Shown piece after piece: positions 1 to 64,000 of a DNA stretch of 64,000 nt (position 1 is the stretch's first letter; the number at the start of each line of letters is the position of its first letter). Under the pieces are notes generated by a model. The model was not told the origin of the DNA. It ran no database searches and saw nothing but the letters and a program-made list of their open reading frames with translations. Both the position numbers and the translations under genes were made by a program. The DNA comes from an uncultured Candidatus Binatia bacterium (GTDB taxonomy: Bacteria; Desulfobacterota; Binatia; UBA9968; JAJDTQ01): assembly GCA_964291295.2 (NCBI GenBank), contig OZ219754.1, forward strand, positions 1,088,001 to 1,152,000, written 5' to 3'.

Positions 1-271
1 GGATGTAGATGCCGGAGTGCCGGAAGGCGCGGGAAGGGAACACCGGGATGGCCGCGAACCGCGGCGTTCCCTTGTCCCGGGACATCAGGTAGGAGCCCAT
101 GGACATCTCGGCGGCGTCGAAGTCCTGGTAGCGCAGCATGCGCCAGAAGGTCTCCTCGACGCGGAACGGCAGGTAGGTCAGGTCGACCCCTTCCACGGGA
201 ACGCGGCCCTCCTGCAGCGGGCGCGTGCGGTCATAGTCCCAACAGGCGACGGTGATGCTCACTCTGGCCAT
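1..271 (-). CDS. 4,5-dihydroxyphthalate decarboxylase-like / ABC substrate-binding-fold protein (5' part only, runs off window start)
   Basis: Manual translation from ATG at 271: MARVSITVACWDYDRTRPLQEGRVPVEGVDL...FDAAEMSMGSYL...AIPVFPSRAFRHSGIYI. These are hallmark motifs of the family. Not in the ORF track. Paralog at 31117. Confidence 0.85.
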   Translation of the reverse strand, partial: MARVSITVACWDYDRTRPLQEGRVPVEGVDLTYLPFRVEETFWRMLRYQDFDAAEMSMGSYLMSRDKGTPRFAAIPVFPSRAFRHSGIYI

Positions 272-628
272 GGCGGTTGATCTCTCCCATTGCGCCGGGT
301 TGTCAGAAACGTGGAACCCGTCAGGAACATGGAGTCCGGCATCGGCTTCCGGGCTCGCCCTTGCAGCAAGGTAACAGGAATGGTCGGGCAGTGTAAGGAC
401 GCCGGCCGGGCGCGGGGCGGGGGAAGGCGGTGTTTCGGCGGCAGATTTCTACGGGACTTGTATCGCGGGGCTTGTATCGCAGGTTACCCGGATCCCCGCA
501 CCGCGGACCCTGCCGAAAACACCCTGGTCATCCGCTTCAAAGCCGTCCGCCAGCCGGAGCAGCGGTCCCTTGGGGTGCGGAGACGGTTTGTTGACCGGGA
601 ATGGCTTTTTGGGTATAGAGAGGACTCT

Positions 629-679
629 GGAAAAGATCGTGAAAAAGATCGTGAAAAAGGTCGTGAAAAAGATCGTGAA
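629..679. repeat. 12-bp tandem repeat (GAAAAAGATCGT) x4 upstream of nuoA
   Basis: Directly visible; two units carry one mismatch. Confidence 0.95.
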
Positions 680-742
680 TTTCTGAAAGTTTATTGACTT
701 CTCTATCTTGCTTCTCTTTTTCCCTGTCTTGCACGGAGACTC

Positions 743-1120
743 ATGCTTTTCGACTTTGCCAGCGTACTGGTTTTCACGTTGTTGGGGGCGGCCTTCGTCT
801 GGGTCAACCTGCTGATCGGCCGCCTGCTGCGGCCTTCCAATCCCCAATTCCGAAAGCTCTCCACCTATGAATGCGGCGAACCGGCGTCCGGGAGCGCCTG
901 GGTCAACTTCAACGTCCGGTTCTACTTCATCGCTCTCATCTTCATCATCTTCGAGGTGGAGATCGCTTTCATCTTCCCGGTGGCCGTGGTCTTCCGCGAC
1001 TGGCTTCAGAACGACGCGGGGCTCTTCGCGTTCGGTGCCGTCGCCGTCTTCACCCTCATCGTGTTCCTGGGTCTCATCTACGACTGGTGCAAGGGCGACC
1101 TGGAGTGGGTGAAGAACTAG
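743..1120 (+). CDS. nuoA: NADH-quinone oxidoreductase subunit A
   Basis: KLSTYECGE, FNVRFYFIALIFIIFEVE and KGDLEW motifs; three TM helices. Confidence 0.95.
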   Translation: MLFDFASVLVFTLLGAAFVWVNLLIGRLLRPSNPQFRKLSTYECGEPASGSAWVNFNVRFYFIALIFIIFEVEIAFIFPVAVVFRDWLQNDAGLFAFGAVAVFTLIVFLGLIYDWCKGDLEWVKN

Positions 1121-1163
1121 AGCGGGTGAGGAACCAGGCGGCGGGCACGCAGGTACCGGAGAC

Positions 1164-1670
1164 ATGACGGCGAAAGAAATACACGAGCGCGTCCGGGCGC
1201 TTTGCCCGGGGGGCGTGGGCGATCTCGACGACGAGTGCATGGACCCTTTCTTCCGGGTCGAGCCGGCCAACGTCAAGGAGGTCTGCTTGGCGCTTCGGGA
1301 CGACGACTCACTGAAGTTCGATGTGCTCTCGGACCTGACCGCCGTGGATCTCCCCGGAAAGGAGGTCCTGCAACTGGTCTACCATCTCTATTCATACGCC
1401 TTCCGACAACAGATGGTGGTCAAGGTCGACGTGGATCGGGCGGCGCCCCGGATCGCGACGGTGGAAGATGTCTGGAAGGTGGCCAACTGGTTCGAGCGGG
1501 AAGTGTACGATCTTTTCGGGGTTCTTTTCGAAGGCCATTCGGACCTCCGGCGGATCCTGCTGCCCGAGGACTGGATCGGCCATCCCCTGCGCAAGGACTT
1601 CGTGGAGCAGGAGACGTACGACGGCATCAGCACCGAGCGCGAGCCGCTGGTGCCGGAGAACATGCGCTAG
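1164..1670 (+). CDS. nuoC: NADH-quinone oxidoreductase subunit C
   Basis: ANWFEREVYDLFGV.FEGH.DLRRILLPEDW.GHPLRKDF motif. Confidence 0.95.
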   Translation: MTAKEIHERVRALCPGGVGDLDDECMDPFFRVEPANVKEVCLALRDDDSLKFDVLSDLTAVDLPGKEVLQLVYHLYSYAFRQQMVVKVDVDRAAPRIATVEDVWKVANWFEREVYDLFGVLFEGHSDLRRILLPEDWIGHPLRKDFVEQETYDGISTEREPLVPENMR

Positions 1671-1825
1671 GGAAGGTCCGAACAAGGCGATGGCACGACA
1701 GTGATCTGCTCGCAACCCATTGATTTTGTCAATTCAGCCCCATCGAACCCGGGGTTGTTCAGACTTCCCCGACCGCTGGTTTCGGGTCCGCCCGCAGCCG
1801 GGTCGGTTGACCGGAGAAGCCTGTC

Positions 1826-2962
1826 ATGAGCGAGGATGCCTCCAGCACGGGTCTGCACACTGAAGACATGACGCTGAACGTCGGTCCGCAGCACCCGAGC
1901 ACCCACGGCGTTCTGCGGTTCGTGGTCAAGACGGACGGCGAGGTCATCAAGGAGGCCATCCCGGACGTCGGCTACCTGCACCGCTCCATCGAGAAGATCG
2001 GCGAGAAGTGCACCTGGCACGGTTACGTCCCCTACACCGACCGGGCCGACTACCTGGCCGCCATGTTCGCCAACCAGGGCTTCTGCATGGCCGCCGAGCG
2101 GCTGGGCGACGTCGAGGTGCCGCCCCGGGGCGAGTACTGCCGGGTCATCGCCTGCGAGCTCAACCGCATCGCCAGCCATCTCATCGCGGTGGGCACCTTC
2201 GGACAGGACATCGGCGCCATCACCCCGTTCCTGCACGCGCTCCGGGAGCGCGAGACCATCAACGACCTCATGGAGGAGATCTGCGGCGCCCGCCTCACCT
2301 ACAACTACCTCCGGATCGGCGGCGTGGGCTACGACATCAGGCCCGAGACGTGCGCGCGGATCAGTGCGTTCCTCGACCACTTCGAGCCCATCGTCGATGA
2401 ATACAACCGGCTCCTGTCGTACAACAAGATCTTCATCGAGCGGCTGGCCAACGTCGCGGTGATCTCCAGGGAGGACGCGCTCCAATACAACCTCGTGGGC
2501 CCCAACCTGCGGGCTTCCGGCGTCCAGTGGGACATCCGCCGGGACATTCCCTATTCGGTCTATCCCGAACTCGATTTCGAGATTCCGGTAGGCCGGGGCG
2601 AGCGGGGCACCCTGGGCGACTCCTACGACCGCTACCACGTCCGGATCCGGGAACTCATGGAGAGCTGCGGGATCCTCCGCCAGTGTCTCGACAAGATGCC
2701 CGCCGGTCCGGCCGTCGCCAAGGTGGCGCGCAAGTTCAAGCCGCCCGCCGGCGAGACCTACGTGCGCATCGAGGCGCCGCGCGGGGACATGGGCTACTAC
2801 GTCGTCAGCGACGGCAGCGAGTATCCCTATCGGGTGAGGATACGCACCGGCTCCTTCACCGCCATGAGCATCATCGACAAGATCAGTCCGGGGATCATGG
2901 TCGCGGACCTCATCGCGCTGATCGCGAGCCTCGACGTGGACGCCCCCGAGATCGACCGCTAG
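1826..2962 (+). CDS. nuoD: NADH-quinone oxidoreductase subunit D
   Basis: [28 protein letters not shown] and C-terminal EIDR motifs. Confidence 0.96.
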
Positions 2963-2965
2963 GCA

Positions 2966-4177
2966 GTGCCGATGGACTTTACCGTACAAGACCTTGTCGC
3001 GACGTGGTTGCCGGGCTCCGTCCCGGCGGCGCTGGCCCATGCCCTGGCCGCGGTGGCGGTGGCCCTCGCCGTGCTGTCGTTGTTCGTGGCGCCGCTCGCG
3101 GGCGTGACCAGTTGGCTGGAGCGGCGGGTGTGGGCGCGCATGCAGTCCCGGGTCGGACCCAACCGGGTGGGGCCGCAGGGGGTGCTTCAGTGGCTCGCGG
3201 ACGGTGTGAAGAATATCCAGAAAGAGGACATCATCCCGGCCGCGGCCGACAGGAAGCTCTTTCTGCTCGCCCCGTACATCGTCTTCGCGGGCTTTCTCGG
3301 CGCCTTCGTCGTCATCCCCTTCGGCAGTTGGCTGATCCCCGCCGACCTCAACATCGGCATCCTCTATCTGCTGGCCATCACCTCGCTGGTGGTGGTGGGC
3401 ATCCTGATGGCGGGCTGGTCCTCCAACAACAAGTGGTCGCTCCTGGGGGGCATGCGCTCGGCCGCGCAGATCGTCAGCTACGAGATACCCGCCGGACTGG
3501 CGGTGCTGACGGTGATCTTCCTTTCCGGCACCCTGAGCATGCAGGGAATCATCCAGGCCCAGGGCTGGGCGCCGTGGGACTGGTTCATCTTCTACAACCC
3601 GTTCACCCTGGTCGCCTTCTTCCTTTTCTTCACCGCGGCTCTGGCCGAGGGCAACCGCACGCCGTTCGACATTCCCGAAGCCGAATCCGAACTGGTGGCC
3701 GGCTACGTCACCGAGTACAGCGGCATGCGCTTCCTGTTCTTCTTCTTTGCGGAGTGGGGCAACCTGTACGTCATCGGCGCCATCGCCGCGACCCTGTTCC
3801 TCGGCGGCTGGCAGATACCGGCGACGGTCTTCGGCGTCACCATGGCCGAGCATCCGCTGCTCAAGGGTGTCCTGGAGTTCGCGGTGTTCTTCGTCAAGGC
3901 GTACCTCTGGGCCTTCGTCGCCATGTGGGTGCGCGGAACCCTGCCGCGGGTGCGCGTGGACCAGCTCATGGCCATGTGCTGGAAATACATGGTACCGATG
4001 GCGTTCCTGTGCCTCTTCGGAACGATCCTGCTCCTGGTCATCTGGCCCGAGGGGAACATGGTGCTGACGCTTGCCACGCTTGCCTTCGCCGGTCTCGTCG
4101 TGCTCTTCTTCTTTTGGCGCGTGGTCTGCCAGATTCTGCACGCGCGCCCCACCCTCTATCTCAAGCCCTACGTCTAG
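2966..4177 (+). CDS. nuoH: NADH-quinone oxidoreductase subunit H (start may be ATG 2972)
   Basis: ERRVWARMQSRVGPNRVGP, AQIVSYE and NRTPFDIPEAESELVAGYVTEYSG motifs. Confidence 0.96.
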   Translation: MPMDFTVQDLVATWLPGSVPAALAHALAAVAVALAVLSLFVAPLAGVTSWLERRVWARMQSRVGPNRVGPQGVLQWLADGVKNIQKEDIIPAAADRKLFLLAPYIVFAGFLGAFVVIPFGSWLIPADLNIGILYLLAITSLVVVGILMAGWSSNNKWSLLGGMRSAAQIVSYEIPAGLAVLTVIFLSGTLSMQGIIQAQGWAPWDWFIFYNPFTLVAFFLFFTAALAEGNRTPFDIPEAESELVAGYVTEYSGMRFLFFFFAEWGNLYVIGAIAATLFLGGWQIPATVFGVTMAEHPLLKGVLEFAVFFVKAYLWAFVAMWVRGTLPRVRVDQLMAMCWKYMVPMAFLCLFGTILLLVIWPEGNMVLTLATLAFAGLVVLFFFWRVVCQILHARPTLYLKPYV

Positions 4178-4206
4178 GAGACGGCCAGCCGAACCGGGGA
4201 AACGTC

Positions 4207-4746
4207 ATGAACGGAGTCATCGGGTACATTCGGAACGTGAGAGACACGGTGAGGAGCATCTTCGAGGGCATGACCATCACCTTCTCCCACTTCGTCCGCA
4301 AGCCGTCGACGGTCCAGTACCCCGACCGCATCGCGCAGCAGGTGCAGGCCTCCCTGCCGCTGCGTTACCGCGGCATCCTGGAGGTCGACATGGACATCTG
4401 CACGGGCTGCCTGGCGTGCGAGCGGGTCTGCCCGATCAACTGCATCGCCATCGGCATCGAGATGAACTCCGAGACGAAGCAGCGCGACTTCACCCAGTTT
4501 GACATCGACATATGCAAGTGCATGTATTGTGGACTTTGCATGGAGGCCTGCCCCACGGGATCCATTCGTCACACCCAGGAGTTCGAGGGTGCCTGCAACA
4601 ATCCCGCCGGTCTGGTGCGGCATTTCGTCACCGGGAAAGTGCCTCTCTACAAGCCGAAGAAAGGCGGGGAGACGGAACCCCGGATGATCCGGAAGGTGGA
4701 CATCGGCAAGACGTACATGGACGAGATAGCCGAGCCGGAAAACTGA
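4207..4746 (+). CDS. nuoI: NADH-quinone oxidoreductase subunit I (2x[4Fe-4S])
   Basis: 3' part of ORF 2527..4746 from ATG 4207; TVQYPD motif and two CxxCxxCxxxCP motifs. Confidence 0.93.
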   Translation: MNGVIGYIRNVRDTVRSIFEGMTITFSHFVRKPSTVQYPDRIAQQVQASLPLRYRGILEVDMDICTGCLACERVCPINCIAIGIEMNSETKQRDFTQFDIDICKCMYCGLCMEACPTGSIRHTQEFEGACNNPAGLVRHFVTGKVPLYKPKKGGETEPRMIRKVDIGKTYMDEIAEPEN

Positions 4747-4884
4747 CGTCCCGCCGGCCATGTCGGGATTCGCGAGAATTTCTCGTCGGAAAGGCTCCCA
4801 GCCCCCCGCCGCGGCACTCCACACCCATGGCCCGGTCCGTGTGATACGGGCCGCTCGTCCCCCATCCAGAGGGTGGTTTGGATC

Positions 4885-5391
4885 ATGGAAATTTCCATAG
4901 ACGTGCTCATCTTTTACCTGGTTTCCCTCGTGGTGGTGGGGTCGGCCTGCGTCGTGGCCTTTTCGCGCAACATCGTGCACTCGGCGTTCTCGCTGCTGGG
5001 CACGTTCGGCGGCGTGGCCGGGCTGTACGTGTTTCTCGGCGCCGACTTCGTGGCGGCGGTGCAGGTGCTGATCTACGTCGGCGGCATTCTCGTGCTGATC
5101 CTGTTCGCGGTCATGTTGACCCACCGGATCAGTGACGTCGACATCACCAACCGCACGGTGGGGCGGATTCCCGGGCTTGCGGCGGTGGCCGTGTTTCTGG
5201 GCATCCTGGTCTACGCCATCGGCCGGACCGATTGGGTGAAGGTCGGGGAGGTGGCGTTCGCCCCCACCACCGCGGTCATCGGCAATCTCTTCCTGGGCGA
5301 CTACCTGCTGCCGTTCCAGATTGCCGCGGTGGTGCTGCTGGTGGCTCTCATCGGCGCCATCACGCTGTCGCGCAAGGAAATCAAGGAATAG
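4885..5391 (+). CDS. nuoJ: NADH-quinone oxidoreductase subunit J
   Basis: ADFVAAVQVLIYVGGILVLILFAVMLT motif; position in operon. Confidence 0.93.
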   Translation: MEISIDVLIFYLVSLVVVGSACVVAFSRNIVHSAFSLLGTFGGVAGLYVFLGADFVAAVQVLIYVGGILVLILFAVMLTHRISDVDITNRTVGRIPGLAAVAVFLGILVYAIGRTDWVKVGEVAFAPTTAVIGNLFLGDYLLPFQIAAVVLLVALIGAITLSRKEIKE

Positions 5392-5414
5392 ATCAGGGAA
5401 CAGAGCTTCACGAG

Positions 5415-5747
5415 ATGGCTGCATACCTCGCAACGTTGACGAACGTCGGACTGGAGCACTACCTGGTGGTGGCGGCCATCCTGTTCGCACTGGGCATCTA
5501 CATCGTCCTCACCCGGCGCAACGCCATCAGCATCCTGCTGGGGGTGGAGCTCATCCTGAATTCGGCCGGACTGAACTACGTGGCCTTCTCGCACTTCAGC
5601 ACCGGCAACGTCGACGGACAGATCTACACCGTCTTCATCATCATGCTGGCGGCCTCCGAAGCCGCCATCGGCCTGGCCATCGTCCTGGCCATCTACCAGC
5701 TCTTCGCCACCATCGACGTCGAGGCCACCGAGACGCTCAAGGACTAG
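5415..5747 (+). CDS. nuoK: NADH-quinone oxidoreductase subunit K
   Basis: RRNAI..LLGVELILNSA and AASEAAIGLAI motifs; start taken at ATG 5415. Confidence 0.94.
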   Translation: MAAYLATLTNVGLEHYLVVAAILFALGIYIVLTRRNAISILLGVELILNSAGLNYVAFSHFSTGNVDGQIYTVFIIMLAASEAAIGLAIVLAIYQLFATIDVEATETLKD

Positions 5748-5767
5748 CCCGCACGAGTCGCTTTGCC

Positions 5768-7801
5768 ATGGATCACCCCGTTCAGACCGATTTCCTGCGC
5801 TGGATCGTGTTGTTCCCGCTCATGGGGGCAGTGATAAACGGCCTTCTGGGCGCCCGTCTGCAAGAGCGCGCAGGCAAGTGGGCGGTGGCCTTCATCGCCT
5901 GCGCCCCGGTGACCCTGTCCTTCCTGTTCTCGCTCTGGGCCTTCGGCCGGCTGCTGGCCCTGCCGGCCAAGGATCGGTTTCTCATCGACTCGTTCTATTC
6001 CTGGATCCCGTTGGGTTCCTTCAGCGTGGACGTGGCCTTCTGGGTGGACCCCCTGTCGGCCATCATGATCCTGGTGGTGAGCGGCATCGGCGGACTGATC
6101 CACTTCTATTCCATCGGCTACATGCACGACGACCGCTCCATGTGGCGCTACTTTGCCTACCTGAACCTGTTCACCTTCTCCATGCTGCTGCTGGTGACCG
6201 GCGACAACCTGCTGCTCATGTTCGTGGGCTGGGAGGGCGTGGGGCTCTGCTCCTGGGCGCTCATCGGCTTCTGGTACACCGACCACACCAACACACGGGC
6301 CGGCAACAAGGCATTCATCGTCAACCGCGTCGGCGACTTCGGCTTCGTGCTGGGCATCTTCCTGCTCTACTGGACCCTGGCCGGGCAGGGTCAGGGAACT
6401 CTGGCGTTCCGCGAGATCGAGGAGCACGTGGGGTTGCTGGCGGACGCGCAGCTCTGGGGCATCGGCGCGGCGACGCTGGTGACTTTCCTGCTGTTCATCG
6501 GCGCCACCGGCAAGTCGGCGCAGATCCCGCTCTACGTGTGGCTGCCGGACGCCATGCAGGGGCCTACTCCGGTGAGCGCCCTGATCCACGCCGCCACCAT
6601 GGTGACGGCCGGCGTCTACATGATCGCGCGGCTGAACGGGCTGTTCTCGGCGGCTCCCGCCACCCTGGGCGTCATCGCCGCGGTGGGCGCCGCCACCGCC
6701 TTCTTCGCCGCCACCATCGCGGTGACCCAGACCGACATCAAGCGGGTGCTGGCCTACTCCACCATCAGCCAGCTCGGCTACATGTTCCTGGCCATGGGCG
6801 TGGCGGCCTACGCCGCCGGCGTCTTCCACCTGCTGACCCACGCGTTCTTCAAGGCATGCCTCTTTCTCGGCTCCGGCAGCATCATCCACGCCATGCAGGG
6901 AGAGCAGGACATGCGCCGCATGGGCGGCCTGCGAACGGTGATGCCGGCCACCTTCCGGACCTTCGCCATCGCGGTGCTGGCCATCGCCGGAACCCCGTTG
7001 CTGGCCGGCTTCTTCTCCAAGGACGCCATCCTGTGGCAGGCATGGGCGACCCATCACCCGCTCCTCTGGGGGGTGGGCGTGTTCGTTGCGGGCCTGACGG
7101 CGTTCTACATGTTCCGCCAGTTCTTCATGGTGTTCTTCGGCGAATGCCGCGCCGACGGCCACGTTCGGGAGCACCTGCACGAATCGCCGAAGGTCATGAC
7201 GTATCCGCTGTGGATCCTTGCCGCGGGCTCCGTCGTCATCGGCTATATCGGATTGCCGGCCTTCATGGGCGGCAGCCGCATCGACCAGTGGCTCGATCCG
7301 GTGATCCACGCCGCTCACGGCGAGCACCACTCGGTGATGGAGGAGCTGGGCGTGATGAGCGTTTCGGTGGCCGCCGCCGCCGCGGGGGTGGCGCTGGCCT
7401 GGTTCCTGTACTACCTGCGCACGCCGGCACGGGACGATTCGCCGGAGGCCGGGGGATTCCCGTACCGCCTGCTCTACAACAAGTACTACGTCGACGAGGT
7501 CTACCAGTTCGTCTTTGTCGGCGGCACTCTGCTGCTGGCGCGGATCGGAGCGGCCTTCGACCGCCATGTCATCGACACCCTGGTGGACGGATCGGCCCGG
7601 CTCACCACCCTGGTTTCCTGGTTCAACGGCCTGTTCGACAAGTATGTCGTGGACATGCTGGTCAACGCCGTCGCCAATGTGACCTTTGCCACCGGCAACC
7701 ACTTCCGCAGGGTCCAGACCGGCAACATCAACGGCTACCTCTACGTGGTGGTGGGCGCCGTGGTCGCCGCCCTGATCGTCAAGTTGCGCTACTGGAGTTG
7801 A
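5768..7801 (+). CDS. nuoL: NADH-quinone oxidoreductase subunit L
   Basis: GKSAQIPLYVWLPDAMQGPTPVSALIHAATMVTAG and HAFFKACLFLGSG motifs; start ATG 5768. Confidence 0.96.
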   Translation: MDHPVQTDFLRWIVLFPLMGAVINGLLGARLQERAGKWAVAFIACAPVTLSFLFSLWAFGRLLALPAKDRFLIDSFYSWIPLGSFSVDVAFWVDPLSAIMILVVSGIGGLIHFYSIGYMHDDRSMWRYFAYLNLFTFSMLLLVTGDNLLLMFVGWEGVGLCSWALIGFWYTDHTNTRAGNKAFIVNRVGDFGFVLGIFLLYWTLAGQGQGTLAFREIEEHVGLLADAQLWGIGAATLVTFLLFIGATGKSAQIPLYVWLPDAMQGPTPVSALIHAATMVTAGVYMIARLNGLFSAAPATLGVIAAVGAATAFFAATIAVTQTDIKRVLAYSTISQLGYMFLAMGVAAYAAGVFHLLTHAFFKACLFLGSGSIIHAMQGEQDMRRMGGLRTVMPATFRTFAIAVLAIAGTPLLAGFFSKDAILWQAWATHHPLLWGVGVFVAGLTAFYMFRQFFMVFFGECRADGHVREHLHESPKVMTYPLWILAAGSVVIGYIGLPAFMGGSRIDQWLDPVIHAAHGEHHSVMEELGVMSVSVAAAAAGVALAWFLYYLRTPARDDSPEAGGFPYRLLYNKYYVDEVYQFVFVGGTLLLARIGAAFDRHVIDTLVDGSARLTTLVSWFNGLFDKYVVDMLVNAVANVTFATGNHFRRVQTGNINGYLYVVVGAVVAALIVKLRYWS

Positions 7802-7848
7802 GGCGGTGTGGTCCGTGAGACCGGACGCCACATAGGAGAGATGCGAAA

Positions 7849-9369
7849 ATGACCGAACACGTGCTGAGCTACATGGTCTTTTTTCCCTTGGCCGGGATGC
7901 TGGTGGTGCTGCTCCTGCCCAGCGGACGCCATGATCTCATTCGCTGGGTTTCGGCCGCGGCCACGGTGCCGCCGCTCATTCTGGGGATCTGGTTGTACGC
8001 CAACTTCGACACCACCACCACCGCCATGCAGTTCGTCGAGCGGGTTCCCTGGATCCCGGCCTTCAACATCGAGTACTTCGTCGGAGTCGACGGTCTCAGC
8101 GTCTCCATGGTGCTGCTGACCGCGCTGCTGTCGTTTCTCTGCATCTTCGCCTCCTGGGGCATCGACAAGGGGGTCAAGGGTTATTTCGCGCTGTTCCTGC
8201 TCCTGGACACCGGCATGACCGGGGTGTTCGTGGCGCTGGATTTCGTGCTCTTCTACGTGTTCTGGGAAGTCATGCTGCTTCCCATGTACTTTCTCATCGG
8301 CATCTGGGGCGGCCCGCGCAAGGAGTATGCCGCCATCAAGTTCTTCCTCTACACGCTGCTGGGCAGCGTGCTCATGCTGGTCGCCATCCTGGCGCTGTAC
8401 TTCCACTCCGAGCCCAACACCTTCGACATGACGAAGCTCATGGACCGGAGCAGCCTCTACGGCACCACGCCGCTGGCCATGTGGCCCTTCAACGCCTGGG
8501 GCTGGGGCTTCCAGCACGTGGTGTGGATGGCGCTGTTCATCGGGTTCGCCATCAAGATCCCGGCCTTCCCGTTTCACACCTGGCTGCCCGACGCCCACGT
8601 GGAGGCACCCACCGCCATCTCCGTGATCCTGGCGGGCATCCTCCTGAAGATGGGGACCTACGGCATCCTGCGCATCAACTATCCGATGCTGCCGGTGGCC
8701 ACGGCCGACCTGGCGTTCTACTTCCTGGCGGCCCTGGGAGCCTGGAACATCGTCTACGGTGGCCTGTGCGCCATGGCGCAGACGGACATGAAGAAGCTCG
8801 TGGCCTACTCCAGCGTCAGCCACATGGGCTACGTCATGCTGGGGATGGCGGCCTTCAATACCCAGGGCATCAACGGCGCGGTGCTCCAGATGTTCAATCA
8901 CGGCACCATCACCGCCATGCTCTTCCTGCTCGTGGGCGTGGTCTATGATCGTGCCCACCACCGCGAGATCAACGGTTTCGGCGGGCTGGCCGGCATCATG
9001 CCGGTGTACGCGGGCTTCACCGCGCTGGCCTTCTTCGCCTCCATGGGGCTTCCGGGGCTGTCGGGCTTCGTCTCCGAGGTGCTGGTGCTGCTGGGCGCGT
9101 GGCCCCGGTACCACGCCCTGACCATCATCGCGGCCCTGGGCATCGTCATCACCGCCGGTTACATGCTGTGGATGATGCAACGGGTCTATCTCGGCCCGCC
9201 CAACGAGAAATACCGGGAGCTGCCCGAGATCAACGGCCGCGAGGTCTTCACGCTGTTCCCGCTGGGAGCGATCGTGGTCATCGTCGGCGTCTATCCGCGG
9301 GTGGTGCTCGACCTGCTCCAGGCCTCCCTCGACAACATCAACCATATGGTGGTCGCGCACCTTTCGTAG
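7849..9369 (+). CDS. nuoM: NADH-quinone oxidoreductase subunit M
   Basis: FPFHTWLPDAHVEAPT and AYSSVSHMG motifs. Confidence 0.96.
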   Translation: MTEHVLSYMVFFPLAGMLVVLLLPSGRHDLIRWVSAAATVPPLILGIWLYANFDTTTTAMQFVERVPWIPAFNIEYFVGVDGLSVSMVLLTALLSFLCIFASWGIDKGVKGYFALFLLLDTGMTGVFVALDFVLFYVFWEVMLLPMYFLIGIWGGPRKEYAAIKFFLYTLLGSVLMLVAILALYFHSEPNTFDMTKLMDRSSLYGTTPLAMWPFNAWGWGFQHVVWMALFIGFAIKIPAFPFHTWLPDAHVEAPTAISVILAGILLKMGTYGILRINYPMLPVATADLAFYFLAALGAWNIVYGGLCAMAQTDMKKLVAYSSVSHMGYVMLGMAAFNTQGINGAVLQMFNHGTITAMLFLLVGVVYDRAHHREINGFGGLAGIMPVYAGFTALAFFASMGLPGLSGFVSEVLVLLGAWPRYHALTIIAALGIVITAGYMLWMMQRVYLGPPNEKYRELPEINGREVFTLFPLGAIVVIVGVYPRVVLDLLQASLDNINHMVVAHLS

Positions 9370-9375
9370 CTCAAG

Positions 9376-10860
9376 ATGGATCTCGGTAACCTCGCAAGCC
9401 TCAAGCTGTTCCATCCGGAAATCGTCCTGGCGGGAACGATCATCCTGCTGACGATCCTGGACCTGGTAGTGGCCAACAAGCGGCTCCTGGCGTACGTGGG
9501 TCTGGCCGGCTGCCTTGTCGCCCTGGGCGTCACTGTGGATCTCCATGGAACGCCGCCGGCGCTGCTGTTCCACCGCATGGTGGCGCTGGACAGCTTCGCC
9601 TTGTTCTTCAAGGTGCTGACGCTGGTGGCGCTGGTGGCGGCCATCTGGATGTCCATCGGCTCCGACGAGGTCCGGAAAGTGCACCTGGGCGAGTATTACA
9701 TCGTGCTCCTGACCTGCGGGTTCGGCATGTTCTTCATGGCCTCGGGCAACAACCTGCTGATGGCCTACCTCGGCCTGGAACTGGTGAGCCTGACGTCCTA
9801 CATCCTCACCGGCATGCTGCCGCACAACCGGCGCTCGGCGGAGGCCGCCCTCAAGTACCTGATCTACGGCGGGGTCGCCTCCGGCACCATGATCTACGGC
9901 ATGAGCTGGGTGTTCGGCATGGCCGGCAGCCTGGACTACGCGGCCATCAACGCGGCCATGTCGCAGGCGGACGGCAACCAGACCGGACTGTTCATCGCCT
10001 TCGTCTTCATCCTCGCCGGCTTCGGCTACAAGATGGCCTTCGCGCCCTTCCACATGTGGTCTCCGGACGTCTACCAAGGGGCGCCCACGCCGTTCACCGG
10101 CTTCCTCTCGGTGGCTTCCAACGCCGCCGGCCTGGCCATCCTGATCCGGTTCTTCTATCCGGCGGTGTCCACCCTGGGGCAGAACGGGAGCTGGACGTTC
10201 CAGGCGTTCTCCGCGGTTCAGTGGACCGACCTGCTGGTGGTCGTGAGCATCATCACCATGACCTGGGGGAACCTTTGCGCCCTCAACCAGACCAACGTCA
10301 AGCGCCTGCTGGCCTACTCCGGCATCGCCCACGCCGGATACCTCATGATGGGTCTCGTGGTGCTGAACAGCGACGGGCTGACCGCCATGCTCTTCTACGC
10401 GGTGGTGTACCTGATCATGAACCTCGGGGCCTTTCTGGTGGTGCAGGTGGTGGCCAACGCCACCGGCCGCGAGGACATGGAGGCCTATCGCGGGCTGGCA
10501 CAGCGCGGCGCGGCCTTCCCGGCGGTGTGCATGGCGGTGTTCCTGTTCTCCCTCACCGGGCTGCCGCCGCTGGCGGGATTCATCGGCAAGCTGCTGCTCT
10601 TCGCCGCCATCATCGAGGGCCAGTTCTACATCCTGGCGGTGGCGGGGCTGATCAACACGGTCATCTCGCTGTACTACTACGTCCGGGTCGTCCGCACCAT
10701 GTTCCTCGACGCCCCGACACCGGAGGACGGGCCGGTGGCGGTCCTCTCCAGCGCCGTGCCGCTGCTGGGCGTCCTGATGGTGCTGACGGTGGTGCTGGGG
10801 GTCTACTGGGGGCCGTTGCTGGACTACACCGCGGGCTCGCTGGGTTTCTTCATGGGGTAG
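9376..10860 (+). CDS. nuoN: NADH-quinone oxidoreductase subunit N
   Basis: EAALKY, PFHMWSPDVYQGAPTP and KRLLAYSGIAHAGY motifs. Confidence 0.96.
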   Translation: MDLGNLASLKLFHPEIVLAGTIILLTILDLVVANKRLLAYVGLAGCLVALGVTVDLHGTPPALLFHRMVALDSFALFFKVLTLVALVAAIWMSIGSDEVRKVHLGEYYIVLLTCGFGMFFMASGNNLLMAYLGLELVSLTSYILTGMLPHNRRSAEAALKYLIYGGVASGTMIYGMSWVFGMAGSLDYAAINAAMSQADGNQTGLFIAFVFILAGFGYKMAFAPFHMWSPDVYQGAPTPFTGFLSVASNAAGLAILIRFFYPAVSTLGQNGSWTFQAFSAVQWTDLLVVVSIITMTWGNLCALNQTNVKRLLAYSGIAHAGYLMMGLVVLNSDGLTAMLFYAVVYLIMNLGAFLVVQVVANATGREDMEAYRGLAQRGAAFPAVCMAVFLFSLTGLPPLAGFIGKLLLFAAIIEGQFYILAVAGLINTVISLYYYVRVVRTMFLDAPTPEDGPVAVLSSAVPLLGVLMVLTVVLGVYWGPLLDYTAGSLGFFMG

Positions 10861-11176
10861 GGGGGGCCGGGGGCGTCGTGCGGAAGAACCGCTGGAGGTC
10901 GGCGGGTATCTCCACTTGTCCGCCGGCGGACTCCCCTCCAACCGATTCCCTGATCTCGTCCGCCAGCAGGTCGAGCCGTTCACGGGCCGGCAGAGTCCGG
11001 TCCACGATCACCCACCGGTTTCCCATGACCGTGCAGACCCCGCTGCGCACGCGATAGCCGTAGTCGCGCGACAGCTTCTCGCACCGCACCTGGATGCCGC
11101 ACCGTTCCGCAAGGTTCCGAAGCTCCCGGAACAGCTTCTCCTGGGTGTTGTCCTTCCTTGAACTCTTTCCGGGCAT
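10850..11176 (-). CDS. small conserved hypothetical protein
   Basis: 108 aa ORF with an L..LAERCGIQVR.E...SGVCTV.G...VIVD pattern; fills the gap convergent to nuoN. Confidence 0.7.
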   Translation of the reverse strand: MPGKSSRKDNTQEKLFRELRNLAERCGIQVRCEKLSRDYGYRVRSGVCTVMGNRWVIVDRTLPARERLDLLADEIRESVGGESAGGQVEIPADLQRFFRTTPPAPPTP

Positions 11177-11342
11177 GCGATCTGTTTATCATCCTTGCGG
11201 CGGGCTTGTCATGCCCGGCAGGGCCGGGCCGCACCGGCGGGCGGTTGAAAAATGCCCAAGTGCTGCTATCGTCCGACAAGGACGACGCGCACCCATGCTC
11301 TTTTCCGCCGCCGCGTTGCCGGACAGGACGCATCGGGCTTGG

Positions 11343-11388
11343 TGAACCAGGACTCATGAACCAGGACTCATGAACCAGGACTCATGAA
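11343..11388. repeat. 14-bp tandem repeat (TGAACCAGGACTCA) x3 overlapping the amidase start codon
   Basis: Three perfect copies; each junction creates an ATG. Confidence 0.95.
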
Positions 11389-12205
11389 ATTCATTGCCGC
11401 GGCAGTGCAGATGCTGGCCACGTCCGACAAGGAAGCGAACCTTCGGGAGGCGGAAAAGTGGATTCGCCGGGCGCAGGCCGGGGGCGCGCACCTTGTGGTG
11501 TTGCCGGAAGTGTTCAACTGGAGGGGTCCTGGCAGGGACACCGCGGCCAACGCCGAGCCGGTGCCCGGTCCCTCCACGGGGCGGATGGGCGCACTGGCGG
11601 CCGAGCTCGGGCTCTACCTGCTGGCCGGTTCGATCCTCGAGAGCGCCGGGCCGGACGGCCGCGCCTACAACACCAGCGTGCTCATCGGCCCGGGTGCCGG
11701 GATCATCGCCAAGTACCGGAAAATACACCTGTTCGATGTCGACATCGAGGGTGAAGCCGCCATCCGCGAGTCCGAATTCCGGCACCCGGGAGAGGCTGTC
11801 GTGGTGGCCGACACCCCTCTCGGTCTCATGGGGCTTTCGGTCTGCTACGATCTCCGCTTTCCGGAGCTCTACCGCCGGCTGACCGCCGCCGGCGCCAAGG
11901 TCATCTTCGTGCCGTCGGTGTTCACGGTCCCCACCGGCCAGGCCCACTGGAGAACGCTTCTGCGCGCCCGCGCCATCGAGAACCAGGTGTATGTCATCGC
12001 CCCGGACCAGACCGGCCGGCATCCCGCCAGCATGGACGCCTACGGACACTCCATGATCGTCGATCCGTGGGGCAAGGTCATCGCCGAGACCGGCACCGAG
12101 CCGGACCTGGTCCTGGCCGCCATCGACCTCGACTACCTGGCGGATGTTCGACGCCAGCTGCCGGTGCTGGAACACCGCCGGGCATTTCTCGCCCCGGACT
12201 CGTAA
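11384..12205 (+). CDS. carbon-nitrogen hydrolase, Nit1/deaminated glutathione amidase-like
   Basis: Glu-Lys-Cys triad motifs LPE, YRKIHLFDV and SVCYDLRFPE; RARAIENQ and YGHSMIVDPWG. Confidence 0.92.
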   Translation: MKFIAAAVQMLATSDKEANLREAEKWIRRAQAGGAHLVVLPEVFNWRGPGRDTAANAEPVPGPSTGRMGALAAELGLYLLAGSILESAGPDGRAYNTSVLIGPGAGIIAKYRKIHLFDVDIEGEAAIRESEFRHPGEAVVVADTPLGLMGLSVCYDLRFPELYRRLTAAGAKVIFVPSVFTVPTGQAHWRTLLRARAIENQVYVIAPDQTGRHPASMDAYGHSMIVDPWGKVIAETGTEPDLVLAAIDLDYLADVRRQLPVLEHRRAFLAPDS

Positions 12206-12356
12206 TCCGGCGGCCGCGTCGGCCGGCGGGCCGGCCGTCCCTGAGCCGGACCCCGACCTCCGGCGCGTGAAGCGGAACGACAGCGGAACCGCACCCCTGG
12301 ACGGATCCTCCGGGCGGAGCCGGCCACGGACGCTGTCCGGGACGCCATGGCCGCGC

Positions 12357-12977
12357 TCAGGAGAGCGGGATCATGATGTGTTCCCGGTAGGCGGGGCGCT
12401 CGCACAGCCGGTCGTACCATGCTTCCACGTTGGGCATGGAGGGGCGCTCGATGGGCATGGTGAACCAGCGGTAAGCCCAGACGCCGACGGGGATGTCGCC
12501 GATGCTGAAGGAATCGCCCGCGAGGTAGCGCCGGCCTGCGAGGTGGCGCTCGACGATCTCCCACTTGGGTACGGCTTCCCCGACCGCCTTCTCGATGGCG
12601 GTGGGGTCGCGCTCGGCTTCCGGGGTCCGGACGATGCCGAAGAAGATCGGTACCATGAACGCATTCAGCGTGCTCAATTGCCAGTCCATCCAGCGGTTGG
12701 CGCTGCCCCGCCCCTCGGGAGTCCCGGGCAGGAGCCTGCCGCCCTCGTACTTGTTGACGAGATACCGGACGATGCTGTTGGATTCCCACAGGACGAAGTC
12801 GCCGTCCTCGATGGTGGGGATCACGCCGTTGGGGTTCAGGTCCAGATAGGACCGCTCCCGGTTGCCGCCGAATTCCCCGCCCAAGTCCACGCGCTCGAAC
12901 GGAATCCGAAGCTCCCCGCAACACCACAGAACCTTCTGCACGTTGGACGAAGTCTTCCTTCCCCAGATTTTCAACAC
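12357..12977 (-). CDS. glutathione S-transferase family protein (GstB-like)
   Basis: WGRKTSSNVQKV, LNPNGVIP and LWESNSIVRYL motifs. Confidence 0.93.
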   Translation of the reverse strand: MLKIWGRKTSSNVQKVLWCCGELRIPFERVDLGGEFGGNRERSYLDLNPNGVIPTIEDGDFVLWESNSIVRYLVNKYEGGRLLPGTPEGRGSANRWMDWQLSTLNAFMVPIFFGIVRTPEAERDPTAIEKAVGEAVPKWEIVERHLAGRRYLAGDSFSIGDIPVGVWAYRWFTMPIERPSMPNVEAWYDRLCERPAYREHIMIPLS

Positions 12978-13026
12978 GTTGTGTCACCTCCACGGGAAAT
13001 ACCTTGGGAAATACCTCGGACGCCCC

Positions 13027-13054
13027 TTGACTGCAAGAAAATCGTGATTAAATT
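13027..13054 (+). promoter_or_regulatory. putative sigma70 promoter of groESL
   Basis: TTGACT-16 bp-TAAATT about 45 bp upstream of groES, followed by a GGGAGG RBS. Confidence 0.5.
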
Positions 13055-13096
13055 CGCGGCCAAATCCAATCATCTCACTCTCAAAGGGAGGTTCTT

Positions 13097-13387
13097 ATGG
13101 CGGCTAAAGTGAAGCCACTGCATGACAGGATCATCGTCAAGAGGCTCGACGAGGAGGAGAAGACCGCGGGCGGCATCATCATTCCGGACACGGCCAAGGA
13201 AAAGCCTCAGGAAGGCATGGTCGTGGCCGTGGGTTCCGGCCGGCGCGAAGACGGCAAGGTCCTCGCTCTCGACGTCAAGGAAGGCGACAAGGTCCTGTTC
13301 GGAAAGTACTCCGGCACGGAGATTCAACTGGACGGCGAAGAGCATCTTATCATGCGGGAAGACGATATCCTCGGGATCATCCAATAA
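13097..13387 (+). CDS. groES: co-chaperonin GroES
   Basis: KPLHDRI and [16 protein letters not shown] motifs. Confidence 0.98.
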
Positions 13388-15019
<1,632 letters not shown>

Positions 15020-15068
15020 AATTCCTGCCAGGATTCGCGCGGCTCGCATACGGGCCTCGCTTCAAGGA

Positions 15069-15110
15069 GAAGGGGAGGAAGGACGCCGGTCCTTCCCCCC
15101 CTTCTTCGTT
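15069..15110 (+). terminator. hairpin, probable intrinsic terminator after groEL
   Basis: GAAGGGGAGGAAGGAC-GCCG-GTCCTTCCCCCCCTTC stem followed by a pyrimidine-rich tract. Confidence 0.6.
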
Positions 15111-15216
15111 CTCTCTCCCCCCCCTTCCTCATCCCCCTCGGACCTCCCGCACAAGTCGGCATGGCGCATGCCAAGTTCCCTTACCGTCTTCCTTCCCCTC
15201 CCGTGACGGCCGGCCG

Positions 15217-16107
15217 TCACCCGTAACCGAAGGCGCCGAGGGCGTTGAACATGACCGCCGTGTCCGGGTCGCGGCCGAACCAGGTGCGAAAGGACGCCGC
15301 GCCTTGGTGCACCAGCATGCCTATGCCTTCCACGGTCCGGCACCCGCGCTTCCGTGCTTCCCTGAGAAGCGCCGTCTCGCGAGGCTGATAGACGATGTCG
15401 CAGACGGCCTGATGCGGTTCCAGAAGCACGGGGTCCACGGGGCAGCCCGCGGTGTCCGGGACCATGCCCACCGACGTGCAGTTGATGATGAGGTCGGCTC
15501 CGTTCCCGAGATTGGCGAATTCCGCCAGCGGGCCTGAGCGGACCTGCGTGCCGGGCGCGCTTGCCGCGGCAATGGCCTGCGCAAACCGGCCGGCCTTGTG
15601 GGAGTCCCGGCCCAGCAGGGTGAGTTCCGGCAGGCGGAAGGTCTCCTGCCTGCCGCCGATTCCCGTGAAACGGCCTCGGGCCAGCACGAAAGCCAGCGCC
15701 CGGGCCGCGCCGCCGGTTCCCAGGATGGCAACGTGTCTGCCGTCCAGTTCGATGCCGGCCTGGCGCAGGTTCAGCATGGCGCCCGGGGCGTCGGTGGTGG
15801 TCCCCATGAGCCGCCCCCCCTCCCAGTAGAGGGTGTTGACGCTGCCGGTGAAACCGGACTCCTCGCTCAGCCCGTCGAGGTGCGTGATGACCGCCTGCTT
15901 GTGCGGAATGGTCACGTTGGCGCCCAGAAAGCCCAGGCCGCGCAGGCCGGCGACGACTTCCCCCAGTGCCTCGGGCGGGCAGGGCAGGGGCACGTAGCAC
16001 GCGTTCAGGCGCGCCGCCTCGATGGCGGCGTTGTGCATCACCGGCGACATGGAATGCGCCACCGGCCATCCCAGCACGCCCAGGAGCTTCGTGGTCCCGT
16101 CGATCAC
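15217..16107 (-). CDS. aroE: shikimate dehydrogenase
   Basis: HSMSPVMHN, GANVTIPHK, SVNT, GTGGAARA and GIGMLVHQG motifs. Confidence 0.95.
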   Translation of the reverse strand: MIDGTTKLLGVLGWPVAHSMSPVMHNAAIEAARLNACYVPLPCPPEALGEVVAGLRGLGFLGANVTIPHKQAVITHLDGLSEESGFTGSVNTLYWEGGRLMGTTTDAPGAMLNLRQAGIELDGRHVAILGTGGAARALAFVLARGRFTGIGGRQETFRLPELTLLGRDSHKAGRFAQAIAAASAPGTQVRSGPLAEFANLGNGADLIINCTSVGMVPDTAGCPVDPVLLEPHQAVCDIVYQPRETALLREARKRGCRTVEGIGMLVHQGAASFRTWFGRDPDTAVMFNALGAFGYG

Positions 16108-16925
16108 GGCGCCCCTTTCCCGCCGGGAGGGTTGGCGGCGGTTTCCCGCCCGGTCGGGCCGGACGGCAGCCTGAAAAGGGTGCGGGCGTTGCGGGTGCAG
16201 GCGTTGGCGAGCGCTTCGACGCCGACCCCCCGGACCCGGGCCAGGGTCTCGGCCACGAAGCGGACATGGGCGGGCTCGTTGCGTCGGCCCCGCAAGGGGA
16301 CCGGTGCCAGGAACGGCGCGTCGGTCTCCATGAGGAGGCGGTCCAGCGGCACCCAGCGGGCGATGTCCCGCAGCGCCCCGGCGTTCTTGAAGGTGACGAT
16401 GCCGGAGAACGACAGGTAGAATCCCAGGTCGAGGAATGTCCGCGCCGCGGCCGCGTCGCTGGTGAAGCAGTGGATCACCCCCGTCGGTCCTCCGCCGTTC
16501 CGAAGCGTCTCCGCCACCTCGCGGTCCGACTCGCGGTTGTGCACCACGATTGGCAGCCGCGTCTCCGCCGCCAGCGCCACGAAGCGCTCGAACAAGTCCC
16601 GTTGCACCTGGCGGGGCGAGTGGTCGTAGTGGAAGTCGAGGCCGGTCTCACCGATGGCCACCACATCCGGATGCGCGGCGAGGTTGCGCATCCGGTCCAT
16701 GTCCTCCGTGCTCACGTCCCTGGCGTCGTGCGGGTGCATTCCCACGGTGGCGTAGACGTCCGCGTGCGCCTCCGCCAACCGCACCGCCGCGTCGTTGCTG
16801 GAAAGATCCCCCGCACCGCCCACGACGATCAGGGTTTCGACGCCGGTCTCCCGCGCCCGGGCCAGCACTTCTTCGCGGTCGTCGTCGAATGCCGCGGTCT
16901 GTATGTGACAGTGGGTGTCGATCAT
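16104..16925 (-). CDS. tatD: TatD family deoxyribonuclease
   Basis: MIDTHCH start at 16925; GMHPH, IGETGLD, HCFT and ETDAPFLAP motifs. Confidence 0.95.
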   Translation of the reverse strand: MIDTHCHIQTAAFDDDREEVLARARETGVETLIVVGGAGDLSSNDAAVRLAEAHADVYATVGMHPHDARDVSTEDMDRMRNLAAHPDVVAIGETGLDFHYDHSPRQVQRDLFERFVALAAETRLPIVVHNRESDREVAETLRNGGGPTGVIHCFTSDAAAARTFLDLGFYLSFSGIVTFKNAGALRDIARWVPLDRLLMETDAPFLAPVPLRGRRNEPAHVRFVAETLARVRGVGVEALANACTRNARTLFRLPSGPTGRETAANPPGGKGAP

Positions 16926-17085
16926 GGTTGCGGGCACCGGGTCGATGCGCGTCGTCCGCCGGAGCCGGCGCTTACGCCCCGGGTCGCCGCCGCGTGATTC
17001 CCGCTCCGGATACTGTTCGCCCCGGCGGGAATGGGGCCGCGCGGCGGGCGTGACAGCTGAGGGGAACGCCGCGCCTGTCCACCCG

Positions 17086-18633
17086 TCACTTTCCGTGGTC
17101 TTCCACCTCTTCGATCCGGGGGAAGAGCATTGCCGGCGGCCTGACCGGGTGGCCTTGGGGAAAGGAACCTCCCCACCCGGACCGCGTCGCCTCCTCGGCG
17201 GAGAGCCCCAGTAGGTTCCGGACCGCCCTGCCGGTCTCCGGCAGGAACGGTGCCAGCAGATCCCCGGTGACCCGCACGCACTCCAGCAGATGGTGCAGGA
17301 TCTCGCCCACCCGGGCCTTCCGGTGGGGATCCTTGACCAGGGTGAACGGTGCGGTCTGCACGATGTACTGGTTGGCCTTGTCCAGCGTCGCGAAGATCGA
17401 TTCGAGGGCGCGGTGAAAGGCCAGTTCCTCCATGTGCCGGTCCACATTGGCCGCCGCCTCGGTGAAGGCCTCCCTGAGCTCCCGATCCTCGGGCCGGCTG
17501 CCGTCGCCCAAGGGCTGGACCACACCGCCGAAGTAGCGCTGCTGCATGGCCAGCACGCGGCTCACCAAGTTGCCGAAATTGTTGGCCAGGTCGGCATTGA
17601 CCCGATTGATGAACGCCGCCATCGAGAAGGCGGCGTCCTGGCCGAACACCATTTCCCGCAGCAGGTAGTAGCGGAACGCGTCCATGCCGTAGCGTTCCTT
17701 CATGTCCAGCGGACGGATGACGTTGCCCAGGCTCTTGGACATCTTGCCGCTGTCCATGATCCAGTAGCCGTGGACGTTGAGCCGGTGGTAGAGGGGCAGG
17801 CCCGCGGCCATGAGCATGGTGGGCCAGTAGATGGCGTGGGGCTTGAGGATGTCCTTGGCGATGAGGTGGTTGCAGCCGGGCCAGTAGGCGTCGAAGCAGT
17901 CCGCGCCCTTGTGCTCCAGTGCGCTCACGTAGTTGATGAGCGCGTCGAACCACACGTACGTGACGTAGTCCCCGTCGAAGGGCAGCGGAATGCCCCACTG
18001 GAGCCGGCTCCGGGGCCGGGAGATGCACAGATCCTCCAATGGCTCCCGCAGGAACGACAGCACCTCCGTGCGATACCGCGGCGGCGTCACGAACCCCGGG
18101 TTCTTCTCCAGGTGCTCGACCAGCCGGTCCTGGTACCGGCTCATGCGGAAGAAATAGTTCTTCTCCTGGATGTACGCGGCCGTGGTCTGGTGGTCCGGAC
18201 ACTTGCCGTCCTGCAGCTCCTTCTCGGTGTAGAATCGCTCGCAGCCGTAGCAGTAGTATCCGCCGTACTCCCCGAAGTAGATGTCGCCGGCGTCGTGGAT
18301 GTGCTGGAGGATCCGGCGGACCGTGGCTTGGTGGTAGTCGTCGGTGGTACGGATGAAGTGGTCGTAGGCGATGCCGCAGGTGTCCCAGGTGGAACGGAAC
18401 AGGCCGCTGATGCGGTCCGCGTAGGCCTTGGGGTCGATGTTGTCCGCGGCCGCCGCCTGAACGATCTTGTCGCCGTGCTCGTCCGTGCCGGTGAGCAGGT
18501 ACGCATCCCTGCCGCGCGCACGGTGGTAGCGCTTCAGCGTGTCGGCGATGAGGGTGGTGTAGGTGTGGCCGAGATGCGGCTGGGCGTTCACATAGTAGAT
18601 CGGGGTGGTGAGGTATATGCGGTCCATGCGCAT
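17086..18633 (-). CDS. metG: methionine--tRNA ligase (short form, no C-terminal tRNA-binding/dimerization domain)
   Basis: TTPIYYVN..PHLGH, zinc knuckle CxxC...CPDH, YVWFDAL and KMSKS motifs. Confidence 0.97.
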   Translation of the reverse strand: MRMDRIYLTTPIYYVNAQPHLGHTYTTLIADTLKRYHRARGRDAYLLTGTDEHGDKIVQAAAADNIDPKAYADRISGLFRSTWDTCGIAYDHFIRTTDDYHQATVRRILQHIHDAGDIYFGEYGGYYCYGCERFYTEKELQDGKCPDHQTTAAYIQEKNYFFRMSRYQDRLVEHLEKNPGFVTPPRYRTEVLSFLREPLEDLCISRPRSRLQWGIPLPFDGDYVTYVWFDALINYVSALEHKGADCFDAYWPGCNHLIAKDILKPHAIYWPTMLMAAGLPLYHRLNVHGYWIMDSGKMSKSLGNVIRPLDMKERYGMDAFRYYLLREMVFGQDAAFSMAAFINRVNADLANNFGNLVSRVLAMQQRYFGGVVQPLGDGSRPEDRELREAFTEAAANVDRHMEELAFHRALESIFATLDKANQYIVQTAPFTLVKDPHRKARVGEILHHLLECVRVTGDLLAPFLPETGRAVRNLLGLSAEEATRSGWGGSFPQGHPVRPPAMLFPRIEEVEDHGK

Positions 18634-18637
18634 CCCT

Positions 18638-19624
18638 TCAACTCAACAGCATGGGAACAAGGCCCTCCAGGACCATGCGCCGGTTGCGGTTCCGGTGAAT
18701 GGCACTGGTGACATTGTCGATCTCGGACAGCGCCGCGGTCGTCTGCTCCAGGCTCCGGGCCGCCGCGGCACCCCGGATCTGCTCCAGCAGATCCCGGTTG
18801 CAGACCGTGGTGGCCGAGCCCGTGACCTGGAGCACCATGATGTCGCGCAGCCACCCCCGGACCCAGTCCAGGAATTTCAGTGTCTTCTCCCGGTCGCCGC
18901 CCATCTCCTCCGCCAGCGCCGTGATGCCGCGCATGTCGTCGGACGAAAGCGCCGCCAGCTTGCGAAGGCACTCCCGCCTGCGGTCAAGCAGCTCCGCCTC
19001 GTCGCCCTCGAGGGCGGTGCCGAGGCTGCCTTGGCTGAGGGCCGCCAGCAACAATGCGCGGTCTTCGGCGCAACCCTTGCGCCGGGCCACGACGGCGGCC
19101 ACCTGTTCCAGCGCCAGGGGGAGGAAATGGAGCCGGAGGCAGCGGGACAGCACCGTCGGCAGGACCCCCCCGGTGCTCTCGGCGATGAGGATCAGCAGGG
19201 CATCCGCCGGAGGTTCCTCCAGGGTCTTGAGGAGCGCATTCTGCGCGTGCAGATTCATGAGCGTCAGCGGGTCGATGACGGCGATCTTCTTCCTCCCGGT
19301 GAAGCGGCGCAGCACCAGTTGCCGCTGCAGCGCCCGCACCTGCTCGATGGTGAGGTCGCGCTTGCCCTTGCGCGGTTGGAGCCAGTGGACGTCCGGGTGG
19401 TTCCCGCCGCGAATGCACAGGCAGCTCGGACACTCGCCGCAGGCGTCGCCATCCGCGCTCCCGCACTGGATGGCGGCCGCCAGGGCGGTGGCCACGGTGC
19501 GCTTGCCCGTGCCTTCCGGCCCGGCAAATAGCCAGGCGTGGTGCAGGCGGTCGCGGCGGACCGCCCGCCGCAGCAGTTCGATCCGGCCCTGGTGGCCGAT
19601 GATGTCACGGAACCGCAGCATCAC
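18638..19624 (-). CDS. holB: DNA polymerase III subunit delta'
   Basis: HAWLFAGPEGTGK, CGECPSC, HPD, NALLKTLEEPP and TVLSRC motifs; lies next to tmk. Confidence 0.94.
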   Translation of the reverse strand: MMLRFRDIIGHQGRIELLRRAVRRDRLHHAWLFAGPEGTGKRTVATALAAAIQCGSADGDACGECPSCLCIRGGNHPDVHWLQPRKGKRDLTIEQVRALQRQLVLRRFTGRKKIAVIDPLTLMNLHAQNALLKTLEEPPADALLILIAESTGGVLPTVLSRCLRLHFLPLALEQVAAVVARRKGCAEDRALLLAALSQGSLGTALEGDEAELLDRRRECLRKLAALSSDDMRGITALAEEMGGDREKTLKFLDWVRGWLRDIMVLQVTGSATTVCNRDLLEQIRGAAAARSLEQTTAALSEIDNVTSAIHRNRNRRMVLEGLVPMLLS

Positions 19625-20301
19625 GTCTCCGTCGCCGCGATGCGGCCGCTCTGGCGGCTGGTCTGGTTCGAGAGGAGCCGTTGGTCGATGATCCGCCGCA
19701 GCTTCTCCTGAATGGCCATCACCGGGCCGTCCGCCGGCACCACCACGCAGCGGGAGGGTTCGGCCTCGGCCAGCGCCAGGAACCCCTCGCGCACCCGGCG
19801 TTGAAAGACCACCCCTTCAGCCTCGAACCGGTTCAGGCGCGCGGCCTGGCTTTTCTGCCGGTTGGCCGCCCGGGCCAGCGCCGCCTCCACCGGGCAGTCC
19901 AGGATCAGGGTGAGCGCCGGCATGGTGCCGCCGGTGGCCACGAGATTCAGACGGCGCAGCAGTGCCAGGTCCATGCCGCGGCCGTAGCCTTGGTACGCCA
20001 GCGTCGAATCCACGAAGCGGTCCGACACCACCAGCCTGCCCTGTTCCAGGGCGGGTCTGACGACCTCGAGAACGTGCTGTGCCCGGTCCGCCAGGATCAG
20101 GAACAGCTCGGTCTCGTCCGAAAGGGACTCGGGCCGGCCCTCGAGGAGGAGCTTGCGGAGTTGTTTCCCGAGCCGGGTGCCCCCCGGCTCGTGGGTCCGC
20201 AGCCGGGGCACGCCGCGAGCGCCCAGATATTCGTCGAGCAGTGCGGCCTGCCGCGATTTTCCCGATCCGTCACACCCTTCGATGGTCACGAAACGCAGCA
20301 T
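19621..20301 (-). CDS. tmk: thymidylate kinase
   Basis: FVTIEGCDGSGKS, EPGGT and DRFVDSTLAYQG motifs; start taken at ATG 20301. Confidence 0.95.
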   Translation of the reverse strand: MLRFVTIEGCDGSGKSRQAALLDEYLGARGVPRLRTHEPGGTRLGKQLRKLLLEGRPESLSDETELFLILADRAQHVLEVVRPALEQGRLVVSDRFVDSTLAYQGYGRGMDLALLRRLNLVATGGTMPALTLILDCPVEAALARAANRQKSQAARLNRFEAEGVVFQRRVREGFLALAEAEPSRCVVVPADGPVMAIQEKLRRIIDQRLLSNQTSRQSGRIAATET

Positions 20302-20403
20302 CCCACGCCTTCCCGGACAGTATTGCACAAGAAGGAGAGGGCTGCCCAACCGGCGGACGGCGGCGCGGCGGGCGCGCCCGTCCGGCCATGCGGAAGCCGG
20401 TTC

Positions 20404-20481
20404 CGATACGGCAGGTCGATACGGCAGGTCGATACGGCAGGTCGATACAGCGGGTCGATATGGCAGGTCGATATGGCAGGG
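20404..20481. repeat. 13-bp tandem repeat (CGATACGGCAGGT) x6
   Basis: Three perfect and three degenerate copies between pilW and tmk. Confidence 0.95.
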
Positions 20482-20585
20482 TCAGGTCGGGTCCGCCGGA
20501 ACCGGCCTGCATGGAAGCCCCGTCAACGGGAAGTACGGCGCCGCAGTCCCGCTCTCTGCCAGAACGACGGTTTCGGCGCTTGCGG

Positions 20586-21191
20586 TCACGGGCCCAGATT
20601 GGCGGGCGTCACCACCGAGCGCAGGGTGTGCGTGCGGTAGCCGTCGTTCCTCGGGTAGCGCGGGTCCCGCCGGCCCGTTCTCGTGGTCACGCTGATCCGC
20701 AGTTGTCGTATCCGGTTTGCCACCGCCGTGACGTTGCCGGCGGCGTCGAGGTATTCCACGGTGAAGCCTTCCACGTCCTCGGCCAGGGGCTGTCCGCCGC
20801 CGCCCGTGTCGCGCCGGAGCATCCGGCGGTCCGGGTCGTGAAAGTAGACGACGCGTTCGTTGGCGTCCGCCAGGTCGCCGTCACCGTTGTGATCCGCGAA
20901 GAGGATCAGACGCGCCGGGTCGTAGGTCAGCCCGACCACGCCCGCCTGTACCGGGTCGTACCCGGCGGCGCGCGCCTCCCGGATCACCGTGGTCATGGCT
21001 GCCCGGGCATTCTGTTGCATGGCGCCCACCTGTTCCTGCAGGGCGTAGGTGGTGAGTTGTCCGGTAAAGCTGGTGGCCACCGCCGCCAGCAGTATTCCCT
21101 GGATCGCCAGGACCACGAGCAGTTCGATGAGGGTGAATCCCCGGCCGCCGCCCCCGGCTGCCGGCCCGGGGCCGCACGGCCGCGGCGTCAC
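20586..21191 (-). CDS. pilW: type IV minor pilin, PilW-like
   Basis: G|FTLIELLV prepilin motif, then QQNARAAMT..REARAAGY; GTG start overlaps the upstream stop. Confidence 0.8.
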   Translation of the reverse strand: MTPRPCGPGPAAGGGGRGFTLIELLVVLAIQGILLAAVATSFTGQLTTYALQEQVGAMQQNARAAMTTVIREARAAGYDPVQAGVVGLTYDPARLILFADHNGDGDLADANERVVYFHDPDRRMLRRDTGGGGQPLAEDVEGFTVEYLDAAGNVTAVANRIRQLRISVTTRTGRRDPRYPRNDGYRTHTLRSVVTPANLGP

Positions 21192-21577
21192 CGGTCCACC
21201 AGGGTCCGGAGGACCGCCGCGCGCGCGTCCCGGGACCGGTACACCGTTACGGTGACGGTGTTCAGGCCGGCCTCCGGCACGTCTTGCCGAACCTCGGTGA
21301 CGCGCTTGTAGCGGGAAAATCCCGGCATCGAACCATAGTTCTCCGTGGTGACGGCCATGCCTCCCGAGCCGCGCCCCTTGACGGTCTCGATCCGGTCCTG
21401 GGCCAGCAGGGTGGCGACGCCGCGGTCGCGGCTCCTCAGGTTTCCCTCGATGACGCCGATGGTGAGTCGCCCCAGGCCCAGCAGTCCGGTGGACAGGATC
21501 AGCATCGCCACCAGCAGTTCGATCATGGAAAAGCCCCGGCAGGACAGGCGGTGCCGCTCCATCGTCCATCCGTTCAC
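21188..21577 (-). CDS. pilV: type IV minor pilin, PilV-like
   Basis: G|FSMIELLVAMLILSTGLLGL and ATLLAQDRIE motifs. Confidence 0.8.
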   Translation of the reverse strand: MNGWTMERHRLSCRGFSMIELLVAMLILSTGLLGLGRLTIGVIEGNLRSRDRGVATLLAQDRIETVKGRGSGGMAVTTENYGSMPGFSRYKRVTEVRQDVPEAGLNTVTVTVYRSRDARAAVLRTLVDR

Positions 21578-22041
21578 CGGACCCGCACGCGGCCGGCGAT
21601 GCTGATGCTGATGCGTTTCGCCCCGCCGGCGTTGGTCAGCGTGATGGTGGCGAGATTGCTGGCGGTGCCCCGGGGACTGAAGATCGGGTTGTTGGTGGAA
21701 CGCATCGCCACGTCCCCATAGTCCTCCCGCAGGTCTCTGGTGACGGTCCATTCTCCGGGGTCCACGGCGCCGTCGTTGTCGGTATCGTCGAGGAGCCGGT
21801 ACTGATGGTCGTTCAGGAAGAAGATCCGGTGCCGGTTGTTGCGCTGGATGGCCTTCATGCGAGCCCACATGAGGTCCCCCGTCAGTTGCCGCACCGCGCC
21901 GTTGAGGCGATGCCTGGGCAGAACCTTCAGATAGCCCGGCACTGCGATGGCGATCATGATTCCGGCCAAGGCCAGGGTGATCAGTTGACCCAGCAACGAG
22001 AAGCCGGCGGTCTGGCGGAGTGCTCCCGGCATCGGCGTCAT
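21574..22041 (-). CDS. fimT: type IV minor pilin, FimT/GspH-like
   Basis: G|FSLLGQLI..IAVP, ARMKAI and IFSPRG motifs; C-terminal ISIAGRVR. Confidence 0.8.
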   Translation of the reverse strand: MTPMPGALRQTAGFSLLGQLITLALAGIMIAIAVPGYLKVLPRHRLNGAVRQLTGDLMWARMKAIQRNNRHRIFFLNDHQYRLLDDTDNDGAVDPGEWTVTRDLREDYGDVAMRSTNNPIFSPRGTASNLATITLTNAGGAKRISISIAGRVRVR

Positions 22042-22874
22042 CCTGCGCGGGACAGGTGAAACAGTGCGCCCATGCATAGAAAAGGGGCAAACGGCAAGGG
22101 CGTGGTGAGCGAGACTTCCTCCCTGAAGACCATGAGACCGACGCCCCAGAGGGTTCCGGCGAGGGCGCTCGAGAACAGGATGGCGGGCACGGCTTCCCAG
22201 CCGGCGAAGGCGCCGATCATTGCCAACAGCTTGATGTCGCCGCCGCCCACGCCGTCCCGGCCCGTCACGGCGCGGTAGCCCCTGGCGGTGCCCAGGAGCA
22301 GGCCTGCGCCCGACAGCAGGCCCAGGAGGGAGCCGAGCGGCGACGGCCAGTGCTGGATCGACAGGGCCGGGGCGCACCACGACAGGGCGAGGGCGCAGAC
22401 CGTGCCCCATGCGCTGATGACATCCGGGATGAGGCCCGTTTCGAAGTCGATGACGGCCGCCGCCAGCAGCGCGCCGGCGAAGGTCAGCCGGACGACCAGG
22501 GAAAGGCCGAGGCCGAATCGGCGGGTCCATGCCAGCGTCAGTGCGGCGGTGCAAAGCTCCACCAGGAAATAGCGCGGGGGAATGCGGACGCCGCACTGGC
22601 CGCAGCGGGCGCGCAGCAGCAGGTAGCCCGCCAGGGGCACCAAGGCCCGGAGCGGTATCGGCCTGTTGCATGAGCGGCAGTGCGACGCGGGTACGAGCAC
22701 CGACTCGCCCACCGGCAGTCGGGTGATGCAGAGGTTCAGGAAGCTGCCAAGACAGGCTCCGAGAACCAGGGACAGAATATCGAAGGACAGACAGTCGAAG
22801 GGCGGGATTTCAAAGGACGGTTGTTCAAGGAACAGCAGCTTCTGTGCGGGTCCCGGTGCCGAGTTTCCGACCAT
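22038..22874 (-). CDS. pilD: prepilin peptidase (A24)
   Basis: GSFLNLCITRLP, two CxxC pairs, ID...IPD, GGGDIKL and LPFAPF motifs; start uncertain. Confidence 0.92.
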   Translation of the reverse strand: MVGNSAPGPAQKLLFLEQPSFEIPPFDCLSFDILSLVLGACLGSFLNLCITRLPVGESVLVPASHCRSCNRPIPLRALVPLAGYLLLRARCGQCGVRIPPRYFLVELCTAALTLAWTRRFGLGLSLVVRLTFAGALLAAAVIDFETGLIPDVISAWGTVCALALSWCAPALSIQHWPSPLGSLLGLLSGAGLLLGTARGYRAVTGRDGVGGGDIKLLAMIGAFAGWEAVPAILFSSALAGTLWGVGLMVFREEVSLTTPLPFAPFLCMGALFHLSRAG

Positions 22875-22923
22875 GCGGGAATAGTCGGCACCGGACCGTC
22901 AAACCGTAGAGTCCAGCAGTCGG

Positions 22924-23062
22924 TGCCGCGGAAGATTTTTGTGGGACAAAGATCCGCCAGAGTCCGGATGGGTGCAGGATGGGTGCGGGATTGTTGCGGA
23001 ATGGGCGTCGAATTCGCTCCCGATAATGGGACAAGGGCGGGGACTTCCGGCATTCCGGGCCA
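22924..23062 (-). repeat. dispersed ~110-140 bp repeat, copy A (inverted relative to B and C)
   Basis: Reverse complement reads GAATGCCGGAA...CCTTGTCCCATTATCGG...GGACTCTGGCGGATCTTTGTCCCACAAAAATCTTCCGCGGC, matching 24466-24603 and 59881-59991. Confidence 0.85.
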
Positions 23063-23180
23063 AGGAACGCGCAAGAGTCCGCGGGAAGGACCGCGTGGGA
23101 AGATTCGAGCAAAAGTCCGGGCGAAGGACCTCACATGGCCCCTGCCGGCCACCTGCCGAAGCGTCCCGCGGCGCGGGCTG

Positions 23181-23993
23181 TCAGTCGGCCAGCATCTCTT
23201 TCTGCATCGGCGTCAGCGCATTGGCGCATCCCGTCATGCTGTTGCGGGTAACCAGCCCGGCCAGTTGCTCCTCGCTCCAACCCTCGGTTCCCTCCGGACG
23301 CCGGGGCACCACCAAGTAGCGGGTTTCGGCGGTGCTGTCCACCACCCGCACCTCGACAGACTCGGGCAGCTCCAGCCCCATCTCCTTCAGCACCCTGCGG
23401 GGGTCCACCACCACCCGGGTGCGGTAGTTGGTGCTCTTGTACCAGTCCGGGGGTTGGCCCAGCAGTTGCCGGGGGTAGCAGGAGCAGAGCGTGCACACCA
23501 CCACATGGTGCACCGATTCGGTGTTCTCCACCGCGATGAGCTGGTTGGCCGTGGACATGTCGATGCCCAGTTCACCGGCGGCGGCGATGCCGTCCTCGAA
23601 CAGACGCTTCCTGTACTCCGGGTCGGTCCAGGCCCGGGCCACCACCCGCGAGCCCTGATGCCACGAGACCGCATCGTTCTCGTCGATCTTGCGCCGCACC
23701 TCGTCGGTGCTGACGATGCCCTTTTCCCGCAACAGGTTGCCCAAGGCCAGCATCTGCTTCTCGAACGGCGTGTACACGTGTTCCCGCATGTCGATGGGGT
23801 TGTTGGCATGAAGCTGCTCGAACACGTCGTCGTGACTGTGGTCGTGGCCGTGCTTGACCTGCCGCACCTCGTCGGTGTTCAGCACCCCCCTCTCCTTCAG
23901 CAGGTCCGCTGTCGCGCGGGCGCGCCGTTCGAAATATCCCGGCCCCTGGTCCGTTGCCGGCTCGGTGTGTTCCTGCTGCGGTTCCCTGGCCAT
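23181..23993 (-). CDS. nthA: Co-type nitrile hydratase alpha / thiocyanate hydrolase gamma-like subunit with N-terminal helical extension
   Basis: VVARAWTDPEY, VCTLCSCYP metal-binding motif, PPDWYKS..YR.R and DSTAETRYLVVP.RP; start ATG 23993. Confidence 0.9.
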   Translation of the reverse strand: MAREPQQEHTEPATDQGPGYFERRARATADLLKERGVLNTDEVRQVKHGHDHSHDDVFEQLHANNPIDMREHVYTPFEKQMLALGNLLREKGIVSTDEVRRKIDENDAVSWHQGSRVVARAWTDPEYRKRLFEDGIAAAGELGIDMSTANQLIAVENTESVHHVVVCTLCSCYPRQLLGQPPDWYKSTNYRTRVVVDPRRVLKEMGLELPESVEVRVVDSTAETRYLVVPRRPEGTEGWSEEQLAGLVTRNSMTGCANALTPMQKEMLAD

Positions 23994-24015
23994 GAAGTCC
24001 CCCCTTGAAGCGCAT

Positions 24016-24306
24016 TCAGCGCGGTTCCAGCCACTGCTCGAAAATGTCCGCGTAGATCCTGTTGACACCTTCGGGTGCAGGCCGATCGTCCCACACGTGG
24101 GCCAGGTCGAACTCGATGGAGTACAGATTGGCCATGGGCAGACCGTCCTGGCCGAAGGAGAGCAATTCCGGATCCCGGAAGCGACCGCGGATATCCGCCA
24201 CCACGCCGCTCTTGCCCCTGAGATACTGGGGCGAGCGAACGTGGTGCCCCAAGGTCAACGTATCCCGGACTCGTACCGGATCGCCCGGCTTGTAGCGAAA
24301 ACTCAT
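24016..24306 (-). CDS. nitrile hydratase beta C-terminal SH3-like domain only (ScnA-like)
   Basis: 96 aa: YKPGDPVRV, HHVRSPQYLRGKSG, LYSIEF...VW and DIFEQWLEP. Confidence 0.88.
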   Translation of the reverse strand: MSFRYKPGDPVRVRDTLTLGHHVRSPQYLRGKSGVVADIRGRFRDPELLSFGQDGLPMANLYSIEFDLAHVWDDRPAPEGVNRIYADIFEQWLEPR

Positions 24307-24465
24307 CCCGGCAGTCTCATGCGTGACGAGGCGATTGTCAAGAACGTTCCAACGATACTGCCTGCGCGGAGTGCCGGAACCTCCGTGACGGTCCCCGGTC
24401 GCGCCTGCGCCGTGCTCGCGGGATGGGCGACGGCGGGGCGGCAGCGGATGGAGAGAAGTGTCCCG

Positions 24466-24603
24466 GTTTTCGTTCAGAATGCCGGAAACCCGCACCTTGC
24501 CCCATTATCGGACATGAATAATCGGGCATGAATTGTCGGACACGAATCGGGCGCCAAAGGGCACGTTGGTGGACCGCTGTCCCGCGAAAATCGTCCGCGG
24601 CGC
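24466..24603 (+). repeat. dispersed repeat, copy B (internal triplication of ATCGGACATGAAT-like unit)
   Basis: TTTTCGTTCAGAATGCCGGAAACCCGCACCTTGCCCCATTATCGGACATGAA...TGGTGGACCGCTGTCCCGCGAAAATCGTCCGCGGCGC. Confidence 0.85.
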
Positions 24604-24609
24604 GAATTC

Positions 24610-25695
24610 CTATGGTTCATCCTGCAGTTCAAGCCATCGCCGGATCAGCGGAAAGACCTCCTTGCGGGCGTTCCTGCCGAGGATCAGGTCGAAATGCCCG
24701 TAGTTCGTCTCCTCGTCCGGGTCCGACCAGAAGATCATGAGATCGCGGTCCCTTGAGGCAACTTCCCGGTAGACCGTTCTCAGGGCGTCCGGCGGCGCGA
24801 TGGGGTCGGCCGCGCCTCCCACCAGGAGCAGCGGGATGCGGACGCCGGCCAGGGCGTCCCGGTAGCTGGCGGCGCCGTCCGCGGACACGAACTCGTCCTT
24901 GTCCACGGTCGTGATCAACTGTTTCAGGACACCGGGGTTGACCGGGACCAGGAGCGTTTCCAGCAGTTGCCGGGCGACCTGCGGGTCCATGTTCCCGGGG
25001 TTGTAGAAGACTTCCCTGAATCCGGGAATCATGAACAGCAACCGGTTCAGGGCGGACGCGTTCCAGGAGAGAAGCGCGTTCCGCAGCAGCGGCCGCCGGT
25101 CCAGTTCGAGCAGGATGTCGAGCCGGTCCTGCTCGCGGCTGTCGAAAGTCATGGGCGCGGCGATGCCGACGATTCCCGCCACGCCGTGCTCCGCGGCCGT
25201 GCCGGCGTAGGCCAGGGCGAGCGCCCCGCCCAACTCGTAGCCCACCACGAATACCTCGGTCGCCCCGGCGGTCTTCCCGACGTACTCGATGACCGCGGGC
25301 AGGTCGTCCTTCAGGACGTCGTCGAGGGTCCAGGGCCGGTTGCCCCAACCGAGGGGTTGAAGGCTCCGGCCCGTCCCCCGCAGCGACAGATTCCAGACGT
25401 CGAACCCGGCCTCCGCCAGATACCTGGCCAGGCTGGCGCTGCCGAAATCGAGAAAACGGCTGTCCACGAGCAGACCGTGGATGAGGATGACGGGGCGCGG
25501 ATGGCGCAGGTTCCTGTTGAGACGGAAACGCTTGGCGGAGATCTCGAACCTGGTGCCGGTGACGGCCCAGTGGCGCGTCCATGTCACGTAGGCGTCGTCC
25601 AGGGAGGCCGCCCCGGCCGGCCCCGCCGAAAGGCAGCACAGCGCCGCCGCCACACGGCAGAGGAAAAGCCGCAGCCGGACGGGAAACCGTGTCAT
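24610..25695 (-). CDS. exported alpha/beta-hydrolase-fold protein (PhaC/lipase-like) with non-canonical nucleophile elbow
   Basis: Signal-peptide-like N-terminus; PVILIHGL, GFDVW..SLRGTGRS, GYELGG, ADPIAP and YGHFDLILG motifs. Start 25695 or 25713. Confidence 0.82.
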   Translation of the reverse strand: MTRFPVRLRLFLCRVAAALCCLSAGPAGAASLDDAYVTWTRHWAVTGTRFEISAKRFRLNRNLRHPRPVILIHGLLVDSRFLDFGSASLARYLAEAGFDVWNLSLRGTGRSLQPLGWGNRPWTLDDVLKDDLPAVIEYVGKTAGATEVFVVGYELGGALALAYAGTAAEHGVAGIVGIAAPMTFDSREQDRLDILLELDRRPLLRNALLSWNASALNRLLFMIPGFREVFYNPGNMDPQVARQLLETLLVPVNPGVLKQLITTVDKDEFVSADGAASYRDALAGVRIPLLLVGGAADPIAPPDALRTVYREVASRDRDLMIFWSDPDEETNYGHFDLILGRNARKEVFPLIRRWLELQDEP

Positions 25696-25858
25696 TGCCG
25701 CGCGGTGTCGCATGATGGAAAGATCGCCCCGCCGGGCGCGTGTGCGTTGTTGTACAGGACGGGAGGATTGTATATAGACCCGATCGAAGCGGTCAAGGAG
25801 CGTGCGCCGGACGGCCGGTTCCCGGAAACGGGCAGGGAGCGACGAGGGGGGGCACGAC

Positions 25859-27070
25859 ATGCGCGCGGGTACCGAGAGGAAGATGAAGCGTTGGCGGGAG
25901 CAGCGCTGGATACTCGACCAGGTCATCAAGGTGAGCGGCCTCGACTTCGACCAGGGACGCTCGCACAAGATGCTGCGGAACTGCGGTCCGGGCATCGCCG
26001 GGGAACTGCGCGGCATCGGGCAGCGGATCCAGAAGTTTGCCGACTTTCCGCGGGAGTTCTCCCGCGCCGCCGAGAAGCGCGAGCGCCAGGGGCGCGCCGC
26101 CGAGGCGCTGGGACACACGGTGGAGGCCCGCGAGCACTACTACGTGGCCGCCACCTGGTACACCGCCGCCCAGTGGGGCATCTACGAGGACGGCAACCCG
26201 CGGCGGATGGCCTGGGCGGAGCGCAAGCGCGACTGCTACGACCGCTACATCCGGTTCGCCGACCATCCCATCGAGCGGGTGGACCTGCCCGTGCCGGGCG
26301 GGCAGATGGCGGCGCTGCTGCACCTGCCGCACAAGCCGGCGCCCGGCGAGCGGTTCCCGTGCATCCTCTATCAGCCGGGCATGGACGGGGTGAAGGAGGA
26401 CAATCCCCTGATGGGAGATCCGTTGCTCCAGCGGGGAATGGCGGTCCTCTCCATCGACGGGCCGGGACAGGGCGAGACCCGCGAGCGCGGCATCACGGTG
26501 ACCGCCTCCAACTGCGAGGACGGGGCCAGGGCGGCCTGCGCCTGGCTCAGGAACCGTTCCGAGATCAACGGCGACCGGATGGCGATCTACGGGTCCAGCA
26601 TGGGTTCCTACTGGGGCACGCGCATGGCGGCCGCCGAGCCCGGTTTCAAGGCCTGTGCGGTGGCCGGCGTCTGCATGGAGCCCGGCCAGTACACCATCTT
26701 CAACACCGCCGCCCCCACCTTCAAGCTCAACTACATGTACATGGCCGGCTACGATGACGAGGCGGCGTTCGACGAGTTCTGCAAGAGCCTGACCCTGGAG
26801 GGGATTGCCGCCAGGATCCGCTGCCCGTACATGGTGGTGGCCGGGGAGGACGACGAACTCTGTCCCATCGAGTACGTCTACCGGGTCATGGACGAGGCCG
26901 TCTGTCCCAAGGTTCTTCACGTCTACGAGGGCGAGCGCCACTCGCTCCGCAATCCGGCCGCCCGTACCCGCATCGTGGACTGGCTCAGGGACTGCCTCGA
27001 CGGCAAGCCGGTGACGTCCGAAAAGGTCCATGTCGAGACGAGCGGCAAGGAGACCCGGACGCCGTTCTGA
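25859..27070 (+). CDS. alpha/beta hydrolase, 2,6-dihydroxypseudooxynicotine hydrolase/FrsA-like
   Basis: PGMDGVKE, DGPGQGE and GSSMG nucleophile motifs; EDDELCP and C-terminal His. Confidence 0.85.
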   Translation: MRAGTERKMKRWREQRWILDQVIKVSGLDFDQGRSHKMLRNCGPGIAGELRGIGQRIQKFADFPREFSRAAEKRERQGRAAEALGHTVEAREHYYVAATWYTAAQWGIYEDGNPRRMAWAERKRDCYDRYIRFADHPIERVDLPVPGGQMAALLHLPHKPAPGERFPCILYQPGMDGVKEDNPLMGDPLLQRGMAVLSIDGPGQGETRERGITVTASNCEDGARAACAWLRNRSEINGDRMAIYGSSMGSYWGTRMAAAEPGFKACAVAGVCMEPGQYTIFNTAAPTFKLNYMYMAGYDDEAAFDEFCKSLTLEGIAARIRCPYMVVAGEDDELCPIEYVYRVMDEAVCPKVLHVYEGERHSLRNPAARTRIVDWLRDCLDGKPVTSEKVHVETSGKETRTPF

Positions 27071-27156
27071 CGCCGCGGGCTTTCCTTGACAGGCTCGACC
27101 CGACGTGGTTCATTCTGTCCCGGCCGTCGGCTGACGAAGATTCGCCCCGAGACAGC

Positions 27157-27246
27157 GTTTCGAAGCACTCTGAAGTGTTTCGAAGCATTCCGAAGCAGAT
27201 CCGGCCAGATTTCACCGGCTGCACAGACCACGGGCTGCACAGACCA
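27157..27246. repeat. two adjacent tandem duplications (20-bp x2 and 16-bp period x2) upstream of ALDH
   Basis: GTTTCGAAGCACTCTGAAGT/GTTTCGAAGCATTCCGAAGC, then GGCTGCACAGACCA twice. Confidence 0.85.
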
Positions 27247-27269
27247 ATTTCACGAGGAGAGTTCGTTCC

Positions 27270-28727
27270 ATGCAGATGTTCATTGCTGGCGAGTATGCGA
27301 AAACCGCAAGCGGCGAGGCCACCACCATCCACGATCCCGCCACCGGCGAGGCGGTGGACACCGTACCCACGGGCAGTGCCGAGGACGTGCAGCGGGCCGT
27401 GGCGGCCGCGGCGGAGGCGGCGGTGGAGTGGGGCAGGTTCTCTCCGCCCAAGCGGGGTGCCTGCCTGTCCGAGGCCGCGCATCTCGTGCTGGAGAACGAG
27501 AAGGAACTGACCCGGCTGCTTACCCGGGAGCAGGGCAAGGCGCTGCGCGAGTCGGTGCTGGAGATCCGCCGGTTCGCCCACACCCTGGAGCACTACGCCG
27601 GTATGGCCAAGACCCTGCGCGGCGGCTATGTGAAGCTTGACGATGGCCGCTACGGACTCATCATGCACAAGCCCATGGGCGTGGTGGGCTCCATCGTGCC
27701 GTGGAACTTCCCGGTGTCGTTGATGGGCAACAAGGTCGGCCCGGCGCTGCTGGCGGGCAATGCCATGGTCATCAAGCCCGCCACCACCACGCCGCTGACC
27801 GCCATCCGGTGCGTCGAGCTGGTGCAGCAGGCGGGTCTTCCCAAGGGCACCATCAACATCGTCACCGGCCCGGGCCGGGAGGTGGGTGAGGAGATCATCC
27901 GCAACCCGGTCATCCGCAAGGTGGGCTTCACCGGCGCCACCGACACCGGCAAGCGGATCATGGAGGTGGCTTCCCGGGAGGTCAAGCGGGTGACCCTGGA
28001 GCTGGGCGGCAGCGACCCCATGATCGTTTGCGACGACGCCAATATCGACCGGGCGGTGAGCGCGGCCTCCGTGGGCCGTTTCTTCAACTGCGGGCAGGCG
28101 TGCCTGGCGGTGAAGCGCCTCTACCTGCACGACGGCATCGCCGACGAATTCATCGAAAAGCTGGTGGAAAAGGTCCGCAGGCTGCGGGTCGGCAACGGCC
28201 TGACCCGCGGCACCATGCTCGGCCCCTTGCACACCAAGGCGCAGCGCGACGAGGTGGAGGAACAGGTGGCGGACGCGGTGAAGCGCGGTGCCAGGGTGCT
28301 GGTGGGCGGCGACCGCCCCGCCGGCGGCGAATACGACAACGGCAACTTCCTGAACCCGTCCATCGTGGTGGATGTCGATCCCGCGTCCCGGCTGCTGACC
28401 GACGAGGTGTTCGGACCGGCCCTGCCGGTGGTGCGGGTCCGGAACCTTGAGGAAGGGCTGGCGCTGGCCAACGATTCCGTTTTCGGCCTGGGCTCCTCGA
28501 TCTGGACCCAGGACATCGACAAGGCCATGTACGCGGCCGAGAATCTCGACGCCGGGTATACCTGGGTCAACTCCGCGCAGATCATCTACGACGAGCTGCC
28601 CTTCGGCGGCGTCAAGCAGAGCGGCGTCGGCAAGGAGCACGGCAACGAGGCGGTGGAACACTACAGCGAGGTCAAGTCCGTGGTCATGGCCACGGAGCAG
28701 CGGTCGGAAATGGTGGGAGGCGAATAG
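27270..28727 (+). CDS. aldehyde dehydrogenase
   Basis: PWNFP, FTG, LELGG (Glu), GQAC (Cys), EVFGP and PFGGVKQSG motifs. Confidence 0.96.
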   Translation: MQMFIAGEYAKTASGEATTIHDPATGEAVDTVPTGSAEDVQRAVAAAAEAAVEWGRFSPPKRGACLSEAAHLVLENEKELTRLLTREQGKALRESVLEIRRFAHTLEHYAGMAKTLRGGYVKLDDGRYGLIMHKPMGVVGSIVPWNFPVSLMGNKVGPALLAGNAMVIKPATTTPLTAIRCVELVQQAGLPKGTINIVTGPGREVGEEIIRNPVIRKVGFTGATDTGKRIMEVASREVKRVTLELGGSDPMIVCDDANIDRAVSAASVGRFFNCGQACLAVKRLYLHDGIADEFIEKLVEKVRRLRVGNGLTRGTMLGPLHTKAQRDEVEEQVADAVKRGARVLVGGDRPAGGEYDNGNFLNPSIVVDVDPASRLLTDEVFGPALPVVRVRNLEEGLALANDSVFGLGSSIWTQDIDKAMYAAENLDAGYTWVNSAQIIYDELPFGGVKQSGVGKEHGNEAVEHYSEVKSVVMATEQRSEMVGGE

Positions 28728-28749
28728 GCCGGGGTTGGCCGGAACGAGC

Positions 28750-30303
28750 ATGACGGCGCCGCGACTCGAACTGCCGCACCCCTACAACGCCGCCACCACT
28801 TTCGTCGACGACAACGTCGCCGCCGGCCGCGGCGGGCGCACCGCCATCCTGCACGAGGACGAGCACTACACCTACCGGCAGGTCCAGGAGGCGGTCAACC
28901 GGGCGGGAAACGCGTTCCGGAGCCTTGGCCTGGACACCGAGCAACGCGTGTTGCTGGTGCTGCCCGACTGTCCGCCGTTCGCCTTCAGCTTCTTCGGTGC
29001 CATCAAGATGGGCGCCGTCCCCATCCCGGTGAATCCCTGGATGAAGGCCGGGGACTACGAGTACCTCCTGAACGACAGCCGGGCCCGCATCGTGGTGGTG
29101 CACGAGTCGGCGTTGCCCGAGATCGAGGCCATTCGCAAGCGGCCGCGCTACCTGCGCCACGTGGTGGTGGTGGGAACCGCCAGCGGCGAGACCACGGCGT
29201 GGGACGCCCTGCTGGAAGGCCAGTCCACGGAACTCGAGGCGGAGCCCACCGGGCGCGACGACGTCGTCATGTGGAACTACACCTCGGGCAGCACCGGCGA
29301 CCCCAAGGGCGCGGTCCATCTCCATCACGACATGGTCACCATCACGGACCTTTTCGTGAAGCCCGTGCTGGGCATGACCGAGGACGATATCTGCTTCTCC
29401 GCCTCCAAGCTGTTCTTTTCCTACGGGCTGGGCAATTCCCTTTACTTTCCCTTCCGGTTCGGTGCCGCCGGTGTGTTGTGGCCCGAGAAGCCGGACCCGG
29501 AAAGAATCCTCCGGACCATCGAGCGGTACCGTCCGACTTTCTTCTTTTCGGTGCCGACGCTCTACGCCCGCATGCTGCGGGTGGAGCGGGACTACGATCT
29601 CAGTTCGCTCAGGATCTGCCTGTCCTCCGGCGAGCCGCTGCCGCCCGCGCTGTTCCACCAGTGGCGGGACCGGGTCGGCGTGGAGCTGCTGGACGTGGTA
29701 GGTTCCACCGAGGCGACCCACGACTTCCTGGCCAACCGTCCGGGGCGGGCCAGGGCGGGAAGCAGCGGTGAGGTGACCCCGGCGTTCGTGGCCAAGGTGG
29801 TGGACGACGAGGGGCGCGAGTTGCCCGACGGCGAGGTGGGGAACCTCTACGTCAGCGGCGACGCCACCGCGCCCTGCTACTGGAACAAGCATGAACAGAG
29901 CCAGCGCACCATGCTCGGGGAGTGGCTCAGGACCGGCGATACCTACTACCAGGACGGCGACGGCTATTTCTGGTACTGTGGCCGTTCCGACGACATGCTC
30001 AAGGTGGGCGGCCTGTGGGTCTCCCCCATCGAGGTGGAGAACGCGCTGATGGAGCATCCCGCGGTGTTGGAGGCGGCGGTGACGGGGGCGGCCGACGGCG
30101 ACGGTCTTGTGAAGCCCAAGGCCTACGTCATCCTCAAGAACGGACACCAGGGCGTCGACGAGCTGGCCGACGAATTGCAGGACTTCGTCAAGGGCAGCCT
30201 GGAGCCCTACAAGTACCCGCGCTGGGTCGAGTTCGTGGACGATCTGCCCAAGACCGTCACCGGCAAGATACAGCGGTTCAGGCTCAGGGAACGGAACGGA
30301 TGA
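28750..30303 (+). CDS. benzoate-CoA ligase family aryl-CoA ligase
   Basis: YTSGSTGDPKG, KLFFSYGLGN, GSTE, TGD, GRSDDMLKVGG.WVSP and TGKIQRF motifs; start ATG 28750. Confidence 0.92.
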   Translation: MTAPRLELPHPYNAATTFVDDNVAAGRGGRTAILHEDEHYTYRQVQEAVNRAGNAFRSLGLDTEQRVLLVLPDCPPFAFSFFGAIKMGAVPIPVNPWMKAGDYEYLLNDSRARIVVVHESALPEIEAIRKRPRYLRHVVVVGTASGETTAWDALLEGQSTELEAEPTGRDDVVMWNYTSGSTGDPKGAVHLHHDMVTITDLFVKPVLGMTEDDICFSASKLFFSYGLGNSLYFPFRFGAAGVLWPEKPDPERILRTIERYRPTFFFSVPTLYARMLRVERDYDLSSLRICLSSGEPLPPALFHQWRDRVGVELLDVVGSTEATHDFLANRPGRARAGSSGEVTPAFVAKVVDDEGRELPDGEVGNLYVSGDATAPCYWNKHEQSQRTMLGEWLRTGDTYYQDGDGYFWYCGRSDDMLKVGGLWVSPIEVENALMEHPAVLEAAVTGAADGDGLVKPKAYVILKNGHQGVDELADELQDFVKGSLEPYKYPRWVEFVDDLPKTVTGKIQRFRLRERNG

Positions 30304-31049
30304 CCGCGCCTTCGGCGGAGCCGGTCACCGGACCGAACGGGGGGTTCATGGACGACTTGGCAGCGCTGCGAGACAAGGTGGCCATCTCGTGCAACATCCT
30401 GGCCATCGGTGGCCACTGGGACAACATCCTGGGGCATGTGTCGGCCCGGGCGCCGGGCGAGAACGCCATGCTGATGAAGCCCCACAGCTACGGGTTCGAG
30501 GAGATCCGGCCGTACCACATCATCAAGGTGGATTTCGACGGCAACAAGATCGAGGGCGACTACGAGCGTCACTCCGAAGTGTTCATCCACACGGAGATCT
30601 ACAAGGCGCGCCCGGACGTGAACTGCGTGATCCACAGCCACCCGCCCTTCACCACCGCCTTCGCCTCCTTGAGGCAGCGGCTGCGGCCGGTAAGCCACGA
30701 GGGCTCGATCTTCCACGACGGGCTGCCGCTGTTCGACGACACCACGGTCCTGATCCGCAGTCCGGAGCTGGGCGTGAAGCTCGCCAACAGTCTGGCCCTG
30801 GCCCGCGGCGTGCTGATGAAGAACCACGGCTCCACGGTGGTGGCCGAGTCGGTGGAGACCGCCACCCTGTACGCGATATTCCTGGAGAAGGCATGTCGCA
30901 TCCAACTCCTGGCCAGCGCGTCGGGAGACCCGGCCTGGAGCAGCGACGACGAGGCGCGCGAGAAATACGACCAGATCTACACCCCCCACCGGTTGGGCAG
31001 CATGTGGGACTACTTCGTGCGGCGGGCGCGGCGGCTCGCCATCGACTGA
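30300..31049 (+). CDS. class II aldolase/adducin family protein
   Basis: GHVSAR, SEVFIH.EIY.ARPDV..VIHSHPP and MKNHG zinc ligands; ATGA overlap with the ligase stop. Confidence 0.92.
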   Translation: MTAPSAEPVTGPNGGFMDDLAALRDKVAISCNILAIGGHWDNILGHVSARAPGENAMLMKPHSYGFEEIRPYHIIKVDFDGNKIEGDYERHSEVFIHTEIYKARPDVNCVIHSHPPFTTAFASLRQRLRPVSHEGSIFHDGLPLFDDTTVLIRSPELGVKLANSLALARGVLMKNHGSTVVAESVETATLYAIFLEKACRIQLLASASGDPAWSSDDEAREKYDQIYTPHRLGSMWDYFVRRARRLAID

Positions 31050-31116
31050 AGAACGGACCGCTCGCCGCGCCCGAAGTTCCGGCTGTTCGGGGGCGCGGAC
31101 CCTGGAGGACAAGGAA

Positions 31117-32115
31117 ATGGCCGAGAAACTCCATCTGACACTGGCCTGCGGCGACTACGAGAGCATCCGCGCCCTCAAGGAAGGGGTGGTGCGGCCGGAC
31201 GGCATCGAGCTCACCGTGCTCACGGATATGGACTCGTCCACCCGCCACTGGCGCGTGGCGCGATTTCGCGAGTTCGACGTGGCCGAACAGTCGGGTTCGT
31301 CCTATCTGCTGGCCAAGGACCGGGGCGAGGCCGACGACCTGACGGCCATCCCGGTGTTCCTGCACCGCCGGTTCCGGCACGGCTTCATCTTCGTCAACGC
31401 GGACAAGGGCATCCGGGAGCCCGGGGATCTCAAGGGCCGGACCGTGGGGCTCAAGAACTGGCAGGCCACGGCGCTGGTGTGGATCCGCGGCATCCTGCAG
31501 GACGAGTACGGCGTCTCCTTCAGCGACGTGGAATGGCGCGCCGAAAAGGAGGAGGACGTGCCGTTCGATCCGCCCGAAGGCCTGCGGATGGAGCGCCTTC
31601 CCAAGGGAAAGCGGGTGGAGACGATGCTCGCCGAGGGCGAGCTGGACGCGGTCATCCACCCGGACATCCTCGGGCCGGTCCTGGACGGCGACCCCCGGAT
31701 CCGGCGGCTCTTCGACGATCCCAAGCGGGTGGAGCTGGACTATTACCGGCGCACGGGCATCTTCCCGATCATGCACACCACGGTCATCAGGCAGGAGATC
31801 GTGGACCGGCACCCGTGGGTGCCCATGAACATGATGGTGGCCTTCGAGAAGTCCAAGCAGGAGGCCTACCGGAGGATGGACAACCCCCGGGTGGTGCCGC
31901 TGGCGTTCTTTCGCGACTCCTGGGAGGAACAGTTCGAGCTGCTCGGTCCGGACCCCTGGGTCTACGGACTCAACGATACGAACCGCAACAACTTCGGCAC
32001 GTTGGCGCGTTATTCCCGGGAGCAGGGCATGATCGGGAAGGAGCCGGACGTGGACGGGCTGTTCCACGAGACGGTGCGCGGCGAGGAGTGGAAGCTGGCG
32101 CGCTCGCGCGGGTGA
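31117..32115 (+). CDS. 4,5-dihydroxyphthalate decarboxylase-like / SBP-fold protein
   Basis: LTLACGDY, FDVAE.S, AIPVFLHRRFRH, TGIFPIMH and DPWVYGL motifs. Confidence 0.88.
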   Translation: MAEKLHLTLACGDYESIRALKEGVVRPDGIELTVLTDMDSSTRHWRVARFREFDVAEQSGSSYLLAKDRGEADDLTAIPVFLHRRFRHGFIFVNADKGIREPGDLKGRTVGLKNWQATALVWIRGILQDEYGVSFSDVEWRAEKEEDVPFDPPEGLRMERLPKGKRVETMLAEGELDAVIHPDILGPVLDGDPRIRRLFDDPKRVELDYYRRTGIFPIMHTTVIRQEIVDRHPWVPMNMMVAFEKSKQEAYRRMDNPRVVPLAFFRDSWEEQFELLGPDPWVYGLNDTNRNNFGTLARYSREQGMIGKEPDVDGLFHETVRGEEWKLARSRG

Positions 32116-32142
32116 CGGCAGGCGAGCGGCGGGAGACGGGCC

Positions 32143-33006
32143 ATGAGCGAAGCGGGAAAGGGCCTTGCGGAACGGGCGACGCGGGAGTTGGCGCGGGTCG
32201 CGGCGGTGTTTGCCGCCGGCGAGGCGGAGATTGCCGACGCCTACTTCTCCTGGGACCAGCGGGACCGCGGCAAGGAGGTCATCTGGCTCACCCGACAGGC
32301 GGGCCGGGAGATCGAGAGCACTTTCACGGGCCTCAAGGAGATCGTCGACAAGGTGGGCGGCGACCTGGCGAGCCCGGGCCAGTACTGGGTGGACCGGTGG
32401 GGCGGCGACGTGGACCGGAACTGGCTCGAGGAGAATCTCTTTCGGACCAGGCAGGAGCTCAACCACGGCAACCGCTGCGTCGATATCATCGAATGGCTCA
32501 CCGGCGAGCCGCTGGACATCAAGGATGTGGTGCGCCGCTACAACCGCTGGAACCCCGATCCGTCGCTGCCCGACATGACGGAATGGGTGCGGCTGGCCCA
32601 GGTGTTCCGGGAGCAGGAGGCGCGGACGGAGCCCTGGGCGCGTCTCATCAACTCCCAGGGGCTGCTCGAGGGCGGCAGCTGCGGGCTTTTCTACGCCGCG
32701 TCCCGGTTGAGCGGCAGCGAGCTCAACGACCGGCTGGCCGAGGCCTTCACGGTGGTGCTCGACGATGAGCGCGGCCACGGGCCGGCCAACATCTACCGGA
32801 TCGCCGGTGCTTTCACCACCCGGGAGGCCGTGGAGGGAGCCCGGGGACTGATGGTGGAACGGGGCATCCAGCGTCTGCGCATGCGCAACGAGCAGTTCAG
32901 CCATCCCGTCGGCGAGGACCGCATCCAGAAAATCGCCGCCGGCGACATCAGCCTCGAGGTCACCCGGGCGATCTGGGGCGAGACCTTGGCGCGGTTCATC
33001 GACTGA
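32143..33006 (+). CDS. uncharacterised ferritin-like di-iron carboxylate protein
   Basis: Helical 287 aa protein with ligand spacing E(REIE)...ExxH(ELNH)...E(LEGG)...DExxH(DERGH). Confidence 0.65.
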   Translation: MSEAGKGLAERATRELARVAAVFAAGEAEIADAYFSWDQRDRGKEVIWLTRQAGREIESTFTGLKEIVDKVGGDLASPGQYWVDRWGGDVDRNWLEENLFRTRQELNHGNRCVDIIEWLTGEPLDIKDVVRRYNRWNPDPSLPDMTEWVRLAQVFREQEARTEPWARLINSQGLLEGGSCGLFYAASRLSGSELNDRLAEAFTVVLDDERGHGPANIYRIAGAFTTREAVEGARGLMVERGIQRLRMRNEQFSHPVGEDRIQKIAAGDISLEVTRAIWGETLARFID

Positions 33007-33034
33007 ACGCGCTTGGGTCGAGGAAACCCCGTCA

Positions 33035-33817
33035 GTGGCGCCCGGCATCGAATTCGAATCCAGGGACGGCATCGCCTTCATCACGCTGAACCGGCCCGAG
33101 CGGCTCAACGCCATCAACGAGGAGATGTGGGCGGCGTTGGGGCGCGTGTGGGATGCGTTCGCGGCGGATTCGACGCTGCGGGCGGCGGTCGTCCACGGCG
33201 CCGGCGGCCGGGCGTTCTCCACCGGCATGGACCTGAAGGAGCGGGCGGCGGCGGGCGACCCGCGGGCGCGGGAGTTCTGGACCTCGGCCCTGGCCCGCGA
33301 CCCGGGGCGCCGGGAGCCCGTGTGGAAGCCCATGATCGCCGCCGTGCATGGATACTGCCTGGCCGGCGGCTTCGAGATCGCGCTCTCCTGCGACATTCGC
33401 CTCTGCAGCGAGGACGCCAGCTTCGGGTTCCCCGAGATCAAGCGCGGCTTCTTCCCCGGCAGTTCGGGCACCGTGCGGCTGCCCCGCATCGCGCCGCTGG
33501 GCATGGCCCTGGAGATGCTCTACACCGGCGAGTCCATTTCCGCCGCCGAAGCCCTCCGGTGTGGTTTGGTGAACCGGGTCGTGCCGCGGGACAAGCTGAT
33601 GGCCGAGGCCGAGCGGCTCGCCCGCGCCATCGCCGACGGCCCGCCGCTGGCCTTGCAGGCGGTCAAGGAGGTGGTGTTGCGGGGTCTCGACCTGCCGCTG
33701 GCCGACGCCGTCCGCTTCGAGGCCGGGTTCCGCGCCATGGTGGGCGGCACCGAGGACGCCCGCGAGGGTCCCCGGGCCTTCAGCGAGAAGCGCAAGCCCC
33801 GGTACGAGGGGCGCTGA
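33035..33817 (+). CDS. enoyl-CoA hydratase/isomerase (crotonase)
   Basis: LNRPERLNA, AFSTGMDL, GGFEIALSCD and FPEIKRG (both catalytic Glu present); C-terminal FSEKRKP. Confidence 0.94.
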   Translation: MAPGIEFESRDGIAFITLNRPERLNAINEEMWAALGRVWDAFAADSTLRAAVVHGAGGRAFSTGMDLKERAAAGDPRAREFWTSALARDPGRREPVWKPMIAAVHGYCLAGGFEIALSCDIRLCSEDASFGFPEIKRGFFPGSSGTVRLPRIAPLGMALEMLYTGESISAAEALRCGLVNRVVPRDKLMAEAERLARAIADGPPLALQAVKEVVLRGLDLPLADAVRFEAGFRAMVGGTEDAREGPRAFSEKRKPRYEGR

Positions 33818-33879
33818 CGGCAGGGTCCCCTCATCCCGCCCCGGTGCCGGGAAGGGCGGGGGAGCCTGGAGAATGCAGG

Positions 33880-35508
33880 ATGTACCAGGATCTCAGGGAG
33901 TACCTCGAACTGCTGGACCGGCACGGGCTCCTGATGCGTGTGGCGGCCCCGGTGGACAAGGACACCGAACTGCACCCGCTGGTGCGCTGGCAGTTCCTGG
34001 GCCTGCCGGATCATCAGCGCAAGGCGTTCCTGTTCGAGAATGTGGTGGATGCCAGGGGCCGGCGTTACGAGACTCCCGTGGTGCTCGGGGCACTGGCGTC
34101 CAACGAGGCCGTCTACGCCCTGGGCATGGGCTGCGAGCCGGGCAGGAGTTTCGAGAAATGGGCCGCCGCGGTGGCCGCGCCGCTGGCGCCGGAGCTGGTG
34201 GACAGCGGTCCGGTCCGGGAGGAGATCCACGTCGGCGACGGCCTCCTGGAGCATGGCGGCCTGGACGAGTTCCCGGTGCCCATCTCGACGCCGGGTTTCG
34301 ACAACGGGCCTTACCTGACCGCGTGTCACTGGATCACCAAGGATCCGGACACCGGCATCCGCAACGTCGGCAACTACCGCGGCCAGATCAAGTCCCCCAC
34401 CCGGACCGGCATCTACCTGATCAGCCCGCAGCAGGATCTTGCCATCCACTGGAACAAAGCCAGCGCCCTGGGGCGGCCGCTGCCCGCCGCCGGGGTCATC
34501 GGCGCGGTACCGTGCCTCTCCTACGTGGCGGTGCAGAAGATCGCCTACGGAGTAGACGAACTGGGCGTGGCCGGCGCCATTCTGGGCCGCCCGCTGCCCA
34601 TGGTCAAATGCGAGACCGTGGACCTGGAAGTGCCGGCGCATGCGGAGATCGTCATCGAAGGCTACATCCGTACGGACCGGCTTGAGCCCGAGGGCCCCTT
34701 CGGCGAGTCCCACGGCTACATGGATCCGCGCAGCCTGAGTCCGGTGTTCGAGGTGACCTGCATCACCCACCGCCGGAACCCGCACTACGTGGGAGTGCTG
34801 AGCCAGGTGACGCCCAGCGAGAGCAGCAAGATCAAGCATCGCGGCTGGGAGTCACTGGTGCTGGACCACCTGCGCAACCACTGCAATCTCCACAGCGTGG
34901 TCCGGGTGGGCATGCACGAGCCCCTGGTGAACCTGCGCCAGTTCGTGGTCGTGCAGATGCGCAAGACCCACAAGCTGGAGCCCTGGCAGGCGATGATGGC
35001 GGTGCTGGGGTTCCGCTACGACCTCGGCAAGGTGGTGATCGCGGTGGACGACGATATCGACCCGGAGAACTTCGCGGCGGTCAACTGGGCCATCTGCCAC
35101 CGCTCGCAGCCCCACCGGGACGTGCGCATCATCGAAGGACGACAGACCGTGCACTCGCCCATCAACTTGGTGCGCATGCACGGCCACGCCGGCGACTACG
35201 ACAGCGAGGACTCCGCGCTGCTCATCGACGCCACCCGGAAGGCCGGGTTTCCGCCGGTGTCGCTGCCCTCCCGGGAATACATGGAGCGGGCGCGGAAGCT
35301 GTGGCAGGAACTGGGGCTGCCGGAGCTCCGCCACGGCACCCCGTGGCACGGCTATTCCCTGGGCCTGTGGCCGGCGGCACTCGACGACGAGGCGGCCTTG
35401 GCGGTGAAGGGAGAGTACCACCGCATCGGCGCCAGGCTGGACGAGCAGGCCGTGCCGGTGGCGCGCGGCGAGCGGCTCCAGGACGTGCAAAAGCGGTGGA
35501 AGCCCTGA
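33880..35508 (+). CDS. UbiD family (prFMN-dependent) decarboxylase
   Basis: YQDLREYL, KAFLFENV, RNVGNYR, EGPFGE, VDDDID and LIDATRK motifs; start ATG 33880. Confidence 0.93.
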   Translation: MYQDLREYLELLDRHGLLMRVAAPVDKDTELHPLVRWQFLGLPDHQRKAFLFENVVDARGRRYETPVVLGALASNEAVYALGMGCEPGRSFEKWAAAVAAPLAPELVDSGPVREEIHVGDGLLEHGGLDEFPVPISTPGFDNGPYLTACHWITKDPDTGIRNVGNYRGQIKSPTRTGIYLISPQQDLAIHWNKASALGRPLPAAGVIGAVPCLSYVAVQKIAYGVDELGVAGAILGRPLPMVKCETVDLEVPAHAEIVIEGYIRTDRLEPEGPFGESHGYMDPRSLSPVFEVTCITHRRNPHYVGVLSQVTPSESSKIKHRGWESLVLDHLRNHCNLHSVVRVGMHEPLVNLRQFVVVQMRKTHKLEPWQAMMAVLGFRYDLGKVVIAVDDDIDPENFAAVNWAICHRSQPHRDVRIIEGRQTVHSPINLVRMHGHAGDYDSEDSALLIDATRKAGFPPVSLPSREYMERARKLWQELGLPELRHGTPWHGYSLGLWPAALDDEAALAVKGEYHRIGARLDEQAVPVARGERLQDVQKRWKP

Positions 35509-35537
35509 TCCCGTCCGCTTGAAAGGCGCCGCGCGCA

Positions 35538-36287
35538 ATGGAGATCGACGCCACCCGGATCCTGGTGGCCGCGGCCATCTTCTTCGCGGGTTTCGTCAAG
35601 GGTGCTACCGGCATGGGGTTCCCTCTCATCGCCACCCCCATGCTCACCCTGCTGCTCGACATCCGCACGACCATCGTCGTGCTGTTCCTCCCCAGCGTGG
35701 TGATGGACCTGGGTCAGCTGTTCCGCCGCGGCATGCCCGGCGCCATCCTCCGGCGTTTCTCGTCCATGTTCCTGTCCGCGCTGGCGGGGGTCTTCCTCGG
35801 GACCTGGGAGCTGACCCAGTTGCCCCTGTGGGCGCTCAATCTCATTCTGGGAACGGTGGTGGTCCTCTTCGCCGGGGTCGGACTGTTGTCGTTCAACTTC
35901 ACCGCACCGCCGCGGGCGGAGCGGCTGTTGTCGCCGGTGATGGGGTTCGCGGGCGGGTTCTGCCTCGGTTTGACCAACGCCATGGGACCGGTCATGGCGC
36001 TCTACTTCCACGCCCTCCGGCTCGACAAGGGTGACTTCGTGAAGGCCATCTCCACCGCCTTCATCATGGCCAAGTTCTGGCAGGTGATCGCCCTCTCCAC
36101 CTGGGGCCTGTTCACCGTCGAGGCGGTGAAGCTGTCGGTGCTCGTCACCGGGTTCATCCTGGTGAGTTTCTGGCTCGGCCTGCGGATTCAGGACCGCGTC
36201 CCCCAGAGGGCTTTCAACCGCGCCGTCCTCGTGTTGCTGGTCGTTGCCGGGCTGACGCTGATGTACCGCGCCCTGAACGCGGGGTGA
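35538..36287 (+). CDS. TauE/SafE family exporter
   Basis: AGFVKGATGMGFPL and GLTNAMGP motifs; about 8 TM helices. Confidence 0.9.
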   Translation: MEIDATRILVAAAIFFAGFVKGATGMGFPLIATPMLTLLLDIRTTIVVLFLPSVVMDLGQLFRRGMPGAILRRFSSMFLSALAGVFLGTWELTQLPLWALNLILGTVVVLFAGVGLLSFNFTAPPRAERLLSPVMGFAGGFCLGLTNAMGPVMALYFHALRLDKGDFVKAISTAFIMAKFWQVIALSTWGLFTVEAVKLSVLVTGFILVSFWLGLRIQDRVPQRAFNRAVLVLLVVAGLTLMYRALNAG

Positions 36288-36330
36288 CGGCCGATGCGGG
36301 CGGCGGCCCGATGCAACGGATCGGGTACAC

Positions 36331-36397
36331 CGCGACCGCTGGATCGACTGGAGTGAGGAGTTGCGGTTTCAGCGCCTGTACCTGATCGCGCCAACAG
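36331..36397 (+). pseudogene. tiny remnant of DUF4338 (Druantia DruA-like / ISAs1-associated) domain
   Basis: Translates RDRWIDWSEELRFQRLYLIA, resembling the RDxWIGW...RLHLIANN core of DUF4338. Confidence 0.5.
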
Positions 36398-36417
36398 TAT
36401 TGAGGCTAAATCGGAGA

Positions 36418-37411
36418 TCACACCGGCGCAGGACCAGACGCTCCCGGGTCCGGCTGAGCGATACCGACTTGAACGGCTGGCATCGGAGCGACGACATGGT
36501 GTTTGATAAAAGCACGCCCCGTGTGGTTCTCGACGATCTTGGCCGCGGCTGTGCCGGCAAACGTATGCGTCGTTGCGTGGAACACGGACAACGCCAAGTC
36601 TTGGAGAACGGGATCGTCTTCCAGCCGGACTACCGTCAGTTGCCGTTCCTCGATTTCGGTTCGGGGAATATGCCTTGAATGGCTCTTGAAGTTCCCGTGA
36701 CCTGAAAGCCATTCGGAGACCGATTCAGCACTCTTCGAGCGATCCTCCCTGTCCGCGAACATATATGTTTCAAGCCATGTCTTCACCAACTCCCTGGCCA
36801 TGTCCAGAGCCAACTCGCATTGGACCAGGAGGTCTGGTCCGTACTGGTCCAGCATCGGCAGCCAAGCCGAGAGCTTTGCCGGGTCGGCGCATTCCCGCTG
36901 CGCCCGGTCGAACTGATCCAGCACCGCCTGAGCGGGAACCGCTCTCATCCCCAAGGATGTCTGCAGCAAGATCTGGGGATCTGTCGGGCCGAGGAACGAA
37001 TGTTTGCCGAGGACAATCTCGTCGGCGGCGCAAGCGATCATCGTCGCCGCCGACATTGCGAGTTGTGGCACGATCACCCGAATGTTCGAGAAGCGTTGCC
37101 TCAGATAGGAGACAACCGCCTCTGCTGACACCGGTGCGCCGCCCGGGCTGTGCAGGATCAGGTCCAGACGACTGCCCTCCAGCCCGTGGCTTACCTCCAT
37201 CAACGCCTGAATGTCTTCGTCAGTGATCGAAACAAGGCTCGGCGGTGCTTCGTTTTTCTGAAGCCAACCGGAAGAGTAAAGGATGGTGGCATTGCCGGTG
37301 TGCTGATGGAGTGCGGCCAAGTACTTCCGGCGAACCCTGTCGAAATTCGGCGGCCCCCCCCTGTTCGCCGGTGCGGGCCAACTCAGCCAGAATCTCGCTC
37401 CAGATCGGCAA
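36418..37411 (-). pseudogene. SDH family ClpP-class serine protease, frameshifted at a G8 tract
   Basis: TTG start with RBS gives MPIWSEILAEL...EQGG; the body (PPNFDRVRRKYL, LDLILHSPGG, AMSAATMIA, LGPTDPQ, KSHSRHI) is in another frame. Removing one G at 37354-37361 joins them. Confidence 0.85.
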
Positions 37412-37436
37412 TCTAAGGTTCCCTCTGTTGTTCCGG

Positions 37437-37649
37437 TCAGCGGGTGTCCGACGAATTCGTCGTCATAGTCCGCGCGGGCCTCTTCGTGGCCGATCTGTAT
37501 ATGTCGAGAGCCCGGACCTTCTCCTGCCAACTGCCGTAGACAGCCATCACCTCACGAACGCCAGGACGGGCAAGTGCAGCTTCGAGCATATCGGCGTGCT
37601 GCCGCTCGCGTTGTGACGTTGAGTGTTCGCCCGTTTCCTGCTTCTTCAT
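37437..37649 (-). CDS. small hypothetical protein (70 aa) co-oriented upstream of the protease
   Basis: ATG 37649 preceded by GAAGGAAGGGAG; MKKQETG...ALARPGVREVMAVY..W; ends 25 bp before the protease start. Confidence 0.65.
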   Translation of the reverse strand: MKKQETGEHSTSQRERQHADMLEAALARPGVREVMAVYGSWQEKVRALDIYRSATKRPARTMTTNSSDTR

Positions 37650-38380
37650 GCAACTCCCTTCCTTCTCAAGAAGCTTGGCCGTGTCGGAACGACAATAGGC
37701 CATGTTACTCCGACGAGCAAGCCATCGCGTGTCTTCCCCAGTGTTCTGCGTCGCCACCCCGGTAGCCGTAAACTTGCCGAGCGCCCGGCGCAACGCCCAA
37801 GCAAGGCAGTCATTGGACGAGATGACGACCGGATAACCCGTGGCACGTCGCCTGTTGCACTGCTTCCGGTACTTTCCCCAAGCCCGACACACTGGGGGAA
37901 TCATCGGTCTCATGATTTCGAGGCCACCTCAATCCTGTTCGGACCGGGCTTCGATTTGAGCAATTGAGGCAGTCTCTCGTTGTCGTACCAGGATCGCTGC
38001 ATGGCATGCCCCAGAGCGCATAGATGCTCCCGCATTGCAGCTGACACTTTACCATCTCGAGTCGCGGTACCGCCACCTTCCGTAGAGCCGACGGGCTCTC
38101 CCTGCACGTGCGCGAGGCGACGCCTGCCGACCGGCTCCAGCGGGAACTTCACCACGCCCGGGCATCGACTTCGCTCCCGGAGGGGTCCGCAAGACCGTCG
38201 TGCGGCCGATCCGCGAACGCCCACGTGTCGTGCTCCTCGCCGCCCGGGGTAGGCGTAACCATATGAAATCAAGCAAGATTGTGTGGAGCCTGGCAAAGTT
38301 GGGCCAGTCTGTCCCGGCAGACTGGCGACACCGGACAGACACGGAAAAAGTTCCCGGGGTATTGAAAAGCCCGTTATAAT

Positions 38381-38406
38381 TTTCTGAAATTGGTAATTGT
38401 CAGAAA
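38381..38406. other. inverted repeat resembling a tyrosine-recombinase core site
   Basis: TTTCTGAAAT-TGGTAA-TTGTCAGAAA in an AT-rich patch ahead of the repeat gene and the integrase remnant. Confidence 0.45.
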
Positions 38407-38432
38407 CAACGGGCTGCAAGGGAGAGAACGCC

Positions 38433-39017
38433 ATGACACTCGAAACCGCAGTCGCCCTTGCCACCATTGCCGGGCCGCTGGTGGCGCTGGTCGTCGGGGT
38501 CGCTCAAGTCGGAATCGTGGCCTATGGAATCCGGACCATGGTCCGGACCACGGACCGGAGGGCGGAGCAGGCAGCGGAGCAGGCAGCGGAGTCCAAGCGC
38601 CGCCACGCCGAACGCATGGAATCGCTGCGTGCGATGGTCCGGGGCATGGACCGGAGGGCGGAGCAGGCAGCGGAGCAGGCAGCAAAGCAGGAAGAGGAGT
38701 CCAAGCGCCGCCATGCCGAGAGCATGGAGTCGCTGCGTGCGATGGTTCAGGGCATGGACCGGAGGGCGGAGCAGGCAGCGGAGCAGGCAGCAAAGCAGGA
38801 AGAGGAGTCCAAGCGCCGCCATGCCGAGAGCATGGAATCGCTGCGTGCGATGGTCCGGGGCATGGACCGGAGGGCGGAGCAGGCAGCGGAGCAGGCAGAG
38901 GAGTCCAAACGCCGCCACGTCGAACGCATGGAGTCGCTGCGGGCCACGATCCGGGGCATGGACCAGCAAGCCGAAGCGCTCAAGACCGTCGTCGAGAGAA
39001 TCGGGGGCGGCGCTTAG
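38433..39017 (+). CDS. membrane-anchored protein with tandem 32-36 aa coiled-coil repeats
   Basis: N-terminal hydrophobic helix, then about 4 copies of DRRAEQAAEQAA(KQEE)ESKRRHAESMESLRAMVRGM; GGAGA RBS. Confidence 0.8.
   Translation: MTLETAVALATIAGPLVALVVGVAQVGIVAYGIRTMVRTTDRRAEQAAEQAAESKRRHAERMESLRAMVRGMDRRAEQAAEQAAKQEEESKRRHAESMESLRAMVQGMDRRAEQAAEQAAKQEEESKRRHAESMESLRAMVRGMDRRAEQAAEQAEESKRRHVERMESLRATIRGMDQQAEALKTVVERIGGGA
38553..38965 (+). repeat. 96/108-bp coding tandem repeat, about 4 units
   Basis: Near-identical GACCGGAGGGCGGAGCAGGCAGCGGAGCAGGCAG... units differing by a 12-bp in-frame block. Confidence 0.92.
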
Positions 39018-39046
39018 CCGACTGGTTCCGGAAGGGGAATCCGTCC

Positions 39047-39240
39047 ATGTACGCCACCGCCGTCCCCACCGCCGAGGCCGTTGCCGTCCCTGGAACCGCC
39101 CGCAGGCTCACGGTCGCGTCCGTCTCGGAGAACACGCGCCGGGCCTGCGACGTCGCCCTTGCCCGCCTTGACGGCCGGCCGCTCACGAACGCGCGCCTGT
39201 CCAACCGGCATGGCCATTCGCCAACGCCGCATCCGTGGTG
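39047..39240 (+). pseudogene. N-terminal remnant of a tyrosine recombinase/integrase
   Basis: MYATAVPT...ASVSENTRRAC..ALARLDGRPLTNARL...GHSP resembles the SxNTRRAY N-terminal domain of Cre-like integrases; no catalytic domain follows. Confidence 0.55.
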
Positions 39241-39462
39241 GATGTGGCCACCGCTGGCGACCATCTCCGCATGTCCGATGCCGCGCGGTGCGAGACCGCG
39301 CCTTCCCTCGCCCGTACGCCCGGCCACGGCGCGCCGGTGACATTCCCGCATGCCATCTGCTATGGAGATGCTTCGGGCGGCTCGACGACGGATACGGTCT
39401 CGACCGGCTGTCCCGCGGCTCCGGCCTCCGGAGCGAGGCGGGCTGCACCGGGCGATGAACTC

Positions 39463-40905
39463 ATGAAGGCATTCGACTACGACGTCATCGTGATCGGCAG
39501 CGGTCCCGCCGGCTACACCGCCGCCATGCAGGCGTGCGGGCTTGGTGCCAAGGTGGCCATCCTCGAGCGGCAGGAGACCTTGGGCGGCACCACGCTCCTC
39601 TCGGGCACCATCCCCAGCAAGACCCTGCGCGAAGCCATCCTCTACCTTCGCGGGGTCCGCCAGCGTTCCTTCTACGGCACCGACTTCACCGAAAAAAAGA
39701 ATATAACGCTCGCGGATCTGTTCGTCCGCGTACGCAAGGTGGTCGAGCGGCGGGTGGCGCGGATGGAAGAGCAGATCCAGGCCTGTTGCGAAGGGAACCG
39801 CGTCGATGTCTTCCGCGGCTATCATGCCACCGTGGACGGCCCCAACTCGGTGCACGCCTGGGTGCTCAGGAATCCCATGGAGTCCGTCGACCTGAAAGGG
39901 GAGAAGATCATCATCGCCGCGGGGTCGAGGCCCCGGTTCGTCCCCGACATCCCCATCGACAACGAGGTCATATTCGACTCCGACTCCGTGTTCACCCTGG
40001 AGTTGAAGCGCACGGCTCTGCCGGAATCGCTGATCGTGGTCGGCGCGGGGGTCATCGGCGCCGAGTACGGCTCGGCGTTCGCGGTCCTCGGCTGCAAGGT
40101 ATCGCTGATCCAGCGCGACCACGCCTTTCTCACCTTCGCCGAACGTCCCATCGTGGAGATGCTGATCCGGCGCATGGAGGACGACGGCGTGGAGTTCGTC
40201 TGGGACACCTGGTACGACCGGATCGAGCGGCTGCCCGGACCGGCAGGGAAGGCACGGGTCGCCCTCACCGACGGCCGGGTGCTGGAGGCGGACGCGGTGA
40301 TCGTGGCCAGCGGCCGCGAGGTGGCTTCAAGGGTGCTGGGGCTGGAGGACGTGGGCGTCGAGACGACGGCCCACGGCCTGCTCAAGGTCAACGAATTGTT
40401 CCAGACCTCGGTGCCGAGCATTCATGCGGCCGGCGACGTGGTGGGCTTCCCGGCGCTGGCCTCCACCAGCAGCGAGCAGGGCCGCATGGCCGCCAACTAC
40501 GCCCTCGGCCGCCGGGCGGGAGGGCGCCGGACGCTGTTCCCCATGTGCGTCTACACCATCCCCGAGATCGCCATGGTGGGCTATACGCAACAGGAGCTCG
40601 ACACGAAGGGAATCCCTTACGCCAAGGGGGCGGCCACCTACGAGGAGGTCACCAGGGCCGGCATAATCGGCGATCCCCACGGGATGCTGACGCTGCTGTT
40701 CGAGCCCAATGGCTGGCATCTGCTGGGCGTACACATCATCGGCGATCAGGCCTGCGAACTGATCCATATCGGCCAGGCGGTGATGAGCTACAACGGCACC
40801 ATCGATTACTTCATAGACAACGTGTTCAACTTCCCCACCATGGGGGAAGCTTACAAGCTCGCCGCTCTCGACGGGGTGAGACAGCTTGGCGGAACCGCGT
40901 CCTGA
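39463..40905 (+). CDS. sthA: soluble pyridine nucleotide transhydrogenase-like flavoprotein
   Basis: IGSGPAG, GTIPSKTLREA, GAGVIGAEY, GDVVGFPALAS, YTIPEI and FNFPTMGEAYK motifs; start ATG 39463. Confidence 0.88.
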   Translation: MKAFDYDVIVIGSGPAGYTAAMQACGLGAKVAILERQETLGGTTLLSGTIPSKTLREAILYLRGVRQRSFYGTDFTEKKNITLADLFVRVRKVVERRVARMEEQIQACCEGNRVDVFRGYHATVDGPNSVHAWVLRNPMESVDLKGEKIIIAAGSRPRFVPDIPIDNEVIFDSDSVFTLELKRTALPESLIVVGAGVIGAEYGSAFAVLGCKVSLIQRDHAFLTFAERPIVEMLIRRMEDDGVEFVWDTWYDRIERLPGPAGKARVALTDGRVLEADAVIVASGREVASRVLGLEDVGVETTAHGLLKVNELFQTSVPSIHAAGDVVGFPALASTSSEQGRMAANYALGRRAGGRRTLFPMCVYTIPEIAMVGYTQQELDTKGIPYAKGAATYEEVTRAGIIGDPHGMLTLLFEPNGWHLLGVHIIGDQACELIHIGQAVMSYNGTIDYFIDNVFNFPTMGEAYKLAALDGVRQLGGTAS

Positions 40906-41181
40906 GGCGGGAGCACCTCTGCCTCTCAAACCGATTGTCATGGAAAGCCCCGTGGTGTATGGGTGGAATCAGCCGGAGTCGCCGAGCCCCGTCACCCGTC
41001 ACGTCGTCAATGAAGCGGGCTTCGGCGTCAGGCAGGATGACTCGGGCACAGGAACTGCCTGGAATTTTTTGGCACTGCCTGGATCTGTTGTCGGCAGGCA
41101 TTGCCGGTGGTGGAGCCGTCGTTGGTGCGGCCTTCGGTCGTGCAGCAGGATCCGTGACCGACTATCCGGAGGGAGAAAGCC

Positions 41182-42372
41182 ATGAGCAAGCTGACCGCCG
41201 TCATGTTGACCTTGTTCGTTTCGATGTCCGCGGGCGCGGCCTTCGGGGCCGACATCAAGCTGGGCGTCGTTTTCGGTTATACCGGCCCCATCGAGTCGCT
41301 GACCCCCAACATGCAGGCTGCTGCCGAGCTTGCGATCAAGGAGGTCAGTGACAGCGGCGCGTTGCTGGGCGGCCGGAAGGTCGTCTCCGTGCCGGCCGAC
41401 TCCACCTGCGTCGATACCGCGGCCGGTTCCGCGGCCACCGAGCGGATCGTGACCTCGGACAAGGTGAACGCCATTGTCGGCGGCGACTGCTCGGGTGTGA
41501 CCCTGGCCATGCTCGAGAACGTGGCCAAGCCCAACGGAATCGTCATGATCTCGCCGTCCGCCACTTCGCCGTCCCTGTCCACCGTCGAGGACAACGGTCT
41601 GTTTTTCCGGACCGCTCCTTCGGACGCGCGTCAGGGCCAGATCGTTGCCGCCATCCTGAAAGAGATGGGCATCGGCGAGGCGGCGCTGACATACACCAAC
41701 AATGACTACGGCAAGGGTCTGGCGGACCACATTGCCGCGAATGTGAAGGAGCACGGCGGCAAGCTCACGTTCGTTGCGCCCCATGAGGACGGCAAGGGCG
41801 ACTACAGTGCCGAGGTGGCGGCGCTGGCCGCGGCGGGCGGCGACATCCTGATCGTGGCAGGCTACCTGGACAAGGGCGGCAAGGGCATCATCCGGGGCGC
41901 CCTGGACACCGGGGCCTTCGACAGATTCTATCTGCCCGACGGCATGATCGGCGAAAAGCTGGTGGAGGAGTTCGGCAAGGATCTCGAGGGCGCCATCGGC
42001 GCCTATCCGGACAGCGACAGTCCGGGAGCGACCATGTTCGAGAAGCTCGCGGAGGCGGCCAGCCTCAAGGCCCACAGCCCGTTCGCGAAGGAATCGTATG
42101 ACGCCGCCGCCCTGATCATGCTGGCCATGCAGGCGGCCGGGTCAGCCGACAGCGGCAAGCTCAAGGACAAGGTCATGATGGTGGCCAACGCGCCGGGCGA
42201 GAAGATCTATCCGGGCCAACTGGCCAAGGCACTGGGGATCCTCGCGGACGGCGGCGACGTGGACTACGTGGGCGCGTCGGCGGTGGAACTGATCGGGCCG
42301 GGCGAGAGCGCCGGCAGCTATCGCCAGGTCGTCGTCAAGGACGGCAGGTTCGAGACGGTCAAGTTCTGGTAG
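41182..42372 (+). CDS. branched-chain amino acid ABC transporter substrate-binding protein
   Basis: Signal peptide; SPSATSP, FFRTAPSD and NNDYGKG motifs. Confidence 0.92.
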   Translation: MSKLTAVMLTLFVSMSAGAAFGADIKLGVVFGYTGPIESLTPNMQAAAELAIKEVSDSGALLGGRKVVSVPADSTCVDTAAGSAATERIVTSDKVNAIVGGDCSGVTLAMLENVAKPNGIVMISPSATSPSLSTVEDNGLFFRTAPSDARQGQIVAAILKEMGIGEAALTYTNNDYGKGLADHIAANVKEHGGKLTFVAPHEDGKGDYSAEVAALAAAGGDILIVAGYLDKGGKGIIRGALDTGAFDRFYLPDGMIGEKLVEEFGKDLEGAIGAYPDSDSPGATMFEKLAEAASLKAHSPFAKESYDAAALIMLAMQAAGSADSGKLKDKVMMVANAPGEKIYPGQLAKALGILADGGDVDYVGASAVELIGPGESAGSYRQVVVKDGRFETVKFW

Positions 42373-42511
42373 CCACGGTAGCGGGCGGGCGGATGCGATC
42401 CCGGACCTGTCGTTCGCGCATGCGCCGGAACGATGTGCGCGCGCATCCGCCGGAGGCTGCGGGCAGGCGATTCCCGCCGCTTCCGGCGGGCTGACGGAAC
42501 GCCACGCGTCG

Positions 42512-43287
<776 letters not shown>

Positions 43288-43291
<4 letters not shown>

Positions 43292-43992
43292 GCCTGCTGG
43301 TGGGCGAGGCGCTGACCGGGGGCTATGGCGGCCCGGACATCCTGCATGGCTGCGCCATTGCCGCGGAGCGTGGAGATATCACCGTGGTGGTGGGTCCCAA
43401 CGGCGCCGGCAAGTCCACCGCCATGCGAGCCCTCTTCGGCATGCTGCGGCTTCGCTCGGGGACGGTGCATCTGGATGACGAGGACATCACCGCGCTGGCA
43501 CCCCAGGCCCGGGCGCGCCGCGGCATGGGTTTCGTTCCACAGACCGACAACGTGTTCCGCTCCATGACGGTCCAGGAGAATCTGGAGATGGGCGCCTTCG
43601 TCCGCAAGGACGACATCTCGGGCACCCTCGCCGAGGTCTACAGTCTGTTCCCGGTGCTCCGGGAGCGGCGCCGTCAGCCCGCCGGCGAGCTGTCCGGGGG
43701 CCAGCGCCAGCAGGTGGCCATCGGCCGGGCGCTGATGAACCGCCCCCGCGTGCTCATGCTTGACGAGCCCACCGCCGGCGTGTCGCCCATCGTCACCCGC
43801 GAGCTTTTCGAACGGATCATCGACATTGCCCGGAGCGGCGTCGCCGTCCTCATCGTCGAGCAGAACGCGCGCCAGGCGCTGGAGCTGGCGGACAAGGGTT
43901 ACGTACTGGTGCAGGGCCGGAACCGCTTCACCGGCACCGGGGCGTTGCTGCTGGCCAATCCGGAGGTCCGGCAGTCGTTTCTCAGAGGGTGA
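43288..43992 (+). CDS. ABC transporter ATP-binding protein (LivF-like)
   Basis: GPNGAGKST, LSGGQ, DEPTAG and VEQN motifs; ATGA overlap. Confidence 0.93.
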
Positions 43993-43995
43993 CCG

Positions 43996-45009
43996 TTGCA
44001 GGACATCTTCAACGCGGTCGTGCTCCTCGCCAACTTCCTGGTGGTTCCCGCCACCGCCTACGGCTGCCAGCTCGCCCTCGGTGCGCTCGGCGTCACCCTG
44101 GTGTACGGCGTCCTTCGCTTCTCCAATTTCGCCCACGGTGAGATCATGGCCTTCGGTGCCATGGCCACCATCCTCGTCACCTGGCTGCTGCAGTCCTGGG
44201 GCGTGGGCCTCGGGCCGCTGCCCACGGCGCTGCTGGCGTTGCCCGCGGGGATGGCGGCGACCGTCGGCCTCTGTCTCCTGACGGACCGCTGGGTATTCCG
44301 TTTCTACCGGCGCACCAAGGCGCCGCCGGTGATCCTGCTGGTGGCGTCCGTGGGGGTCATGTTCGTCATCAACGGGCTCATCCGTTTCGTCATCGGCCCC
44401 GAGGACAGGGTGTTCACCGACGGCAGCCGCTTCCTGCTCACGGTGCGGGAGTTCAAGGCCCTCACCGGGCTGGCCGAGGGACTCGCCCTCAAGACCACCC
44501 AGGTTCTCAGCATGGTGGTGGCGGTGGTGCTGGTGGCGGCGCTCTTCTGGTTCCTTGAAAGGACCCGCACCGGCAAGTCCATGCGCGCCTACTCGGACAA
44601 CGAGGATCTCGCCCTGCTGTCCGGGGTGAGCCCGGAACGGGTGGTGGCGGTCACCTGGCTCATCGTCGGCGCCCTCGCGGCGGTGGCGGGAACGCTCTAC
44701 AGCCTCGACAAGAGCTTCGCCCCGTTCACCTTTCTGGGGCTGCTCCTGCCCGTATTCGCGGCCGCCATCGTGGGAGGCCTCGGCAATCCCCTGGGCGCCA
44801 TCGTGGGCGGCTTCGTGGTGGCCTTCTCCGAAGTGTTCCTCACCTATCCCTACCGGAAGTTCCTGGCCTACCTGGGGCCGGAGGGCTGGCGCCCGGACGG
44901 ATTGGTGCAGTTCCTCTCCACCGACTACAAGTTCGCGGTGTCGTTTTTCATCCTGGTGGTGGTGCTGCTGATGAAGCCCACCGGGATCTTCAGCGGGAAG
45001 TCGTCATGA
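43996..45009 (+). CDS. branched-chain amino acid ABC permease (LivH-like)
   Basis: NFAHGE, GKSMRA and AAIVGGLG motifs. Confidence 0.92.
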   Translation: MQDIFNAVVLLANFLVVPATAYGCQLALGALGVTLVYGVLRFSNFAHGEIMAFGAMATILVTWLLQSWGVGLGPLPTALLALPAGMAATVGLCLLTDRWVFRFYRRTKAPPVILLVASVGVMFVINGLIRFVIGPEDRVFTDGSRFLLTVREFKALTGLAEGLALKTTQVLSMVVAVVLVAALFWFLERTRTGKSMRAYSDNEDLALLSGVSPERVVAVTWLIVGALAAVAGTLYSLDKSFAPFTFLGLLLPVFAAAIVGGLGNPLGAIVGGFVVAFSEVFLTYPYRKFLAYLGPEGWRPDGLVQFLSTDYKFAVSFFILVVVLLMKPTGIFSGKSS

Positions 45010-46358
45010 GCGGTGCTGCCGCACCCCTGCTCGCGTGCATCGGCCGGCTGCCGCGGGTTCCCCGCAAGCCGCTCCTGTTCAGCATCATGGCGGTCCTGCT
45101 CTGCCTCGTGGGGGCGGTCCAGAGCTGGTCTCTGGCGCTGGCGATCCTGAACCTGTGCCTGATCTCGGCCATCATGTCCCTGGGTGTGAACATGCAGTGG
45201 GGCTACGCCGGTCTGTTCAACTCCGGGGTCATGGGCTTCGCCGCCCTGGGTGGGCTGGCGGGGGTGCTGATGGCCATGCCGCCGGTGGCGGCCGCCTGGC
45301 GGGTGGGCGGCGCGGGCGTGGTGCTGGCGCTGGCGTTGGCGCTTCTCACCCTGGTGGCGGCGATGCGCGTCCGCCGGCGGGTGTGCCACCCGGGCTGGCG
45401 CAAGTTCGGCGTGGCGGTGGTGGTGGCGGCGGGCTACTTCGCGGCCCGGGCGCTGTTCGAGCCCGCGGTGCGCGCCATTGAGGCGGTGGAGCCGTCCGTG
45501 ACCGGCTACCTCGGCGGTTTCGGCCTGCCCATCGTCCTGTCCTGGCTCGCGGGCGGGGCGCTGGCCGCGGGCGCGGCCTGGGCCGCCGGAAGGCTCAGTC
45601 TCGGGCTGCGCGCCGACTATCTCGCCATCGCCACCCTGGGCATTTCCGAGATCGTCGTCGCCTTCCTGAAGTACGAGGAATGGCTGGCCCGGGGAGTCAA
45701 GAACGTCACCGGGCTGCCGCGTCCGGTGCCCTACGAGGTGGACCTGCAGGGCGCCGTGTGGTTCCAGTCCTGGGCGGCAAGCCTGAGCGTGTCGCCGGTG
45801 GACCTGTCGTCCATCGTGGTGAAGCTCTGCTACGCCAGCCTGTTCATCGTGGTGCTGGCGATACTGATGTGGCTCGCGGAAGCGGCGCTGCGGGCGCCTT
45901 GGGGACGGATGATGCGCGCCATCCGGGACAACGAGGTCGCGGCCGAGGCCATGGGCAAGGATGTCACCGCCCGACACCTCCAGATCTTCGTGCTCGGCTC
46001 GGCGGTGGTGGGCATCGCCGGCGCGATGCTGGTTACCCTGGACGGGCAGTTCACGCCCAACACCTATCAACCGCTGCGCTTCACCTTTCTCATCTGGGTC
46101 ATGGTCATCGTCGGCGGCTCCGGCAACAACTGGGGCGCCGCGCTCGGCGGCTTCGTGGTATGGTACGTCTGGGTGGAAGCCGAACCTGCGGGCCTGTGGC
46201 TGATGGCGCTCATCACCTCTCCGCTGTCCCCCGAGAACCCCGTCAGGATGCACCTGGTGGAGAGCGCCGCCCACATGCGCCACGTGGTCATGGGGCTGGT
46301 GCTGCTGCTGGTCCTGCGCTTCGCGCCCCGCGGACTGATTCCGGAAGAACGGCGTTAG
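45006..46358 (+). CDS. branched-chain amino acid ABC permease (LivM-like)
   Basis: WGYAGLFN, LRADYLAIATLG, WGRMMRAIRDNE and PRGL motifs. Confidence 0.92.
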   Translation: MSGAAAPLLACIGRLPRVPRKPLLFSIMAVLLCLVGAVQSWSLALAILNLCLISAIMSLGVNMQWGYAGLFNSGVMGFAALGGLAGVLMAMPPVAAAWRVGGAGVVLALALALLTLVAAMRVRRRVCHPGWRKFGVAVVVAAGYFAARALFEPAVRAIEAVEPSVTGYLGGFGLPIVLSWLAGGALAAGAAWAAGRLSLGLRADYLAIATLGISEIVVAFLKYEEWLARGVKNVTGLPRPVPYEVDLQGAVWFQSWAASLSVSPVDLSSIVVKLCYASLFIVVLAILMWLAEAALRAPWGRMMRAIRDNEVAAEAMGKDVTARHLQIFVLGSAVVGIAGAMLVTLDGQFTPNTYQPLRFTFLIWVMVIVGGSGNNWGAALGGFVVWYVWVEAEPAGLWLMALITSPLSPENPVRMHLVESAAHMRHVVMGLVLLLVLRFAPRGLIPEERR

Positions 46359-46678
46359 CGACGGCATGGCATCCAGCCTGGGTCACGGCTCGTGTCCCGG
46401 CAAGGAGACACGCATGACTCTGCGCGACACCCTCTTGTGGACACGGCCGTCTCCATTCCACGAGTACGACGGGGAGAACGACGAGGATCGCCACGCGCGA
46501 GAATCCATGCGGTACAGGCCCCTGGCGCGATTTCTGTTGCTCGTCAGTGACTCTTGCGCGGGAGTCCGAAACGGGAAATGTGCGGACCGGGGAGAGATGA
46601 AAGTTGAAAAACCCGTTGTTCCGCGAAGGCAACGGTGGTAGGGTGCCCGTATTTCAAGCCACTGGAAGGAGGCAAGCC

Positions 46679-47848
46679 ATGAAGCTGAGAGCGCGGTTTA
46701 CGTTGATGATCGGGGCCGTCGCCCTGTTCGCCCTGTCCACGGGCATTTCGGCCCAGACCGTCAAGGTCGGCCTCAACATTCCGCTGACCGGCGACATTCC
46801 CAAGGTCGGCGAGGGTTCCAAGTTCGCGGCCCAGATGTGGCTTGCCGACGTGAACGGCGCCGGCGGCCTTGAGGTCGGGGGCAAGAAACACCAGGTGGAG
46901 TTGGTCATCGAGGACAACGAGTCCAAGGCCGAGTCCGCGGTGAAGGCCAACACCAAGCTGATCACCGAGGACGAGGTGCTGGTCATCGTCGGCCCGCAGT
47001 CCTCCAAGCAGGCGGTTCCCGCGGGCGGCGTGGCGCAGGATCGCGCGACGCCGATGATCAGTCCGTGGTCCACCAACCCCAACACCACCAAGGATCGCCC
47101 GTACGTCTTCCGCGCGCCGTTCCTGGATCCGTTCCAGGGGCCGGTGTTGGCGAACTTCATCACCGATGAGTTCAAGTTCACCAAGGCGGCGGTGCTCTAC
47201 GACCAGGCCAGCGACTATCCGAAAGGACTGGCGGAGTTCTTCAAGGGGGCTTGGGAGAAGCTCCACGGCGGCGGTTCGGTGGTGGCCTACGAGAGCTTCA
47301 CCACCAAGGACACGGACTTCAGTTCCCAGCTCACCAAGATACGCAACTCGGGCGCCCAGGTGCTGTTCACGCCCCAGTACTACAACGAGGTGGCGTTGAT
47401 CGTGCAGCAGTCGCGTCAACTCGGCCTGAAGGCCCCCATCGTGGGCAGCGACAGCTGGGGTTCGGCCGAGACGGTGGAACTCTGCGGCAAGGACTGCCAC
47501 GGGGCTTTCTTCAGCACCCACTACGCGGCCGCCGGCGCCACCGGCGCGACCAAGGCGTTCATCGACCGTTACAACAAGGAGTACGGCTACGTACCCGACG
47601 ACGTGGCCGCCCTGACCTGGGACTCTCTGCGCATCGTTGCCACCGCCATCAAGGCCACCGGCGGGCTCACCGGCGACATCCGGAAGGACCGCGAGAACGT
47701 GAAGAACGCCATGGCCGGGATCAAGAAGTTCGCCGGCATCACCGGGAGCATGGCCTTCACGCCGGAGGGCGACCCCGTCAAGTGCGCCGTCATCGTCCGC
47801 ATCAGCGACAAGGGACAGTTCGAGTTCTACAAGTCCGTATGCCCGTAA
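46679..47848 (+). CDS. branched-chain amino acid ABC transporter substrate-binding protein (LivJ/K-like)
   Basis: Signal peptide; PLTG, STNP..T and FRAPFLDPFQG motifs; start ATG 46679 after AGGAGG. Confidence 0.92.
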   Translation: MKLRARFTLMIGAVALFALSTGISAQTVKVGLNIPLTGDIPKVGEGSKFAAQMWLADVNGAGGLEVGGKKHQVELVIEDNESKAESAVKANTKLITEDEVLVIVGPQSSKQAVPAGGVAQDRATPMISPWSTNPNTTKDRPYVFRAPFLDPFQGPVLANFITDEFKFTKAAVLYDQASDYPKGLAEFFKGAWEKLHGGGSVVAYESFTTKDTDFSSQLTKIRNSGAQVLFTPQYYNEVALIVQQSRQLGLKAPIVGSDSWGSAETVELCGKDCHGAFFSTHYAAAGATGATKAFIDRYNKEYGYVPDDVAALTWDSLRIVATAIKATGGLTGDIRKDRENVKNAMAGIKKFAGITGSMAFTPEGDPVKCAVIVRISDKGQFEFYKSVCP

Positions 47849-47982
47849 GCCCGACGGCCGGCCTGCGCGCGTCTGCGGTACCCCGCGCGTAGCGGCCCGG
47901 GTTCGGTTTCGGCAAGGCGAGTCGGGGACAGGGAGTCCCGGCTCGCCTTCCCGAAAGTTCGTGCGGGAAAAGACGGAAACGC

Positions 47983-48906
47983 ATGGCGCTGTTTCTCCAG
48001 AACCTGGTGAACGCCCTGCAATGGGGGAGCTTTTATGCCCTCATCGCCTTGGGCTACTCCATGGTCTACAGCATCCTGATGCTGTTCAACTTCGCCCACG
48101 GCGACATCTTCATGGTGGGCGCCTACATCGGCGTCGGCGTTGCCGCCGTTCTCATCGCCATGGCCGCCCAGGGCGCCTTGGCGCTGCCGCCGTGGCTGAT
48201 CCTGATCCTGACCATCCTGTTCGCCATGGTGCTCACGTCGTTCGTCGGCATGCTGGTGGAGCGGATCGGCTACCGCCCGCTGCGGTCCGCGCCGCGGGCC
48301 TCCGCCGCCATCACCGGTCTGATGATCGGCATCATCCTGGAGACGGGCAATCTGGCCCTGCTCGGGGCCAGGCGGGTGCGCTTCCCCTCCCTCATCGATA
48401 CCACGGTCTACGAACTGGGCGGTGTCTTCATCACCAACACCAAGATCATCATCGTGGTCGTGGCCCTGCTGCTGGCGACGGCCATGCACCTGTTCGTCCG
48501 CAAGACCCGGTGGGGCCTGGCGATGCGGGCCATGGCGTTCGACTATGTGGCGGTGCCGTTGATGGGCGTCTCGGTCAACACCATCGCGGCGCTGACCTTC
48601 GCGCTGGGCTCGGCGCTGGCGGCGGCGGCGGGGATACTCTACGCCCTGGCCTATCCGGTCCTGGATCCCTACATGGGCATCCTGTTCGGCTGGAAGGCGT
48701 TCGTGGCGGCGATCCTGGGCGGGCGGGGCTCGATCATGGGGGCCACGCTGGCGGGCTTCCTGCTCGGTTTCATCGAAATCTTCGTGGCCATGATCTTCCC
48801 TTCCAGCCTGCGCGACCTGATCGCCTACTCCATCGTGCTGCTGATCCTCATCGTCCGGCCGCACGGCTTTTTCGGCGAACCGTACAGCGCCCGTCTGAGG
48901 CTCTGA
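47983..48906 (+). CDS. branched-chain amino acid ABC permease (LivH-like)
   Basis: YALIALGYSMVY, NFAHGD and KAFVAAILGG motifs. Confidence 0.93.
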   Translation: MALFLQNLVNALQWGSFYALIALGYSMVYSILMLFNFAHGDIFMVGAYIGVGVAAVLIAMAAQGALALPPWLILILTILFAMVLTSFVGMLVERIGYRPLRSAPRASAAITGLMIGIILETGNLALLGARRVRFPSLIDTTVYELGGVFITNTKIIIVVVALLLATAMHLFVRKTRWGLAMRAMAFDYVAVPLMGVSVNTIAALTFALGSALAAAAGILYALAYPVLDPYMGILFGWKAFVAAILGGRGSIMGATLAGFLLGFIEIFVAMIFPSSLRDLIAYSIVLLILIVRPHGFFGEPYSARLRL

Positions 48907-48915
48907 GCGTTCGGC

Positions 48916-50202
48916 ATGGATATGGCTGGAACGATACGCGAGTTCTCGCGGGTGCCGCTCCTGGGGTGGCTGGCTGCCGGGTTCGTGGCGGTGTTGCTGG
49001 AGATCCTGGCGGGGACGCCTCTGGCCCTGTCCCTGGGCCTGCCCAAGATACCGGTCCTGTTCGGCGTGGTGGTGGCGCTCAAGAAGCCCCTGCTGTTTCC
49101 CGGCGCGGCGGTGTACGTGCTGCTGATCTACGCCGTGCCCATCGCGGTGGTCGCCCGCTTCACCCGCGGTCTCGCCAACCGGGCCGCGGGCCGGCTGCTG
49201 GCCTTTCCGTTGCCGGTGTCCGCGGCCGTTCACCTGGGCCTTTTCTACCTCACCCTCGAGATGTGGTCCGGCTTGAGCGACTACCGGGACCTGGTACTCC
49301 GCTTCACCCTGATCGCGGTGATCGTCACCCTGAGCCTCAACGTGATCAACGGCTACATGGGCGAGTTCTCGTGTTCCCATCCCGGCTTCATGGCGGTGGG
49401 CGCCTACGTGGCGTCGGTCCTGACCATCGACCTGTTCACCAACCACCGGGTCTTCGGCGCCGCCCTGCTGCCGGCGGCCGCGGGGCCGCTGATCTTCCCG
49501 CTGATCCTCGTCGCCGGCGGCCTGGTGTCGGCGGTCGCCGCCCTGGTGGTGGCGATCCCCTCGTTCAGGACCCGGGGCGACTACCTGGCCATCATCTCGC
49601 TGGCGTTCATGTTCATCATCAAGAGCCTGATCGAGAACCTGGATGTGGTGGGCGGGGCGCGCGGCCTGGGCGGCCAGCCGGACTGGGCCGGTCTGCCCAC
49701 GGTGTTCCTGTGGACGGTGGCCTGCGTCTGGGTCATCAACAATTTCGTGCGCTCGACCCTGGGCAAGGCGCTCAACGCGGTGCGGGACAACGAGATGGCG
49801 GCCACCGCCATGACCGTCGACACGCGCTACACCAAGATGGTGGGCTTCCTGTTCGCCGCCTTCTGGGCCGGGGTCGCCGGCGGCCTCTTCGCCCATGTGC
49901 TGCGCTACGTCAACCCGGGCACCTTCGGCATCCAGAAGCTGGCGGAGGTGCTGGCCATGGTCTATTTCGGCGGGCTGAACTCGGTCTACGGCTCCATTGT
50001 CGGCGCCGTCGGCATCAGTCTGCTCGGGGAAGTCCTGCGCCCGCTCGAAATCTTCAAGTGGATCATCATCCCGCTGCTGTTGATCCTGGTGATGATCTAC
50101 CGGCCCACCGGCCTCATCGCCTTCAGGGACTTCGATGTCGGGGCCATCCTCAAACCGAAATCGGAACCGGAAAGGGATCACCATGCCCTTCCTGAAGGTT
50201 GA
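48916..50202 (+). CDS. branched-chain amino acid ABC permease (LivM-like)
   Basis: SLNVINGYMGEFS, RGDYLAI, AVRDNE and RPTGL motifs. Confidence 0.92.
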   Translation: MDMAGTIREFSRVPLLGWLAAGFVAVLLEILAGTPLALSLGLPKIPVLFGVVVALKKPLLFPGAAVYVLLIYAVPIAVVARFTRGLANRAAGRLLAFPLPVSAAVHLGLFYLTLEMWSGLSDYRDLVLRFTLIAVIVTLSLNVINGYMGEFSCSHPGFMAVGAYVASVLTIDLFTNHRVFGAALLPAAAGPLIFPLILVAGGLVSAVAALVVAIPSFRTRGDYLAIISLAFMFIIKSLIENLDVVGGARGLGGQPDWAGLPTVFLWTVACVWVINNFVRSTLGKALNAVRDNEMAATAMTVDTRYTKMVGFLFAAFWAGVAGGLFAHVLRYVNPGTFGIQKLAEVLAMVYFGGLNSVYGSIVGAVGISLLGEVLRPLEIFKWIIIPLLLILVMIYRPTGLIAFRDFDVGAILKPKSEPERDHHALPEG

Positions 50203-50950
50203 TCACATCACGCACCAGTTCGGCGGCCTGCGGGCGGTCCACGACTACGAGCTGTCCATCGAGCCCGGCCAGATCCGCGGGCTCATCGGACCCAACGGCG
50301 CCGGCAAGACCACGATCTTCAACCTCATCACCGGCATCTACAACCCCACGCACGGCCGCATCTGGCTTGACGGCGACATGATCTGCGGCCTGCCGCCCCA
50401 CCGCATCGCCTCCATGGGCATCGGCAGGACCTTCCAGAACCTGCTGCTCTGGCGCCACATGAACGTCCTGGAGCATGTCAAGATGGCGCGCTACTCCCGG
50501 ATCGGCTACGGTCTCCTCGGGGCATGCCTCGGCACTCCGAGGCGGCACCGGGAAGAGCGCGAGATAGAAGAGAAGGCCCTGGCCCTGCTGGAGATGCTGG
50601 ATATCCGCCACCTGGCGCACCAGGCCGTCCCCAACCTGCCCTACGGCGCCCAGCGCAGGGTCGAGATGGCCCGGGCCCTGGCCACCGAGCCCCGGCTGCT
50701 GCTGCTGGACGAACCCACCGCCGGCATGAATCCGGACGAGCTGGTGCAGATCATGGAGATCATCCGGAGGGTGCACCGGGAACTGGGCTTGGCGATCCTC
50801 CTGATCGAACACCGGATGCGATTCGTCATGGAACTGTGCGAGCGGATCCAGACGCTGGATTTCGGCGAAGTGATCGCGGAGGGGACGCCGGAGGAGATCC
50901 AGCACAACCCCAGGGTCATCGAAGCCTACCTGGGCGCCGGCATCGAGTGA
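50183..50950 (+). CDS. ABC transporter ATP-binding protein (LivG-like)
   Basis: GPNGAGKT, LPYGAQRRVE, DEPTAGMN and VIEAYLG motifs. Confidence 0.93.
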   Translation: MPFLKVDHITHQFGGLRAVHDYELSIEPGQIRGLIGPNGAGKTTIFNLITGIYNPTHGRIWLDGDMICGLPPHRIASMGIGRTFQNLLLWRHMNVLEHVKMARYSRIGYGLLGACLGTPRRHREEREIEEKALALLEMLDIRHLAHQAVPNLPYGAQRRVEMARALATEPRLLLLDEPTAGMNPDELVQIMEIIRRVHRELGLAILLIEHRMRFVMELCERIQTLDFGEVIAEGTPEEIQHNPRVIEAYLGAGIE

Positions 50951-50955
50951 AGCCG

Positions 50956-51666
50956 ATGTTGTTGTCCGTCGAAAACCTGCGCGTCTCCTACGACCGGATC
51001 CGTGCCCTCCAGGGGATCGGCTTCGAGATCGACGAGGGCGAGATCGTCTGCATCATCGGCGCCAACGGGGCGGGCAAGAGCACCACGCTGCTGGCCATCT
51101 CGCGCATGGTGGCGGTGGAGGCGGGCACCCGCATGACCTGCATGGGCAAGGATCTGCTCGGATTCTCCGCCGACAAGGTGGTGAGCCAACTGGCGATCTC
51201 CCACGTGCCGGAGGGGCGACGGCTGTTCGACAACCTCACGGTGATGGAGAATCTGAGGCTGTCCTGCTTCGCCCGCCGGGACGACGGCATCAAGCGGGAC
51301 ATCGACCGGGTCCTCGCCATTTTCCCGCGGCTCGCGGAGCGGGAACATCAGAAGGCCGGAACGTTGAGCGGCGGCGAGCAGCAGATGCTGGCCGTGGGCC
51401 GGGCTTTCATGAGCGGGCGCAGGCTCATGCTGCTGGACGAGCCTTCCATGGGACTGGCCCCGCTGATGATGAAGACCGTGTTCGACGCCCTCCGGGAGAT
51501 CAACCGTGAAGGCACCACCATCCTTCTGGTGGAACAGAACGCGCAACTGGCGCTGCGCTTCGCCAGCAGGGGATACGTGCTGGAAAACGGCAACCTGGTG
51601 CTCGAAGGCAGGTCCGGGGACCTTCTCGCCGATCCCGGAGTCAAGCAGGCCTACCTGGGCGGCTGA
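50956..51666 (+). CDS. ABC transporter ATP-binding protein (LivF-like)
   Basis: GANGAGKST, VPEGR, LSGGEQQM and DEPSMGLAP motifs. Confidence 0.93.
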   Translation: MLLSVENLRVSYDRIRALQGIGFEIDEGEIVCIIGANGAGKSTTLLAISRMVAVEAGTRMTCMGKDLLGFSADKVVSQLAISHVPEGRRLFDNLTVMENLRLSCFARRDDGIKRDIDRVLAIFPRLAEREHQKAGTLSGGEQQMLAVGRAFMSGRRLMLLDEPSMGLAPLMMKTVFDALREINREGTTILLVEQNAQLALRFASRGYVLENGNLVLEGRSGDLLADPGVKQAYLGG

Positions 51667-51825
51667 CAAGGCCGCCGCCCGACCCTGCAGCCGCCGCCGG
51701 AAGCCTCTGCTCCCGCACCACGCCCGGGGAAGACCCGAACAAGGCGAGTCTGTCTGGTGGCAAAGAATGGCAATGGCCGGAAAGACAAGGGGCGGAACAC
51801 GACCCTCGGGCATCCCCGCGCAGGC

Positions 51826-52357
51826 CACGGACACCGATTCCATTATCTCCCGGGCGGCGCCGCCGCCGGAACGCGGCCACCAAGGGCCTTTCGCTCCGGT
51901 CGGGACCGATACCGACTCTCTGGCGCGCCGCCAAGGGCGGCTCCTGGGGGCGTTCGGCTCGCGGCAGGCGGTGGCCCGGCACGCCGAGGGTCTGGGGCTG
52001 TCCGCGGACGCCTGGTTGGCGAGGTTCGGCGATGTCCGGCTGGAGGGGCCGGCTCCGGACTGGGGATGCGCCTTTCGGGAACTCCATGACAGATTGGCCG
52101 ATACCGAGAGGCCCTTTGCCGCCGTCTATCCGTGGGCGCGGGGCTGTGTCGAGGGGGCATGGCCCGACGGTCTGCCCCACGACGCCAGTGCGCTGGATGG
52201 GCCCATTGCCCATCTCGAATGGCGTTTTCGCGCGGTCCTGTTGCAGACCATGCGGTACGAGGCGCGATTGGGCGCGGCGGGAACCACTTGGGCGGCGCGG
52301 TTCGCGCGCAGTCCCGCGCTGGCCTACGCGTTGGGCCGCACGATGGCGGACTGGCGT
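51826..52357 (+). pseudogene. N-terminal fragment of a class II lanthipeptide synthetase (LanM-like)
   Basis: IISRA...GLSADAWLARFGDVRL.GPAPDW...WAARFARSPALAYALGRTMADWR resembles the LanM N-terminus up to the (Y/S)P.LA..L...W helix, then stops abruptly at the tolC antisense sequence. Confidence 0.55.
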
Positions 52358-53559
52358 TCCGCGTCAAGAACTTCCCGCGTCGACCGATCTCCGAACTCGG
52401 CCTCACGCCGGACCCCGGCAAGCGCGGCCCGCGGCGCATCGACCGCGGTCGCGTAAGCCGACCGGCGCTGTCCGGCAGCCTGCATGTTACGCCAGGCGCT
52501 TTCGACCCGTTGCGACGCGTTGTGCATGGCGTCAAGCCATTCGTGCCGGCGCTGAGCTTCCACATGTCTGGCGCGGCGAATCCGTGCACCTGCCGCACCC
52601 GCCTGGTAGAGCGGTGCGGTCAACTGCAGCGTCAGGCTCGTTTCGGTGTTTCCCGGAAGCGCCGTTCCCGATTGTCCCTTGGCCGCAACGCTGAGATCGA
52701 CGCGCGGTCCGAGACCGGCCTTGGCAAGGCGGACGGCGGTCTCGGCGGTGCCGATGGCGGCCTTGGCGGCGCGGACGGCGGGCCGCTTTGTCCGGGCCAG
52801 CCGACGTGCCTCGTCCAGGGTGTGCGGCATGCCGGCCGGCTGCAGACCGTCCGGCACCAGGCCGATTGATGGGAGAAAGAGAGCCCGCTGGACTTCCAGG
52901 TCGGCGGTCGCCGTCACCAGATCCGCAGCGGCAATATCCCGCTCCGCCTCGGCCTGGGCGACGTCCGCCCCGGTCCGGTCCCCTACATCGTATTGCGCCT
53001 TGACGCCCCGAACCTGCTTTTCGAGGGTCGCAAGTGAGGCGGCGCGCAGATCGATCACCTGTTCCGCCCGGAGCGTATCAAGATGGATTGTTGCGGCACG
53101 AAGAAGAACAGCCTGTTCCCTGTCCTCCACGGAGGCATGGCTCATGGAGACACCGCGAACAGCCCCCTGGAGCCTGGCCGAGTCGCGGCCGCTTCGAAAC
53201 AGGTTCTGGTTGATGGAGAACGTCCATGAGCGCGGGGAGGAATACTGGGTCCGGTCAGCGCCAGCCAAGAGCGGAGATGGATCGGAGACCGTCCTGGATC
53301 GACCGCGGCCGGCGTTGAACTGGACCGTGGGCAGCCACGCGGAAACGGCCTCCGGCACATCCTGATGCCGTGCGCGCGCGGCTTCACGGACCGCAACCAG
53401 ACCCGGGTTCGAGGCCACGGCTCCGGCCAGCGCCTCCTTGATGGTCAGCGCCGGCGCTGGCGAGACGGCGTCCGCCAGCACCGGCACCAGAATCACGGCA
53501 AGCTGCGCAAGGCACGAATGCACCATACACACTCCCAGTCTCACATTCTCCGGTGTCAC
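52324..53559 (-). pseudogene. tolC: TolC family outer-membrane export protein, C-terminally truncated
   Basis: Signal peptide; AVASNPGL, NQNLFRSG, VGDRTGADVAQAEA, PLYQAG and FGDRSTREVLDAE motifs; the final helix is missing after DAERQ. Confidence 0.8.
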
Positions 53560-53884
53560 ATTCCCGGTCCCGGCAAAGACATGATTCTTGAATCACGTTC
53601 GTCGTTCTCTTGTCGAATATGTCTTGTCGAACATGTCCGGAACCGGACCGCCGCGGCTTTCCTGGAGGCTGTTTCGTTTGAGTCCTGTTGCCCCATGCAG
53701 GCTCTGGCTGGCTGCCCGGTGATCTGCTTGGGTCCTGCTTCGGTCTCTGCGGGCGGGCTGCTCCGGGTGGGGCCGGGCAAGCTGGACACCGCCGCCGCCG
53801 TCATGCACCTGACCCGATCCCCTGGCGGGTTTCCTGGCGTCCCATCGCCTGTTTCGAAACGTCCGGAACGAAAGTCGAGTGCGG

Positions 53885-54045
53885 TTCACCGGCCATCCAA
53901 CGATCCGGTGTGGGGTGCTGCGGGCACGGACGCAGAATAGACGAACCACGGTCCAGGTTGCAACACGGGTGAAGGCCGCCGTGTACGGACGATCGGGGCG
54001 GGTGCCTGGAACCGCCGGCTCATCTTGTCGGGTCGCTGCCGCCGC
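53885..54045 (-). mobile_element. degraded IS3-family transposase (rve core) remnant
   Basis: Across frames: DKMSRRFQAP, RPDRPYTAAFTRVATW and RIVGW, resembling IS3 D.V.R.F.A.RP..LWVADFTYVATW...RRIVGW. Confidence 0.6.
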
Positions 54046-54254
54046 TCGCACTCCCTGTCCGCCGCCATATCGCATCTGTGGCCCATCCAGACCGCCATCA
54101 GGAAATCCCGGATCCGCTCCGACCGAAAACGCCGCCGTCACCACCACGACATGGTCCTGGGGAGTCGTTGCGGGAACGTGAACACGGCGGGTTTCTGTGC
54201 TACGTTCGGAAAGCGGAATCGTCGCGGCAAGCGGGCCGTGGGGTCGGGGGGCGC

Positions 54255-55424
54255 ATGTCTTCAACGCTCATCAAGAACATCGGGACGCTGGTGACCGGCA
54301 TGCTGGAGGCTCCCCTGCGGGACGCCGACTCGGTGGTGGTGCGGGACGGCGTGATCCGGGAAGTGGGCAACGGACTTGGCGGCGCCACCGACCGGACCAT
54401 CGACGCCAACGGGACCACGGTTCTTCCCGGCCTCATCGATTCCCATTCCCACCCCACCTTCGGCAATTTCACGCCGGCGCAGAACTCCATGGGGTGGATC
54501 ACCCACTACATGCACGGCGGGGTCACCTCCCTCATCTCCGCCGGCGAGTTGCATGTGCCGGGGCTGCCGCTGCCGCCGGACCCTCTGTGCGCGGTGTCGC
54601 TGGCCATCGTTGCCAGGCGGTGCTGGGACAATCTGCGCCCCACCGGCGCCCGGGTGCACGGCGGCACGCTGCTGCTGGTGCCGGGTCTTGAGGAAAAGGA
54701 CTTCGACACCATCGCGGAAGCGGGCATCCGGCTGGTCAAGTTCATCTTCTACGATTACAGGCTGCTGCCCACGGGCGAGGCGGAACGCTACACCAAGTGG
54801 GCAAGGGCGCGGGACATCAAGGTGAAGATCCACTCCGGCGGGGTTTCCCGCTCGGGGGTCAGCCAGGTGGCGGGGATGGACATCGTCAAGGCCATCGACC
54901 CGGACATCATCGGCCACGCCACCGGCGGCCCCATCCCCATGCCCGAGGAAGACCTGCGCCGCATCATCGCCGACACCGACTGCCACGTCGAGATCTGCAC
55001 CTCGGGCAACCTGCGCATGGGCATGGTGCTGGCCGACGCGGTCAGGCGGAATGGCGCCGAGAGTCGGGTGCTGGTGGGCACCGACACGCCAGGCGGTACC
55101 GGCGTGGTGCCCCGGGGCATCCTGCGCGAGATCTGCTTCCTGGCTTCCCTGGGCGGCATCGCGCCGGAGCACGCCGTGGCCATGGCCACCGGCAACACGG
55201 GGCGCGCCCACGGACTGGACTTCGGCATCATTGCGGAGGGCAAGCCCGCGGACCTCGTGATCATGGACCGCGTCACCGGGTCGGTGTCCCGGAACGCGCT
55301 GGATTCGTTCTCCAAGGGCGACCTTCCGGGCATCTCGGTGGTGATGATCGACGGCGAACTCACCGTTGGCGGCCGAAGCGAACAGACGCCGCCGCCCGAG
55401 CGGGGGGTCACCATCAGCACGTAG
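54255..55424 (+). CDS. amidohydrolase superfamily protein, enamidase-like
   Basis: PGLIDSHSH, GGVTSLISAGELH.PG, IHSGG, GHATGGP, GTDTPGGTG and GKPADLV motifs. Confidence 0.88.
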   Translation: MSSTLIKNIGTLVTGMLEAPLRDADSVVVRDGVIREVGNGLGGATDRTIDANGTTVLPGLIDSHSHPTFGNFTPAQNSMGWITHYMHGGVTSLISAGELHVPGLPLPPDPLCAVSLAIVARRCWDNLRPTGARVHGGTLLLVPGLEEKDFDTIAEAGIRLVKFIFYDYRLLPTGEAERYTKWARARDIKVKIHSGGVSRSGVSQVAGMDIVKAIDPDIIGHATGGPIPMPEEDLRRIIADTDCHVEICTSGNLRMGMVLADAVRRNGAESRVLVGTDTPGGTGVVPRGILREICFLASLGGIAPEHAVAMATGNTGRAHGLDFGIIAEGKPADLVIMDRVTGSVSRNALDSFSKGDLPGISVVMIDGELTVGGRSEQTPPPERGVTIST

Positions 55425-55803
55425 GAACGGGCGCCCCTCAAGTCGGTTCACGCCGCGGTGCCGTATGCGCCAACCGCGACGGCGAAGACCACCACGAGAC
55501 CGCGACCCTCGCCACCATCAACCGGGATTGCGACGCGACCGGGCATTTCCAGGAAGAGGCCGCCAACGCCACGGTCGTATCGCAATCCTGACCCTGCGGC
55601 CCGGCCTCGTCAACTCGAGAAGTAAACGCAGACGGAAACTCCAGCAGGGCAGATGCCTGCGGGTACGCCAACCCGTCAGTATCCGCTGCGTTGTCGCGCG
55701 GTCAGCGCCAACGACAATCTCGAAGTCCACGGTGCGCACCCAGCCTGGAACATCCGCAATGCCGCAGCGTGGGATAGTCATGGAGAGATGCCACCCGCAG
55801 GCG

Positions 55804-56702
55804 CTATGACTTCTTCGATCCGTCAGCAGTTGCCGTAGCCGACATCGGTTGTACGACTCCGGAGAAACCTGTTTGGCTACGGCCCGCCGAGCGACTGCGG
55901 ATTGCATCGGCAATGGGCGCCAGTCGAGTCGGTCCGGAAAATGTGCCGTCATCCAGCAACTTGGTAATCTGTTCTGTATCCATGACGGCAAGAAACATGA
56001 ATATGCGGGGAATCGAACTCATGCGCGAACTCGACTTGGCCAATTCGACGTCATGGATACGGCAAAACTCTCGAATGTCCCCATTATTGATGACAATACC
56101 TATAACTTCGATGTGGCGAGATGGATTTTCGCTCCGAAATGAATCCAGAGACGTCGAAAGCAGAGGAAAACCAATGGTTGCGAAATACTCGGGTCGTACG
56201 GGAACCAGGACATAACGAGATGCACGGTAGGCTGCACGCGTAAAAACCGATTCAGTTGGAGGACAATCGATCAGAACGATGTCCTTTTCCTGGAAGTGCT
56301 CCGTAATGTACTGCGCGAGTACCTTCGGATCTGGTTTCAACGCCCGAACAAGATTGTCGGAAAAATCGAATCTGGAAGGGATGTAGGAGAGCGTTCCATC
56401 CGTGAAGACATCCCGGACAGTATCGACAGGATCAAGCGGAGTGGGCGACTCTTGATGTCGAGTAGGGGGACGATAGCCATTGAAAACTTCCACGATGGAC
56501 GGTTGCCCGCTTTCGAGGAATCGCACGTAGGCGTTGCCCATGTACGCTTGGCTCAGGTTCGCTTGTGGTCCAGGTCGACGACAAGGACGCGGTGACCCTT
56601 GTAGGCGGCGTGTCGTCCCAACAACGCGGCGATTGTTGTCTTTCCGACACCGCCCTTCATGTTGATCACTGACACGCATACAGGTCCGCGTTCGCCATCC
56701 AT
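55804..56702 (-). pseudogene. ParA/Soj-like ATPase pseudogene fused to the 3' end of another gene
   Basis: INMKGGVGKTT and VVDLD in one frame; PQANLS, LIDCPPT and LVPVRP in another (frameshift near 56568). After GIVINNG it switches to an unrelated tail. Lower GC than the flanks. Confidence 0.8.
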
Positions 56703-57124
56703 CGAAGGTCTCCTGTCAATCTGGCACAGATCCAAGAATACTGGACGGTCACGACGTGGGCAAGCTGCGGCAGGAACAAGTCTCCGCAAAATCACATGGT
56801 GCAATGCCATTCATGGGACATGCCGCCAGGAAGGAGCGGGATGACGGGTTGCCGGCGGGTCTTGTCGGCAACTTCTCTGCGAATCACGGCGGCATCGACC
56901 AAATGGACGGCGCGTTCGGCGTCTACGTCAAGAAGTGGCACGCAACCTGCCGGGAGACGGGCAGCCCGCCCGGCGCCGGTAATTGACAACAGGCGCTCCG
57001 CGCCGTAGATTTCGCGGGCATGACACGGGCGGGGATGGCGAAGAAGGCGCCTTCACCGTCCGGCGTTTTCCGGATGCGCCGGACGAGGACGCCGCGCTCC
57101 GGGTCAAGGGAGGAGGTTTCCCTG

Positions 57125-58108
57125 GTGAGTTCACTGGAGTACGGCGTGGGGCTGTTTCCCACGGAATCCGTCCCGCGCATCGTGCAGCTGGGCAAACAGG
57201 CGGAGGAGTTGTCCTTCAGCCACGTCTGGATCGGTGACTCGCATCTCATCTGGCGCGAAGCCTTCGTCAACATGGCCGCGGTGGCGCTCCATACCTCCAG
57301 AGTGGTCATCGGCACCGGCGTCACCAACCCCGTCACCCGGCACCCCTCGGTGCTTGCCAGCGCCTATGCCACCCTGGACGAGATGGCTCCCGGCCGCTTC
57401 GCCGTGGGGATCGGCCTCGGCGACAGTTCCCTGGAGACCATGGGACGGAAGCAGGCGTTGCTGGCCGAGTTCGAGGAGGCGGTGGCGCAGATGCGCGCGG
57501 TGATCGAAGGAGGCGAGGCGGAGCTGAGCAGCGGCAGGATCCGGCTCAACTTTGCGCAGAACCGCAGGGTCCCGTTCTACGTGGCCGCCAGCGGCCCGAA
57601 GATGCTGGAACTCGCCGGGCGCCTGGCGGACGGCGTGATCATTCTGGTGGGCGTGGATGCCGGCGCCGTCGAAAGAGCCGTGGAACGGATTGCCGCCGGA
57701 GCCGCCTCGGCAGGCCGCAAGCTCTCCGACATCGACCTGGTGCTGTGGGTTCCATGCGCGGTCTCCGAGAATCCCGGAGCCAGGGACGCGGTCAAGGCCC
57801 ACGTGGCCCGGGTCATCGCCCACCCATTGCCCTTCACCCTGGACGAACGCGAACAGAAGGTCCTGGACGACATCCGCCAAGCCTACAACTACTACCAGCA
57901 CATGGATCAGCGGGCCGCTCAGGCGCGCGTGATCCCGGACTGGCTGGTGGACAAGTTCGCCATCGCCGGCACCCCGGACGAGTGTCACGCCAAGGTCCGG
58001 GAGCTCGAACGGAGTGCCATCAACCAGGTGGCGATCATTCCCTACGACGTGGGCGACGCCGACCGGGGCGAGACCATGCGGCTTTTTGCCGGCGCCGCCG
58101 GCCGGTAG
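57125..58108 (+). CDS. LLM class flavin/F420-dependent oxidoreductase (Mer-like)
   Basis: WIGDSH, GTGVTNP.TRHP, GIGLGDS and AASGPKML.LAG.LADG motifs; GTG start after GGAGGAGG. Confidence 0.9.
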   Translation: MSSLEYGVGLFPTESVPRIVQLGKQAEELSFSHVWIGDSHLIWREAFVNMAAVALHTSRVVIGTGVTNPVTRHPSVLASAYATLDEMAPGRFAVGIGLGDSSLETMGRKQALLAEFEEAVAQMRAVIEGGEAELSSGRIRLNFAQNRRVPFYVAASGPKMLELAGRLADGVIILVGVDAGAVERAVERIAAGAASAGRKLSDIDLVLWVPCAVSENPGARDAVKAHVARVIAHPLPFTLDEREQKVLDDIRQAYNYYQHMDQRAAQARVIPDWLVDKFAIAGTPDECHAKVRELERSAINQVAIIPYDVGDADRGETMRLFAGAAGR

Positions 58109-58174
58109 CCGTGCCCCCCTCCCCCCATCCGTGCTTCCTTGCGGCTGGAGCAGCCGTCGCGTATGAATAGGGGC

Positions 58175-59422
58175 ATGAGCGACGCGGCGAAACGACTCGA
58201 GGAGATCATCGAGGACGATCGTGAGGATCTGATCGGATTGTGCCTGGAGTTGGGCAACATCCCGAGCCCCCACGCCAGGGAGAGGGCCCTTGGCGAGGCC
58301 ACGGTGGACTGGCTCAAGCGCAATGGCATCGACGCCTGGCTCCAGTGGATCACCGGCGAGAGCGTCAACGCCGTGGGCCTGATCCGTGGCGCCGGCGGCG
58401 GTTCGAGCCTGATTCTCAACGCCCACATGGACACCGGCCCCGAGCTTTCAGCGGACGCCGCCGGGACGGACATACGGATGGAAGGCGCCTGGGTGGACGG
58501 GGAGTTGATGTTCGGCAAGGGGCTCATCAATGACAAGGCCCAGCTCTGCGCCTTCATGATCGCCGCCCGGGCGCTCCGGAAGGCGGGCGTGGTTCCTGGC
58601 GGCGACGTCTACGTCACCGGGGTGGCCTTCGAGACCGGAGAGCCGTCGGTGGACCACAACCAGGGCGTGAACTTCCCCGGCGAGGGGTTCGGCGCCAGGT
58701 GGCTCGTGGACCGGGGCGTCACCGCCGACTACTGCCTGGTGGGAGAGACATCCGGATTCGGGATCATCACGGGCGAGTGCGGCGCGGTCTGGCTCAAGAT
58801 CCGCTGCAAGGGGCGCGAGGTGTACACGCCCCGGCTCCACCGCGGGGCGTCCCTGCGCGAGCATCCCAACCCCTGGCTCAAGGTGGCCCATGCGATCACG
58901 GCGCTGGAGGAATGGGCCATCGCCTACGAGGACAAGGGGCGCTTCGAGTTTCCCGGCGGCACCATGATTCCCAAGGCCCAGGTGGCCGCGGTTCGCGGCG
59001 GCCCCGGCTACTGCGACATCCACTATGACGTGCGCATCGTGCCCGGGACCGACCCCCAGGCCATCAGGGGCGAGATCGCGGCGGTGATGGCGGCCCTGGA
59101 CTTCGACGCCGACGTGTCCGTCTACCAGTATTCGAGGGGACACGTGGCGCGGAACGCGGACCTGCTCATCGACGCCATCGACCGGGCCCACCGCGACGTC
59201 ATGGGAACCGAGCCGCCGGCGCCGCCCTCGGCGGAGATCAGCATGTGGCGGGACATGAACGTGTTCAACGAGGTGGGGATTCCGGCCGTGTGCTATGGTC
59301 CGCCCCGGCAGACGGAGAACATCAGCCAGGCGCGGGACCGCGCCATGAAGATCGACGATCTCGTTGCCGCGACCAAGGTGTACGCGCGTACTGTCCTGTC
59401 CGTATGCGGGGAATCGAAATGA
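58175..59422 (+). CDS. M20/ArgE-DapE family metallo-amidohydrolase
   Basis: LILNAHMDT, FGKGLINDK, VGE, DVRIVPG and GIPAVCYGP motifs. Confidence 0.85.
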   Translation: MSDAAKRLEEIIEDDREDLIGLCLELGNIPSPHARERALGEATVDWLKRNGIDAWLQWITGESVNAVGLIRGAGGGSSLILNAHMDTGPELSADAAGTDIRMEGAWVDGELMFGKGLINDKAQLCAFMIAARALRKAGVVPGGDVYVTGVAFETGEPSVDHNQGVNFPGEGFGARWLVDRGVTADYCLVGETSGFGIITGECGAVWLKIRCKGREVYTPRLHRGASLREHPNPWLKVAHAITALEEWAIAYEDKGRFEFPGGTMIPKAQVAAVRGGPGYCDIHYDVRIVPGTDPQAIRGEIAAVMAALDFDADVSVYQYSRGHVARNADLLIDAIDRAHRDVMGTEPPAPPSAEISMWRDMNVFNEVGIPAVCYGPPRQTENISQARDRAMKIDDLVAATKVYARTVLSVCGESK

Positions 59423-59437
59423 TCGGGGGATGTTGCC

Positions 59438-59827
59438 TTGGGTAGTTCGACGGCGGTCACGCGCGGGGTGCGGGTCGAGGTCACGACCGCGTACGACCCG
59501 AACCGTTCATTCCCCGAGCACAACCGATGGTTCTATCTCTACACCGTGGAAATCAGCAACGAAGGCTCGGAAACCGTACAGCTCATAAGCCGTTACTGGG
59601 TCATCACCGACGCCACCGGCCACATGGAGGAGGTCAAGGGCCCCGGGGTGGTGGGGGAGAGTCCGGTGCTGGAGGAAGGGGAGTCCTTCGAGTACACTTC
59701 CGGCTGCCCGCTCTCGACCCCCTACGGCACCATGCACGGCACCTACCAGATGGTCACCGCCACCGGGCACCGCTTCGACGCCCGGATCGCCGAGTTCGTG
59801 CTCGGCGACCCGCAGTCGCTTCACTAG
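59438..59827 (+). CDS. apaG: ApaG protein
   Basis: VQLISRYWVITD, EVKGPGVVGE, YTSGCPL and GTMHGTY motifs. Confidence 0.95.
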   Translation: MGSSTAVTRGVRVEVTTAYDPNRSFPEHNRWFYLYTVEISNEGSETVQLISRYWVITDATGHMEEVKGPGVVGESPVLEEGESFEYTSGCPLSTPYGTMHGTYQMVTATGHRFDARIAEFVLGDPQSLH

Positions 59828-59880
59828 GCCCCTGCGCCGCAGGACGCTTCGGGATGTGACCGGTGGAAGAGCATGACCAG

Positions 59881-59991
59881 ATTTTCGTCCAAGATGCCAG
59901 AAACATGTAGCCTTGTCCCGTTATCGGACATGAATTGGGCACCAAGTGGGACTCTGGTGGATCTCTGTCCCATGAAAACTTTCTGCGGCGC
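59881..59991 (+). repeat. dispersed repeat, copy C (shortest, no internal expansion)
   Basis: ATTTTCGTCCAAGATGCCAGAAAC...CCTTGTCCCGTTATCGGACATGAATTGGGCACCAAG..GGACTCTGGTGGATCTCTGTCCCATGAAAACTTTCTGCGGCGC. Confidence 0.85.
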
Positions 59992-59995
59992 AGAC

Positions 59996-60035
59996 TCTTG
60001 GGCTTCGTCCCATTTCTTGGGCTTCGTCCCATTTC
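59996..60035. repeat. 19-bp perfect tandem duplication (TCTTGGGCTTCGTCCCATT) x2
   Basis: Directly visible. Confidence 0.95.
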
Positions 60036-60231
60036 ACCTCGGGCAGTCTGTACCACAGAGAGGCTGACCGTGCAAGAATCCCAGGAGTAGTTCTGCCCGA
60101 CCGGCGGCTCACCCTCGTGGGCTGGCAGGCCGGTGCGCCCCTGCCGGAAGCCCCGCCCTCCGTGCGCCAGCATCGCCTGGCACCGCGCCTGCCCGCCGCC
60201 GCCCCTCATCGCGGCCCCGTCAGCGTTCGAG

Positions 60232-60273
60232 AAAAGAAAAGGGCGCCCGATCCGGAGATGGATCGGGCGCCCT
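60232..60273 (-). terminator. intrinsic terminator of the lipoprotein gene
   Basis: GGGCGCCCGATCC/GGATCGGGCGCCC stem followed on the minus strand by TTTTCTTTT. Confidence 0.88.
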
Positions 60274-60306
60274 GCTCCGTGAACCGCCGCCGATGACGGC
60301 GGCCTG

Positions 60307-62100
60307 TTACTCTGTCTTGCGGCCGCCGAAGGAGCCGCGCAACTCGCCGCTCTTCTTGTCCTTGGACGTGATGTCGAACACGCCGCCCACCTCTTCCGCG
60401 TTCGGTCCGAAGAATTGGCCGCTGTACTCCCTCACCTCGTACTTGCTGCCATCCGCGCTCGTGGCAATACCCATCGCATCACGATGGTTTTGAGCAAGGC
60501 TAGATGCAAAACCCGGTGTATCGTAGCCGTCGCCTTCGGCGTTGACATTGGTCACTTTGCTGCCCGAGAACCCGTTGCCGTCGATGGTGCCGTGGAATGT
60601 GGCGATAATCCCGTCAGTATCGCCCCCTCCTGGATAAAAGACGAAATTCCAAAAAATATCGGTCTTGATGGTGCTTTCCCCGAAATCTACCGTTGTGGTT
60701 GAGGGTCCATCAAAACCGCCGATACTTCCTTTGCCCTCAGCGTGCTGTACGCGCCTCTGCCAAACTGCATGACCCCTGTAGGAGGCGCTGCCGGAGCTTG
60801 GCATGTTGGCAGTCGGGGTAGGGCCCTGGCCGGGCAGTGCCCGGACGAATGAGATGCCAAGGTCGGCCCTCTTGGCCTGTACCTTCTCCGTGTGCCACAT
60901 GCCGTAGTTCATGTGCTCGTAGGGCTTCGCCTCCGGGAAATCCGGCACATCGTAGACGAAAATCTGCCGATAAGTGAATCCCGTGACTCCCTCGTTTCCG
61001 GTGCGCAGAAGCCAGGTCTTTTTCCCGTCGCTATCCGTGTAGTAGTAGACCCCCACGCCCGCATTCGCGTCCGGGGCGTCCGCATTGATCCAGTCCCAGG
61101 AATTCGTCTTGTCGAATTTCGTATCCTCCTGGGTGTCGACAACATAGAACTCGCCCTCCGCCCGCATCACCTTGTAGGTCTGGCTGTCAACCGTGACCCC
61201 GCCGAACGGGTTTTCTGCCGTGATCGTGGCGGTCACCGTGATCGGCTGATCGCTGTCGTCCTTCGCCCTGCGGTAAGACTTCACCGCCTTGCTTTTGGTG
61301 ACATACTTGTCCACCAACCAGAAACGGGACTTCTCCGAGTCGCTGTAGGAACCGAACTCGAAGGTCCGTGGGTGGAACCCCGTCTGGCCAGCCACCTCCG
61401 GCGTGCTGTCGGTCGCCGCCTTGTAAGGGACGGGTTCCTTTCGTTGGGTGGTCCGTGAATTGTCGTTCATGCTGCCTCTCTTGCCGGTCGTGACGGTCTT
61501 GCCCCCGGTGGTGGTTTCGACCGTGGGCGCACCCGCCGTGATGGTCGTGTCGCCGTACCCGTAGGTCATCCCCTCCACATGCCGGACCTCCTTGGTCGCA
61601 GCATCCTTCGCCATCTTCGCCTTCTCCGCCGCCGTCGCCGCCTGAGCCTCGGCCTTCGCCTGCGCCGCCTCGGCCAGCAATTTGGCCTTGGCCGCCACAT
61701 TCACGTCGTTCGTCGCCGCAGCCTTGTCCGATTCCATCTTGGCCTTGTCGTACTCCGCCTTCGCCATGTTCGCCGCCGTCCGGGCCGCCTCCGCGTAGGC
61801 CCTCGCCGTCATCTCCCCATTGGCAACATGGACGGACATGAGGTCCGCAAGCGCCGCTTCCGCCTCATCCGCCGCCGTCCCCGCGTTGTCGGACGCCGTC
61901 TTGGCCTTGCCGGACGCCGTCATGGCCGCCGTCTGAGCCTCCGTCAGGGCCGTCTCGACTTCCGTCGGCGGATCCGGGGTCGTCGCCGTGTTGCTGCTTC
62001 CGCCGCATGCCGCAAGCCCCATGACAAGCACCACCGCGCAGAAGATCGTCGCCAGATTCCCGTACATCATCCTGTACATCAGTATCCTCGTCCTTTTCAT
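60307..62100 (-). CDS. surface lipoprotein with Ala-rich coiled-coil stalk and C-terminal TbpB-like beta-barrel
   Basis: Lipobox LAAC-GG; Ala/Lys/Glu helical region; MPSSGSASYRG, TIDGNGFSG and GQFFGPNAEEVGGVF...GSFGG motifs. Confidence 0.85.
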   Translation of the reverse strand: MKRTRILMYRMMYGNLATIFCAVVLVMGLAACGGSSNTATTPDPPTEVETALTEAQTAAMTASGKAKTASDNAGTAADEAEAALADLMSVHVANGEMTARAYAEAARTAANMAKAEYDKAKMESDKAAATNDVNVAAKAKLLAEAAQAKAEAQAATAAEKAKMAKDAATKEVRHVEGMTYGYGDTTITAGAPTVETTTGGKTVTTGKRGSMNDNSRTTQRKEPVPYKAATDSTPEVAGQTGFHPRTFEFGSYSDSEKSRFWLVDKYVTKSKAVKSYRRAKDDSDQPITVTATITAENPFGGVTVDSQTYKVMRAEGEFYVVDTQEDTKFDKTNSWDWINADAPDANAGVGVYYYTDSDGKKTWLLRTGNEGVTGFTYRQIFVYDVPDFPEAKPYEHMNYGMWHTEKVQAKRADLGISFVRALPGQGPTPTANMPSSGSASYRGHAVWQRRVQHAEGKGSIGGFDGPSTTTVDFGESTIKTDIFWNFVFYPGGGDTDGIIATFHGTIDGNGFSGSKVTNVNAEGDGYDTPGFASSLAQNHRDAMGIATSADGSKYEVREYSGQFFGPNAEEVGGVFDITSKDKKSGELRGSFGGRKTE

Positions 62101-62192
62101 TACCGATCTCCCCTTCCGCCTTCAAAAGCGGCCTCGGTACAATGCTTGGTACGATACCACGGAACTTCCCTCCCGTTAGCCCAACTTTACCA

Positions 62193-64000
62193 CCTGGAGT
62201 CCGGTTTGGGCAGGAATCAGGGGTGATTTTGCCGAAATTGGCACGCAAGTCATTGATATATCGTGGGCAGGTTGTCGGGCAGGCGAATGTAGTGCCACAA
62301 AGTACATGCTGGATATTGCTGGGGGTGGCGCACCATGCTGCCACCCTCTCATGTTCATCCGTCGCACCCGTACTCGCAGCAGCAGCGAACCTTACGTCAC
62401 CCACCGCCTGGTGCGCTCCGAACGCGACGGTTCAAAGGTGCGTCAACGCACCCTGCTCAATCTCGGGCGGCACTTCGATGTGGCTCCACAGGAGTGGCCC
62501 GTGCTGTGCCGGCGCATTGAGGAGATGCTTGCCGGTCAACTCCCCCTGTCTCCGGGCTGCCCCCCGGCACTCGAAACCCACGCCCAGCGCATCACCGCCC
62601 AACTCCTTGCCCGGGAGCGCGTCGGCACCGCGACCCCAAGCCAAGGGGGCGACCTCCAGAGCGTGGATGTCGACTCCCTGGAGTTGGTTCGACCACGCTC
62701 GGTGGGCGTCGAGCACGTGGGATTGTGGGCCATGGACCAACTCGGCCTGCGCACCCTGCTCGAACAACTCGGTCTCGGCGCCTCGATGCGCGCGACCGCC
62801 ATCGGCTCGATCATCGCGCGTATGGCGCAGAGCGCGCCACCCGACGCTGGCTCGGCGAACGCAGCGCCTTGGGTGAACTGCTCGGAATGGAGTTCGCCAC
62901 CATGGGACCCATGCGGCTGTATCGCGCCTCCGATGCCCTGATGGCCCACCGCGACGTCATCGAAAAGCATCTGTTCGATCGGGCCATGGACCTGTTCGAG
63001 ATCGAACCCACCGTGACGCTCTACGATCTGACCAACACCTACTTCGAGGGCGCGGCACCCCTCCAACCGAAGGCCCTGCGCGGCCACTCCAAGGACAAGC
63101 GCACCGATTGCCCGCTGCTCACCCTGGGGCTCGTGCTCGACTCCAGCGGCTTCGTGCGCCGCTCCCAGGTCTTTGCCGGCAACGTGCGCGAGCACCACAC
63201 TCTGGCCCGGATGCTGGATGCGCTCAAGGCCCCGCGCGCCGCCCTGGTGGTGATGGACCGGGGCCTCGCTACGAAGAGCGCCTGCAGTGGCTGCGTGAGC
63301 AGGGCTACCGCTACCTGGTGGTCAGCCGTGAACGCAACCGGCACTTCGTCCCTCAGGCGGCACAGCGCATGGAGACCGCTTCCAAGCATGGCATACAATT
63401 GCACAAGGCCCTGTCCCCAGACGGTCGGGAGGTGCGCCTGTACTGCTTCTCCGAACAACGGGCCGCCAAGGAACGCGGCATCGTCGAGCGCTTCGCCCGG
63501 CGCTTCGAGAACGCCCTGAACAAGCTCTCCGAAGGTCTCTCCCGACCCCGTACCCAAAAACGTGTGGAGCAGGTCTGGCAACGTATCGGGCGGCTCAAGG
63601 AGAGCACCCGCGGCATCGCCCAGCACTACGACATCGCACTCGACACCGATGAGTCCGGTCAACGCGCCACCGCCGTGCGCTTCACCCGCCGCCCTCTCCC
63701 CGGCTCGATGAGGACCCATCCCGGCGTCTACTGCCTGCGCAGCAGCGAAACCCACTGGAAGGAAGAAGCCCTGTGGCGTACCTACGTCAGGCTCACCGAC
63801 ATCGAAGCCGTCTTCCGCTCCCTCAAATCCGAACTCGGCCTGCGACCCGTCTACCACCACAAACCACGCCGCTCCGAAGGCCATCTGTTCATCACCGTGC
63901 TCGCCTACCAACTCGTCCAGGTCATCCGTACCCGCCTGCGTCAAGCGGACGAGCACGCCAGTTGGACCACACTACGCCGCGTCCTCCAGGGACAGCAGCG
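62193..64000 (+). mobile_element. IS1634-family insertion sequence, transposase frameshifted, runs off window end
   Basis: ATG 62351 MFIRRTRT; QRTLLNLG, LYDLTNTYFEG, RGHSKDKRTDCP, VVMDRG and IEAVFRSLKSELGLRPVYH motifs; frameshifts near 62830 and 63272. Left end is approximate. Confidence 0.9.

Follow-up and report, generated by a model that had tools for sequence, protein, structure and literature searches.

A two-gene cobalt-type nitrile hydratase without half of its beta subunit in a small group of uncultured Binatia

INTRODUCTION

Nitrile hydratases (NHases) are industrial catalysts whose expression and engineering are complicated because they require a complete beta subunit as well as an activator of their own. 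In a 64-kb stretch of DNA from an uncultured Candidatus Binatia bacterium (the window), a gene for an NHase alpha subunit with an N-terminal extension of about 75 aa lies beside a gene that encodes only the C-terminal half of beta (beta-C). What, then, became of the helical N-terminal half (beta-N), and does the extension of alpha stand in for it? The beta-N arginine numbered beta-Arg56 in Fe-type enzymes is beta-Arg52 in Pseudonocardia thermophila numbering. Beta-Arg56 is reported to be essential, R56Y and R56E being inactive (as stated in PMC7193024, citing Piersma 2000). For the three-subunit ScNHase, Table 2 of PMC7329996 gives 0.2-4% of full activity for alpha plus one beta half and 0% for alpha alone; therefore, an uncompensated loss of beta-N may severely impair the hydration of nitriles. 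The same source describes maturation of the three-subunit enzyme without an activator, and an alpha subunit that is active and fully modified on its own (Nelp et al. 2014) is cited there and in PMC11672702. Our literature search returned no description of a beta-N-less NHase and no paper joining "Binatia" with "nitrile hydratase." The original prediction for this locus held that a circularly permuted beta-N, of the kind called ScnB in thiocyanate hydrolase (SCNase), had been grafted onto alpha.

RESULTS

The two genes were found on the minus strand exactly where they had been predicted, beta-C at 24016..24306 (96 aa) and alpha at 23181..23993 (270 aa), stop codons included. The beta-C stop and the alpha ATG are 22 nt apart, and this spacer contains a Shine-Dalgarno-like AAGGGGGGA (AAGGGGGG ribosome-binding site; 23998..24006, minus strand), read directly from the sequence, which supports the alpha start at 23993. 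Rfam gave no match in the whole window, and a promoter and terminator scan of positions 22800-24800 returned none. The 96-aa protein is, as had been proposed, the SH3-like C-terminal domain of NHase beta only: residues 4-95 matched positions 11-98 of the 98 in Pfam NHase_beta_C (E = 5.3e-17), coverage of NCBIfam nitrile_beta was limited to positions 138-225 of 226 (58.3 bits, below the cutoff of 152.2), and the alignment to NHase beta chains in the PDB fell at 130-218. The comparison with ScnA reached only an E value of 0.23. R24 corresponds to the Arg of the GH-x-R motif in solved beta chains, so that the second active-site arginine of canonical NHase, that of the beta C-domain, is present; it is invariant in 23 sequences. 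The full-length beta (helical N-domain plus C-domain) of canonical alpha2 beta2 NHase was not found, beta-C being the only part. In most relatives, beta-C has no room to be longer, because in 11 of 22 loci the stop-to-stop frame spans just 100-102 aa; a search of 118 candidates for fused or longer forms, which is weak evidence, yielded none.

The alpha subunit belongs to the NHase fold family by a wide margin (Pfam NHase_alpha, PF02979; residues 78-257, E = 3.6e-78, 261.6 bits versus a cutoff of 27.2) and passes NCBIfam nitrile_alph (TIGR01323) narrowly (252.4 versus 249.85 bits), with 47-53% identity to solved and plasmid-borne alphas. Its catalytic core, delimited by Pfam and by alignment to solved alphas, spans residues 107-270 (23184..23675, minus strand) and has a dN/dS of 0.09 (here and below, dN/dS is pooled over pairs that are not independent). 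The predicted Co-type CTLCSCY site is intact: the metal-binding claw C167-T-L-C-S-C172 (23478..23495, minus strand), followed by Y-P-R, is invariant in 28 sequences. The residue after the claw Y-P is Arg here and Trp (CSCYPW) in the 10 two-subunit, canonical alphas; CSCYPR is common to this alpha, to the alpha annotated as SCNase gamma, and to the three-subunit alphas.

Related loci numbered 23, with MAG labels of Binatia, Thermodesulfobacteriota, or Syntrophobacterales only. Beta-C lay immediately upstream of alpha in 22 of the 22 complete ones, all from Binatia-like MAGs, and the pair stayed together while the flanking genes were unlike those of the window. Proteins bearing the extension are few (14 among 5.8 billion clusters). 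A search with residues 1-75 against 1.84 billion representatives gave 6 matches at E <= 0.001, only 3 of them clear relatives and all of these from the same family; the other 3 (P0019-P0021; 334-3021 aa) had E values of 5e-5 to 5e-4. A downstream gene for an isochorismatase-family amidohydrolase, closest to RutB and biuret amidohydrolase, was present in 21 of 23 loci. CbtB/CbtA-like cobalt uptake genes (CbtAB) occurred in some loci, with cbtB in 7 of 23.

Could the missing half be encoded nearby? Pfam found no further NHase family among 54 GC3-selected open reading frames (ORFs) of the window. HMMs of beta-N (11 proteins) and of accessory proteins (10 sequences) were searched against all 7049 six-frame ORFs of at least 30 aa from the window and the 23 loci (+/-8 kb), and below an E value of 0.28 only alpha ORFs matched; the accessory-protein HMM likewise gave weak matches to alpha ORFs alone. 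Neither a separate beta-N of the three-subunit type nor an ScnB-like ORF was found in the window or the 23 loci, nor was a separate counterpart of the arginine-bearing segment D-E-x-R-x-x-I-E shared by the 11 beta-N sequences. The earlier view of a self-contained two-gene unit, with no beta-N/ScnB or activator gene, thus stands as far as the 64-kb window and +/-8 kb of the 23 loci are concerned. A three-subunit enzyme whose beta-N gene lies elsewhere in the genome, the extra alpha hairpin being an unrelated decoration, would fit the reach of this search (64 kb of the genome and +/-8 kb of the 23 relatives) and the fact that every sampled alpha-core relative has a beta-N polypeptide or domain. 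It is nonetheless improbable, as subunit genes were adjacent in all 16 plasmid NHase/SCNase loci and the pair here holds together in variable surroundings.

The alpha-core tree placed the family within the split-beta group of three-subunit NHases and SCNase. The family and the alpha annotated as SCNase gamma were joined with support of 97/89 and were sister to 7 three-subunit alphas, and the whole group was separated from 10 canonical alphas with support of 95/94. The Binatia family branches on its own, outside the three-subunit clade as sampled here. The three-subunit operons examined have the order betaN-betaC-alpha or betaC-alpha-betaN, lack an accessory gene, and adjoin Co/Ni transporters; loss of one end gene from either order yields betaC-alpha.

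This placement bears on what the pair acts upon. Another small C-N or C-S substrate (thiocyanate, a cyanamide-like compound, or a ureido-nitrile), or an alpha that is in essence the sole working subunit, beta-C being a scaffold, would agree with the grouping beside the SCNase-gamma-annotated protein, with the SCNase-like Arg after the claw, and with a downstream gene that is more like RutB/biuret amidohydrolase than like a classical amidase. The absence of beta-N, part of the lining of the substrate channel in known NHases, agrees as well. Against this, the alpha scored 208.3 bits with NCBIfam thiocyan_alph (TIGR03887), far under the cutoff of 291.45, while nitrile_alph passes, and the SCNase-annotated protein, on a long branch, is placed with uncertainty. 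We regard such a change of substrate or of working subunit as unlikely.

The strings quoted in the original prediction were all recovered in the alpha N terminus (module 1 at residues 19-45, HGHDHSHDD at 48-56, and module 2 at 66-104), which we divide, on the minus strand, as follows. Residues 1-17 (23943..23993) form an acidic tail that is poorly conserved (pLDDT < 50; dN/dS, 0.45); scattered His residues occur in the tail of divergent members. Module 1, the extra helix-turn-helix hairpin, comprises residues 18-47 (23853..23942; predicted helices at 20-34 and 40-48), with a dN/dS of 0.20 and with Y20, F21, and R24 invariant in 28 sequences. The His-rich stretch HGHDHSHDD (residues 48-56; 23826..23852) has a dN/dS of 0.03, H52 being invariant and H50 and H54 being present in at least 90% of the same 28 sequences. 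It leads into a conserved linker (residues 57-76; 23766..23825; dN/dS, 0.24), where the beta-N-arm-like motif NPIDxxEHExTxFEKQ (residues 65-80) begins and in which V57, F58, E59, H62, N65, P66, H72, and T75 are invariant (28 sequences). Module 2, the regular alpha N-terminal hairpin (residues 77-106; 23676..23765; predicted helices at 76-90 and 96-106), marks the start of the Pfam NHase_alpha match and aligns to the N-hairpin of solved alphas (dN/dS, 0.07). Purifying selection acts on every part of alpha but the first 17 residues. No fused or longer form of the alpha N terminus was seen among 260 candidates, which is weak evidence.

The likeness of the two modules, which had been called homologous, goes far beyond chance. 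Smith-Waterman scores between them were 47-94 (z, 7-19), and in each of the 29 distinct members (29/29) none of 300 shuffles attained the observed score; hhalign gave 97% (E = 9e-11; E values from hhalign are pairwise here and below). Each is predicted to consist of a 15-residue helix, a turn, and a helix of 9-11 residues, and in P0013 the modules are identical at 18 of 37 positions, an E-x-H-E prefix included. Module 2 occupies the position of the hairpin that all alphas possess.

Whether the extension is instead a circularly permuted ScnB, with the Arg of DEVRRKID replacing the beta-N arginine and the His-rich stretch as the fusion linker, was weighed against outgroups that were small and all plasmid derived (12 alphas, 11 beta-N, 10 accessory proteins, and 6-7 three-subunit sets). 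The proposed likeness of module 1 to the second half of ScnB is real in that residues 8-54 matched positions 56-103 of 115 in Pfam NHase_beta_N (24.7 bits versus a cutoff of 21.5) and module 1 matched the second beta-N hairpin (positions 66-96) at 94% in hhalign. However, it matched alpha N-hairpins at 95-97% and its own module 2 at 97%, and ordinary alpha hairpins, used as a control, matched the second beta-N hairpin at 84-92%. Since module 1 and ordinary alpha hairpins both cross-match alpha and beta-N, the Pfam match is no proof of beta origin. A structure-atlas search with residues 1-76 gave, as a lead only, a best score of 0.77, to a cluster with 13% NHase_beta_N members. Derivation of module 1 from an accessory protein was the weakest comparison (hhalign, 77%; no TIGR03889 match at E <= 1) and was rejected as the best source.

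The likeness of module 2 to the first half of ScnB held for its leading edge. Residues 65-80 matched positions 21-36 of three-subunit-type beta-N at 94%; with residues 57-80, the match was 94.2% (E = 1.2e-7) versus 0.1-1.1% for alpha N termini. Residues 65-106 matched beta-N 21-62 at 97.5% (E = 8.6e-12), with a score of 61.4 versus 44.1 for three-subunit alpha N termini. Ordinary alpha N termini, as a control, did not match the beta-N first half (0.7% and 30%). Smith-Waterman means (66-83 versus 51-61) also favor a permuted beta-N, as does the sum of the permuted scores (61.4 + 38.5), which exceeds the colinear alignment (65.2). The module 2 hairpin alone (77-106) showed no preference for the beta-N first half; alpha hairpins and the second beta-N hairpin were equally good matches for it, so that the first-half signal stems from 16 residues. 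Only this 16-residue motif, ahead of and at the start of module 2, resembles the first half of three-subunit-type beta-N specifically. Module 2 also retains the alpha-specific E-K-G turn and the 12-residue spacing to the alpha core that three-subunit alphas have. The segment D97-D104 is a look-alike of the beta-N arginine segment, and the string E-x-R-R-x-I-E is shared by 4 of the 7 three-subunit alphas, all of which come with a beta-N of their own. A His-rich N terminus occurs in 7 of 12 other alphas; the stretch here, present and strongly constrained as described, therefore need not be a fusion linker. Support for a grafted, permuted ScnB is thus partial: the specific motif survives, but both hairpins are at least as similar to alpha hairpins as to beta-N. 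We hold the full permutation to be unlikely.

Structure prediction supported binding of alpha to beta-C (score, 0.90; best of 3 controls, 0.00); the mark passed here is attained by 116 of 157 solved complexes and, among 215 mismatched pairs, by 2. Runs agreed in at least 84% of contacts, with a partner pLDDT of at least 83; the pair resembles solved NHase complexes, so the pass may come from that likeness. The predicted interface comprises alpha residues 150-151, 153, 168-169, 195-200, 211-212, and 214-224 and beta-C residues 24, 26, 28, 40, 43, 46, 61, 68, 71-72, and 78-87. This confidently modeled interface names no residue of alpha 1-110, which is no evidence of absent contact, and it gives no sign of an Arg of DEVRRKID reaching the Cys claw. 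AF2 of alpha alone had a mean pLDDT of 52.6, too poor for a fold search. For residues 1-114 (mean pLDDT, 63.5; pTM, 0.50), Foldseek against the PDB gave 0 matches at E <= 0.001.

DISCUSSION

The locus encodes a two-gene cobalt-type NHase without half of beta. On balance we lean, if slightly, toward a two-polypeptide member of the split-beta NHase/SCNase lineage in Binatia-like bacteria that lost its beta-N gene and duplicated the alpha N-terminal segment. The ancestor would have belonged to the split-beta branch, with beta-N and beta-C as separate polypeptides and no accessory protein encoded. Following loss of the beta-N gene, tandem duplication of the alpha N-terminal segment (His-rich tail and helix-turn-helix hairpin) would have produced the order degenerate tail, hairpin 1, His-rich stretch, conserved linker, hairpin 2, and catalytic core. 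As in solved NHases, beta-C would bind alpha on the side of the claw and contribute the GH-x-R Arg, and the extra hairpin would pack on hairpin 2, covering the surface held elsewhere by the helical beta-N, as a putative structural stand-in rather than a proven catalytic one. Cobalt may be inserted without an accessory protein, aided by the conserved His-rich stretch, and the enzyme would form an amide by hydration of a nitrile, and the downstream amidohydrolase would then cleave that amide. The points that count against this reading include the following: the beta-N-arm-like motif is not accounted for by simple alpha duplication, no equivalent of beta-Arg56 was found here, and the amidohydrolase gene is absent from the window and from loci L008 and L022.

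The closest known systems are the three-subunit NHases, such as Streptomyces canus AnhD/AnhE/AnhA, the toyocamycin NHase ToyJKL, and the plasmid sets compared from Rhizobium, Burkholderia, Polymorphobacter, Microvirga, Streptomyces, and Planktothrix. Like the pair here, they have a separate small beta-C, a CTLCSC claw followed by YPR, no accessory gene, an alpha core of the same major group, and an alpha in which a His-rich N terminus precedes a hairpin with E-x-R-R-x-I-E; cobalt transporter genes nearby are a further likeness (PMC7329996 is also a source for this comparison). Unlike the Binatia family, all of them encode a beta-N of about 110 aa, and their alphas have one hairpin and 208-226 aa, whereas the alpha here has two hairpins and 270 aa. 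SCNase (ScnA/ScnB/ScnC), the nearest outgroup in the alpha-core tree, also has a split beta, and its ScnC has a His-rich N terminus and the Arg after the claw; the alignment with PDB 2dd4_C begins at alpha residue 47. The pair here differs in having no ScnB, in falling below the thiocyan_alph cutoff, and in its poor ScnA match. Canonical Co-type NHases (P. thermophila, Rhodococcus, and Klebsiella plasmid operons) share the alpha fold, the claw, and the beta-C GH-x-R arginine but have a full beta of 217-240 aa and an accessory gene, both absent here. In Monosiga and other eukaryotic beta-alpha fusion NHases, PMC3323583 describes a His-rich stretch immediately N-terminal to the alpha part, as here; in those the whole beta is fused ahead of alpha, whereas here the His stretch follows a single hairpin of about 30 residues and beta-C has a gene of its own.

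It is conceivable, though doubtful, that the pair is a natural minimal NHase in which beta-N and its arginine are dispensed with, and in which the duplicated hairpin, the beta-N-arm-like motif, and the His cluster rebuild the surface and load cobalt free of a chaperone, giving an active, self-maturing enzyme of 366 residues per protomer. A conserved natural form without beta-N would test whether an NHase truly needs beta-Arg56 and the helical domain of beta, and also how cobalt insertion and cysteine oxidation can take place with no chaperone. The family also bears on the re-partitioning of domains in multisubunit enzymes: NHase beta occurs whole, split, fused, and, here, half lost, and alpha and beta seem to carry copies of a single module as their N-terminal hairpins. 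Should the pair prove to have no activity toward nitriles, a new class of substrate would be indicated in a phylum of which little is known.

A nitrile hydratase gene pair without the beta N-terminal domain

On the minus strand of the window, a 96-amino-acid NHase beta-C gene (24016-24306; Pfam NHase_beta_C, E = 5.3e-17) was followed, after a 22-nt spacer with the ribosome-binding site AAGGGGGG, by a 270-amino-acid NHase alpha gene (23181-23993, also minus strand; Pfam NHase_alpha, E = 3.6e-78, residues 78-257). In agreement with the original prediction, the 96-amino-acid protein was limited to the SH3-like C-terminal domain of NHase beta. It matched positions 138-225 of the 226 in NCBIfam nitrile_beta (58.3 bits, under the 152.2 cut-off), and in alignment with solved beta chains it covered their residues 130-218 and shared the Arg of the GH-x-R motif. 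The alpha protein scored 252.4 against NCBIfam nitrile_alph (cut-off, 249.85) and 208.3 against NCBIfam thiocyan_alph (cut-off, 291.45). Its claw, C167-T-L-C-S-C172, was intact, as predicted, and 77 additional residues preceded the Pfam match; all strings quoted in the prediction were found within this extension.

The predicted absence of a gene for beta-N (ScnB in SCNase) or an activator held in the window and 23 related loci. Pfam identified no further NHase domains among 54 GC3-selected ORFs of the window, and when HMMs built from 11 beta-N and 10 accessory proteins of annotated plasmid operons were run on 7049 stop-to-stop ORFs of at least 30 amino acids from the window and all 23 loci, the alpha ORFs were the sole matches under an E value of 0.28. 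Longer or fused forms were not found, which by the tool's own rating was weak evidence.

Distribution and gene neighborhood

When 5.8 billion clusters were searched with a word index, alpha residues 1-110 matched 14 proteins of 236 to 288 amino acids; residues 1-75 gave 6 matches (E ≤ 0.001) in a full phmmer search of 1.84 billion representatives, 3 belonging to the family and 3 weak. In GTDB (one genome per species), alpha was encoded at 23 loci, all in MAGs labeled Candidatus Binatia, Thermodesulfobacteriota, Deltaproteobacteria, or Syntrophobacterales. Identity was 70 to 87% across the 22 full-length matches; L023, cut by a contig end, matched over residues 141-270 only (93%). Beta-C lay directly upstream of alpha at all 22 loci with a complete alpha gene. 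One family member carries the plain name "nitrile hydratase subunit alpha" in NCBI.

Beyond the pair, the only conserved genes common to the window and the 23 loci were paralogs, of GST and UbiD type. At 13 related loci, the pair had a GST homologue (about 29% identity) a few kb away, and UbiD-family genes were found within 8 kb at 13 loci. The GST gene of the window (12357-12977, minus strand) adjoined a carbon-nitrogen hydrolase of the nitrilase superfamily (11384-12205, plus strand; Pfam E = 7e-62). At 33013-35508 (plus strand), the longest ORF at that position (831 amino acids) shared sequence with a distinct enoyl-CoA hydratase ORF (33035-33817) and matched the UbiD family over residues 298-711 only; the true start of the UbiD-type gene is probably far downstream of 33013. 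The gene cbtB with an adjacent CbtA-like gene lay within 8 kb of the pair at 7 of 23 loci.

An isochorismatase-family gene was present downstream of alpha at 21 of 23 loci, its product being nearest to RutB and biuret amidohydrolase with scores under their cut-offs. It was absent from L022 and the window, and L008 held only a 19-amino-acid remnant (L008:8827-8883). The corresponding position in the window was a 306-bp gene-free stretch directly downstream of alpha (22875-23180); given this stretch and the L008 remnant, loss of the partner gene occurred on more than one occasion. A pseudopilin-like cluster (20586-22874, minus strand; N-terminal methylation motif, GspH domain), the last gene of which encoded a prepilin peptidase (A24), came next and was unrelated to the pair's neighbors in other genomes. 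Elsewhere in this environmental Binatia-like genome, a 597-amino-acid protein with a TbpB-type beta-barrel lobe was encoded at 60307-62100 (minus strand; Pfam TbpB_B_D, E = 4.5e-17).

Two predicted hairpins of similar sequence near the alpha N-terminus

Two low-confidence AF2 models (mean pLDDT, 52.6 and 63.5) were concordant in secondary structure: coil at residues 1-17, helices at 20-34 and 40-48 around a turn at 35-39, mostly coil at 49-75, and helices at 76-90 and 96-106 around a turn at 91-95. By these boundaries, modules 1 (residues 18-47) and 2 (77-106) are modeled as two hairpins of equal size. Their predicted homology was upheld: Smith-Waterman scores of 47 to 94 (z, 7 to 19) were far above chance and were reached by 0 of 300 shuffles in all 29 distinct members, hhalign gave 97% (E = 9e-11), and in family member P0013, 18 of 37 positions were identical, among them those of an E-x-H-E prefix. 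For 23 coding sequences, dN/dS pooled over nonindependent pairs was 0.45 for the tail (1-17), 0.20 for module 1, 0.03 for the His stretch (48-56), 0.24 for the linker (57-76), 0.07 for module 2, and 0.09 for the core (107-270).

Module 1 had been proposed to be the second half of ScnB. Pfam indeed placed alpha residues 8-54 on positions 56-103 of 115 of NHase_beta_N (24.7 bits; cut-off, 21.5). In hhalign comparisons of profiles from fetched sequences (small, plasmid-derived outgroups; pairwise E values), module 1 matched the second beta-N hairpin (94%, score 38) but also three-subunit alpha N-hairpins (96.8%, 49.3), canonical and other alpha N-hairpins (95.2%, 45.0), and its own module 2 (97%, 47.6); accessory proteins gave 77% (29). 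Ordinary alpha N-termini matched the second beta-N hairpin too (84 to 92%), so that alpha and second beta-N hairpins are, at the sequence level, one class, and the Pfam match therefore cannot separate them. tblastn of module 1 against 72,556 plasmids returned seven records, all with E ≥ 1, under nthA (three), nthB (one), and unannotated sequence (three, one being by coordinates the alpha N-hairpin of the plasmid locus L041).

In the NHase sets sampled, a common motif, aromatic-aromatic-E ... A ... L-L-x-E-K-G ... E-E-L, was observed in three places: the alpha N-hairpin, the second hairpin of beta-N, and accessory proteins toward their C-terminus. Profile matches among these were 77 to 97%, and His-rich tails closed some of the accessory proteins. 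Such sharing suggests that a single ancient module was reused across NHase subunits.

Module 2 opened the Pfam alpha match, aligned with the N-hairpin of solved alphas, and lay 12 residues before the core start G-[SA]-[RK]-V-V-A-R-A-W, a spacing shared with three-subunit alphas; judged by sequence, it is the regular alpha hairpin. The string D-E-V-R-R-K-I-D, taken originally to mark a beta-N stand-in, had close counterparts (E-I-R-R-Q-I-E) in four of seven three-subunit alphas, and those enzymes also own a beta-N with E-E-K-R-R-G-V-E; it is therefore no sign that the beta-N Arg has been replaced. Nor need the His stretch (HGHDHSHDD) be a fusion linker, since 4 to 9 His occurred in the first 25 residues of 7 of 12 other alphas sampled, and likewise in three-subunit alphas. 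Eukaryotic fusions of beta to alpha are described as having a His-rich segment immediately N-terminal to the alpha part (PMC3323583). The most fitting reading of HGHDHSHDD is as the native N-terminus of alpha, made internal by addition in front. Divergent family members retained scattered His in residues 1-22, which fits tandem duplication of a "His tail - linker - hairpin" unit.

A beta-N-arm-like motif

Module 2 had also been likened to the first half of ScnB. Alpha residues 65-106 matched positions 21-62 of three-subunit-type beta-N (97.5%, E = 8.6e-12, score 61.4) better than three-subunit alpha N-termini (score 44.1), with Smith-Waterman means of 66 to 83 versus 51 to 61; ordinary alpha N-termini did not match the beta-N first half (0.7% and 30%). 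Upon dissection, the signal arose from residues 57-80, in which NPIDxxEHExTxFEKQ matched beta-N PIxxxEHELxPWEKR (94.2%, E = 1.2e-7) and alpha N-termini gave 0.1 to 1.1%, whereas hairpin 77-106 alone aligned equally to alpha hairpins and the second beta-N hairpin. Thus, of the proposed circularly permuted ScnB graft, a short beta-N-arm-like motif, on sequence evidence genuine and not accounted for by simple alpha duplication, stood; the evidence did not extend to a whole permuted beta-N domain.

Relationship to known NHases

A maximum-likelihood alpha-core tree (26 rows, 157 columns; an earlier 20-row tree was concordant) separated 10 canonical alphas from 7 three-subunit alphas, one SCNase-gamma-annotated sequence, and the family (95/94). 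The family joined the long-branched SCNase-annotated sequence (97/89) and was not nested among the sampled three-subunit alphas. The claw is followed by Trp in canonical alphas but by Arg in family, three-subunit, and SCNase-annotated alphas. The three-subunit operons sampled lacked an accessory gene and had Co/Ni transporters close by. Their gene order was betaN-betaC-alpha on Streptomyces and Planktothrix plasmids (L036 and L037) and betaC-alpha-betaN on four proteobacterial plasmids (Rhizobium, Burkholderia, Polymorphobacter, and Microvirga; L029, L038, L039, and L040); loss of the end gene from either order would yield the Binatia betaC-alpha arrangement.

In most records, both three-subunit beta halves carried no annotation beyond "SH3-like domain-containing protein". 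On a Roseomonas plasmid, a single 283-amino-acid protein (L024:2098-2949) held beta-N and beta-C in one chain; it contained a long insert and spanned positions 5-226 of nitrile_beta. Its gene adjoined an scnC-annotated gene, then cbtB and cbtA.

Predicted complex and function

The alpha/beta-C complex was predicted with a score of 0.90 (best of three controls, 0.00), a mark that 116 of 157 solved complexes reached, as against 2 of 215 mismatched pairs; runs shared at least 84% of contacts, and partner pLDDT was at least 83. The residues named at the interface included claw residues T168-L169 and beta-C R24, P26, Y28, and R40, with nothing from alpha 1-110. The model supports alpha/beta-C binding, although, because solved NHase complexes exist, its score may reflect only likeness to them. 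In NHases, the helices at the alpha N-terminus are packed against by the helical domain of beta.

One three-subunit NHase is described as maturing without an activator, with 0.2 to 4% activity for its alpha plus one beta half and 0% for alpha alone (PMC7329996). By contrast, the alpha subunit ToyJ reportedly shows activity and full modification by itself (Nelp 2014, cited in both PMC7329996 and PMC11672702). Literature searches returned nothing combining Binatia and nitrile hydratase; three-subunit, fused, and engineered NHases were found, none without beta-N. Structurally, the extra hairpin would stand in for the absent helical beta-N domain, the His cluster may aid metal loading, and the pair would act as a cobalt-dependent hydratase, its product being passed to an amidohydrolase.
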